DNA of 32,713 nt from an uncultured Streptomycetaceae bacterium (lineage in GTDB: Bacteria; Pseudomonadota; Gammaproteobacteria; Burkholderiales; SG8-41). Numbering within the stretch: the stretch's first letter is position 1; each line of letters opens with the position of its first letter. Below, piece by piece: positions 1 through 32,713 of this stretch. The stretch lies in assembly GCA_964365845.1 (NCBI GenBank), contig CAYIRZ010000002.1, positions 10,240-42,952 of the forward strand, read 5' to 3'. The notes under the pieces were generated by a model. It was not told the origin of the DNA and made no database searches. It saw nothing but the letters and a program-made list of their open reading frames with translations. Made by a program: the position numbers and the translations under genes.

Positions 1-56
1 GGCCGCCCCGCGGGGGCCCGGCCCCCCCGCCCCCCGGGCGCCCCCCCCCCCCCCCC
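1..56. other. G/C-only low-complexity tract at the window/contig terminus (probable sequencing or assembly artefact)
   Basis: Positions 1-57 are only C and G, ending in a run of 17 C (41-57). The minus-strand hemC frame turns into poly-Gly here instead of continuing the conserved HemC sequence. Confidence 0.6.
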
Positions 57-779
57 CTCCGCGCTCACGCATGCAGCGGTCGCGCCGTGATTGAGCGGGG
101 CCAGCAGCCGGATGAGATCCTCGCGCCCGGCGCGGCATTCGATGCCAAGCGCGCCCTGACCTACCGCGGGCAGGCTCTCCTCGGGCGTGAGCAGCGCGGT
201 GATGCGCTCTTCAAGATCGAGGCGTTTCAGTCCAGCGGCAGCGAGAATGATCGCGTCGTACTGCCCCTCGTCCAGCTTCCTCAGCCGGGTCTGCACATTG
301 CCGCGCAGCGGCTCGATCACCAACTGCGGGTAGCGCGCGCGCAACTGGCTTTCGCGGCGCAGGCTGGAGGTGCCGACGCGACTTCCGGCCGGCAGTTCGC
401 CGAGACTGCGGTAACGGCTGGAAACGAAAGCGTCGCGCGGGTCGGCGCGCTCGGTGATCGCGGCCAGCACGAACCCCGGCGGCAAGTGCATCGGCACGTC
501 CTTCACCGAGTGCACGGCGATATCGGCGCGGCCTTGCGCGAGCGCGTCCTCGAGTTCCTTGACGAACAGCCCCTTGCCGCCGATCTTGGCAAGCGAAGTA
601 CCGAGCTTGCGGTCGCCCTCGGTGGTCATGCCGAGAATCGAGATTTCGATTCCTGAATATAATGCCGCAAGCCGTGCCTGGATGTGACGCGCCTGCCACA
701 TGGCGAGCGCACTCTCGCGCGAGGCTATCACCACGCGCTCGGGAAGCGCTCCTGCCGCAGCATTAGCTATCAATGACAC
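57..779 (-). CDS. hemC: porphobilinogen deaminase (hydroxymethylbilane synthase), 3' end cut off by the window edge/artefact
   Basis: Manual minus-strand translation from GTG at 779: [103 protein letters not shown]...[37 protein letters not shown]. It has HemC hallmark motifs (SRESxLAxWQA, [11 protein letters not shown], AVHSx[12 protein letters not shown]). There is no stop inside the window, so it is absent from the ORF track. The exact start is uncertain. Confidence 0.85.
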
Positions 780-904
780 TTTCGCATTCTTTTCCAGGGT
801 GGTTTTGTTTAAGGAGCTTGTTGGACTCAAGACCGACAATCTCCTAGCTGGATCGTTGCGATTTTAGCATGCGCTGCTGCTGCCGCCGCCGCGCAAACCG
901 GGCT

Positions 905-1540
905 TCATGCCGCTCCCGGCTGATCACGTCCATGCCGCCAGCGCAGCGCCGACTGCACGGCGGGGTTGGCGCGCAGCCCCTCCCAGAACGGCAGGGCGCC
1001 GGAGCGATAGAAACTGTCGATCAGCGCGACGGTTTGATCGGGCGTGACTTGAGCCGCGGCGGGTAGCAGCGCCAGTAGCGCGAAAAAGACGACCCACGCG
1101 CCGATCGCAAGACCTTTCCCCACCGGATATTGCATCGGCACTGTGGCGCCCGCCGCAGCCGCCGGCAGGATGCGCCAGCCGATGATGCCGCCGGCAACGA
1201 TTGCGATAATCTGGCCGAGCGAGGTCGGCAATGCGATCACCACCAGCGTGGCGAGGACGGTGAGCGTTATCCGCGGCCGGTCGGGGCACAGGCTTTTCGC
1301 CATGCCCCACACCGCCTGCGAAATGCCGATGGCGATACCGATCTGGCTCGACGCCGGGCCGGGCAGAAACTGGCACAGCGCGACGAGATCGGCATACGAC
1401 TTCTCGTCGAACCAGCGGCGGCGCTTCACGAACTCGTCGCGGAAATAGCCCAGGTGCGCAACCGGGCCGCCGAAAGACGTGAAGCCGAGCCTCAGAAAAA
1501 TCCAGAATACTGCCAACGCCGAAGCTTTTCTTTCCGTCAT
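905..1540 (-). CDS. chrA: chromate transporter (CHR/ChrA family) gene, abnormally short and probably a decayed remnant
   Basis: The 211-aa ORF carries CHR motifs: FLRLGFTSFGGPVAHLGYFRDEFVKRRRW, YADLVALCQFLPGPASSQ, AVWGMAKSLCPDR, FYRSGAL. It is about half the size of typical long-chain ChrA and has no partner half-gene. The motif order suggests internal deletions (see findings). Confidence 0.6.
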   Translation of the reverse strand: MTERKASALAVFWIFLRLGFTSFGGPVAHLGYFRDEFVKRRRWFDEKSYADLVALCQFLPGPASSQIGIAIGISQAVWGMAKSLCPDRPRITLTVLATLVVIALPTSLGQIIAIVAGGIIGWRILPAAAAGATVPMQYPVGKGLAIGAWVVFFALLALLPAAAQVTPDQTVALIDSFYRSGALPFWEGLRANPAVQSALRWRHGRDQPGAA

Positions 1541-1630
1541 GACACGGATCTCCCCGATTTTCCTGTCAGCTCGATGCGTTTTTCAGCCGCCGATTTCAGC
1601 GGGAGCGCACTGCGGATTGGCGAAGCGAAA

Positions 1631-2379
<749 letters not shown>

Positions 2380-2383
<4 letters not shown>

Positions 2384-3399
2384 GGCTCGAGGCCCTTTAT
2401 GTACGGCATCACGATATGCACTTGGTAGTTGTCATCAGTCACCTTCGTCACGAGGGTGGCTTCGGCGTCGAAATGGAGCTGCAGCCGCTCGCGGATGTTG
2501 CCCAACGCCATTTTGTTGCCGGCGTGGTGGCTGCCCTCGTGCCGGTAAGGGTTGCGCAGCACGGCATGCACCTGCTCGCGGGCGGCATAGATGTCGATGC
2601 TGATGACGCCGGGCTCGCTGCGCGGCTCGATGCCGTGATAAACCGCATTCTCGAGCAGCGGCTGCAGCACCAGCGGCGGGACCAGCGCGTCGCGCGGCAT
2701 CTTGTCGACATGCCACTCGACCCTGAGCCGCTCGCCCAGGCGCAACTGCTCCAGATTGAGGTACTGGCGGCACAGTTCGACTTCGCGCGCCAGCGGCGTC
2801 AACTCCCGGTTGTCCGCCATCAGCACCCGGAACAGGTCCGACATGTCCTCCAGCGCGACTTCGGCGCGCTTCGGGTCCTGGCGTATCAGCGACAGCACGG
2901 CGTTGATGCTGTTGAACAGGAAATGCGGCCGGATGCGGGCCTGCAGCGCCTGCAACCGCGCTTCCGACAGTGCCGGCGACAGCGCGCGGCCGCGCAGGTC
3001 GAAGTAGACCAGCAGCATCACCGTGACGATGAACACCAGCAGCCAATAGCGCTCCAGCGGCGCGAGTTCCGCCGCCAGCAGCGGGCGGCCGGCGGCATAA
3101 AGCAGGGCCGTGAGCGCCAGTTCGAGCGCGACCACCACCAGACTGCCGAGATAATACGGCAGCCGGTTGAGCACGCCGTTGAGCGCCATCAGGGCGATCA
3201 GGCTCAGGATCAGCAGCGGCTCCACCACGGCGGAAATTTCGAGCAGTTCGTTCCACGTCGCGCGCAGCGTCACGCTTTTTACCACCGCGGCGGCAACCGC
3301 GGCCAGGTTCACGATCAGCAGAATGCGCAGCAGAATCCCGAGGTTGCGGAAATTCGGCAGGGCGCTGCCGTAGGCGTTTTGATTTACAATGCCGGTCAT
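2380..3399 (-). CDS. algZ: LytS/AlgZ(FimS)-type sensor histidine kinase
   Basis: 339 aa with hydrophobic N-terminal helices. It has the His_kinase motif [18 protein letters not shown] and the ATPase N-box [11 protein letters not shown]. It is translationally coupled to the LytTR regulator and divergent from argH. Confidence 0.8.
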
Positions 3400-3428
3400 G
3401 CGGCAATCATTCTAACAGGCCTAACACC

Positions 3429-4826
3429 GTGAGCAATAAAGACAAATCCAGCGGCAACCCAAAGCCGTGGTCGGGGCGGTTCGTTGAACCGGTGACCGAC
3501 CTCGTCAAGCAATTCACTGCGTCGGTCACCTTCGATCAGCGCCTGGCCGAGTTCGACATCGAGGGCTCCATCGCCCATGCGCGCATGCTTCATGCCGTCG
3601 GCATCCTCGCCAAGGACGATCTCGGCGCCATCGAGAAAGGTCTGGCGCAGATTCTGGACGAGATCCGCGGCGGCAGCTTTCCGTGGTCGATCGATCTCGA
3701 AGATGTGCACCTCAACATCGAACGGCGGCTGACCGATCTCGCCGGCGACGCCGGCAAGCGCCTGCACACCGCGCGCTCCAGGAACGACCAGGTGGCAACC
3801 GACGTGCGGCTTTACCTGCGCGCCTCGATCGACCACGTGCTGACGCTGATCAAGTCGCTGCAGCGCGCCCTGCTCGACCTTGCCGATAAGCACACCGAGA
3901 CCGTGATGCCGGGCTTCACCCATCTGCAGGTCGCGCAGCCGGTATCGTTCGCCCATCACCTGCTCGCTTATTTCGAAATGCTCACGCGCGACGCCCAGCG
4001 ACTTGCTGAATGCCGCAAGCGCGTCAACAAGCTGCCGCTCGGCGCGGCTGCCCTTGCCGGCACCTCATTTCCGATCGACCGCCTGATGGTGGCCAAGGAA
4101 CTGGGGTTCGACGGCGTATGCGAGAACTCGCTCGATGCCGTGTCCGACCGCGACTTCGCGATCGAATTCTGCGCCGGCGCCGCGCTGGTGATGACGCATC
4201 TGTCGCGTTTCTGTGAGGAATTGATCCTGTGGATGAACCCGCGCTTCGGCTTCATCGACATTGCCGACCGCTTCTGCACCGGCTCGTCGATCATGCCGCA
4301 GAAAAAAAACCCCGACGTGGCGGAACTGATTCGCGGCAAGACCGGGCGCGTCAACGGCCACCTGGTGGCGCTGCTGACGCTGATGAAAGCGCAGCCGCTC
4401 GCCTACAACAAGGACAACCAGGAAGACAAGGAGCCGCTGTTCGACACCGTGGACACGCTGATGACGAGCCTCGCGGTGTTCGCCGAGATGCTGGGCGGCA
4501 TCAAGGTCAATCGCGACGCAATGCGCGCGGCGGCACTGCAGGGCTATGCCACCGCCACCGATCTCGCCGACTACCTGGTCAAGAAAGGCGTGCCGTTCCG
4601 CGAAGCGCACGAAGCGGTGGCGCAGGCGGTGCGTTTTGCGGAAACGCGTGGCTGCGGCCTCGCCGACCTCAAACTCTCCGAACTGCAGCAGTTCTCGCCG
4701 CTGATCGGCGAGGACATATTCGAAGCGCTGACCCTTGAAGGCTCGTTGGCCAGCCGCAGCCATATCGGCGGCACCGCGCCGGCGCGGGTGAAGGCAGCGA
4801 TCGCCAAGGCGCGCAAAGGGTTGTAA
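3429..4826 (+). CDS. argH: argininosuccinate lyase
   Basis: 465 aa with a GTG start. Fumarate-lyase superfamily signatures: WSGRF near the N-terminus, [53 protein letters not shown]. Confidence 0.95.
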
Positions 4827-4838
4827 TAGCCAAGAGCA

Positions 4839-5002
4839 TTAGCCGCCGATGAATTCTTCTCAATACCTTCTTTTCAACACCCCCTTGAGGGGTGCGCTTG
4901 ACGGGTACGCCGATAGATTCTTCTCAATACCCGTTCTTTTTAATACCTTCCTTTCAACACCCGCTTGACGGGTGCGCTCGACGGGTACTTGACGGGTACG
5001 CC
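4839..5002 (+). repeat. left arm of the islet-flanking repeat: two tandem units of a ~72-nt hairpin (REP/MITE-like) element
   Basis: Unit 1 is 4839-4911: TTAGCCGCC..TTCTTTTCAACACCCCCTTGAGGGGTGCGCTTGACGGGTACGCC. Unit 2 is 4912-5002, an expanded version. Each has a 6-bp stem CACCCC/GGGGTG; unit 2 reads CACCCG/CGGGTG. The reverse complement matches 8082-8153. Confidence 0.85.
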
Positions 5003-5152
5003 GATGAAAACCCAAGGGTGCGCAGCCAAAGAGCACGGTATCATCGTAACATATTGTTTTATTTGTATTTTTATCTGTCGTAGGTCGGCAATCCTTTGCC
5101 GACAATAAGTAGCGGCGGCATCGCGCCCAAACGCTCAGAACTTTCCTTATGG

Positions 5153-5181
5153 TTGCACCCTATACGCTTGCCGCGTATAGT
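5153..5181 (+). promoter_or_regulatory. sigma70-like promoter TTGCAC-N17-TATAGT with an embedded inverted-repeat operator, upstream of the higB-like gene
   Basis: TTGCAC is at 5153-5158 and TATAGT at 5176-5181. A perfect inverted repeat CTATACGC-TTGCC-GCGTATAG (5160-5180) fills the spacer and the -10. The higB ATG at 5189 is 8 nt after the -10 and has no Shine-Dalgarno. Confidence 0.5.
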
Positions 5182-5188
5182 TAGAGCA

Positions 5189-5509
5189 ATGGTCTTTGTC
5201 GAGCTCACGCCGTTCATCGCTTTTCGTGCTGAGCACTGGAGCGACGAGGATTTGCGTAGCTTGCAAAATTTTTTGCTTGCAACGCCAGACGCAGGCGATG
5301 TCATCCCAGGCGGTTCCGGTTTGCGCAAGCTGCGCTGGTCTGCACAAGGGCGGGGCAAGCGGGGTGGCGCAAGGGTGATCTATTACCGGCATGTGCCGGG
5401 AGAACGCATCTACCTGATTTACGCTTACGTTAAGAGTGCGCAGACTGACCTGACCCGCGAGCAGATCAAAGCGTTGGCACAACTAATGAAGGATACGAAG
5501 AATGGATAA
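5189..5509 (+). CDS. higB: type II toxin, RelE/ParE superfamily, HigB-2-like
   Basis: I trimmed the ORF 5096..5509 to the ATG at 5189 (106 aa). Sequence: MVFVELTPFIAFRAEHWSDEDLRSLQNFLLATPDAGDVIPGGSGLRKLRWSAQGRGKRGGARVIYY...IYLIYAYVKSAQTDLT. This matches the HigB-2 pattern (GGLRKxR...GKRGGxRxIYY). The toxin-first order and 8-nt overlap with the antitoxin are typical of higBA. Confidence 0.8.
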   Translation: MVFVELTPFIAFRAEHWSDEDLRSLQNFLLATPDAGDVIPGGSGLRKLRWSAQGRGKRGGARVIYYRHVPGERIYLIYAYVKSAQTDLTREQIKALAQLMKDTKNG

Positions 5510-5792
5510 GCAACATTTCGACCAACTAGTCAAAGGTGTGCGCGAAATGAAGCGCCATATGACAGGCAAATCCGTGCGTGGCGTAAGAACGACCGAACTG
5601 CCTGCGCCTGACGTGCGCACCATCCGCGAGGCGGCCAATATCAGCCAGAGCCAGTTCGCGAAATTGATTGGCGTAAACCTGCGCACGCTGCAAAACTGGG
5701 AGCAGCAACGCACGCAGCCCAGCGGGCCCGCCAGGGCGCTGCTCAAGATCGTTGCTTCAAACCCGAAGGCGATTGAGGCGTTGCATGGGTAA
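5502..5792 (+). CDS. higA: type II antitoxin, XRE-type helix-turn-helix, HigA-2-like
   Basis: 96 aa. HTH segment: IREAANISQSQFAKLIGVNLRTLQNWEQQRTQPSGPARALLKIVASNP. It resembles HigA-2 (SQSKFA...LRNWEQGRRxPTGPAKALL). It overlaps the toxin gene. Confidence 0.8.
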   Translation: MDKQHFDQLVKGVREMKRHMTGKSVRGVRTTELPAPDVRTIREAANISQSQFAKLIGVNLRTLQNWEQQRTQPSGPARALLKIVASNPKAIEALHG

Positions 5793-5799
5793 ATCTGAA

Positions 5800-5829
5800 T
5801 TGCCGCCTCATGCGGCGCCCGGTTATCAT
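5800..5829 (+). promoter_or_regulatory. possible promoter TTGCCG-N18-TATCAT for the antitoxin/PIN pair
   Basis: The hexamers are at 5800-5805 and 5824-5829. A strong RBS, AAGGAGG, lies 7 nt before the ATG at 5911. This is weak, sequence-only evidence. Confidence 0.25.
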
Positions 5830-5910
5830 GTGGGGGTCGTATTTCAAATGTGCGCCACCGCCTAAAAGCAGGCCACCAGTGACCCGGCTGGTTCTTAAGG
5901 AGGTTATACC

Positions 5911-6159
5911 ATGACAACGATTCAGATCGAGTTGCCTGATGCGACCGCGAATGCCGCGCGCGATGCCGGGCTACTCACGCCGCACGCGCTGGAGCGGCTG
6001 ATCAACGATGCGCTTCGACGCAAGCAGGCGGCCGACTCGTTGCTGTCCATTGCCGACCGCGTGGCCGCCGCCGGTATCCCGCCGATGTCGATGGAAGAGA
6101 TCAACGCGGAGGTGACGGCCGCACGCGCAGAGCGCAAACAGCGTGCGGGCGGTCATTGA
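5911..6159 (+). CDS. putative antitoxin partner of the PIN toxin (small acidic/helical protein, family not assigned)
   Basis: 82 aa. A consensus RBS AAGGAGG lies 7 nt upstream. It overlaps the downstream PIN gene by 17 nt. Its size and position are typical of a type II antitoxin. Confidence 0.6.
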   Translation: MTTIQIELPDATANAARDAGLLTPHALERLINDALRRKQAADSLLSIADRVAAAGIPPMSMEEINAEVTAARAERKQRAGGH

Positions 6160-6562
6160 TACGAATGTGCTGCTGTCCGGGCTGCTGTGGCGTGGCGCGC
6201 CGTATGCGCTGATTGAGCATGTGCAGGCTGGCACGCTCGCCATGGTCAGCAGCCCGGCGCTGTTGGCCGAACTGGCCGAGGTGATCAGCCGCGCAAAGTT
6301 CGATGCGATCCTGGCGCGCTCGAACACCTCGCGCGAGCGCTCCCTGGATGAGATGCGCCAAATGGCCGAAGTGATCGTGCCGCCGCCGTTGCCACAACCG
6401 GTGTGCCGCGATCCCGACGACGATCACGTGCTTGCATGCGCCCTGGCCGCTAAGGCCGATCTCATCGTTACGGGCGATGCCGACCTTCTCAATCTGCGCG
6501 AGTATCAGGGTATTCGCATCGTCGCCGCCGTCGAGGCGCTACGCCTCATCGAGCGCGCCTGA
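6143..6562 (+). CDS. PIN-domain toxin (stand-alone PIN family of the VIDTNVLxS type)
   Basis: 139 aa with a GTG start. Sequence: MRAVIDTNVLLSGLLWRGAPYALIEHV...SPALLAELAEVISRAKF...DPDDDHVLACALAAKADLIVTGDADLL. The acidic PIN residues are in the expected order (DTN, E, D, TGD). Confidence 0.8.
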   Translation: MRAVIDTNVLLSGLLWRGAPYALIEHVQAGTLAMVSSPALLAELAEVISRAKFDAILARSNTSRERSLDEMRQMAEVIVPPPLPQPVCRDPDDDHVLACALAAKADLIVTGDADLLNLREYQGIRIVAAVEALRLIERA

Positions 6563-6588
6563 GAGCGTGCAATTATCGGAAGGTCAAG

Positions 6589-6741
6589 ATCAGCCAGAGC
6601 CAGTTCGCGAAATTGATTGGCGTAAACCTACGCACGCTGCAAAACTGGGAGCAGCAACGCACGCAGCCGACCGGGCCCGCCAGGGCGCTGCTCAAGATCG
6701 TTGCTTTAAACCGGAAGGCGATTGAGGCCTTGCACGGATAA
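6589..6741 (+). pseudogene. 5'-truncated second copy of the higA 3' half
   Basis: 153 nt align with 5640-5792 with 8 mismatches (manual alignment). The frame is preserved: ISQSQFAKLIGVNLRTLQNWEQQRTQPTGPARALLKIVALNRKAIEALHG*. There is no N-terminal third, no ATG and no partner toxin. Confidence 0.8.
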
Positions 6742-6898
6742 ATCTGGCCTGTCTCCGATCGAGCGAAACGTGGCTAGTCTCCAAAGGCGCTCCAAGTATA
6801 ATTTTCCGGAAATGTGACCCGTGATGACTATACAAGGGCGGGAAAACGCAGCGATGGGGGCGGAAGGATGAAGGCCCCTAAAGGATACATTTCATTTA

Positions 6899-7942
6899 AT
6901 GAAGGATGAGCGCGGAGAGGTGATGCAGCTCGAATTCCTTGGGAAGCTGCAGCGCATCCTGAACGAAGGCCAGTTCACGGCGAGTTACAAGTACGCGCTG
7001 ATACTCGCAATTGCCGAGTTGAGCGTTGAAAAGACCAACTGCGAAGACGGCAGCCTGCATCTGCCACTCGAAGAAATCGCGGATCGCTTCATCGGGCTCT
7101 ACTGGCGGCAGGCGGCGCCGTTCGCCGGCAGATCTTTCCTCCACCAGAACGCAGGCCAACAGGCAAGTGTCGTTACAAAGATCCGAGGATTACAGGGGCG
7201 CGTGCCGACACTGTCTGCAGCTCGCCGTCATCGAGAGTGGCCTACGCTGGTTCGCTCGATCGCGCGCTTGCTGGTTCAAATGCCGCTGTGGAGGCTGCAG
7301 CGCGTTGGCGCTGACAAGCTGGATTTCCTTTACGAGGAGACGATCATCGATGAGGGGATTGTTCTGCGCCCCGGCATCGCCGACTGCTTCCGGCAACAGT
7401 TCACCGTGGTACAGGCGCTGGTGCAGATGGTGTGGCTGTCATTCATCCAGCGGCTCCCGGCTAATCGCCCAGTGCTGGGATCTACAGGGGATCTCGCCGA
7501 TTTTCTTTTCGGGAGTGAGCGGAGCGGACTCTCGGCCATCGTTAGCGGGCTGCGCGACCTGCAGAACGGCGAGTGTTTCTACTGCCAGGGACGCCTGCAG
7601 CAGACGGTCGAGGTGGACCACTTCATCCCCTGGTCACGCTATCCGCGCGATCTCGGGCATAACTTCGTGCTCGCGCATGGCTCATGTAATCAGGACAAGC
7701 GCGACATGCTTGCCGCTCCGGTACATCTCGCGCGCTGGGTCGAGCGGAACGACAACGATAACGCTGCGTTGCGGCAGATCTTCGACGAAGCCCGCTTCAT
7801 GTACGACACGGACGCGTCGCTCACTGTCGCCGAGTGGTCCTACGACACCGCTGAGCGGTCAGGCGCGCTCGTGTGGGTCCAGAAGAGAGGGCAAACCGCT
7901 CGGCTCACGCCGGAGTGGCGGCGGCTGTTCCTTGCCGTGTGA
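6899..7942 (+). CDS. HNH (His-Me finger) endonuclease-domain protein with an unassigned ~225-aa N-terminal domain
   Basis: 347 aa. An alternative start is the ATG at 6923, preceded by GGAGAGG. HNH motif at residues 226-267 (nt 7574-7699): CFYCQGRL...VEVDHFIPWSRYPRDLGHNFVLAHGSCNQDKRD. I recognise no family for the N-terminal part (QFTASYKYALILAIAELS...). Confidence 0.75.
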   Translation: MKDERGEVMQLEFLGKLQRILNEGQFTASYKYALILAIAELSVEKTNCEDGSLHLPLEEIADRFIGLYWRQAAPFAGRSFLHQNAGQQASVVTKIRGLQGRVPTLSAARRHREWPTLVRSIARLLVQMPLWRLQRVGADKLDFLYEETIIDEGIVLRPGIADCFRQQFTVVQALVQMVWLSFIQRLPANRPVLGSTGDLADFLFGSERSGLSAIVSGLRDLQNGECFYCQGRLQQTVEVDHFIPWSRYPRDLGHNFVLAHGSCNQDKRDMLAAPVHLARWVERNDNDNAALRQIFDEARFMYDTDASLTVAEWSYDTAERSGALVWVQKRGQTARLTPEWRRLFLAV

Positions 7943-8081
7943 TATGGATGCTTTGACGGCTCTTAGCAGCCCTGAAAGAGCTGTGAGTCATAAAGTCGCG
8001 AGATCGTAAGAGGATTTTCCTTCGCCCTCCCGCGCTCACGCTCTCCCGTCCTCAGTTATTTTTTGTTTTTCTTGGCGCCTT

Positions 8082-8153
8082 GGCGTACCCGTCGAGCGCA
8101 CCCCTCAAGGGGATGTTGAAAAGAAGGTATTGAAAAGAAGCCTTGGCGGCTAA
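8082..8153 (-). repeat. right arm of the islet-flanking repeat (inverted copy of 4839-4911)
   Basis: The reverse complement reads TTAGCCGCCAAGGCTTCTTTTCAATACCTTCTTTTCAACATCCCCTTGAGGGGTGCGCTCGACGGGTACGCC. The outer 9 nt are identical to the left arm. The 44-nt core differs at 2 positions. Confidence 0.85.
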
Positions 8154-8187
8154 ATGGGGTTCAACACACATTTTCTATGGCGGGCGC

Positions 8188-9240
8188 TCAGATCGACAGT
8201 TTCTTCTCCAGTCCGGTTTCGCGGGCAATGCGCTTAAGATCGGCGCATGTATCCCCGGGCAACGCCAACCCTTGCTTGCGATTTTCCGCGTCGTTGCGCG
8301 CTTCCATCTCGCCCGGATAGAAAATTTCATCGCAGCCCTTGGCGAGCGGCACCGATTTCAGTTCGCCGATGAACGCCTGCATGCGCTGGTGAAACTGCGC
8401 CAGCGGCTGAAATGCCTCGATGTTCATCGCGATCATCATGTGTCCGCAGTTGCTCTTCTCGGCGGTCTTGTAGGGGCTGCGCACGGCGGACAGAAAGCCG
8501 CTGCCGGTCAGCACGCCGGACATCATGTCGACCATCGCCGCAATGGCGTAGCCCTTGTGTCCGGCCATCGGCAGGATGATGCCATCGATCGCTTCCTGCG
8601 GATCGGTGGTGGGCTCGCCCGCCGCGTTGATCGCCCAGCCTTCCGGGATGGGCTGGCGCTTGTTGCGGGCAAGATAGATCTTGCCGCGCGCGACGCCGGT
8701 GTTCGCCATGTCCACGCAGAATGGCGGAAGACTCCCGGCCGGTGCCGCGATAGACCACGGATTGGTACCGATGATTTTCTTGCGGCCGCCCCAAGGCGCC
8801 ATCGCCGGACCGCCGTTGCTGGTGAGCAGCATCACGCAGCCCTCGCGCGCGCCCGCCATCGTGTAATACATGCACGTGCCGAAGTGGTTGGAATTGCGCA
8901 CGCCCACAGCGCCTATGCCGTGTGTCTTCGCGCGCTTGACGGCTTCCCGCATGGCAAGCCGCGTCAGCACCTGTCCGACACCGTCATGACCATCAATCAC
9001 CGCGATCGCGCCGGCATCGACCACAAACTCGGGCTGCGTCACAGGCTGCATCACCCCGTTGCGCAAGCGTTCCCAGTACCAGCCGAGGCGCAGTACGCCG
9101 TGCGACTGATGCCCCCACAGGTCGGCCTGCACCAGCGTATCGGCGAGCAGGCGCGCATCGGATTCGGGCACGCCCTCGCCGGCATACACTGACGCCGCGA
9201 AATCGACAAGGCGCACCGGATCAATCAGGGATGTCGTCAT
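8188..9240 (-). CDS. Ldh_2-family (malate/L-lactate/L-sulfolactate-type) NAD(P)-dependent 2-hydroxyacid dehydrogenase
   Basis: I trimmed the track ORF 8188..9363 to the ATG at 9240 (350 aa): MTTSLIDPVRLVDF...LWGHQSHGVLRL...VRNSNHFG...GTNPWSIAAP...MANTGVARGKI...PMAGHKGYAIA. The 41 upstream codons run into a LacI pseudogene fragment and are Arg/Cys-rich noise. Confidence 0.8.
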   Translation of the reverse strand: MTTSLIDPVRLVDFAASVYAGEGVPESDARLLADTLVQADLWGHQSHGVLRLGWYWERLRNGVMQPVTQPEFVVDAGAIAVIDGHDGVGQVLTRLAMREAVKRAKTHGIGAVGVRNSNHFGTCMYYTMAGAREGCVMLLTSNGGPAMAPWGGRKKIIGTNPWSIAAPAGSLPPFCVDMANTGVARGKIYLARNKRQPIPEGWAINAAGEPTTDPQEAIDGIILPMAGHKGYAIAAMVDMMSGVLTGSGFLSAVRSPYKTAEKSNCGHMMIAMNIEAFQPLAQFHQRMQAFIGELKSVPLAKGCDEIFYPGEMEARNDAENRKQGLALPGDTCADLKRIARETGLEKKLSI

Positions 9241-9268
9241 GATTTCAGTCGCTTCCCATCGCTCACGA

Positions 9269-9420
9269 TTAAAAATGTAGGGTCGGGACCGCGGGCGCCG
9301 CCGTCGTGCCGCGCACGACGAGTTCGACCGGCAATTCGGTCCGCAGCGGCACGGTATCGCCATTCAGTCGCGCGAGCAAGCGCAGCGCGGCTTAGTCACC
9401 AAGTTCGGCGGCGGGGAAAC
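9269..9420 (-). pseudogene. 3' fragment of a LacI-family regulator paralog (in-frame stop, N-terminus missing)
   Basis: Minus-strand translation: FPAAELGD*AALRLLARLNGDTVPLRTELPVELVVRGTTAAPAVPTLHF*. It aligns with the C-terminus of the intact LacI-family gene at 10787-11815: FPTTELGAYAAHHLLSRLTGKSVDLHTELPVELVVRGTTAPPPQ*. Confidence 0.75.
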
Positions 9421-9422
9421 GT

Positions 9423-9509
9423 CAACGCACGCAGCCCACCGGGCCCGCCAGTGTGCTGCTCAAGATCGTTGCTTCAAACCAAAAGGCGATTGAGGCGTTG
9501 CACGAATAA
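9423..9509 (+). pseudogene. third, shorter 5'-truncated copy of the higA 3' end
   Basis: 87 nt align with 5706-5792 with 8 mismatches: QRTQPTGPASVLLKIVASNQKAIEALHE*. It directly abuts the LacI fragment (junction 9420/9421). Confidence 0.75.
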
Positions 9510-9609
9510 TTCCGAATGCATTGCAATCGGCCGGGCGCAGGCGCAATATGCTCTGGACGTGGTGCTCGGTGGCACGTAACCAGCGCCAGACCATCGCCAT
9601 CGGCCAGGC

Positions 9610-10608
9610 GTGCGAAAAGAGGCAGGAGTGAAGCCGGTTTTACGTATCGGTGTTACCGCAGGATTCGCCGCCGCGCTGGTGATGGCAGCGCCTCACGCCG
9701 CAGCGCAGGCGGGGGCGTGGCCCAGCAAGCCGATCCGGATGATCGTCTCCTCGGGAGCGGGCGGCGGCCTGGACCTTGTCGCACGTCTCGCCGCGGCCCC
9801 GATTGCGGAGGCGCTGAAGCAGAACGTGGTGGTGGACAACCGCCCCGGCGCGAGCGGCAGTATCGCCGCCGAGCTCATCGCGCAGGCTTTGCCGGACGGT
9901 TACACATTCATGGTGTTGAGCGCGAGTCTCGTGGTGTACGGCGTGGTCAACAAGACGCGCTACGATCTTTATCGCGACTTCGATGCGGTGGCCCAGATCG
10001 CTGCCAGCCCCTACATCCTCACCGTCACGCCGTCGCTGCCGGTGAAATCGGTGAAAGAGCTCATCGCGTACGCCAAAGCAAACCCGGGCAAGCTCAATTT
10101 CGCGTCGACCGGCCCGTCATCGCTCGCCCATCTTGCGGGGGAGCTTTTCGGGATCACGACCGGAACGCAACTGGTGCACGTGCCTTACAAGGGCGTCGGC
10201 GCCGCGCTGCCGGACATGATTTCGGGCCGCACGCAAATGAGTTTCCTGAGCGGCGGTTCGGTATCCGTGCAGATCAGGAATGAGAATCTGAAGCCGCTCG
10301 CCGTCGCCGGGACGAACCGCGCGAAGTCGATGCCCAATGTGCCGACGATGGTCGAGTCGGGCGTGCCGGGCTTCGTGGTGACGCAGTGGCACGGCGTGGT
10401 GACGCCCCGCGGTACGCCGCGCGCCATCATCGAGCGGATGCATCAGGAGATCGCGAAGGCGGTTCAGCGGCCCGAGGTCGCATCGCGCCTGGCGCAGGAC
10501 GGCACCGAAGGCGTAGGCAGCTCGCCGAAGGAATTCGCCGCATTCTTAAGGTCCGAGCGCGACCAGTGGGCCAAGGTCGCCAAGGCGGCGAATATCCGCA
10601 GCAAGTAG
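9610..10608 (+). CDS. Bug-family (TctC-like) tripartite tricarboxylate transporter substrate-binding protein
   Basis: 332 aa with a signal peptide (AAPHAAAQA). Typical Bug motifs: PSKPIRMIV, VVVDNRPGASG, DGYT, NFASTGPSSLAHL, VPYKGVGAALPDMISGR. An alternative GTG start is at 9628. No TctA/TctB genes are nearby. Confidence 0.85.
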   Translation: MRKEAGVKPVLRIGVTAGFAAALVMAAPHAAAQAGAWPSKPIRMIVSSGAGGGLDLVARLAAAPIAEALKQNVVVDNRPGASGSIAAELIAQALPDGYTFMVLSASLVVYGVVNKTRYDLYRDFDAVAQIAASPYILTVTPSLPVKSVKELIAYAKANPGKLNFASTGPSSLAHLAGELFGITTGTQLVHVPYKGVGAALPDMISGRTQMSFLSGGSVSVQIRNENLKPLAVAGTNRAKSMPNVPTMVESGVPGFVVTQWHGVVTPRGTPRAIIERMHQEIAKAVQRPEVASRLAQDGTEGVGSSPKEFAAFLRSERDQWAKVAKAANIRSK

Positions 10609-10786
10609 CCGGTGCGCTACATCGCAACTGGTGTCAATGTAAACACGCGAGCAAGCCGGGCCGCGCTCTTGGTGTCTCCGCGACGCAGGGCTTCCCGAAC
10701 ATCGTCCAGTTTGTAAGTGTCTTTTGGTTTGTTTTTCCTTTGCGTTCCTTCGCGGCCTTCGCGTTCCCGCTTTTCCGGCGAAGCCT

Positions 10787-11815
10787 CTACTGCGGCGGCG
10801 GCGCCGTCGTGCCGCGCACCACCAGCTCCACCGGCAACTCGGTGTGCAGGTCCACGCTCTTGCCCGTTAGCCGCGACAGCAGGTGATGGGCGGCGTAGGC
10901 GCCGAGTTCGGTGGTCGGGAAATGCATGGTGGTCAGCCCGGGCGTCATCAGCGACGCGATTTCCATGTCATCAAAACCGGTGATCGATACCTGCTGCGGG
11001 ATGGTAATGCCCTGCGCGTTGCATTCCGCCATCGCGCCGATCGCCAGCACGTCGTTGCCGCAGATCACGGCGGTCGGCAGCGCATCCCCGATCATGACTT
11101 CGCGCAAGCCTTCACGCCCGGCGGACAGCGTGAACGGCTTTTCCACGATGCGCGCAGCCGGAAGCCGCGCGCCGCGCGCGGCGATCGCTTCGCGCACGCC
11201 CTCACGCCTTTCCTTGGCGCGCTCGTTGTTGGCGGTAATGCCGGAAATCATCGCGAACTCGCAGTGCCCGAGATCGAGCAGATAATTGGCAAGACGGATT
11301 GCCGCCGTGCGGCTGTTGAAACCGACACAGGGATGCCGGCCGCTTTCATCCAGCGCCCAAGTGAGCACGTACGGGATCTGGTGCGACTCGATTGCCCGGA
11401 ACACGCTCGGGTCGTGCGTCGTGCCGAGCAGCACCAGGCCGTCGATGCCACGCTCGATCAGCGCGCGCGTCGCGCGCACTTCGACGTCGGCATTGAACTC
11501 GTGGGACGCCAGCAGCAGCATGTAGCCGGCCTCGTCCAGCGTCTTCTGCAAGGCGTGAATGGTGTTGGCGAATATTGCGTTGTTGAGCGTCGGAATCACC
11601 GCGCCGATGGTGCGGGTACGCCGCGAGGCGAGCGCGCGCGCCGCACCGTGCGCGACATAGCCCAGCGTCTGCACTGCCTGCCGCACCCGGCTCAGGGTGA
11701 GCGGCTTCACCTTGTGCGGTACCGTCAGCGCCCGCGACACCGTCGCGGTGGAAACCTTGGCGAGCCGCGCCACGTCGCTCAGTTTTGCGGTCTTCCTGGG
11801 CGTATTTTTCTTCAC
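10787..11815 (-). CDS. LacI-family transcriptional regulator
   Basis: 342 aa. N-terminal HTH: KLSDVARLAKVSTATVSRALTVPHKVKPLTLSRVRQAVQTLGYVAHGAARALASRRT. This is followed by a periplasmic-binding-protein-like sugar-binding fold. Confidence 0.9.
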   Translation of the reverse strand: MKKNTPRKTAKLSDVARLAKVSTATVSRALTVPHKVKPLTLSRVRQAVQTLGYVAHGAARALASRRTRTIGAVIPTLNNAIFANTIHALQKTLDEAGYMLLLASHEFNADVEVRATRALIERGIDGLVLLGTTHDPSVFRAIESHQIPYVLTWALDESGRHPCVGFNSRTAAIRLANYLLDLGHCEFAMISGITANNERAKERREGVREAIAARGARLPAARIVEKPFTLSAGREGLREVMIGDALPTAVICGNDVLAIGAMAECNAQGITIPQQVSITGFDDMEIASLMTPGLTTMHFPTTELGAYAAHHLLSRLTGKSVDLHTELPVELVVRGTTAPPPQ

Positions 11816-11890
11816 GGTATCAAGGGACGGGAATGGGCAAGGTTGAGCCTAACAACTCCGGGTATCCGTCGCAAGCACGTGGCAGGCAAT

Positions 11891-11920
11891 AAAAAAGCCA
11901 GCTCCAAGGCCGGCTTTTTT
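11891..11920 (-). terminator. rho-independent (bidirectional) terminator downstream of the xsc-like gene
   Basis: AAAAAAGCCAGC-TCCAAG-GCCGGCTTTTTT: a GC stem with one mismatch, flanked by A6 and T6. It lies 17 nt past the stop at 11937. Confidence 0.7.
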
Positions 11921-11936
11921 ACCGATACGCAAAACG

Positions 11937-13706
11937 TTATACGCCCTTGGCGCTGAACTTTTTATACTTCGCCAACAGCCGTTTGGGTTGCCGGAAGGCA
12001 TCGCGACGGAACGGGTCGCCCAGTTCCTGCGTCAGCATCATGTTGATGACCGTGGGCTTGTTGGATTTGACCGCGCCGCGCAGCGCGTCGCCCACCTCAT
12101 CGACATGCTCGACGGTGATGCCGTTGGCGCCCATCGCTTCCGCCACATCGGCAAAATTCGGGTTCTTGAGATTGGTTCCAAGGAAACGATTGTTGAAATA
12201 ATCGACCTGGTTTTTCTTCTCCGCGCCCCACTGGCCGTTGTTGAACACCACTGCGACCGCCGGAATGTTTTCACGCACGCAGGTCATCACCTCATTGAGG
12301 CTCATGCCCCATGCGCCGTCGCCGACATAGGCAATCGCAGGCCGGTCGGGGCGGCCGACCTTGGCGCCGATAGCCGCGGGATAGGCGTAGCCGCAGTTGC
12401 CGAAGCTCATCGCCGCCAGAAACGAGGGCGCCGATTCGAAATGCAGATAGCTGTTCGCCACCGAACACACGTTGCCGATATCGGTCGACACCATGGCATT
12501 TTTGGGCATGGCGCGGGCCAAGGCAGCCAAAGCCTGCCGTGGTCCGATTCGGCCCTTGGTATTGGGTGACGGCCAGTTGGCGAGTTCCTCCTTCCATGCC
12601 GCCGTCTCCTTCCGGATCTCGGCCAGCCGCGCTTTGTTCGGGGTCATTTTGCTCTGCGCCTTGAGCCGGGCGAGCAATTCGACCGCGGCGAGCCGCGCAT
12701 CCCCGCAAATGCCGATCGACACTTTCTTGACCAGGCCCAGCATGCGCGGATCGGCATCGACCTGGATGATCTTGGCGTTTTTCGGCCAGTAATCCAGCCC
12801 GTGTTGCGGCAGCGTGCCGAACGGCCCCAGGCGGCTGCCCAGCGCCAGCACGACGTCGGCGCGCTCGATCAGCTTCATCGCCGCTTTCGAGCCCTGATAA
12901 CCGAGCGGACCGCAGGCCAGCGGGTGGCTGGCAGGGAACGAATCATTATGCAGATACGAATTCACCACCGGCGCAGTCAGGTATTCCGCAAGCGCCGTGC
13001 ATTCCTTGATGCCGTTCGCCATCACCACGCCGCCACCGGAAAGGATGACCGGGAACCTGGCCTTGGCGAGTATGCGCGCCGCGGCCTCGAGCGACTCCGG
13101 GCCGCCGCCTGAGCGTTCGATGCGCTGCGGCTGCGGGATATCGTAATCGCCCTCGCCATAGAAATAATCGCGCGGAATATTGATCTGCACCGGTCCGCGC
13201 TCGGCCATGGCAATGTCGAACGCGCGCGAGGTGAGCTCGGCCATGCGCAGCGGCGAATTGACCTGTACCTGCCATTTGGTGATCTTGGAGAAAATCGGCA
13301 ACTGCTCGGTTTCCTGGAAGCCGCCCAAGCCCATGGTCAGGCTGCCCGACTCGGGCGTGATCGCCACCACCGGCGAATGCGCCCAGTAGGCCGCGGCGAT
13401 GCCGGTCACGAAATTGGTGATGCCGGGGCCGTTTTGCGCGATGCACACCCCGTGTTTTCCCGTGACGCGCGAATAGCCGTCCGCCATGTGCGCGGCGTTC
13501 TGCTCGTGGGCGACGGAGATGAAACGAATGCCGGCGAGCGGAAACAGATCGTGGGCGTCCATATAGGCAGAGCCGACGATGCCGAAGCTGTCCTTGACGC
13601 CTTGCGCCACCAGCGTTTCGACAAAAGCTTCGCTGGGCGTCATGCGAACTTTTCCGCCTGCCACAGAACTTTTTGCGAGATTTTTTGTGTCTGCCATCGT
13701 GTTCAT
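11937..13706 (-). CDS. xsc: thiamine-diphosphate enzyme closely resembling sulfoacetaldehyde acetyltransferase (Xsc)
   Basis: 589 aa. It matches Xsc as I remember it along its whole length: RMTPSEAFVETLV, HEQNAAHMADGYSRV, GGFQETEQLPIF, INIPRDYFYGE, GPLGYQGSKAAMKLIERADVVLALGSRLGPFGTLPQHGLDYWPK, ThDP motif GDGAWGMS, C-terminal ELGDPFRRDA...KYK. The start within the first ~20 codons is uncertain. Confidence 0.7.
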   Translation of the reverse strand: MNTMADTKNLAKSSVAGGKVRMTPSEAFVETLVAQGVKDSFGIVGSAYMDAHDLFPLAGIRFISVAHEQNAAHMADGYSRVTGKHGVCIAQNGPGITNFVTGIAAAYWAHSPVVAITPESGSLTMGLGGFQETEQLPIFSKITKWQVQVNSPLRMAELTSRAFDIAMAERGPVQINIPRDYFYGEGDYDIPQPQRIERSGGGPESLEAAARILAKARFPVILSGGGVVMANGIKECTALAEYLTAPVVNSYLHNDSFPASHPLACGPLGYQGSKAAMKLIERADVVLALGSRLGPFGTLPQHGLDYWPKNAKIIQVDADPRMLGLVKKVSIGICGDARLAAVELLARLKAQSKMTPNKARLAEIRKETAAWKEELANWPSPNTKGRIGPRQALAALARAMPKNAMVSTDIGNVCSVANSYLHFESAPSFLAAMSFGNCGYAYPAAIGAKVGRPDRPAIAYVGDGAWGMSLNEVMTCVRENIPAVAVVFNNGQWGAEKKNQVDYFNNRFLGTNLKNPNFADVAEAMGANGITVEHVDEVGDALRGAVKSNKPTVINMMLTQELGDPFRRDAFRQPKRLLAKYKKFSAKGV

Positions 13707-13830
13707 GCGACCCCCTCTGAATTCGGAATGAAGTTTATGACATGCGGATGGGATATTTTACCCGTACCCCGGCTCGACCCTGCTTCAAACCATGCCCGCC
13801 GGCTCACGCCAGCGCGCTGCGCCGAGCGTC

Positions 13831-13858
13831 ATTATACGCGCTTTAACCCGTTATGCAA
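13831..13858 (-). promoter_or_regulatory. near-consensus sigma70 promoter TTGCAT-N16-TATAAT reading toward the xsc-like gene
   Basis: The minus strand reads TTGCAT aacgggttaaagcgcg TATAAT (13858..13831), about 125 nt upstream of the ATG at 13706. The RBS GAGGGGG precedes the ATG. Confidence 0.6.
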
Positions 13859-13870
13859 GCGCTTGCATAA
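13851..13870. promoter_or_regulatory. perfect 20-bp palindrome TTATGCAAGCGCTTGCATAA, a LacI-family-type operator overlapping the -35
   Basis: It is an exact palindrome. The core TGCAAGCGCTTGCA follows the classic LacI/GalR operator pattern TGnAAnCGnTTnCA. A LacI-family gene lies immediately downstream of xsc. Confidence 0.65.
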
Positions 13871-13930
13871 TTTAGCCTTACACCATGATTTAACTTACTT
13901 TATACGCTTACAGCAAGGGGGCGGCGGGCG

Positions 13931-13965
13931 CACCAAAGCAAAACGGCCGGCATATCTGCCGGCCG
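13931..13965 (-). terminator. rho-independent terminator of grxD
   Basis: A 9-bp GC stem CGGCCGGCA-tatc-TGCCGGCCG (13944-13965) is followed on the minus strand by TTTTGCTTTGG. It lies 25 nt past the grxD stop. Confidence 0.75.
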
Positions 13966-13989
13966 CCTATACCTACCTCAGGATTGAAT

Positions 13990-14298
13990 TCAGCCCTGCA
14001 GCATTTTCTTCAATTCACCGCTCTTGTGCATCTCGGTCAGAATATCCGAGCCGCCGACGAACTCGCCATTGACATAAAGCTGCGGAATGGTCGGCCAGTT
14101 GGCAAATTCCTTGATGCCCTGGCGGATTTCCGGTTCCTCGAGCACGTTGACCGAGAAAAATTCGTTGACGCCACAGCCGCGCAGAATGCTCACGACATTG
14201 GCCGAAAATCCGCACTGCGGAAAATCAGGCGAGCCTTTCATATACAACACAACCCGGTGCTGGGTGACTTGGTCTTTTATAACGTCTTGAATACTCAT
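13990..14298 (-). CDS. grxD: monothiol (Grx4-type, CGFS) glutaredoxin
   Basis: 102 aa: VVLYMKGSPDFPQCGFSANVV...WPTIPQLYVNGEFVGGSDI. CGFS active site. Confidence 0.95.
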   Translation of the reverse strand: MSIQDVIKDQVTQHRVVLYMKGSPDFPQCGFSANVVSILRGCGVNEFFSVNVLEEPEIRQGIKEFANWPTIPQLYVNGEFVGGSDILTEMHKSGELKKMLQG

Positions 14299-14361
14299 AT
14301 TTTCTCCGATTACCTGACTGTATCTGTCGGGTATTAGTTTAGCGGCATAGCTGGTCGCTCG

Positions 14362-15189
14362 TCAAGAGCCTGCCGCATACCCACCACTGACCCGTTCTAT
14401 GCCGGCCAGATCGCGCCGCGAGAACACCTCTGCGAACCCCGCGGCATCCAGCAGCGCCCGGCAGCGCTCGGCCTGGTCATAGCCGTGCTCGAACATCAGC
14501 CACCCGCCACTGCCAAGATGGTTGTTTGCCTGGGTAACAATTACCCGTATGCAGTCCAGTCCGTCCGGGCCAGCGGCCAGCGCATTCCGCGGTTCGAAGC
14601 GCAGATCGCCTTGGCCCAGATGCGGATCGTCCTGTGCAATATAAGGCGGATTGGAAACGATGGCATCGTAGCGCTCGCCAGCGATCGCCGCGAACCAGTC
14701 GCTCCGCGCGAAATCGATGTTATGCACACCGAGCGTGCGCGCATTCTCCGCCGCGATTGCAATCGCGTCCGGCGTACGGTCGGTCGCCGTTACCCGGGCA
14801 TGCGGACGGTGTTTGGCGATGCTGATCGCAACGCAACCGCTGCCGGTGCCGAGATCGAGCACGCGGCAGGGCGCTTGCCGCGGGATACGCTCGAGCGCCA
14901 GTTCGACCAGCAATTCGGTTTCAGGCCGCGGAATGAGCACCGCCGGCGTAACCTTGAAATCGAGGCTGAAAAATTCGCGCCCGCCGGTAAGATATGCGAC
15001 CGGCTCTCCAGCGGCGCGGCGCGCAACCAGCGCCAGATAGCGATCGAGCTGATCGCCGGCAACGGCATGCCCGGGATGCGTGGCCAGGAACGCGTGGGTT
15101 ACCCCCAATACCGCCTGCAGCAAAACACGCGCATCGAGCAGGTCGATGCGCGCCGTTTTCAGAATCTCAGCTATGCTGGTGGCCGCCAC
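14362..15189 (-). CDS. prmC: peptide chain release factor N5-glutamine methyltransferase
   Basis: I trimmed the track ORF 14362..15417 to the GTG at 15189 (275 aa): VAATSIAEILKTARIDLLDARVLL... It has the SAM motif VLDLGTGSGCVAI and the NPPY motif (VSNPPYI). The upstream 76 codons are Arg-rich and overlap the prfA 3' end. The start choice is uncertain. Confidence 0.85.
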   Translation of the reverse strand: MAATSIAEILKTARIDLLDARVLLQAVLGVTHAFLATHPGHAVAGDQLDRYLALVARRAAGEPVAYLTGGREFFSLDFKVTPAVLIPRPETELLVELALERIPRQAPCRVLDLGTGSGCVAISIAKHRPHARVTATDRTPDAIAIAAENARTLGVHNIDFARSDWFAAIAGERYDAIVSNPPYIAQDDPHLGQGDLRFEPRNALAAGPDGLDCIRVIVTQANNHLGSGGWLMFEHGYDQAERCRALLDAAGFAEVFSRRDLAGIERVSGGYAAGS

Positions 15190-15337
15190 TTGCTTTTCTC
15201 TTCTTCTATCATGTGCTTCAAGCCGGATTGAGTGGTCACGAGCGCCGAGCCAAACAGGGCGGCAGCAAGCACGGCGAAGTAAACGGCCTGCAAGGAGGGC
15301 CTCGTGCGAAAGCGTCAGGCGAACCGGGCGGCTTCGC

Positions 15338-16429
15338 TCACGCCGACTGTGTCTCTTCCGCGAGCTGGGCGAGTAGTTCGGCCTGGTGTTCGGCGGAGAG
15401 CGCTTCGTTAAGCGCATCGAGATCGCCGTCCATGATCTGCGCGATCTTGTAGAGCGTGAGGTTGATGCGATGGTCCGTGACGCGCCCTTGCGGAAAATTG
15501 TAGGTGCGGATGCGCTCGGAGCGGTCGCCGCTGCCGATCAATGACTTGCGGGTGGCGGCCGTCTTCGCCTGCTGCTCGCGCAACTGCTTGTCCTTGATCC
15601 GGGCCGCGAGCACGGCCAGCGCGCGCGCCTTGTTCTTGTGCTGCGAGCGGTCGTCCTGACATTCGACGACAATGCCGGTCGGCAGATGCGTCACGCGAAT
15701 CGCGGAATCGGTCTTGTTGATATGCTGGCCGCCGGCGCCGGAAGCGCGGAAGGTGTCTATTCTCAACTCCGAGGGATTCAACACCACTTCGGCCACTTCA
15801 TCGGCTTCCGGCATCACCGCCACGGTGCATGCCGAAGTGTGGATGCGGCCCTGCGTCTCGGTCACCGGCACGCGCTGCACGCGGTGCCCGCCGGATTCGA
15901 ACTTGAGCTTGGAATAGGCGCCACGACCGATGATCCTGGCAATGATCTCCTTGTAGCCCCCCATCTCGCCCGGACTTTGCGAGATCACTTCGACCTGCCA
16001 GCCGCTGCGCTCGGCGAATCGCGAGTACATGCGGAACAGCTCGCCCGCGAACAATGCCGATTCGTCACCGCCGGTGCCCGCGCGAATTTCCAGGAAAATG
16101 TTGCGGTCGTCGTTGGGGTCCTTGGGCAGAAGCTGCTTTTGCAGCGCGGCTTCGATTTTCTCCAGATGCTCGCGCGCTTCGCGGATTTCCGCTTCCGCAA
16201 ATTCGCGCAGCGCCGGGTCACCCGCCATATCCTGGGCCGTTTGAATGTCCCGCTCGCGGCCGCGATACGCGTTGTAGAGTTCGACCACCGGCGCGATTTC
16301 CGCGTGCTCGCGCGTAATTTTGCGGTAATGTTCCATGTTGGCAGTCGCTTGTTCGGAATTCAGGAAGTGGTTGATTTCCTCGAGACGATCCGACAGCTGC
16401 GCCAGCTTGGCGGCGATACTCTGCTTCAT
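15338..16429 (-). CDS. prfA: peptide chain release factor 1
   Basis: I trimmed the track ORF to the ATG at 16429 (363 aa): [19 protein letters not shown]... It has the PxT tripeptide anticodon ([10 protein letters not shown]) and the GGQ motif ([14 protein letters not shown]). Confidence 0.95.
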
Positions 16430-16448
16430 GTAAGACCGGTACCCTGTT

Positions 16449-17702
16449 TCATTCCGGACGCGGGATCTGGTAGACCCGCCGCAATACCTCGGCCAGTTGC
16501 TCGCGCTCCTCTTCGCTGGCGTAATTAAGCGCATGGGTCGGGGCATGCAGCAGTTTATTGGTAAGCGCGTGAGACAAATATTCGATCACCCGCTGCGGAT
16601 CCTCGCCCTTGGACAGCCGGCGCACCGCGCGCTCCAGTTCGTGGCGGCGCGAACGCTCGGCGGTGTCGCGCAACGCGCGGATGGTCGGCACCAGTTCGCG
16701 GTTGCCGAGCCAGTGCATGAAATCCGTCACCTGGTTTTCGATAATCACTTCCGCCTGGGAAACCGCATTCTGGCGAATATCCAGGCCGGTGCGCGCAATC
16801 TTGCCGAGGTCGTCGACGGTATAAATAAATACGTCGTCGAGCGTGCCGACCTCGCTCTCGATGTCGCGCGGCACGGCCAGATCGAACATCAGGATCGGGC
16901 GGTGTTTGCGCGCCTTTAAAGCGCTTTCGGTAACGCCTTTGCCGATGATGGGCAGGGGACTGGCGGTACAGCATACGACGATGTCGTGAAGCGCCAGTTG
17001 CGCCGGCAGATCGTTGAGCGTGATGGTGCGGCCGAGAAAACGATCGGCAAGCTGCTGCGCGCGTTCCGGCGTGCGGTTGGCGAAAGTCATGTGCCGCGGA
17101 TGGTGGGCGGCAAAATGCGTGGCGCAGAGTTCGATCATCTCGCCGGCGCCGATGAACAGCATGTTCTGCCCGGCGATGCTGGGGTAGATGCGCTGCGCAA
17201 GCTGTACCGCGGCAGAAGCCATCGATATCGTGCTGGCGCCGATGTCGGTTTCGCTGCGCACCGCCTTGGCGACCGAGAAGGTGCGCTGGAACAGCTTGTT
17301 GAGCAGGAAGCCCAGAGTGCCGGCGGCGGTCGCGGTACGCACCGCATTCTTGAACTGGCCGAGAATCTGCGGCTCGCCCAGCACCATGGAATCGAGGCCG
17401 CTCGCGACGCGAAACGCGTGCTTCACTGCCTTTTCCTGCGGCAGTTGATACAGATACGGCTCGAGCTGCTGGGGCTTGAGCCGGTGATAACCGGCAAGCC
17501 AGTCGACCACCAGCCCCGGGACATCGGTATTACAGTAGACCTCGGTGCGATTGCAGGTCGAAATAATCGCCGCCTCTTTTACCGGCTGGCGATCGACCAG
17601 GTCACGCAGCGCCTGCACCAGATTTTCGGCGTGAAAAACCACCTGCTCGCGCACCGCGAGCGGGGCGGTCTGGTGATTGATGCCGAAAGCGAAAAGCTGC
17701 AT
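16449..17702 (-). CDS. hemA: glutamyl-tRNA reductase
   Basis: I trimmed the track ORF to the ATG at 17702 (417 aa): [21 protein letters not shown]...[10 protein letters not shown]...GEPQILGQ...NAD-binding IGAGEM. The hemA-prfA-prmC order is conserved. Confidence 0.95.
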
Positions 17703-17773
17703 GGGACGGAAACCGAAAAAGGGACTGTATATTATATACTTACGGCGCCCCCGCAAGAACCCCTCAGAATGGA

Positions 17774-17800
17774 CAGGATTAACAGGATTAACGAGATTAA
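17774..17800. repeat. three tandem 9-mers CAGGATTAA CAGGATTAA CGAGATTAA upstream of hemA
   Basis: Read directly. It lies 72 nt upstream of the hemA ATG, in the intergenic region. Confidence 0.7.
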
Positions 17801-17822
17801 AACCCCGGAATCATTTAGTTTT

Positions 17823-17865
17823 TTTCATTTCAGGAGTTCGTCGGGGCTAAGTCCGACAAACTCCT
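17823..17865. repeat. REP-like hairpin element, copy 1 (TTTCATTTCAGGAGTTCGTCGG-GGCTAAGT-CCGACAAACTCCT)
   Basis: This 43-nt element differs at 2 positions from 21771-21813. It has a 12-bp stem (one mismatch here) and an 8-nt loop. It overlaps the stop codon of the dehydrogenase gene. Confidence 0.8.
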
Positions 17866-18859
17866 AAGCGGAGCGTTCGTTCAGCAGCGTCTCGCCCCGC
17901 GCCCACCTGGCCAGATTGGTGAGAAACACTTCAGCGGCACGGTGCTCGTTGCCGGCCGAGGCCGAAGCGTTATGCGGCGTGACGAGCACATTGGGCAAAT
18001 CCCACAACGGCGAATCGGACGGCAGCGGCTCCTTTTCGAACACGTCGAGGTAAGCGCCGCCAAGATGCCCGCTTTGCAACGCATCGGTCAGCGCTTGCTG
18101 GTCGGCAACACCGCCGCGTGCAACATTGATGATATGGGCGCCCTTGGGCAATAAGGCAAGGGTCCCGGCATTGACGAGATGCCGCGTTGCGGCGGTGAGC
18201 GGACAGGCGAGCACCAGCCAGTCGCAGCGCGGCAACACTTCGGGCAGCGCCGCGAGCGTATGCATTTCATCGACCGGATCGCCGGACTGCATGGGACGCC
18301 GGCGCACGCCGATGACGTGCATTCCCAGTGCCTGGCAGAAGCGCGCCACGGTCGCCCCTATCGTCCCCAGCCCGATGACGGAGACGGTTTGCCCGCGCAG
18401 ATCCCTGGGTACCGCGGAGCCGCGCATCGGCTCCCAGGCGCGGCGGCGTTGCGCGTCTATCCAGCGCGGAAATCCGCGCGCGAGCATCAGCAGGCCGCAA
18501 ATCGCGGTCTGCGCCACCGGCTCGCCGTTAGTGCCGGCCGAGGTGGTGAGCCTGACACCGCGCTCGATCAACGCCGGCAGGAAAGGATGCTGATCGATGC
18601 CGGTGCTGACGAAATGCACCCATTTGAGATTGCGGGCGGCGGCGACCGCGGCGCCAAAACCGTGATAATGCTCCGAGAAGCGGATATCGCGCGTGAGATA
18701 GGCGATCCCGATACGCTCGCAATCCGCGGCTGAAAGCCGGCCTCGGGGATCGTCGGGAAGGTGGACGATGTCGGTTTGGAGTCCAGCCTGCCGCGCGGCG
18801 GCGGCAAGCCTGTCGCCGTAATTGGCGGCGAATCCCTGCGACAGCAGCATGCCGGTCAT
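17864..18859 (-). CDS. D-isomer-specific 2-hydroxyacid dehydrogenase family, NAD-binding
   Basis: I trimmed the track ORF to the ATG at 18859 (331 aa); GGAGG lies 6 nt upstream. It has the Rossmann motif VIGLGTIGATVA and the catalytic-region motifs NVARGG, LDVFEKEP, TPHNAS. The upstream 44 codons read through the heptamer and REP repeats. Confidence 0.85.
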   Translation of the reverse strand: MTGMLLSQGFAANYGDRLAAAARQAGLQTDIVHLPDDPRGRLSAADCERIGIAYLTRDIRFSEHYHGFGAAVAAARNLKWVHFVSTGIDQHPFLPALIERGVRLTTSAGTNGEPVAQTAICGLLMLARGFPRWIDAQRRRAWEPMRGSAVPRDLRGQTVSVIGLGTIGATVARFCQALGMHVIGVRRRPMQSGDPVDEMHTLAALPEVLPRCDWLVLACPLTAATRHLVNAGTLALLPKGAHIINVARGGVADQQALTDALQSGHLGGAYLDVFEKEPLPSDSPLWDLPNVLVTPHNASASAGNEHRAAEVFLTNLARWARGETLLNERSA

Positions 18860-18877
18860 TACAATCCTCCGGATTGA

Positions 18878-18912
18878 GTGAAGGGTGAAGGGTGAAGGGT
18901 GAAGAGTGAACC
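18878..18912. repeat. heptanucleotide tandem repeat (GTGAAGG)x3 plus two degenerate units, just upstream of the dehydrogenase RBS
   Basis: GTGAAGG GTGAAGG GTGAAGG GTGAAGA GTGAACC. It is followed by a REP-like CCCTCACCCCGAC...CTCTCCCCC-N7-GGGGGAGAG hairpin (about 18911-18978). Confidence 0.8.
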
Positions 18913-19052
18913 CCCTCACCCCGACTCGGCCCCCTCGCTCGCTACGCTGGCTCTCCCCCGGTAGATGGGGGGAGAGAGAGGCACGTTTCACGTTTCGCGC
19001 TTTTACTTGTTATGCGATAAGTCTACGCCAACAGGGGCAGCGCTCGCCGCCC

Positions 19053-19451
19053 CTACCAAAAACACTTTACGCGAAACAATTTCATTGTGGCGTCGTCGGT
19101 GACGAGCGTAGCGCCTTCGATGATGGATTGTGCGGCGAGCATGCGGTCGAATGGGTCGCGATGCTCGATATGGAACCCACCTGCCTTGAGCGCGTGCTGG
19201 TATGAGACGGCGAGGTGGCTGAAGCCGTCGGCGACGATGAGTTCGTTGAACTCACGGACCGCGCTCTCGGCACCAGGCAGCTTGCCAATGCGATGTTTGG
19301 TCGCGATTTCCCAAGCGCTTGCCGCGCTGACGAGCACGGTATTGGCATCATCGGCGATGGCTGTCGCGGCACGTTTTGAAAGGCGCGGATCGTCTTTCCA
19401 CCACCACAGCAGCGCGTGCGTGTCGAGCAAAAGCTTCAACGGCCTTCCCAA
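19053..19451 (-). CDS. vapC: PIN-domain type II toxin (VapC family), module 1
   Basis: 132 aa: LLLDTHALLWWW...SAASAWEIATK...HRDPFDRMLAAQS...LVTDD. The start is TTG at 19451, or TTG at 19439 overlapping the antitoxin stop. Confidence 0.85.
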   Translation of the reverse strand: MGRPLKLLLDTHALLWWWKDDPRLSKRAATAIADDANTVLVSAASAWEIATKHRIGKLPGAESAVREFNELIVADGFSHLAVSYQHALKAGGFHIEHRDPFDRMLAAQSIIEGATLVTDDATMKLFRVKCFW

Positions 19452-19663
19452 GCGTTAAGCTCTGCATCGGGTAGCGGATCAAAGAACGCGTCGTCGATGA
19501 TGCCCTTCACGCGCCCGCGCTGGCGTTTCGGCGCGGCGGGAGCGAGCGGCATCATGCGTGCATACGGCTTGCCCGCTTTGGCCAGAATGATTTCTTGACC
19601 TGCGTGCGCTTGCTCCAGTAGTTTGGAAAATTGTGTTTTTGCGTCATGTACGTTAATCAGCAT
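19436..19663 (-). CDS. Phd/YefM-family type II antitoxin, module 1
   Basis: I trimmed the track ORF to the ATG at 19663 (75 aa); GGAGGG lies 9 nt upstream. Sequence: MLINVHDAKTQFSKLLEQAHAGQEIILAKAGKPYARMMPL. Confidence 0.8.
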   Translation of the reverse strand: MLINVHDAKTQFSKLLEQAHAGQEIILAKAGKPYARMMPLAPAAPKRQRGRVKGIIDDAFFDPLPDAELNAWEGR

Positions 19664-19692
19664 GGGATTGACCCTCCAAATCGACAATTTAT

Positions 19693-19721
19693 ATTGTGAC
19701 TTAGTCCATGGACTTAGTCAA
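19693..19721 (-). promoter_or_regulatory. operator/promoter of module 1: direct repeat GACTTAGTC-CATG-GACTTAGTC between TTGACT (-35) and CACAAT (-10)
   Basis: The repeats at 19698-19719 form a near-palindrome. The minus strand reads TTGACT-N17-CACAAT, about 30 nt upstream of the antitoxin ATG. Confidence 0.5.
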
Positions 19722-19879
19722 TAAGGAAACGTAGGGGTCAAAACATAGGGTTTACATAACCCTTGTATTCGATAAGTCTACGCCAGCGTAAATATAAGTC
19801 TGCCCCAATACCCGCCTGGCGTTTCCCGCCAGGAGTGCGCGCCGCCCTATTTGCGCTGGCGATGCGGTGTGCTCGATCG

Positions 19880-20266
19880 CTAAACGACGCGAATACCATC
19901 CCAGTATCGCGCGAGCAGCGCGTCGTTGGTCAACAACGTAAGCGGCTCCACGACGCTTTGCGCAACGAGCAGCCGGTCGAACGGGTCGCGATGGATGTTC
20001 GCAAGCTGCACCACTCGCGCCGCATGCGCGCCAGTCACGGGAAGCTCGACGAAACCCATCCGCGGCAAGGCCGCCAGCAAGGCCGGCACGTCGACGCGGA
20101 AATCCTTGCGCCTCAGCGCGCCCTTGATGGCGATCTCCCAGATGCTTGCCGCGCTGTAGTAAACCTCGTTGGCGGGGTCCTCAATCAGCGCCCGCGCCCC
20201 GCGCGGCAATTGGCTGCTGCTCGCCGCTGCCCATAGCAGCAGGTGCGTGTCGACCAGCAATCGCAC
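19880..20266 (-). CDS. vapC: PIN-domain type II toxin (VapC family), module 2
   Basis: I trimmed the track ORF 19880..20521 to the GTG at 20266 (128 aa). This start overlaps the antitoxin stop (TAGTG). Sequence: (M)RLLVDTHLLLWAA...SAASIWEIAIK...HRDPFDRLLVAQS...LLTND. The longer ORF reads through the antitoxin gene in another frame. Confidence 0.85.
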   Translation of the reverse strand: MRLLVDTHLLLWAAASSSQLPRGARALIEDPANEVYYSAASIWEIAIKGALRRKDFRVDVPALLAALPRMGFVELPVTGAHAARVVQLANIHRDPFDRLLVAQSVVEPLTLLTNDALLARYWDGIRVV

Positions 20267-20505
20267 TATTTGCCGCCCTCGAACGCGCGCAGCACGGACG
20301 CAGGCAGGGGCTTGTTGAAGTCGTCCGGGATTTTGAATTTTCCGTCGAGCAGCCCCAACCGGCGCGGCGCGTGGGACTTCGTCAGTGCCACGAGCTTGGC
20401 AACGGGCCTGCCCGCGCGGGCGATCACAATGTCCTCGCCTGCTTCGGCGCGCTCGACCAGCTTCGATAGCCCGGTCTTCGCCTCGTGGATATTGACTTGT
20501 TTCAT
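20266..20505 (-). CDS. Phd/YefM-family type II antitoxin, module 2
   Basis: 79 aa: MKQVNIHEAKTGLSKLVERAEAGEDIVIARAGRPVAKLVAL. Confidence 0.8.
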   Translation of the reverse strand: MKQVNIHEAKTGLSKLVERAEAGEDIVIARAGRPVAKLVALTKSHAPRRLGLLDGKFKIPDDFNKPLPASVLRAFEGGK

Positions 20506-20531
20506 CGGGGAATCCTGTCAACGATTTTTCG

Positions 20532-20567
20532 ATTAGCTAAGTTTAGCTAATGTCGCGCCAAAGTCAA
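20532..20567 (-). promoter_or_regulatory. operator/promoter of module 2: ATTAGCTAA-G-TTTAGCTAAT repeat overlapping TTGACT-N16-TAAACT
   Basis: Two copies of the palindromic octamer TTAGCTAA lie at 20533-20550. The minus-strand -35 is at 20567..20562 and the -10 at 20545..20540, about 35 nt upstream of the antitoxin ATG. Confidence 0.5.
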
Positions 20568-20634
20568 GAGTCTCAGCGCCTGGAGCGGATCACCTCAAGC
20601 CCATACGTTGTTGTATTCCCAATTCGAGCAGGTT

Positions 20635-21561
20635 TTACTTTTTCTTGCCCTTGGCGAACAACTGGTCGAGCTTCTGCTCGTACGCGTGATAGTCCAGGAA
20701 GTCATAGAGATCGCTGCGCGTCTGCATGATATCGAGCACGTTCTTCTGCGTGCCTTCCTTGCGCAGGGTCTGGTAGACCTTGAGCGCCGCCGCATTCATC
20801 GCGCGGAACGCCGACAGCGGATAAAGCACCATCGCAACGTTGACGCCTGCCAGCTCCTGAGTCGTGAACAGCGGCGTGGCGCCGAACTCGGTGAGATTGG
20901 CCAGGATAGGCACTTTCACCGCGTCCGCGAATTTCCTATACATCGCAAGCTCGGTAATCGCTTCCGGGAAAATCATGTCGGCCCCGGCCTCGACACAGGC
21001 GCAGGCGCGGTCGACCGCCGCCTGCAACCCTTCGACCGCAAGCGCGTCGGTGCGCGCCATCACCACGAAATCGCGATCGGTCTTGGCATCGACCGCCGCC
21101 TTGATGCGGTCGACCATCTCCTGCTGCGATACCAGTTCCTTGTTGGGGCGGTGACCGCAGCGTTTGGCGCCGACCTGGTCCTCGATATGCATCGCCGCCG
21201 CGCCGAATTTGATCAGCGATTTCACGGTGCGCGCGATATTGAACGCGCTCGAGCCGAAGCCGGTATCGACATCGACCAGCAACGGCAGGTCGCACACATC
21301 GGTGATGCGTCGCACGTCGGTGAGCACGTCATCAAGGTTGCTGATGCCAAGATCGGGCAGCCCCAGCGATCCCGCGGCCACGCCGCCGCCCGAAAGATAG
21401 ATGGCGCGATAGCCCGTGCGTTCGGCCAGGCGCGCGTGGTAGGCATTGATCGTGCCGATGATCTGCAGCGGCTTTTCCGCCGCCACGGCGGCACGGAAAC
21501 GCGCGCCCGCCGACGCAAGCCGGGATACCGCTCCGGAAGCTGGATCAGTCATTTGCCGCAC
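20635..21561 (-). CDS. prpB: 2-methylisocitrate lyase (PEP mutase/isocitrate lyase superfamily)
   Basis: 308 aa, nearly collinear with E. coli PrpB as I remember it: [137 protein letters not shown]. Confidence 0.9.
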
Positions 21562-21720
21562 TCCTTACGATGGCTCTGCAAAAAAGGGCCATGCCGCCCG
21601 CATTCCCGTGTATGTTATCGCGCCAGCCACTGGTACGCCTGTCCAATGCGCATACGGGCGCACCAGCCGGCACTCGCCCGAAGGTTGAAATGATATTCCA
21701 CGATATGGGCTATTCGCCCT

Positions 21721-21813
21721 AGCAGCCTGTCGGACTTGGCTCCATTCGCCGGAACCCGTAGCGTTAGTGCTTTCATTTTAGGAGTTTGTCGGGGCTAAGT
21801 CCGACAAACTCCT
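21721..21813. repeat. composite REP-like cluster: AGCAGCCTGTCGGACTTGGC...element (21721-21763) plus hairpin element copy 2 (21771-21813)
   Basis: 21781-21812 is a perfect 12-bp stem GGAGTTTGTCGG / CCGACAAACTCC with an 8-nt loop. The reverse complement of 32589-32632 matches 21721-21763; the first 20 nt are identical. Confidence 0.8.
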
Positions 21814-21898
21814 ACCAAAACGATAGCATGAGGGAAGACATTCCGCTAATCCGGCGGCAATGGCATAATCATGGGTCTATCTCACGATCCGGACTCAT

Positions 21899-22699
21899 AT
21901 GCCACGACAAACTTCCGCCGGGCCGGGCGGCCTCTCCGGCACCCAAAGCATAGAACGCGCATTGCTCCTGCTGCGCGAGATTGCCGCGCACAATCGCGGC
22001 GGTTCGCGCCTGCTTGACCTTGCAACCCGCACCGGTCTGCAGCGCCCTACCGTGCATCGCATGCTGAAGTGCCTTGCGGCGGAAAACATAGTGCAGCAGG
22101 ACCCCGATTCCCACCGCTATTTCCTCGGTTCCATGGTGTTCGAGCTGGGACTCACCGCCGCGCCGCGCTACAACCTGAAAGAAATCTGCCATCCCGCGTT
22201 GACGCGCATCGCGGAAGCCACCGGCGACACTGCATTCCTGACGCAGCGCAGCGGGCTCGATGCGGTATGCATCGACCGGCGCGAAGGCGCTTTCCCGATC
22301 AAGACCTTCACGCTCGAAATCGGCATGCGCCGCCCGCTCGGCGTCGGCACCGGCAGCGTGGCAATACTCGGCGCGTTGTCGGAAGAGGAAATCCGCCATA
22401 CCATTGAAGCCAATGCCGCGCGTCTGCCGGAATACGGCCTGACTGCCGGCAGCCTGACCGCGCAGGTGCGGCGCGCGCAGAAGCTCGGTTACGCGGTGCG
22501 GGATGCGCCTTCCCTCGCCGGGGTGCGCTCGATCGGCGTGGCGCTGCGGAACCAGGGCAGCGTGGCATTCGCTTCGCTTTCGGTATCGACGATTTCAAGC
22601 CGCATGAACGATAAACGCGTCGCCGAGCTCGCCACCATGCTCAAGAACGAAATCCGGCTGATCGAAAAGCAGCTCGGGAGCGGTACCGATACGCGCTAA
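21899..22699 (+). CDS. IclR-family transcriptional regulator
   Basis: 266 aa. It has an N-terminal winged HTH (SIERALLLLREIA...SRLLDLATRTGLQRPTVHRMLKCL) and a C-terminal IclR effector domain. It is divergent from prpB and heads the downstream operon. Confidence 0.9.
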   Translation: MPRQTSAGPGGLSGTQSIERALLLLREIAAHNRGGSRLLDLATRTGLQRPTVHRMLKCLAAENIVQQDPDSHRYFLGSMVFELGLTAAPRYNLKEICHPALTRIAEATGDTAFLTQRSGLDAVCIDRREGAFPIKTFTLEIGMRRPLGVGTGSVAILGALSEEEIRHTIEANAARLPEYGLTAGSLTAQVRRAQKLGYAVRDAPSLAGVRSIGVALRNQGSVAFASLSVSTISSRMNDKRVAELATMLKNEIRLIEKQLGSGTDTR

Positions 22700-22747
22700 G
22701 CATCTTGGGCACGGCATTCGGAACTCATTCTTCGGAGGAAGAATCTC

Positions 22748-23773
22748 ATGTTAATCCGCATATACGCCCTGATGTCGCGCGCAAGGAGTCTTCTCCCTGC
22801 GCACGGCCTGCCGTGGGCTCCGGCGCTGTGTGCCGCTGCGCTGGCGCTTGCCGCGCCGCACGTCGCGGCGCAGCCGGCTTTCCCGTCCAAGGCTATCCGC
22901 TTCCTGGTGGGCGCTCCGCCCGGCGGGAGCAATGACCTGTTCGCGCGCGCGGTCGGCCAGCGTCTCAACGAAACGTTGGGCCAGTCGGTGGTGGTGGACA
23001 ACCGCCCGGGGGCGAATCAGATGATCGCCGCCGACATCATGGCCAAGTCGCCGCCCGACGGCCACACGATTTACATTACATCGACCTCGTTCACGACCGG
23101 CGCGGCGCTGCAGCCGAAACTGCCGTTCGATCCCGTCAACGACATCGCGGGCATTACCATGCTGGGCAAAGGCCCTTTGGTTTATGTGGTGCATCCCACG
23201 CTCCCCGCAAAAACCATGAAGGAGTTGATCGCGCTCGCCCGCGCCAGGCCCGGACAGCTCAACTTCACCTCGTCCGGCATCGGCGGCATCAATCACCTGG
23301 GCACCGAGGTGCTCATGGCAGCCGCCAAAATCAACATGGCCCACATCCCTCACAAGGGAATGGCGCCCGCCCTCATCGACCTCATCAGTGGCGAGGTTCA
23401 GGTGCTGCTGGTAAGCCTGCCCTCGGTTTCAGCCCAGATGAAAGCGGGCCGGTTGCGCGCGCTGGCGGTGAGCACGGCCCAGCGCTCGTCTTTCATGCCC
23501 GAGCTGCCGACGGTTGCGGAGTCCGGCGTGCCGGGTTATGACGTTTCGCTGTGGTGGGGTGTATTCGCCCCGATCAAGACGCCGAAACCCGTCATCGACA
23601 GGCTCAACGCGGAAATCCGCAAGGCGCTTGCCACCGACGCGATGAAAAAGCAGTTCGCCGATTTTGGCGCCGAGCCGTCGCCGATGACCGCGGAGGCCTT
23701 CAGCGCGATGGTCAAGAGCGAGATCGCGAAGTGGAGCAAAGTGATCAAGGACGCCAACATCAAGTCCGAGTGA
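22748..23773 (+). CDS. Bug-family (TctC-like) substrate-binding protein
   Basis: 341 aa with a signal peptide (ALAAPHVAAQ). Motifs: PSKAIRFLVGAPPGG, VVVDNRPGAN, DGHT, NFTSSGIGGINHL, IPHKGMAPALIDLISGE. The start is uncertain (ATG at 22748 or 22772). Confidence 0.85.
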   Translation: MLIRIYALMSRARSLLPAHGLPWAPALCAAALALAAPHVAAQPAFPSKAIRFLVGAPPGGSNDLFARAVGQRLNETLGQSVVVDNRPGANQMIAADIMAKSPPDGHTIYITSTSFTTGAALQPKLPFDPVNDIAGITMLGKGPLVYVVHPTLPAKTMKELIALARARPGQLNFTSSGIGGINHLGTEVLMAAAKINMAHIPHKGMAPALIDLISGEVQVLLVSLPSVSAQMKAGRLRALAVSTAQRSSFMPELPTVAESGVPGYDVSLWWGVFAPIKTPKPVIDRLNAEIRKALATDAMKKQFADFGAEPSPMTAEAFSAMVKSEIAKWSKVIKDANIKSE

Positions 23774-25026
23774 TGCGCGCGATACCCAAAAAATCCTACG
23801 AGCCCGGCGCCAAGGGAACGCTCGCCGGTGTGCGTGTGCTCGACCTGTCGCGTCTGGTCGCCGGCAACACGCTGACGCAGGTGCTCGGCGATTTTGGCGC
23901 CGAGGTGATCAAAGTCGAGCCGCCGGCAGGCGACACCCTGCGCGCCTGGCAGACCAACGGCGTGCCGACCAACTGGAAGCTTTACTCGCGCAACAAAAAA
24001 AGCCTGGGACTGGAGCTGCGCAAGCCCGAGGCGCGCGAGTTGCTCGCGCGTCTTATACCAACGGCGGCAATATTCGTCGAAAGCTTTCGCCCGGGGACAC
24101 TTGAGGATATGGGCCTCGCACCAGAAATACTTTTCGAGCGTAACCCCAAGCTGGTCGTCGTGCGCATCTCCGGCTGGGGCCAGGACGGGCCGTACCGCCG
24201 CCGCCCCGGGGTCGGCACGCTGGTCGAGGGCATGTCGGGTTTCGCATCCATGAACGGCTTTGCCGACCGCGAGCCGGTGTTGCCGCCGATGTATATGGCC
24301 GACTCTTACGCCGGTCTTTATGGCGCGGCTGCCGTCATGATCGCGCTGCGCGAGGTAGAAATAAACGGCGGAGGCGGCCAGGTAATCGACCTGCCGCTGC
24401 TCGATCCGGTGTTCGCCGTGCTGGGGCCCCAGGCTGCCAATTACCGGCTGACGGGCAAGGTGAAGGTGCGCACCGGCAGCCGCTCGACCAACTCCGGTCC
24501 GCGCAATGCCTATCGCTGCAAAGACGGGCTGTACGTCGGTTTGTCGGCCTCGACGCAGAAAATGGCCGAGCGGGTTTTCCGCTCGATCGGCCGGCCCGAC
24601 CTCATCGACGATCCACGCTACCGCACCAACGCCGAGCGCGTAAAGCATGCGGAACAACTCGATGCCATCATCGGCGCGTTTGTCGCCGGGCGCACCCAGG
24701 CGGAAAATGTGGCGTTTTTCGAACGAGTCGAGGTCACGATCGGTCCGATCTACGACATTTCGCAAATCGTCGAAGACCCGCATGTTCTTGAACGCGAACT
24801 CATCGCCGACTACCCCGATCCCGACATGGGCGCTTTTCCCATGCATCACGTGGTGCCGCGGCTGTCGGGCACGCCGGGATCCATCCGCACGCCCGCCCCG
24901 CGCCTGGGCGAGCACAACCGGGCGCTGCTCGGCGAGCTCGGCGTGGACGCGGCCGCCTACGCGCAACTGCTCGCCTCGGGCATTGCGTGCGAGAATACTT
25001 CCCCAACGAATAAGGAAGACCAATGA
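23773..25026 (+). CDS. family III (CaiB/BaiF) acyl-CoA transferase, copy 1
   Basis: I trimmed the track ORF 23551..25026 to the ATG at 23773, which overlaps the upstream stop (TGATG); 417 aa. Sequence: LAGVRVLDLSRLVAGNTLTQVLGDFGAEVIKVEPPAGD...ESFRPGTLEDMGL. Confidence 0.85.
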   Translation: MRAIPKKSYEPGAKGTLAGVRVLDLSRLVAGNTLTQVLGDFGAEVIKVEPPAGDTLRAWQTNGVPTNWKLYSRNKKSLGLELRKPEARELLARLIPTAAIFVESFRPGTLEDMGLAPEILFERNPKLVVVRISGWGQDGPYRRRPGVGTLVEGMSGFASMNGFADREPVLPPMYMADSYAGLYGAAAVMIALREVEINGGGGQVIDLPLLDPVFAVLGPQAANYRLTGKVKVRTGSRSTNSGPRNAYRCKDGLYVGLSASTQKMAERVFRSIGRPDLIDDPRYRTNAERVKHAEQLDAIIGAFVAGRTQAENVAFFERVEVTIGPIYDISQIVEDPHVLERELIADYPDPDMGAFPMHHVVPRLSGTPGSIRTPAPRLGEHNRALLGELGVDAAAYAQLLASGIACENTSPTNKEDQ

Positions 25027-25934
25027 AACGCAATCTGCCCGTGTGGCGCTCGCTCATGTATGTGCCGGTCAACGTCGACAAGTACGTCGACAAGGCGCAC
25101 ACGCGCGGCGCCGACGTGATCCAGCTCGACCTGGAAGACAGCGTGCCGCCCGCGGAGAAAGCCCATGCACGCAAGCTGGTCGAAAAAGCCGCCGCCAAAG
25201 TGCGGCGCGGGGGCGCGGATGTCGTGGTGCGCATCAACCAGCCGCTGTCGCTCGCGGTGCGCGATCTCGAGCATGCCATCGGCCCCGATGTCGACGGCAT
25301 CGCCTGCACCAAGATCGACAGCGCGTCTCATGTGCGCCTGCTCGACGACCTGGTCACCGAACTCGAGGAAAAGCGCGGCATGGCGGTCGGGCACACCCAG
25401 TTCATCACCATGATCGAGACCGCCGATGCGTTCTTCCGCATCCACGAGATCGTGCGCGCGAGCAGCCGCATCGTTGCCTGCAACATCGGCGGCGAAGACT
25501 TCGCGCTCGATTGCAACATGCAGCCCACCGGGGAAGCGCTGTTCTATCCCAAGCAGCACATGATCATCGCCGCCAACGCCGCCGGCATCATGCCGCTCGG
25601 CTTCGTCGACAGCGTCGCGGGTTTCGGCGATTGGGACAAGTTCCGAAAAATGGTGCGCCGCTCGCGCGACTTCGGCTTCATGGGCGCCGGCTGCATCCAC
25701 CCCGGGCAGGTCGCCATCGTCAACGAGGAATACACGCCGACCGCCGAGGAGGTGGAGTACGCGCGCAAAGTGATCCGGCTGAATGACGAGGCAGCGAAAA
25801 CCGGCCGCGCTTCGTTCTCACTCGACGGCAAGATGATCGACATCCCGATCATCGTGCGCGCCGAGAAGCTGTTGAAGCGCTACGAGGCGATCAAGGCGCG
25901 CGAAGCGAAAACGCTCGCGGCGATGAAAGGCTGA
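25023..25934 (+). CDS. HpcH/HpaI-CitE family acyl-CoA lyase (citrate lyase beta / malyl- or citramalyl-CoA lyase-like)
   Basis: 303 aa with an ATGA overlap with the preceding gene. Motifs: SLMYVPVN, IQLDLEDSVPPAEK, MIETADA, GGEDFALD, CIHPGQV. Confidence 0.8.
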   Translation: MKRNLPVWRSLMYVPVNVDKYVDKAHTRGADVIQLDLEDSVPPAEKAHARKLVEKAAAKVRRGGADVVVRINQPLSLAVRDLEHAIGPDVDGIACTKIDSASHVRLLDDLVTELEEKRGMAVGHTQFITMIETADAFFRIHEIVRASSRIVACNIGGEDFALDCNMQPTGEALFYPKQHMIIAANAAGIMPLGFVDSVAGFGDWDKFRKMVRRSRDFGFMGAGCIHPGQVAIVNEEYTPTAEEVEYARKVIRLNDEAAKTGRASFSLDGKMIDIPIIVRAEKLLKRYEAIKAREAKTLAAMKG

Positions 25935-26048
25935 AAAACTCAAGGTGGCCGGATGACTCCACGTTGGAAACAACGCCCGCCGGGCGCGGTCGGTTCCCCG
26001 GTGAACCCTATCGCTACTGTTTGAACGCGCCGGTTATATGGAGAAATT

Positions 26049-27029
26049 ATGTTTAAAAACAATAGATTAGTATTTATTCTCGCCGGCGGCATCGCTTTCG
26101 CTGCCGTGCCGCTCCTGACCGCGGCCCAGAACTACCCGAGCCGGCCAATCCGCATCATCGCGCAGTTCACGCCGGGCACCTCGACGGATATCCTGGCCCG
26201 CGTCATTGGCCAGAAGCTCACCGAAGCCTGGGGCCAGCCGGTGGTGATCGATAACCGTCCCGGCGCGGGCGGCATCGTCGGCACCGAAATCGGGGCGAGG
26301 GCCGCGCCCGACGGTTACACGCTGACCATGGGCGTGTCGTCGGCCTTCGGTATCAATCCCACGCTCTACAGCAAGCTCCCCTACGACGCGATCAGGGACT
26401 TCGCGCCGATCGCCAACATCGCGCTTACCCCGCAAACGCTGGTGACCAATCCTTCGTTCGCCGCGAAGTCGGTCAAGGAATTGGTGGCCGCGGCCAAGGC
26501 CAAGCCCGGCCAGATCAACTTTGCCTCGCTCGGCAGCGGCTCGACCAGCCACCTGACCATGGAAATGTTCATGTCGGCGGCGGGCATCAAGCTCAACCAT
26601 ATTCCCTTCAAGGGCAGCCCAGCGGCGCACGCCGAGTTGATGGCCGGGCAGGTGCCGGTGATGTTCGACGCCATCCCCGCGGTGCTGCCCCATATCAAAT
26701 CGGGCAAGCTGCGCGGGCTCGGCATCGGCACGCTCCATCGTTCACCGTTCTTGCCCGAACTGCCGACCATCGCCGAATCGGGTTATCCGGGTTTCGAAGC
26801 CGTAGGCTGGATCGGCATCGTGGCCCCAGTAAAAACGCCCGAGGCCATCCTCGACAAGCTCAATCGGGAGATCCTGCGCATCCTGCAGGCGCCGGACGTC
26901 AAAGAGCGCCTCGCCACACTTGCATTTACACCGGTGGGAAGCACGCGCAAGGAATACGCCGCCTTCATCAAGGCCGAGATTGCCAAATGGGGCAAGGCGG
27001 TGAAGGACTCCGGAGCCAAGGCTGAATAA
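26049..27029 (+). CDS. Bug-family (TctC-like) substrate-binding protein
   Basis: 326 aa with a signal peptide. Motifs: PSRPIRIIAQFTPGTSTD, VVIDNRPGAGG, DGYT, NFASLGSGSTSHL, IPFKGSPAAHAELMAGQ. GGAG lies 8 nt upstream. Confidence 0.9.
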   Translation: MFKNNRLVFILAGGIAFAAVPLLTAAQNYPSRPIRIIAQFTPGTSTDILARVIGQKLTEAWGQPVVIDNRPGAGGIVGTEIGARAAPDGYTLTMGVSSAFGINPTLYSKLPYDAIRDFAPIANIALTPQTLVTNPSFAAKSVKELVAAAKAKPGQINFASLGSGSTSHLTMEMFMSAAGIKLNHIPFKGSPAAHAELMAGQVPVMFDAIPAVLPHIKSGKLRGLGIGTLHRSPFLPELPTIAESGYPGFEAVGWIGIVAPVKTPEAILDKLNREILRILQAPDVKERLATLAFTPVGSTRKEYAAFIKAEIAKWGKAVKDSGAKAE

Positions 27030-27050
27030 AAATGTTTTGAAGGTGAACGC

Positions 27051-27902
27051 ATGACCCAAGACCTGGAAAAACTCAAGGAATGGATCGGGCAGCGCGAGAC
27101 GGACGTCGATTACGTGACGATTCCGGCCGTGCACCGCCTCGCCGCCACGCTCGACCGCAACGATCCCATGCCGAAAATCGGCGACCCGCTGCCGGTCGGC
27201 TGGCACGCCATACTGTTTCCGCGTATCGTGCGCCACTCTCAGATCGGGCCCGACGGCCATCCCCAGCGCGGCGATTTCCTGCCGCCGGTGCCGCTGCCGC
27301 GCCGCATGTTCGCCGGCAAACGCATCACCTTTCACGAGCCGCTGCGTGTCGGCGACGAGGTACAGCGCGAATCGACAATCAAGGACGTGACCGTCAAGCA
27401 GGGCCGCAGCGGCGAAATGGTGTTCGTGACGGTCAAGACCGACATCACGAGCCCGCGCGGTCTGGCGATCACCGAGGAACAGGACATCGTCTATCGCGCC
27501 GATCCCGACCCCAATGCCCCGCCGCCCCCGCCGCAGAAAGCGCCCGGAATTGCGGTATGGACAAGAACGGTAACGCCCGACCCGGTGCTGTTGTTCCGCT
27601 ATTCGGCGCTCACCTTCAACGGCCACCGCATCCACTACGACTATCCCTACGTCACCCAAACCGAAGGCTATCCCGATCTGGTGATGAACGGCGGGCTCAC
27701 CACGCTGCTCGTATTCGAACTCGCCCGCACCCACGCCTCCACGCCGATCACCTGCATTTCCTCGCGCAACGTCAGGCCGATGTTCGTCAACCGGCCGCTG
27801 ACGATCTGCGGCGAGCCCGCGCCCGACAATAAGACCGCGAAGTTGTGGGTTGTCGATAACGATGGCGCACTGGCGCTGAGCGCTGAAGCGGAATTCAGGT
27901 AA
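27051..27902 (+). CDS. hot-dog fold acyl-CoA hydratase/dehydratase (MaoC_N / HTD2-like; itaconyl-CoA or mesaconyl-C4-CoA hydratase-like)
   Basis: 283 aa. It has two hot-dog halves joined by a Pro-rich linker (DPDPNAPPPPPQKAP). The second half carries LFRYSALTFNGHRIHYDYPY, typical of this hydratase group. Confidence 0.65.
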   Translation: MTQDLEKLKEWIGQRETDVDYVTIPAVHRLAATLDRNDPMPKIGDPLPVGWHAILFPRIVRHSQIGPDGHPQRGDFLPPVPLPRRMFAGKRITFHEPLRVGDEVQRESTIKDVTVKQGRSGEMVFVTVKTDITSPRGLAITEEQDIVYRADPDPNAPPPPPQKAPGIAVWTRTVTPDPVLLFRYSALTFNGHRIHYDYPYVTQTEGYPDLVMNGGLTTLLVFELARTHASTPITCISSRNVRPMFVNRPLTICGEPAPDNKTAKLWVVDNDGALALSAEAEFR

Positions 27903-27908
27903 GCGGCC

Positions 27909-29123
27909 ATGGCCGGTGGACCTCTCGAAGGCATACGCATCGTCGACATGACGTCGGTCGTGGTCGGACCGCTCGCCACCCAGATAATGGCCGACCACGG
28001 CGCTGAAGTCATCAAGGTCGAGAGCACGGCCGGAGACCTGGTGCGCACCATGAACGGCAAGTCGGTCACCCCGGGCATGGGCGCCAAGTTTCTGCATCTC
28101 AACCGCAACAAGCGCTCCATCGTGCTTGACCTGAAGCAACCGGCCGGCCACGCCGCGCTGATGAAACTGATCGAACGCGCCGACGTGCTGGTGTGGAACG
28201 TGCGGCCACCGGCAATGGCGCGGCTCAAGCTCGCTTACGACGACGTGCGCGCGGTCAATCCGAATATCATCTACTGCGGCATGTTCGGTTTCGGCCAGGA
28301 CGGCCGCTACCGCGACAAACCGGCGTACGACTCCATCATCCAGGGCGCGGGCGGCATGGCCGCGCTGCATCATCGCGCGGCCGGCGAACCCCGCTACGTG
28401 CCCATGGTGGTCGCGGACAAGGTCGTCGGGATGATCGCGGTGCAGATGATCACGATGGCGCTCTACCGGCGTACGCAGACCGGCGAAGGCTGCGCGATCG
28501 AAATCCCGATGTTCGAGAACCTGGTCAAGTTCGTGCTCGAAGAGCACATGTACCTGAAGACTTTCGAGCCGCCTCTCGGCGGGACGGGCGATCCGCGTCT
28601 GCTCGATCCGCTCGCCAAGCCGATCGCCACCAAGGACGGCTGGATCTGCATCTCGGCGAACACCAACGACCAGGCGTTCGCCTTCTTTGACGCGATCGGC
28701 CGGCCTGAACTGAAGGCCGATCCGCGCTTCTCGAGCGTACAGGCGCGCTTTGCCAACGTAAACGACTACTTCCAGATCCGGACGGACGCGCTAAAAATCC
28801 GGACTACCGCGGAGTGGCTCGAGATCTTCGACCGCGGCGATGTGCCGGCCATGCCGTATCACACGCTCGACAGTCTGCTCGATGATCCGCATCTGCGGGA
28901 CACCGGCTTTTTCGAATTGAAGGACCATCCGACCGAAGGCAGGATACGCAGCATGCGGCTGCCGAACAAATGGTCGTGCGGTACGCGCCGCGAATGGAAC
29001 CCGGCGCCCAAGCTCGGCGAGCAGAGCATCGAGATCCTGCGCGAGATCGGTTATTCCGACAGCGAGATCGCCGAACTCGTTGCCGGCGGGGCAACGCTCG
29101 ACGGACGCATCAAACCGCGTTGA
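27909..29123 (+). CDS. family III (CaiB/BaiF) acyl-CoA transferase, copy 2
   Basis: 404 aa: LEGIRIVDMTSVVVGPLATQIMADHGAEVIKVESTAGD...NKRSIVLDLKQP. Confidence 0.85.
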   Translation: MAGGPLEGIRIVDMTSVVVGPLATQIMADHGAEVIKVESTAGDLVRTMNGKSVTPGMGAKFLHLNRNKRSIVLDLKQPAGHAALMKLIERADVLVWNVRPPAMARLKLAYDDVRAVNPNIIYCGMFGFGQDGRYRDKPAYDSIIQGAGGMAALHHRAAGEPRYVPMVVADKVVGMIAVQMITMALYRRTQTGEGCAIEIPMFENLVKFVLEEHMYLKTFEPPLGGTGDPRLLDPLAKPIATKDGWICISANTNDQAFAFFDAIGRPELKADPRFSSVQARFANVNDYFQIRTDALKIRTTAEWLEIFDRGDVPAMPYHTLDSLLDDPHLRDTGFFELKDHPTEGRIRSMRLPNKWSCGTRREWNPAPKLGEQSIEILREIGYSDSEIAELVAGGATLDGRIKPR

Positions 29124-29170
29124 GGCATAATTAGCGGCCACCAGTCTTGCAACCACCACGGGAGATCATT

Positions 29171-30043
29171 ATGCAGTTCAGATGGCGTCATGCGCCGGTC
29201 GTCGTTGCGGCCCTGTTTTTTGCCGTAGCCGGCGTTTTTGCAAGCGGAACGACGTACGCGCAAACCAAGAAGGAATTCGAGCCGGTCGTCGGCCAGGAGG
29301 GCAAGGATGTCATCTGGGTGCCCACGCCGCAGGCCCTGGTCGAACGCATGCTGCAAATGGCCAAGGTGACCCCCAGCGATTACGTGATCGATCTCGGCTC
29401 CGGCGATGGCCGCACCGTGATCACTGCCGCCAAGAAATTCGGCGTGAGGGCGCTCGGCATCGAGTACAACCCGGACATGGTCGAGCTGTCGAAACGCAAC
29501 GCCGAAAAGGAAGGCGTGGCCGGACGCGCCGAGTTCATGAAAGCCGATATTTTTTCAACGGATTTCAGCAAAGCAACGGTGATCACCATGTACCTGCTGC
29601 CCCAGCTCAACCTCAAGCTGCGGCCGATCCTGCTCAACATGAAGCCCGGCACGCGCCTGGTATCGCATGCTTTCAGCATGGACGACTGGCAGCCCGATCA
29701 GATCGAATCGGTCGAGAGCCGCACGGCTTATCTTTGGATAGTGCCGGCAAAAGTCGAGGGCACCTGGCAATGGAGCGGTTCGCGCAATTACGAGATCACG
29801 CTGCGCCAGCATTTCCAACAGGTCGAGGGGCTGGCCAAAATCGACAACAAGACGGCCCAGTTCCGCAACGGCAAGCTGCAGGGCGACCAGCTCACCTTCT
29901 CGCTTATTGAGATTTCCGGCCTCAATAACACCGTGCAGCGCGACTTCGTTGGTCGTGTTACGGGCAACACCATCAAAGGCGTGATCAAGCTGCCCAACAA
30001 CGCCGGCGAAGAGAAGTGGACCGCCACGCGGGCAAACCATTGA
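29171..30043 (+). CDS. class I SAM-dependent methyltransferase-fold protein with N-terminal signal peptide and a C-terminal beta-rich extension
   Basis: I trimmed the track ORF to the ATG at 29171 (GGGAGA upstream); 290 aa. The signal-like N-terminus is MQFRWRHAPVVVAALFFAVAGVFASGTTYA/QT. SAM motif I is VIDLGSGDGRTVITAAKKFG, followed by GIEYNPDMV...MKADIF. Confidence 0.7.
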   Translation: MQFRWRHAPVVVAALFFAVAGVFASGTTYAQTKKEFEPVVGQEGKDVIWVPTPQALVERMLQMAKVTPSDYVIDLGSGDGRTVITAAKKFGVRALGIEYNPDMVELSKRNAEKEGVAGRAEFMKADIFSTDFSKATVITMYLLPQLNLKLRPILLNMKPGTRLVSHAFSMDDWQPDQIESVESRTAYLWIVPAKVEGTWQWSGSRNYEITLRQHFQQVEGLAKIDNKTAQFRNGKLQGDQLTFSLIEISGLNNTVQRDFVGRVTGNTIKGVIKLPNNAGEEKWTATRANH

Positions 30044-30085
30044 GCTTTTCTTAACTGCGCGACACGCTCAATCCCTCACCCCCGA

Positions 30086-30108
30086 CCCCTCTCCCGCGAG
30101 GAGAGGGG
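30086..30108. repeat. REP-like GC hairpin CCCCTCTCC-CGCGA-GGAGAGGGG (preceded by CCCTCACCCCCGAC)
   Basis: A perfect 9-bp stem. The CCCTCACCCC(C)GAC...CTCTCCC...GGAGAG pattern recurs at about 18911-18978. No T-tract follows it. Confidence 0.7.
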
Positions 30109-30117
30109 AGATTCGAG

Positions 30118-30144
30118 ACGTAACTGAATGTCATTCATTTACGT
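30118..30144. promoter_or_regulatory. 27-bp near-perfect palindrome ACGTAAcTGAATGtCATTCAtTTACGT, a candidate operator upstream of the 3-hydroxyacyl-CoA dehydrogenase gene
   Basis: 12 of 13 arm positions are complementary: ACGTAA/TTACGT, TGAATG/CATTCA, and one C:T mismatch. It ends 24 nt before the ATG at 30168. Confidence 0.45.
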
Positions 30145-30167
30145 AAAACTCAATAACGGAGTCGAAC

Positions 30168-31106
30168 ATGTCAGACAGGAAATCCAGCATAGCGGTCATC
30201 GGCGGCGGCATCATGGGTGGAGACATCGCGATCATGTTCGCCGCCGGCGGCTGGAACGTGCACGTGATGAGCCCATCGCAGAAAACACGCGATGCGCTGC
30301 CCGCAAGGATAGCGGCCGGCCTGAAGAAACTCGGCGCCAGCGCGGCCCGGGCCGGCAGCGTCAAGACCTATTCCAGGCTGGAAGACATTGCCTGGAAAGA
30401 CGTCGACCTCGTGATCGAGGCCGCGACCGAGGACCTCGCGCTGAAACAAAAACTGTTCGCCCAAATTGAAGCCCTGGCGCGTCCCGACATTCCATTGACG
30501 AGCAATACCTCGAATTTCCCCATCAGCGAGATCGGAAAATCGCTCAAGACCCGCAATCGCGTCGCCGGCACGCACTTCTTCATGCCCGCGCATCTCGTGC
30601 CCCTGGTGGAAGTCGTCAGCGGCGACGCCACCGATCCGAACATCGCCGAGGGCCTGTGCGCGCTCATGAAGGATCTCGGCAAGGCCCCCATATGGGTGAA
30701 GAAGGACGTGCCCGGCTTCGTCGGCAACCGCATCCAGCACGCCATGATGCGCGAGGCGCTGTATCTGATCGCCGATGGCGTCGTTTCGCCCGAAGACGTG
30801 GATACCGCGGTGCGCTTCGGCTTCGGTTTTCGCTTCATCGCCTGCGGACCCATCATGCAGAAGGAAATGTCCGGGTGGGACACGAATTACCTCGTGGGCA
30901 CCGCGCTCTACCCCCACCTTCACAGCGAGCCGGCTTATCCTTCCCTCATTAAAGACATGGTGGACAAGGGCCGCCTCGGCATGAAAACGAAGCGCGGCTT
31001 TTGGGAGTGGACCGACGACAGCGCGGCCAGGGAAAAAGCGCGTATCGAAAAAGCGCTGCAGGCCGGCTTCGAGATCATCAAGAACGACATGAAAAGTGGG
31101 GGATGA
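30168..31106 (+). CDS. 3-hydroxyacyl-CoA dehydrogenase family, NAD-binding
   Basis: 312 aa. Motifs: IAVIGGGIMGGDIAIMFAAGG (Rossmann), EAATEDLALKQKLF, NTSNFPISE, GTHFFMPAHLVPLVEVV, PGFVGNRIQH. Confidence 0.8.
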   Translation: MSDRKSSIAVIGGGIMGGDIAIMFAAGGWNVHVMSPSQKTRDALPARIAAGLKKLGASAARAGSVKTYSRLEDIAWKDVDLVIEAATEDLALKQKLFAQIEALARPDIPLTSNTSNFPISEIGKSLKTRNRVAGTHFFMPAHLVPLVEVVSGDATDPNIAEGLCALMKDLGKAPIWVKKDVPGFVGNRIQHAMMREALYLIADGVVSPEDVDTAVRFGFGFRFIACGPIMQKEMSGWDTNYLVGTALYPHLHSEPAYPSLIKDMVDKGRLGMKTKRGFWEWTDDSAAREKARIEKALQAGFEIIKNDMKSGG

Positions 31107-31138
31107 AATGATTCCGGACAGTTTTTATCGCCGCGCGC

Positions 31139-32389
31139 TCAGCTCAAATCATCAAATTCGGCAAGGATCCTGCGAATGTCCGACTTGCTGATCAGTAAAT
31201 TAGAATTCAATAAAATCGGAGCGCGCTCTATCTCGCATTCATAAAATGCCAGGATCAGGCCTAGCGCGTGGCACATATGACGAATCATCATGACCAGACC
31301 GCTTTTCGAGCTGGTATACCCCATCGGGGTGATGCAAATAACTTTGGTGCCGGGCCTGCAGAATATCAAATTGAACTTGGCCGAACCCACGGGAAGAATC
31401 ACTCTTGAGGCGGAGCTGAAAATATTGATAGCCTCGTCGAGAGACAGGTGTTCCGGAAATATTACCCTGCAGCCTTTGGCCTGCTCCAGATATCGGCACA
31501 GCGTATCCTGGTTCAGGATCAAACGCTTTGTAACCTCGGAACGCCCCACGAATACCAGGCTTTTTTTATCGTCATCTATCCGGTCAACATGTCCCAGCAC
31601 CCGCTCCCTCAGCTTGACGAAATTTCCCGACGAGATTGCCGGCTTTTGTGCCTCAAGAGTGCAAGTGACCATATTTGAAACAACGTAATCGTGGGTCTTC
31701 AATACCGGGAATACGCGTGAGGGGTCCAGTCTTATTCCCAGCAGCCGCATCAATTGCGTGACTTGCGGAACCGCGAATGTTGCGTCGACCTGGGGATGGA
31801 GATCAAGAAAATCGGGGTCGGCTACCAGCATAAGCCTGTCGAGCAGATTTAGTTCCTGATATTTCAGGAGCCTGTCGAGCGCATCGATAAAAAAATGCCC
31901 CCAGTGACAGATGAAGCCCAGGAGGCATGGATTCGTATCGTCTATGGCGACCAGTTTTTTAACGGTGTACTGATAGAAGCCGTTGCCAGCGTCAATGAAT
32001 TCGGAAGACATCCAGACGGGCGAATGCGCCAGTCCGCCGGGAATGATCTTGTCTTCGTAAATCAGGCCGAAGCTCGACCCTTGTATCACAACCTCGGGAA
32101 GGGTCACCAAAATACTCGATGCGGTCCGCACCTCAACCGAAGGGTGACTATCCCTCTTGCCCATCGAATAAAAAGACACCTTGGGTAGCGTCTCGATCTT
32201 GATTTCCGGTTTCCCGCTTGCCCAACCCTTAAGATAGGCAAGCTCGATAAATTCAGATTGATTTAGTTTTTTAAATAATGGCATGGCAATGTCCAAGATT
32301 TGCTTGGATCTCCAGCAAATCGAGTGGGTGATTTCGGGGTATTTTAGCGCGCGGGCAGCATGCAGGTCAGAATCTTTGGCCGCAATCAT
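31139..32389 (-). CDS. low-GC hypothetical protein, tentatively DUF563/GT61-like glycosyltransferase
   Basis: 416 aa (381 aa if the start is the ATG at 32284). The patterns CHWGHFFIDALDRL and LVFVGRSEVTKRLILNQDTLCRYLEQAKGCRVIFPEHLSLDEAINIFSSASRVILPVGSAKFNLIFCRPGTKVICITP resemble the GT61 layout (HxxxExLPRL ... R.I.N...L...GF..V.PE.LS..EQ...F..A..I.G.HGA). Three 60-nt lines I counted give 43, 50 and 32 percent GC, against 70 percent in a line of the neighbouring gene. Confidence 0.55.
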   Translation of the reverse strand: MIAAKDSDLHAARALKYPEITHSICWRSKQILDIAMPLFKKLNQSEFIELAYLKGWASGKPEIKIETLPKVSFYSMGKRDSHPSVEVRTASSILVTLPEVVIQGSSFGLIYEDKIIPGGLAHSPVWMSSEFIDAGNGFYQYTVKKLVAIDDTNPCLLGFICHWGHFFIDALDRLLKYQELNLLDRLMLVADPDFLDLHPQVDATFAVPQVTQLMRLLGIRLDPSRVFPVLKTHDYVVSNMVTCTLEAQKPAISSGNFVKLRERVLGHVDRIDDDKKSLVFVGRSEVTKRLILNQDTLCRYLEQAKGCRVIFPEHLSLDEAINIFSSASRVILPVGSAKFNLIFCRPGTKVICITPMGYTSSKSGLVMMIRHMCHALGLILAFYECEIERAPILLNSNLLISKSDIRRILAEFDDLS

Positions 32390-32510
32390 TCTGCGTCGCG
32401 CAGGCCATCAGCAGGAAGCCATTTTTGCTGTGTTTCAGGGGTCAGTCGAAGCAGCACTTAAATCCGCGGCTTGTTGCTGCGCAGACTTAGAGCGCGTTTC
32501 AAAATGAGTG

Positions 32511-32567
32511 GTAGCGCAGACGACCCCGTCTGCTCCGGCTTATATGCAGGCGGGTCGCCTGCGCTAC
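32511..32567. repeat. 16-bp inverted repeat GTAGCGCAGACGACCC ... GGGTCGCCTGCGCTAC with a 25-nt spacer
   Basis: The arms are at 32511-32526 and 32552-32567, with one mismatch. It is intergenic, upstream of the low-GC gene. Confidence 0.7.
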
Positions 32568-32588
32568 GATAGCGTGATTATCGCGATT

Positions 32589-32632
32589 GCGTACCCGTTC
32601 CGGTGAATGGGGGCCAAGTCCGACAGGCTGCT
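32589..32632 (-). repeat. REP-like element, inverted copy of 21721-21763
   Basis: The reverse complement reads AGCAGCCTGTCGGACTTGGCCCCCATTCACCGGAACGGGTACGC. Its first 20 nt are identical to 21721-21740. It shares GCGTACCCGT with the islet-flanking repeat. Confidence 0.7.
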
Positions 32633-32713
32633 TGGGCAGATAAACAGGCTATTCGATAATGGAAACGGCCGCATTTCAAGAATCGTGATGAATGCCGAAC
32701 TATCGCGTACCGG

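Follow-up and report, generated by a model that had tools for sequence, protein, structure and literature searches.

Copies of a hairpin-bearing mosaic repeat beside argH and around a patchwork gene hotspot probably do not mark out a mobile island

A 32,713-nt stretch of DNA (the window) holds a small group of toxin-antitoxin and nuclease genes bracketed by an inverted repeat, and the two arms are, with a probability of roughly 0.7, separate copies of a hairpin repeat that lie 3′ of the two convergent core genes enclosing a patchwork gene hotspot, rather than the termini of a mobile island. One copy follows the argH stop codon, and the other would formerly have followed that of a convergent LacI-family gene; since each would be sense to its own gene, the two look like an inverted pair. 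The argH-LacI gap would be a hotspot of gene content, where small modules (a higBA-like pair, an antitoxin/PIN pair, an HNH gene, Ldh_2 with a LacI 3′ fragment, and TctC) piled up within and alongside the ancestral spacer, a process that would account for the three 3′ ends of higA and the two of LacI. This reading builds on the observed anatomy and dispersal of the repeat, the orthology of its arms, and the positions of the cargo junctions.

An earlier note described the arms as inverted ~72-nt copies that align end to end. The inverted copies are real, with 4854-4911 and 8082-8139 being 95% complementary over 58 nt and an outer TTAGCCGCC common to both arms, but the alignment is not strictly end-to-end, as the 5-6 nt separating TTAGCCGCC from the core read GATGAA in the left arm and AAGGC in the right. 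A 40-nt core occurs twice in the window at up to two mismatches and had no matches in 100 dinucleotide-preserving shuffles. Left repeat unit 1 (4839..4911, + strand) is composed of TTAGCCGCC, the flank word GCCGATGAA (sharing its first three bases with the end of TTAGCCGCC), two 14-nt A units, the hairpin CACCCC-CTTGA-GGGGTG, and B units. The expanded second unit reported in the same note is indeed present in tandem (4912..5004, + strand; 4934-4988 is 89% identical to 4854-4908), with the flank word GCCGATAGA, three A units, the hairpin CACCCG-CTTGA-CGGGTG, three B units, and the flank word GCCGATGAA. The right repeat (8064..8153, - strand) contains TTAGCCGCC, the flank word GCCAAGG, two A units, the hairpin CATCCC-CTTGA-GGGGTG, two B units, and the flank words GCCAAGGCGCCAAG. 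The arms therefore differ in flank word (GCCGATGAA on the left, GCCAAGG on the right), and the outermost bases of a single repeat unit do not form an inverted repeat. No target-site duplication was found around the bracket, where the left border reads CCAAGAGCA followed by TTAGCC and the right border GGCTAA followed by ATGGGGTTC. Both arms carry a rarer C-G inner stem pair together with a CAACA variant, a similarity that may stem from shared ancestry or from gene conversion between the arms.

The same modular layout, with variable unit numbers, is found in all copies of the repeat. Each copy consists of a flank word of 7-9 nt (often itself tandem), one to five A units (14 nt, TTCTTTTCAATACC), a conserved 6-bp hairpin of consensus YACCCS-N5-SGGGTR, one to five B units (13 nt, CTTGACGGGTRCG), and the same flank word again. 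Identical words lie on either side of every copy and vary between loci; they usually form tandem arrays on both sides already, and they fall into a few recurrent classes. Unit numbers differ among orthologous copies, probably through replication slippage. Among species-representative genomes, a 25-nt core was found in 16 stretches, 13 of them in one Burkholderiales MAG, and a scan of these 8-kb loci with a relaxed motif picked up four more. In one related Burkholderiales MAG, ~104 kb of sampled sequence contains at least 17 copies. The genome-wide structured family that had been suspected thus exists in relatives, and the copy numbers and contexts given here are those of relatives only, the source genome being absent from the collections searched. 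An expected enrichment at boundaries of variable gene content was not borne out in the related MAG, where the copies checked lie between ordinary genes. The 20 ORFs flanking 11 copies include, for example, a pepA-holC pair, thiolase, MsrB, SelO, and TctC, with no toxin-antitoxin, defence, or transposase gene among them. Copies occur in both orientations relative to neighbouring genes, with a mild, non-significant bias towards co-orientation with the upstream gene (~8-10 co-oriented vs 3-4 antisense). The related MAG has mostly singlets. Where copies neighbour each other, they are direct at three loci (L002, L003, and L014) and inverted at L001, L012, and in the window; L012 holds a tight inverted doublet with the window's polarity and an AT-rich spacer of ~110 nt. 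Nothing similar was found on plasmids or viral contigs. The decamer at 32589, through which an element at 32589-32632 was once linked to the family, proved to be a lone 10-mer adjoining a different hairpin family and not a repeat copy. Tandem 7-9-nt arrays also occur in intergenic DNA, including (CACGAAT)n, (CACAGAG)n, (GCCAAGG)n, and, at window positions 18878-18910, (GTGAAGG)4.7.

The proposed conservation of the hairpin, with compensatory change, was upheld: all 126 stem cells are paired across the 21 distinct copies compared, which come from the window and 17 other loci, and neither the pairing nor the covariation score was reached by any of 500 shuffles. The innermost pair switches from G-C to C-G in four of the 21 copies, and the outer pair is U.G, C-G, or U-A, but never C.A. 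U.G pairs are tolerated on the A-to-B strand only, and the hairpin probably acts in single-stranded nucleic acid of that strand, e.g., as a candidate 3′-UTR stem-loop. The conserved structure is limited to these 6 bp; whole repeat regions of 118-184 nt show no folding advantage over shuffled sequence (z = -0.4 and -0.7), and the repeat has no sequence similarity to any family in Rfam.

Between the arms, the gene content given earlier was confirmed, and no transposase or integrase is encoded there. Next to the left cluster lies ancestral argH-side spacer (5005..5121, +) with an AT-rich stretch and a hairpin, GTCGGCAA-TCCT-TTGCCGAC; it matches L017 7870-7976, directly 3′ of argH, as well as L018 12414-12479 and L041 2652-2717. 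This is followed by a RelE/HigB-type toxin gene (5189..5509, +; Pfam PF06296, E = 3e-7) and a full-length HTH (HigA/MqsA/NadS-like) antitoxin gene (5502..5792, +; Pfam HTH_3 and NCBIfam NadS/MqsA-type). A small ORF (5911..6159, +) is a putative antitoxin gene judging from its position upstream of and overlapping a PIN_3 toxin gene (6143..6562, +; Pfam PF13470, E = 1e-22; TIGR00305), and a family search with it gave no match. Downstream are higA 3′ relic 1 (6582..6746, +), a direct repeat of 5633-5797 at 94%, and a stand-alone HNH endonuclease gene (6899..7942, +; Pfam HNH_4/HNH). Homologues of the latter, 55-91% identical, were found at 16 metagenome loci among unrelated neighbours, with similarity ending at the ORF limits and no copy of the repeat nearby. 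Finally, ancestral LacI-side spacer (8026..8077, +) remains inside the bracket, with 8026-8054 matching L018 12612-12640 and L041 2850-2878 (97%) and 8055-8077 matching L024 10402-10424. The accessory nature of the genes between the arms is supported.

The variable region is not confined to the bracket. Its conserved left flank is argH (argininosuccinate lyase; 3429..4826, +; Pfam Lyase_1 and ASL_C2), which is syntenic across all relatives, and its conserved right flank is a full LacI-family regulator gene (10794..11848, -), placed by synteny with L017, L018, and L019 and with Pfam LacI/Peripla_BP matches on its orthologues. Variable DNA extends 2.6 kb past the right arm, to 10793. It begins with an Ldh_2-family dehydrogenase gene (8188..9240, -; Pfam Ldh_2, E = 5e-120). 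This gene had been taken for a core border, but eight of the ten relative loci read lack it between argH and LacI, and it follows argH in L019/L020 only. Beyond it lie a second, diverged LacI-family 3′ fragment (9263..9419, -), collinear with L019 12558-12714 and 75% identical between 9294-9419 and 10797-10922; a third higA 3′ end recognized by alignment, relic 2 (9418..9509, +), outside the bracket; a TctC-family solute receptor gene (9610..10608, +; Pfam TctC), missing by synteny from the gap in all relatives; and a (CGAAGG)n short-repeat array (10735..10793, -) that adjoins the stop of the full LacI-family gene and lacks A and B units. The closest relatives, L017 and L021 (ArgH 95% and 94% identical), lack window positions 8188-10793.

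In relatives, the gap contains nothing, a fructosamine kinase gene, or Ldh_2. L018 and L041 carry TTTTAACCGCCGATGAATTCTTTTTAATAC, a truncated left copy, directly 3′ of argH, and L017 and L021 a minimal 1A+1B right copy beside the LacI stop, oriented as in the window, all without the islet. In L024, a cargo-free spacer of 255 nt separates argH from LacI and has a (GCCGCCAAG)n array at either end, the two inverted relative to each other. The window's right repeat is orthologous to the L017/L021 copy and to the L024 array. Compared with L017/L021, the window's left cluster is inserted sequence, and homology picks up again at the flank word. Repeats are absent from L019/L020, where 84 nt separate argH from Ldh_2, and from L022 and L023, which hold cargo in the gap. 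An empty site, as had been sought, does exist: window segments 5058-5121 and 8026-8054, 2.9 kb apart, are separated by 132 nt in L018 and L041, where a single spacer contains both. The points where the islet meets this unique ancestral spacer lie inward of the arms, by ~120 nt and 30-55 nt.

These junctions bear directly on the proposal of an islet bounded or moved by the inverted pair, whose arms would be the ends of a non-autonomous element with toxin-antitoxin and HNH passengers and a transposase (e.g., RAYT) supplied in trans. MITEs and mobile insertion cassettes do carry passenger genes between inverted repeats without a transposase, and the 58-nt, 95% inverted repeat, TTAGCCGCC at both outer ends, the accessory, transposase-free content, and the multi-copy family all fit. 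Nevertheless, both ends already stand at the same positions in islet-free relatives, which contradicts the model, and ancestral spacer separates each arm from the cargo. The lack of a target-site duplication, the unlike flank words, the non-inverted ends of a single unit, the HNH homologues free of the repeat, the empty plasmid and viral searches, and the variable DNA past the right arm further render such an element highly improbable.

It is also conceivable, if unlikely, that one REPIN-like inverted doublet once filled a short argH-LacI spacer and acted as a landing pad, its hairpin-rich, AT-rich centre favouring illegitimate insertion, so that cargo gathers between the arms because of the repeat but does not move with it. 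REPINs are by definition inverted REP doublets with a spacer (PMC3116915), and the L012 doublet, the inverted flank-word arrays of the cargo-free L024 spacer, and the various cargoes at this gap would be in keeping with such a history. On the other hand, copies in the related MAG are mostly singlets beside ordinary genes, L019/L020, L022, and L023 hold cargo with zero repeats, and some of the window's variable DNA, 8188-10793, lies outside the arms. Alternatively, the A-B hairpin module could itself be a tiny mobile element that inserts into or generates heptamer arrays, with the flank word as target duplication and the arms as recent independent insertions. The locus-specific word on both sides of every copy, the insertion of the left cluster relative to L017/L021, and orthologous sites with arrays but no module (L024 and the window's LacI 3′ flank at 10735-10793) favour this, yet it seems quite improbable, given that the TTARCCGCC + GATGAA class recurs in at least four independent loci, so that the words are not random targets, that words are usually tandem arrays already, and that unit-number changes between orthologues resemble slippage.

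We therefore return to separate repeat copies around a hotspot. REP/BIME-type interspersed mosaic elements include the REPs of E. coli and Pseudomonas and the NIME/dRS3 arrays of Neisseria. Like them, the window repeat is a short, conserved, imperfect palindrome with many copies per genome, intergenic in every copy examined and often beside gene 3′ ends, and a mosaic of short motifs in fixed order and variable number; unlike them, its hairpin has only 6 bp, sits between tandem 14-nt and 13-nt units, and is flanked by direct, not inverted, heptamer-like arrays specific to each locus. The minimal mobile elements of Neisseria are reportedly strain-specific whole-gene cassettes between two conserved genes, without mobility genes. 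The argH-LacI gap similarly holds differing whole-gene cassettes and no mobility genes. Exchange by transformation and flanking homology is a feature of the Neisseria elements, and the cargo here differs from them in being layered, with relics of earlier modules. Saunders and Snyder 2002 is cited for those elements in PMC1538595. REPIN-RAYT systems (PMC3116915, PMC3337134) share the palindrome, compensatory stem changes, and an occasional inverted doublet, but neighbouring copies here are direct as often as inverted, and the window's "doublet" is split by 3.1 kb. Tandem 7-9-nt intergenic arrays recall the TAACTGA repeats of Beggiatoaceae (PMC4679880) and cyanobacterial STRR, except that the unit changes by locus instead of being one genome-wide heptamer, and the arrays frame a conserved hairpin module.

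The nearest analogues of this lineage-specific, intergenic mosaic repeat are thus REP/BIME-type elements. The cargo probably turns over through illegitimate joins or through recombination within the conserved genes on either side, and not by transposition of the bracket. Finally, the convergent polarity that recurs in the L012 doublet and the L024 arrays suggests that a doublet may be a genuine unit, one that might attract insertions.

The two arms that flank the toxin-antitoxin and HNH genes downstream of argH form the longest inverted repeat that a repeat search finds in the window (4854-4911 and 8082-8139; 58 nt, 95% complementary), and their 40-nt core occurs at two sites only in the window at up to 2 mismatches, with matches in 0 of 100 dinucleotide-preserving shuffles. 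The earlier note had described arms that align end to end; the inverted repeat itself stands, and the strict end-to-end match does not, because TTAGCCGCC at the outer end is common to both arms and the next 5-6 nt differ (GATGAA on the left, AAGGC on the right). The second, expanded tandem unit on the left is real, 4934-4988 being 89% identical to 4854-4908. A proposed link through a shared decamer to the REP-like element at 32589-32632 was not borne out, and kinship to that element was rejected.

The gene content listed in the earlier note was confirmed by an ORF list together with Pfam, NCBIfam and PADLOC scans. Following argH (3429-4826) are a RelE/HigB-type toxin gene (5189-5509, PF06296) and an HTH antitoxin gene (5502-5792, HTH_3) whose ORFs overlap by 8 nt, a small ORF and a PIN_3 toxin gene (5911-6562) that overlap by 17 nt, a higA 3' relic (6582-6746, a 165-nt duplicate at 94% identity), an HNH gene (6899-7942) and, beyond the right arm, the Ldh_2 gene from 8188 on the minus strand. 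Both pairs have the layout of type II toxin-antitoxin systems, in which a small toxin gene adjoins and overlaps a small antitoxin gene. Among the window ORFs scanned there was no transposase or integrase, as had been claimed. A known defence system was rejected as an identity for the HNH protein, for which NCBIfam and PADLOC gave generic HNH-domain matches only.

When a 25-nt core of the repeat was scanned against species-representative genomes, 16 stretches matched: 13 in a single metagenome-assembled genome (MAG), Burkholderiales bacterium C1_concoct.bin.24, and one each in three other uncultured Betaproteobacteria/Burkholderiales assemblies, with the window's own locus absent among the 16. 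Exact-protein searches with the ArgH and HigA of the window gave no match. Alignment of all copies revealed the layout X-(A)1-5-hairpin-(B)1-5-X throughout. A flank word (X) of 7-9 nt opens each copy and the same word closes it, one to five A units of 14 nt (TTCTTTTCAATACC) precede one to five B units of 13 nt (CTTGACGGGTRCG), and the hairpin, YACCCS-CTTGA-SGGGTR, is built from the last A unit and the first B unit. Flank words vary by locus, yet they group in a few classes (GCCGATGAA; GCCAAGG; CACAGAG, CACGGAG or ACGAAGG; CACGAAT or GAACCAC), and they often form tandem arrays on either side of the A-B module. Intergenic heptamer repeats have been described in cyanobacteria and Beggiatoaceae (PMC4679880), and the arrays of the present family are similar, but here the unit is locus-specific. 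Rfam at the gathering threshold gave 0 matches across the whole window, and no account of this repeat family turned up in a brief literature search. At 18878-18910, in what is putatively the 5' region of a gene for a 2-hydroxyacid dehydrogenase, lies a heptamer array, (GTGAAGG) x 4.7, of the short type that frames the repeat at other loci. A second, unrelated family of REP-like hairpins, AGGAGTTTGTCGGGGCTAAGTCCGACAAACTCCT, has four copies in the window (803-846, 17823-17866, 21771-21814 and 32610-32642) and also occurs in two related assemblies (L012, 4058-4110; L016, 3065-3118).

The history of the arms can be read from relatives with ArgH homologues at 90-95% identity, whose contigs were read for the content of the gap between argH and the LacI-family regulator gene. 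Gene order upstream is fully conserved (heme genes, a histidine kinase/LytTR pair and argH), and downstream synteny picks up at the LacI-family regulator and TPP enzyme genes, window 10794 onwards. Between these same conserved genes sit different cassettes, a feature of minimal-mobile-element-type hotspots. In L024, the gap holds no gene and spans 255 nt, with (GCCGCCAAG)n flank-word arrays at both gene ends, inverted and free of intervening cargo. L017 and L021 carry a fructosamine kinase gene and, directly before the LacI stop, a minimal right copy (1A+1B) in the same orientation, TTAGCCGCCGAGG-TTCTTTTCAATACCCC-TTTGA-GGGGTA-CGCCAAG. In L018 and L041, which also carry the kinase gene, TTTTAACCGCCGATGAATTCTTTTTAATAC directly 3' of argH represents a truncated left copy. 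No repeat accompanies the kinase gene of L022 and L023 or the Ldh_2 gene that is the sole content in L019 and L020, 84 nt past argH, while the window has a patchwork of ~6 kb and both arms. The islet occurs in no relative whose argH-LacI gap was read. The contig of a further relative with a 92%-identical ArgH (L042) ends at its position 6857, 7 nt past the argH stop codon, and an assembly break at a repeat in this position would explain that end.

Spacer sequence inside the arms locates the true junctions of the islet. Window 5005-5121 is ancestral spacer that follows argH in L017 and lies between the kinase and LacI genes in L018 and L041, 8026-8054 is 97% identical to the sequence abutting the LacI stop in L018 and L041, and 8055-8077 matches L024. 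The argH-side and LacI-side pieces are separated by 132 nt within one spacer in L018 and L041 and by 2.9 kb in the window, and therefore the higBA/PIN/HNH block entered unique DNA, ~120 nt inward of the left arm and 30-55 nt inward of the right, with the repeat forming neither junction. Both arms thus have orthologues in relatives that lack the islet, and the islet junctions are free of the repeat. The ancestral spacer also contains a perfect 8-bp hairpin, GTCGGCAA-TCCT-TTGCCGAC (window 5081-5111; L017 7946-7976; L018 12437-12479), kept across relatives although it does not always lie in the same place with respect to the fructosamine kinase gene; this hairpin may represent the argH terminator or a further small repeat.

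These findings contradict the model of the earlier note, in which the inverted pair delimits or mobilizes the islet in the manner of a MITE or cassette. The arms predate the islet, standing without this cargo in L017, L018, L021, L024 and L041, and what had been taken for its borders lies 30-120 nt away from junctions in repeat-free DNA. A MITE or mobile insertion cassette is a present-or-absent unit that has terminal inverted repeats at its extreme ends and is flanked by a target-site duplication. Here the repeats are not the ends of such a unit, no target-site duplication surrounds the bracket, and the outer flanks, CCAAGAGCA and ATGGGGTTC, share no direct repeat. Moreover, the flank words differ between the two arms, which would not be expected of two ends of one transposed unit. 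Each arm comes after the stop codon of a gene and has the sense orientation of that gene, and, since the two genes are convergent, an inverted pair follows automatically. An integron cassette array likewise differs, with directly oriented attC sites and an integrase, in contrast to the inverted repeats and the lack of an integrase here; the internal direct repeats of the window are higA gene fragments.

In the 8-kb loci found with the core, a relaxed motif scan picked up four additional copies, each of them minimal (1A+1B), giving at least 17 copies in ~104 kb sampled from the one related MAG, which bears out the suggestion of a genome-wide repeat family. None lies inside a gene-like ORF by a crude, GC3-based ORF call on the loci of this MAG. 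Each of the 20 ORFs beside 11 of the copies has a Pfam match, and the genes are ordinary ones (TPP enzyme, Crp, HpcH aldolase, TctC receptors, hydrolases, SelO, the pepA-holC pair, thiolase, MsrB, aat, SMC-type, MgtC and 3-hydroxyisobutyrate dehydrogenase, with one ORF holding an ORF6N domain); there were no toxin-antitoxin, defence or transposase genes among them. Orientation is mixed, with ~8 copies sense after a stop codon, 3-4 antisense and 1 between divergent genes, and pairs within 8 kb are direct in L002, L003 and L014 and inverted in L001. The L001 pair (3070-3179 (+) and 6618-6646 (-), 3.4 kb apart) brackets genes for a Crp-type regulator, TctC and HpcH aldolase, and such brackets thus arise without accessory cargo. 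As inverted pairs also occur beside ordinary genes, the arrangement is not special to accessory DNA.

The hairpin is the sole strongly conserved structure in the repeat. In 21 distinct copies, 126 of 126 stem cells are paired; 17 copies have G-C as the innermost pair and 4 have C-G, and at the outer position U.G, C-G and U-A occur but C.A never does. Shuffles did not attain the observed pairing or covariation score, and the compensatory stem change first seen within the window thus extends to the family. Because the U.G pairs would become A.C mismatches on the other strand, the functional form of the hairpin is presumably single-stranded nucleic acid of the A-to-B strand. Folded as RNA, the whole repeat regions gave z-scores that are non-significant against shuffles, and a long structured RNA was rejected, with only the 6-bp hairpin left standing. 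An intrinsic terminator was also rejected, given that no terminator-like site lies over either arm and neither strand has a U-run after the hairpin. A strict, strand-specific 3'-UTR element was rejected as a rule on account of 3-4 Pfam-verified antisense contexts and one in a divergent promoter region.

By its descriptive features, the window repeat behaves like a REP/BIME-type interspersed mosaic element, having a short conserved palindrome with compensatory changes, many dispersed and strictly intergenic copies in the related MAG, and several motifs in fixed order with variable unit number. The family is clearly dispersed and modular, with a conserved hairpin, and its unit numbers would shift by slippage, as the right arm has 2A+2B in the window, 1A+1B in L017 and an array only in L024. 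The idea that the arms are a split REPIN-like doublet that attracts insertions is kept alive by the inverted arrays of L024 and by a tight inverted doublet in L012 (1222-1270 (+) and 1378-1545 (-)), which has the polarity of the window pair around an AT-rich, gene-free spacer of ~110 nt. In REPIN-RAYT systems, inverted doublets prevail over singlets; in contrast, the L012 doublet is the only tight one seen here, each remaining copy is a singlet or has its nearest neighbouring copy >2.5 kb away, and among those distant pairs direct and inverted arrangements are equally frequent. The matching flank words on both sides likewise keep in contention the view that the A-B module is a tiny mobile element in its own right. 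A bolder version strikes us as improbable, namely that the module framed by matching heptamer-type arrays is an undescribed kind of small repeat, transposing specifically into short tandem arrays or seeding them, and that its inverted doublets at convergent gene ends serve as landing pads for toxin-antitoxin and nuclease genes.

The DNA around the islet has its own layers. Window 8188-10793 is absent at this site in the closest relatives and contains Ldh_2, a 157-nt LacI 3' fragment (collinear with the arrangement in L019), the third higA 3' end, which is a relic, and a TctC gene. The 3' end of the LacI-family regulator gene thereby occurs twice in the window (9294-9419 and 10797-10922, 75% identity), the upstream copy being collinear with Ldh_2, as in L019 and L020; the Ldh_2-LacI' block looks like an import from a more divergent lineage. 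The higA 3' end is present in three direct copies, at 5633-5797 in the intact gene, at 6582-6746 (94%) and at 9418-9509 (~90%), the last outside the inverted-repeat bracket and fused to the LacI 3' fragment at 9419. Together, the higA and LacI relics suggest repeated insertion and overwriting of small modules, higBA-type modules among them. HNH homologues in 16 metagenome loci show similarity confined to the ORF, with differing neighbours and no repeat nearby, and the block is therefore a patchwork rather than a unit. In the 347-aa HNH protein, a conserved N-terminal stretch of ~220 aa is without a family match, and the protein recurs (L025-L040) as a single-gene insert among unrelated neighbours in many soil and groundwater metagenome contigs. 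Plasmid and phage origins were rejected, as 4827-8187 has no match in a plasmid collection and the repeat core has none in viral contigs. At the very start of the window, a C-rich low-complexity run (3-64) with a poly-C tract of ~36 nt may be an assembly or contig-end artefact. Taken as a minimal-mobile-element-type hotspot, the argH-LacI gap would have its cargo swapped via the conserved flanks or joined illegitimately.

The striking bracket thus has an ordinary explanation, and the tempting inference that inverted repeats around accessory genes denote a mobile cassette proves wrong here. The modular build of the repeat, with matching short-repeat arrays, 14-nt units, a hairpin and 13-nt units, is unusual, if a minor curiosity; the family could mark this uncultured Burkholderiales lineage and could be a small case study of tandem-unit expansion around a hairpin. 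The locus offers a worked example of two distinct phenomena, lineage-specific REP-like repeats at the 3' ends of convergent core genes, and an intervening spacer that turns over small defence-type modules by other means.

Follow-up and report, generated by a model that had tools for sequence, protein, structure and literature searches.

The locus is a variable islet that follows argH on the chromosome of an uncultured groundwater betaproteobacterium. Positions refer to the window, the whole stretch of 32,713 nucleotides that we analysed, in which we delimited the following features:

3429-4826: argH, which precedes the variable islet
4854-4988, plus strand: two tandem copies (4854-4911 and 4934-4988) of a 58-nt dispersed repeat, 95% complementary to 8082-8139; left border of the islet
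5120-5188, plus strand: promoter/operator region of higBA, with the palindrome CTATACGC-N5-GCGTATAG at 5160-5180; left limit of the higBA homology
5189-5509, plus strand: higB, encoding an intact RelE-fold toxin (PF06296, E-value 3.3e-7), overlapping the start of higA
5502-5792, plus strand: higA copy 1, encoding an intact 96-aa HigA-2-type antitoxin (HTH_3 and HigA-2 matches) with an N-terminal toxin-binding part and a C-terminal HTH
5798-6581, plus strand: module V, a discrete toxin-antitoxin (TA) module with a promoter-like site (5800-5829), an 82-aa antitoxin-like gene (5911-6159) and a PIN_3 toxin gene (6143-6562)
6578-6746, plus strand: higA copy 2, a 5'-truncated pseudogene (residues ~45-96) with S86L and P88R at conserved or invariant positions
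6742-6821, plus strand: flank X, conserved, with a TATAAT and the palindrome TTTCCGGAAA
6899-7942 (likely start 6926), plus strand: HNH-domain gene (HNH_4/HNH), an islet passenger whose N-terminal domain is unassigned
8082-8139, minus strand: inverted copy of the 58-nt repeat
8188-9240, minus strand: intact Ldh_2-family dehydrogenase gene (E-value 3e-120)
9284-9419, minus strand: 3' fragment of a LacI-family paralog, 5'-truncated and with an internal stop, aligning with the C-terminus of the LacI at 10787-11815
9423-9509, plus strand: higA copy 3, a 5'-truncated pseudogene (residues ~69-96) with R78S, A79V and P88Q

The 3' end of higA is thus present three times on the plus strand, always in frame and with the TAA stop codon kept. 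Alignment within the window confirmed the coordinates and mismatch counts of an earlier note on this DNA: positions 5640-5792 (copy 1) differ from 6589-6741 (copy 2) by 8 mismatches in 153 nt, and 5706-5792 differ from 9423-9509 (copy 3) by 8 in 87 nt. The ungapped homology of copies 1 and 2 covers 5633-5797 and 6582-6746 with 94% identity and includes the ATCTG past the stop. When higA was searched against the window by BLAST, copy 2 was matched with an E-value of 3.7e-70 and copy 3 with 1.6e-30, whereas the next-best match had an E-value of 0.33, which excludes chance. Copies 1 and 2 enclose exactly one cassette, the antitoxin/PIN pair of module V, and copies 2 and 3 enclose the HNH gene, the right arm of the 58-nt inverted repeat, the Ldh_2 gene and the LacI-paralog fragment, as previously described. 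The divergence of the copies does exclude simple target-site duplication, and tandem segmental duplication was rejected because similarity between the sequences that follow copies 1 and 2 ends with ATCTG.

The operon of copy 1 is a HigBA2-type type II module by its sequence features, with a putative toxin/antitoxin action. The toxin gene comes first and overlaps the antitoxin gene, and its product matches PF06296 with 31 bits (Pfam cut-off 27). The antitoxin carries a C-terminal Xre HTH and matches over residues 6-91 the HigA-2 chains of Vibrio cholerae (PDB 5J9I/5JAA; E-values 1e-11 to 3e-12). The palindrome at 5160-5180 probably acts as the operator; homology to related higBA modules (L001, L004, L013 and others) begins at 5119-5122. 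Copies 2 and 3 lack the N-terminal half of the protein and carry substitutions at residues whose conservation among 82 homologs is 94-100%; copy 2 also lacks the first HTH helix and a good start codon. Copy 1 therefore appears to be the working antitoxin gene, and copies 2 and 3 the dead remnants of extra copies. Exact-protein look-ups of HigA and ArgH found no record.

Module V has constant ends. Its toxin matches the PIN_3 domain with an E-value of 1e-22, and its left end (AATTGCC...) and right end (...ATTATCGGAAGGT) are the same in L004 and L081-L094. The module recurs with these ends, sharp to about 2 nt, in at least nine metagenomic contexts other than the window, and lies within the 3' end of higB in L081/L093. 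The terminal inverted match is of just 6 nt (AATTGC), and the L081 insertion may show a GAT/TGAT repeat of 3-4 nt. Since the left end falls on the -35 box of the module itself, its sharpness can be explained by selection for the smallest unit that still functions. Both orders are known, higA-V (L083, L092, L004) and V-higA (L084, L085, L081). In this module, where the antitoxin gene comes first, the 3' (toxin) side is truncated in L004, L090, L093 and L094. This recurring, sharply bounded PIN_3 module carries no gene for mobility.

The 58-nt repeat reaches a depth of about 10x in the source run (X1) and is therefore multi-copy and REP/MITE-like; since it is also missing from all related higBA loci, we rejected it as the border of a mobile unit. 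Flank X follows intact higA in L001, L002, L008 and L085, and follows a higA stub in the window and in L004; it occurs in the closest relatives only and was rejected as a general cassette boundary. Matches of the HNH protein to the retron-type HNH family were all below threshold. Near argH, synteny with L010 was too weak for use. We found no plasmid or phage carriers at the DNA level.

The LacI fragment (75% identity to 10797-10922) ends at 9419 on the minus strand, 3 nt from the start of copy 3 at 9423 on the plus strand, and this junction is spanned in three runs. Both genes lack their 5' parts and lie on opposite strands, the pattern that one deletion leaves.

We compared higA with 80 full-length relatives, all from metagenome contigs. 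The segment 5800-6588 varies among relatives, as the earlier note had anticipated: in L001, L002 and L008 the site is empty and intact higA runs straight into flank X. L085 carries V, a full-length higA and flank X in this order, with V ending only ~5 nt before the higA start. The 3' end of V, copy 2 and flank X of the window are colinear with it apart from one gap of ~132 nt in the window, flanked on either side by CAAGA. Full-length higA directly follows V also in L084 and L081/82. L004 shares the higA/V and stub/X junctions of the window; its stub exceeds that of the window by ~30 nt and its V is truncated at 6207, which points to erosion events independent of those in the window.

Similar stubs occur in six of the 80 related loci, and the succession of intact higA, cargo and 3' stub is found in L001, L004, L008, L031, L049 and the window. 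The cargo amounts to 0.4-2.5 kb (smallest 440 nt) of unrelated genes that differ by locus. Nine stubs could be delimited. They start at a different point in every case (higA residues 34, ~42-47, ~45, 60, 65, ~69 and ~70-72), all have the same orientation, and eight lie downstream of the intact copy; in L051 the stub precedes the intact operon. A 5' fragment of higA is present in L094. The two copies of one locus are often each other's closest relatives (93.9% identity in the window, 98% in L031 with a next best of 90.5%, 93.7% in L049 with a next best of 89%, and 97% in L007), for which local duplication or gene conversion fits better than independent acquisitions. In about 30 of 78 relatives with a full higA the neighbouring higB is missing, truncated or split, a count ascertained through higA and hence covering toxin loss only. 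Together with the decay of V from its 3' (toxin) end, this indicates that erosion enters from the toxin side in both module types.

We think that the three repeats probably reflect the ordinary erosion of a TA cluster and are no footprint of a site-specific element. The interval between housekeeping genes is short and holds several TA modules, with toxin loss and remnants devoid of ORFs within the higA-ascertained loci. The islet would once have held three HigBA2-type modules, toxin gene first, beside the PIN_3 module V, which it still holds as a separate unit; only the first higBA is intact, and the other two would have been destroyed from the toxin (5') side. The ancestor of copy 2 may have been a full-length higA that directly followed V and preceded flank X, as in L085, and that lost its first ~130 nt by microhomology-mediated deletion at CAAGA. 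Copy 3 would result from one deletion that took the 5' parts of the divergent LacI paralog and of a higBA module, with all that lay between. Stubs may always be 3' ends because deletions that remove the antitoxin and leave a working toxin would kill the cell, so that viable ones enter through higB. The sharp ends of the modules and the recurrence of these in many orders could be accounted for if such addictive units insert time and again, are swapped through homologous recombination between modules that loci share, and are pared down to the smallest size that functions; recombination within V or higA would have placed the intact higBA to the left of V.

Erosion of this kind has already been described. 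The decay of ccdO157 was reportedly studied by Mine et al. in 2009. In Photorhabdus, small spots harbour clusters of TA systems that were repeatedly acquired at one place; pseudogenisation affected the toxin alone 185 times and the antitoxin alone eight times, and DNA remnants are common (PMC13617665). The earlier note had offered the truncation of several higBA alleles by later cassette insertions as its alternative, and such truncation, by insertion or deletion, is what the evidence favours. It had also held that complete higBA operons at the repeat positions of relatives would speak for simple decay: a full-length higA does occupy the position of copy 2 in L085, and no full higBA was found at that of copy 3 among the relatives. 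Several observations remain difficult for the erosion of a TA cluster. The stub begins 1-5 nt from the right end of V, which is tight for an unrelated deletion and is explained only in part by the CAAGA repeat and by the ~5 nt between V and higA in L085. The downstream position of eight of the nine stubs, all in one orientation, is another, as are the mutual closeness of copies within one locus and the lack of a full higBA at the copy 3 position among the relatives. All comparisons also rest on metagenome contigs.

A rival explanation, which we consider unlikely, is that cassettes were captured by homology. A fragment or circle carrying a 3' piece of higA and some cargo would enter a resident higA by RecA-dependent recombination, either by a Campbell-type single crossover or by homology-facilitated illegitimate recombination after DNA uptake. 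In a single step this would yield a 5'-truncated duplicate beside the cargo and an intact gene, and the repeats could later excise the cargo and one repeat as a circle and so transmit it further. The recurrence of this arrangement in six loci, the constant right end (stop codon plus 5 nt) with a variable left end, the two permuted orders of higA and V and the closeness of many stubs to the intact copy of their own locus all fit such a process. So does the uneven distribution of the mismatches between copies 1 and 2, with one of 80 nt differing in 5640-5719 and seven of 73 in 5720-5792 (p = 0.028), which, given that higA alleles typically differ by 11.7%, suggests that the repeats probably recombined; the 165-nt repeat contains exact blocks of up to 41 nt, long enough for RecA. 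Yet a one-step origin has no need of the full-length counterpart of copy 2 in L085, copy 3 adjoins a truncated gene on the opposite strand and is more simply explained by a single deletion, and neither the upstream stub of L051 nor the 5' fragment of L094 is expected. No joint skipping V and no circle junction appeared in contigs from four runs, in which rare forms would not show. It is likewise doubtful that small TA modules such as V and higBA are cassettes moving without their own recombinase, with conserved antitoxin 3' ends as portable homology. If they were, RecA would release a circle made of the cargo and one repeat, which could re-enter any genome possessing a similar higA; this would be a recombinase-free counterpart of integron cassettes in which the cargo's own addiction guards against loop-out.

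The earlier note had preferred the serial integration of site-specific elements into the 3' end of higA, each bringing a replacement 3' end and leaving attL/attR-like repeats, with a recombinase that was lost or acts in trans. We now regard this as very improbable. Repeats of the same orientation do bound discrete segments, their homology stops at a constant point 5 nt past the stop, and empty sites exist in relatives, which are equally expected under this and the other explanations. Against it, the nine stubs share no common core, since their truncation points vary from residue 34 to 72. The cargo, down to 440 nt, encodes TA, HNH, Ldh_2 or metabolic proteins and no recombinase; the flanks of seven stub-bearing loci hold housekeeping genes and no integrase among the best 25 of 102 families. 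Synonymous diversity is 0.493 in codons 45-96 and 0.469 in codons 1-44 (p = 0.31), and without extra synonymous constraint in the 3' half of higA there is no embedded recombination site there. An embedded DNA or RNA element was rejected on the same ground and by the lack of Rfam matches at E ≤ 1. Finally, a truncated LacI gene terminates the segment enclosed by copies 2 and 3, and L085 has a full-length higA at the position of copy 2. Two related processes were also rejected. A crude ungapped scan, in which weak sites may be missed, found no attC-like pairs (R''/R' boxes, paired arms) in positions 4800-9600 of the window or in 10 TA-rich loci, which speaks against an integron. A strictly polar process that keeps 3' ends (reverse transcription, one-ended transposition) is incompatible with the 3' truncation of V in four contexts and with the 5' higA fragment of L094.

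An assembly chimera is also highly unlikely. V and higA exist in several copies in the community, and higBA-V and V-stub-X sequences from different genomes or loci might thus have been joined, which would make copies 1 and 2 neighbours in the contig only. V-bearing contigs are mostly of 1-2 kb and break at V, L085 starts and finishes in V, and one contig departs from the window path after 5792. The contiguity of the window passes through a 122-nt graph node inside V that is deeper than its surroundings (14 vs 9.5-11). However, the higA-end/V (5756-6074) and V/copy 2 (6137-6629) junctions are covered without differences by independent Logan contigs from the source run, and the contigs spanning the two junctions match in depth (9.5 and 11.1). 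L004, from another sample and assembly, carries higA, a truncated V, a stub and flank X in this same order on a single contig, and the sequence between them is unique. The claim on copy 3 is independent of the V join.

That stubs are kept for a function, as mini-HTH proteins, HigA-binding decoys or a terminator/insulator after the PIN gene, is hardly credible: copies 2 and 3 keep frame and stop, and the L004 stub forms an ATG-initiated 68-aa ORF spanning the whole HTH, but invariant residues are substituted (P88R/Q, A79V, S86L), the stubs of L001, L004 and L008 have lost their stop codons, copy 2 lacks the features noted above, there is no Rfam match or terminator-like site, and the operator palindrome lies upstream of higB, outside the stub.

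Under the erosion of a TA cluster, the locus is a clean nucleotide-level example of chromosomal TA turnover, in which sharp-ended modules are stacked, redundant copies are eaten from the toxin side, and antitoxin 3' stubs mimic att footprints. Annotators should note that 3'-end repeats of the same orientation around a cassette need not imply an integrase. The leftover repeats are adequate for homologous recombination, with a hint of gene conversion, and may keep shaping the locus.

The closest likeness is with the TA spots of Photorhabdus (2026, Mol Biol Evol, PMC13617665), where TA pairs sit in a short interval between housekeeping genes, the place is reused, and toxin genes are lost first, leaving ORF-less toxin and antitoxin remnants. 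In contrast to these spots, the remnants of the window belong to three copies of one antitoxin within 4 kb, one pair of which exactly brackets another TA module, and the host is an uncultured betaproteobacterium. The HigBA2 of V. cholerae (PDB 5J9I/5JAA) also has a PF06296-type toxin first and a ~100-aa antitoxin with a C-terminal Xre-type HTH, but it is an integron cassette with an attC, whereas the crude scan found no attC-like site or integron integrase for the pair of the window. Integron cassette arrays and CALINs resemble these loci in their short promoter-plus-gene units, their many TA pairs and an order that varies by genome; they differ in that no attC was found here, L031 and L051 have modules on the opposite strand, and coding sequences are interrupted by junctions. 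The attL/attR duplications made by integrases at the 3' ends of tRNA or protein genes likewise show an intact gene, cargo, a same-orientation 3' duplicate and an empty site, but the window has no integrase, fixed core or site constraint, the cargo is of 0.4-2.5 kb, and one stub adjoins a truncated unrelated gene. Module V, sharp-ended in many contexts, devoid of a transposase and cleanly inserted in higB (L081/L093), recalls mobile insertion cassettes and MITE-like non-autonomous elements, although its short terminal match and the possible repeat at the L081 insertion are no convincing terminal inverted repeats or target-site duplication.

The 3' end of higA occurs three times in the window, exactly as the earlier note had described. 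The end of the intact gene (copy 1) at 5640-5792 differs from 6589-6741 (copy 2) by 8 mismatches in 153 nt, and 5706-5792 differs from 9423-9509 (copy 3) by 8 mismatches in 87 nt. Searching the window by BLAST with higA gave E values of 3.7e-70 and 1.6e-30, the next best match having an E of 0.33. Ungapped homology between copies 1 and 2 covers 5633-5797 and 6582-6746 (94%), including the ATCTG past the stop. The locus and its surroundings hold the following features.

803-846, 17823-17866, 21771-21814 and 32610-32632: dispersed intergenic repeat family of ~44 nt, palindromic AGGAGTTTGTCGG...CCGACAAACTCCT
4854-4911, 4934-4988 and 8082-8139: 58-nt repeat in inverted orientation around the toxin-antitoxin (TA)/HNH islet, internal hairpin CACCCC..GGGGTG
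5189-5509: higB, match to the RelE-fold toxin family PF06296
5502-5792: higA copy 1, HTH_3 domain, match to Vibrio cholerae HigA-2 structures (E about 1e-11, residues 6-91)
5911-6159 and 6143-6562: antitoxin-like gene and PIN_3 toxin
6578-6746: higA copy 2, 5'-truncated
6899-7942: HNH-domain gene, next after copy 2, product of ~340 aa
downstream of the HNH gene, minus strand: Ldh_2 dehydrogenase
after Ldh_2, minus strand: C-terminal fragment of a LacI paralog, ending at 9419
9423-9509: higA copy 3, 5'-truncated

The source of the window is a groundwater metagenome. Both junctions of 5798-6581 were covered without differences by independent Logan contigs of the source run, X1, and the junction ahead of copy 3 was spanned in three runs. 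The higB/higA copy 1 segment 5411-5660 had no Logan contig at ≥97% in X1, the best-matching run, and was covered in a second run, X2. Beyond 5792 one X1 contig diverges from the window, which means that the sample has another higA copy in a different context. The 58-nt repeat had about 10 times the depth of adjoining single-copy DNA in the source run, which marks it as a REP/MITE-like element present at dispersed sites; X1 also showed variant joints among its copies. The ~44-nt family also occurs in the related locus L004 (3040-3082, 89-97% identity). The N-terminal 200 residues of the HNH protein matched no family, and similarity of the protein to HNH domains of the retron type and of Cas9/IscB stayed below threshold.

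Structural work on the HigA-2 family assigns toxin binding to the N-terminal part of the antitoxin, and dimerisation and DNA binding to its C-terminal HTH. The N-terminal half of HigA is missing from copies 2 and 3, which also carry substitutions (S86L and P88R in copy 2; R78S, A79V and P88Q in copy 3); P88 is invariant and A79 99% conserved in 82 full-length homologs. In L001, L004 and L008, the stop codon is gone from the equivalent 5'-truncated ends (stubs). Judging from sequence, copies 2 and 3 are pseudogenes.

Such stubs recur in relatives. Taking one genome per species, we found 80 loci with a full-length higA, almost all from uncultured Betaproteobacteria, and six of them also held a same-orientation stub, located downstream of the intact gene in L001, L004, L008, L031 and L049 and upstream in L051. 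Two full higA copies lie 4.1 kb apart in L007, and L061/L065 show, on a single contig, two complete operons separated by 12.4 kb. The interval between intact gene and stub differed every time, the cargo being a PIN_3 pair, a HigB-like/HTH pair, an Xre gene, a ParE pair with a FitA/PIN pair, a Phd/PIN pair, or three metabolic genes. Stubs started at higA residues 34, ~42-47, ~45, 60, 65, ~69 and ~70-72, and each ran to a few bases past the stop codon. In L031 a direct repeat of 149 nt (83%) lies on either side of the stub (5096-5244 and 5563-5711), and another gene fragment occurs twice in L094 (reverse strand), as a repeat of 38 nt (97%; 1556-1593 and 2401-2438). L010 has a higBA operon, in the orientation opposite to the window's, between homologs of window ~13992-14142 and of the argH 3' end (L010 1-151 and 3816-3877); the two may share a variable spot downstream of argH.

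Copies 1 and 2 enclose a discrete module at 5798-6581, here named V. We defined its borders from contigs with close relatives of its PIN_3 protein, which has thousands of them, and from a metagenome scan for its left end. V starts with AATTGCCGCCTCATGCGG..., doubling as a promoter-like -35 box, and finishes with ...ATTATCGGAAGGT. These ends agree to about 2 nt in L004, L081/82, L083, L084, L085 (two copies), L087-L090 and L092-L094, and the flanks vary from context to context, those on the left ending in CTG or CTA. V begins after higA stop+8 in the window, L004, L083 and L092; just 33 nt of higA are left beside it in L090; and it is cleanly inserted within the 3' end of higB in L081 and L093. 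A full-length higA follows it in L084, L081/82, L085 and one ENA contig. Thus delimited, V spans ~785 bp, encodes no mobility gene and has identical ends in at least nine unrelated contexts, nearly always with higA as neighbour. In L085 it stands at both the start and the end of the contig. Both ends share CGCCTCAT and have a short hairpin, and the left junction in L093 (reverse strand) shows a 15-nt tandem duplication, GACGCTGGCACAACT. Candidate explanations for the sharp ends of V and higBA without a mobility gene are selective trimming to a minimal addictive unit and mobilisation in trans.

The origin of copy 2 can be traced in L085, where the 3' end of V leads into a full-length higA, from 4 nt before its ATG, and then into X, a flank conserved after higA. 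The window is colinear with this V-higA-X arrangement except for one gap. The motif CAAGA occurs in L085 right before the higA ATG and again at codons 45-47, and once in the window, at the junction; loss of about 132 nt by microhomology-mediated deletion would thus convert the L085 arrangement into that of the window. The L085 higA is itself decaying (premature TAG). L004 shares with the window the higA|V and stub|X junctions, but in L004 the stub is larger by ~30 nt and V is truncated at 6207, with another TA pair behind it, and therefore the two lineages independently eroded a common 'higBA - V - higA - X'. In L001, L002 and L008, X directly follows an intact higA, the state without V. The arrangements 'higBA|V' and 'higB|V|higA-X' are both present in the data, and recombination between them within V, or within higB and V, would give the window order, a plausible but unproven step. 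The ~80-nt X (window 6742-6821; L001 9745-9825; L002 1115-1194; L008 10293-10366; L085 821-889) holds a TATAAT and the palindrome TTTCCGGAAA; it matched nothing in Rfam and may act as an outward promoter/operator or encode a small RNA.

For copy 3, the LacI fragment, which has an internal stop, and the stub face away from each other, and both lack their 5' part. A single deletion could account for this, having removed the two promoters, the 5' portion of the LacI paralog, higB and ~205 nt from the start of higA. We found the intact LacI-paralog/higBA arrangement at this position in none of the relatives. Complete genes at the stub positions in relatives were what the earlier note had named as refuting its preferred reading, and a full-length gene was indeed found for copy 2.

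Among 78 full-length higA genes of L001-L080 with enough upstream sequence, higB was intact in 48 and absent, 5'-truncated, split or interrupted in about 30, so orphan HigA-2-type antitoxins are common in these uncultured Betaproteobacteria. V has the reverse gene order, antitoxin first, and its 3' (toxin) side is cut in L004, L090, L093 and L094, the last holding a 5' fragment of an orphan higA. Erosion thus enters via the toxin side in both module types, as would follow if a cell with an active toxin cannot survive loss of the antitoxin. This entry side argues against a mechanism that inherently keeps 3' ends.

Taken together, the evidence supports what the earlier note offered as its alternative, in which additional higBA alleles were cut short as cassettes were inserted and deleted. 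A competing explanation is the homology-driven capture of cassettes. Compatible with it, copy 2 starts a few bases from the right end of V, eight stubs out of nine are found 3' of the intact gene, and same-locus higA copies are frequently each other's nearest relatives. Differences between copies 1 and 2 are also uneven, with one in the first 80 nt of the repeat and seven in the last 73 nt (p = 0.028); alleles typically differ by 11.7% and 15% in these segments. These patterns suggest that higA copies recombine with each other by gene conversion or crossover, and we consider capture itself rather improbable. The interpretation first preferred, serial integration leaving attL/attR-like footprints, found no support. 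Stub starts vary, the flanks of stub-bearing loci are ordinary housekeeping genes, and no integrase was among the top 25 families listed there. A recombinase core in the 3' half of higA should constrain synonymous sites, and such constraint was absent (diversity of 0.493 in codons 45-96 vs 0.469 in codons 1-44, p = 0.31); a crude scan gave no attC-like sites and Rfam no match for this half. An assembly chimera via V is unlikely, since depths match on both sides of V and the independent L004 contig has the same order.

This three-copy locus is a well-resolved case of an already known process. The general picture in the window and its relatives matches that described in Photorhabdus in 2026, where TA pairs are grouped in small spots with repeated acquisition at the same place, pseudogenisation affects the toxin only in 185 cases vs the antitoxin only in 8, and ORF-less DNA remnants are present (PMC13617665).
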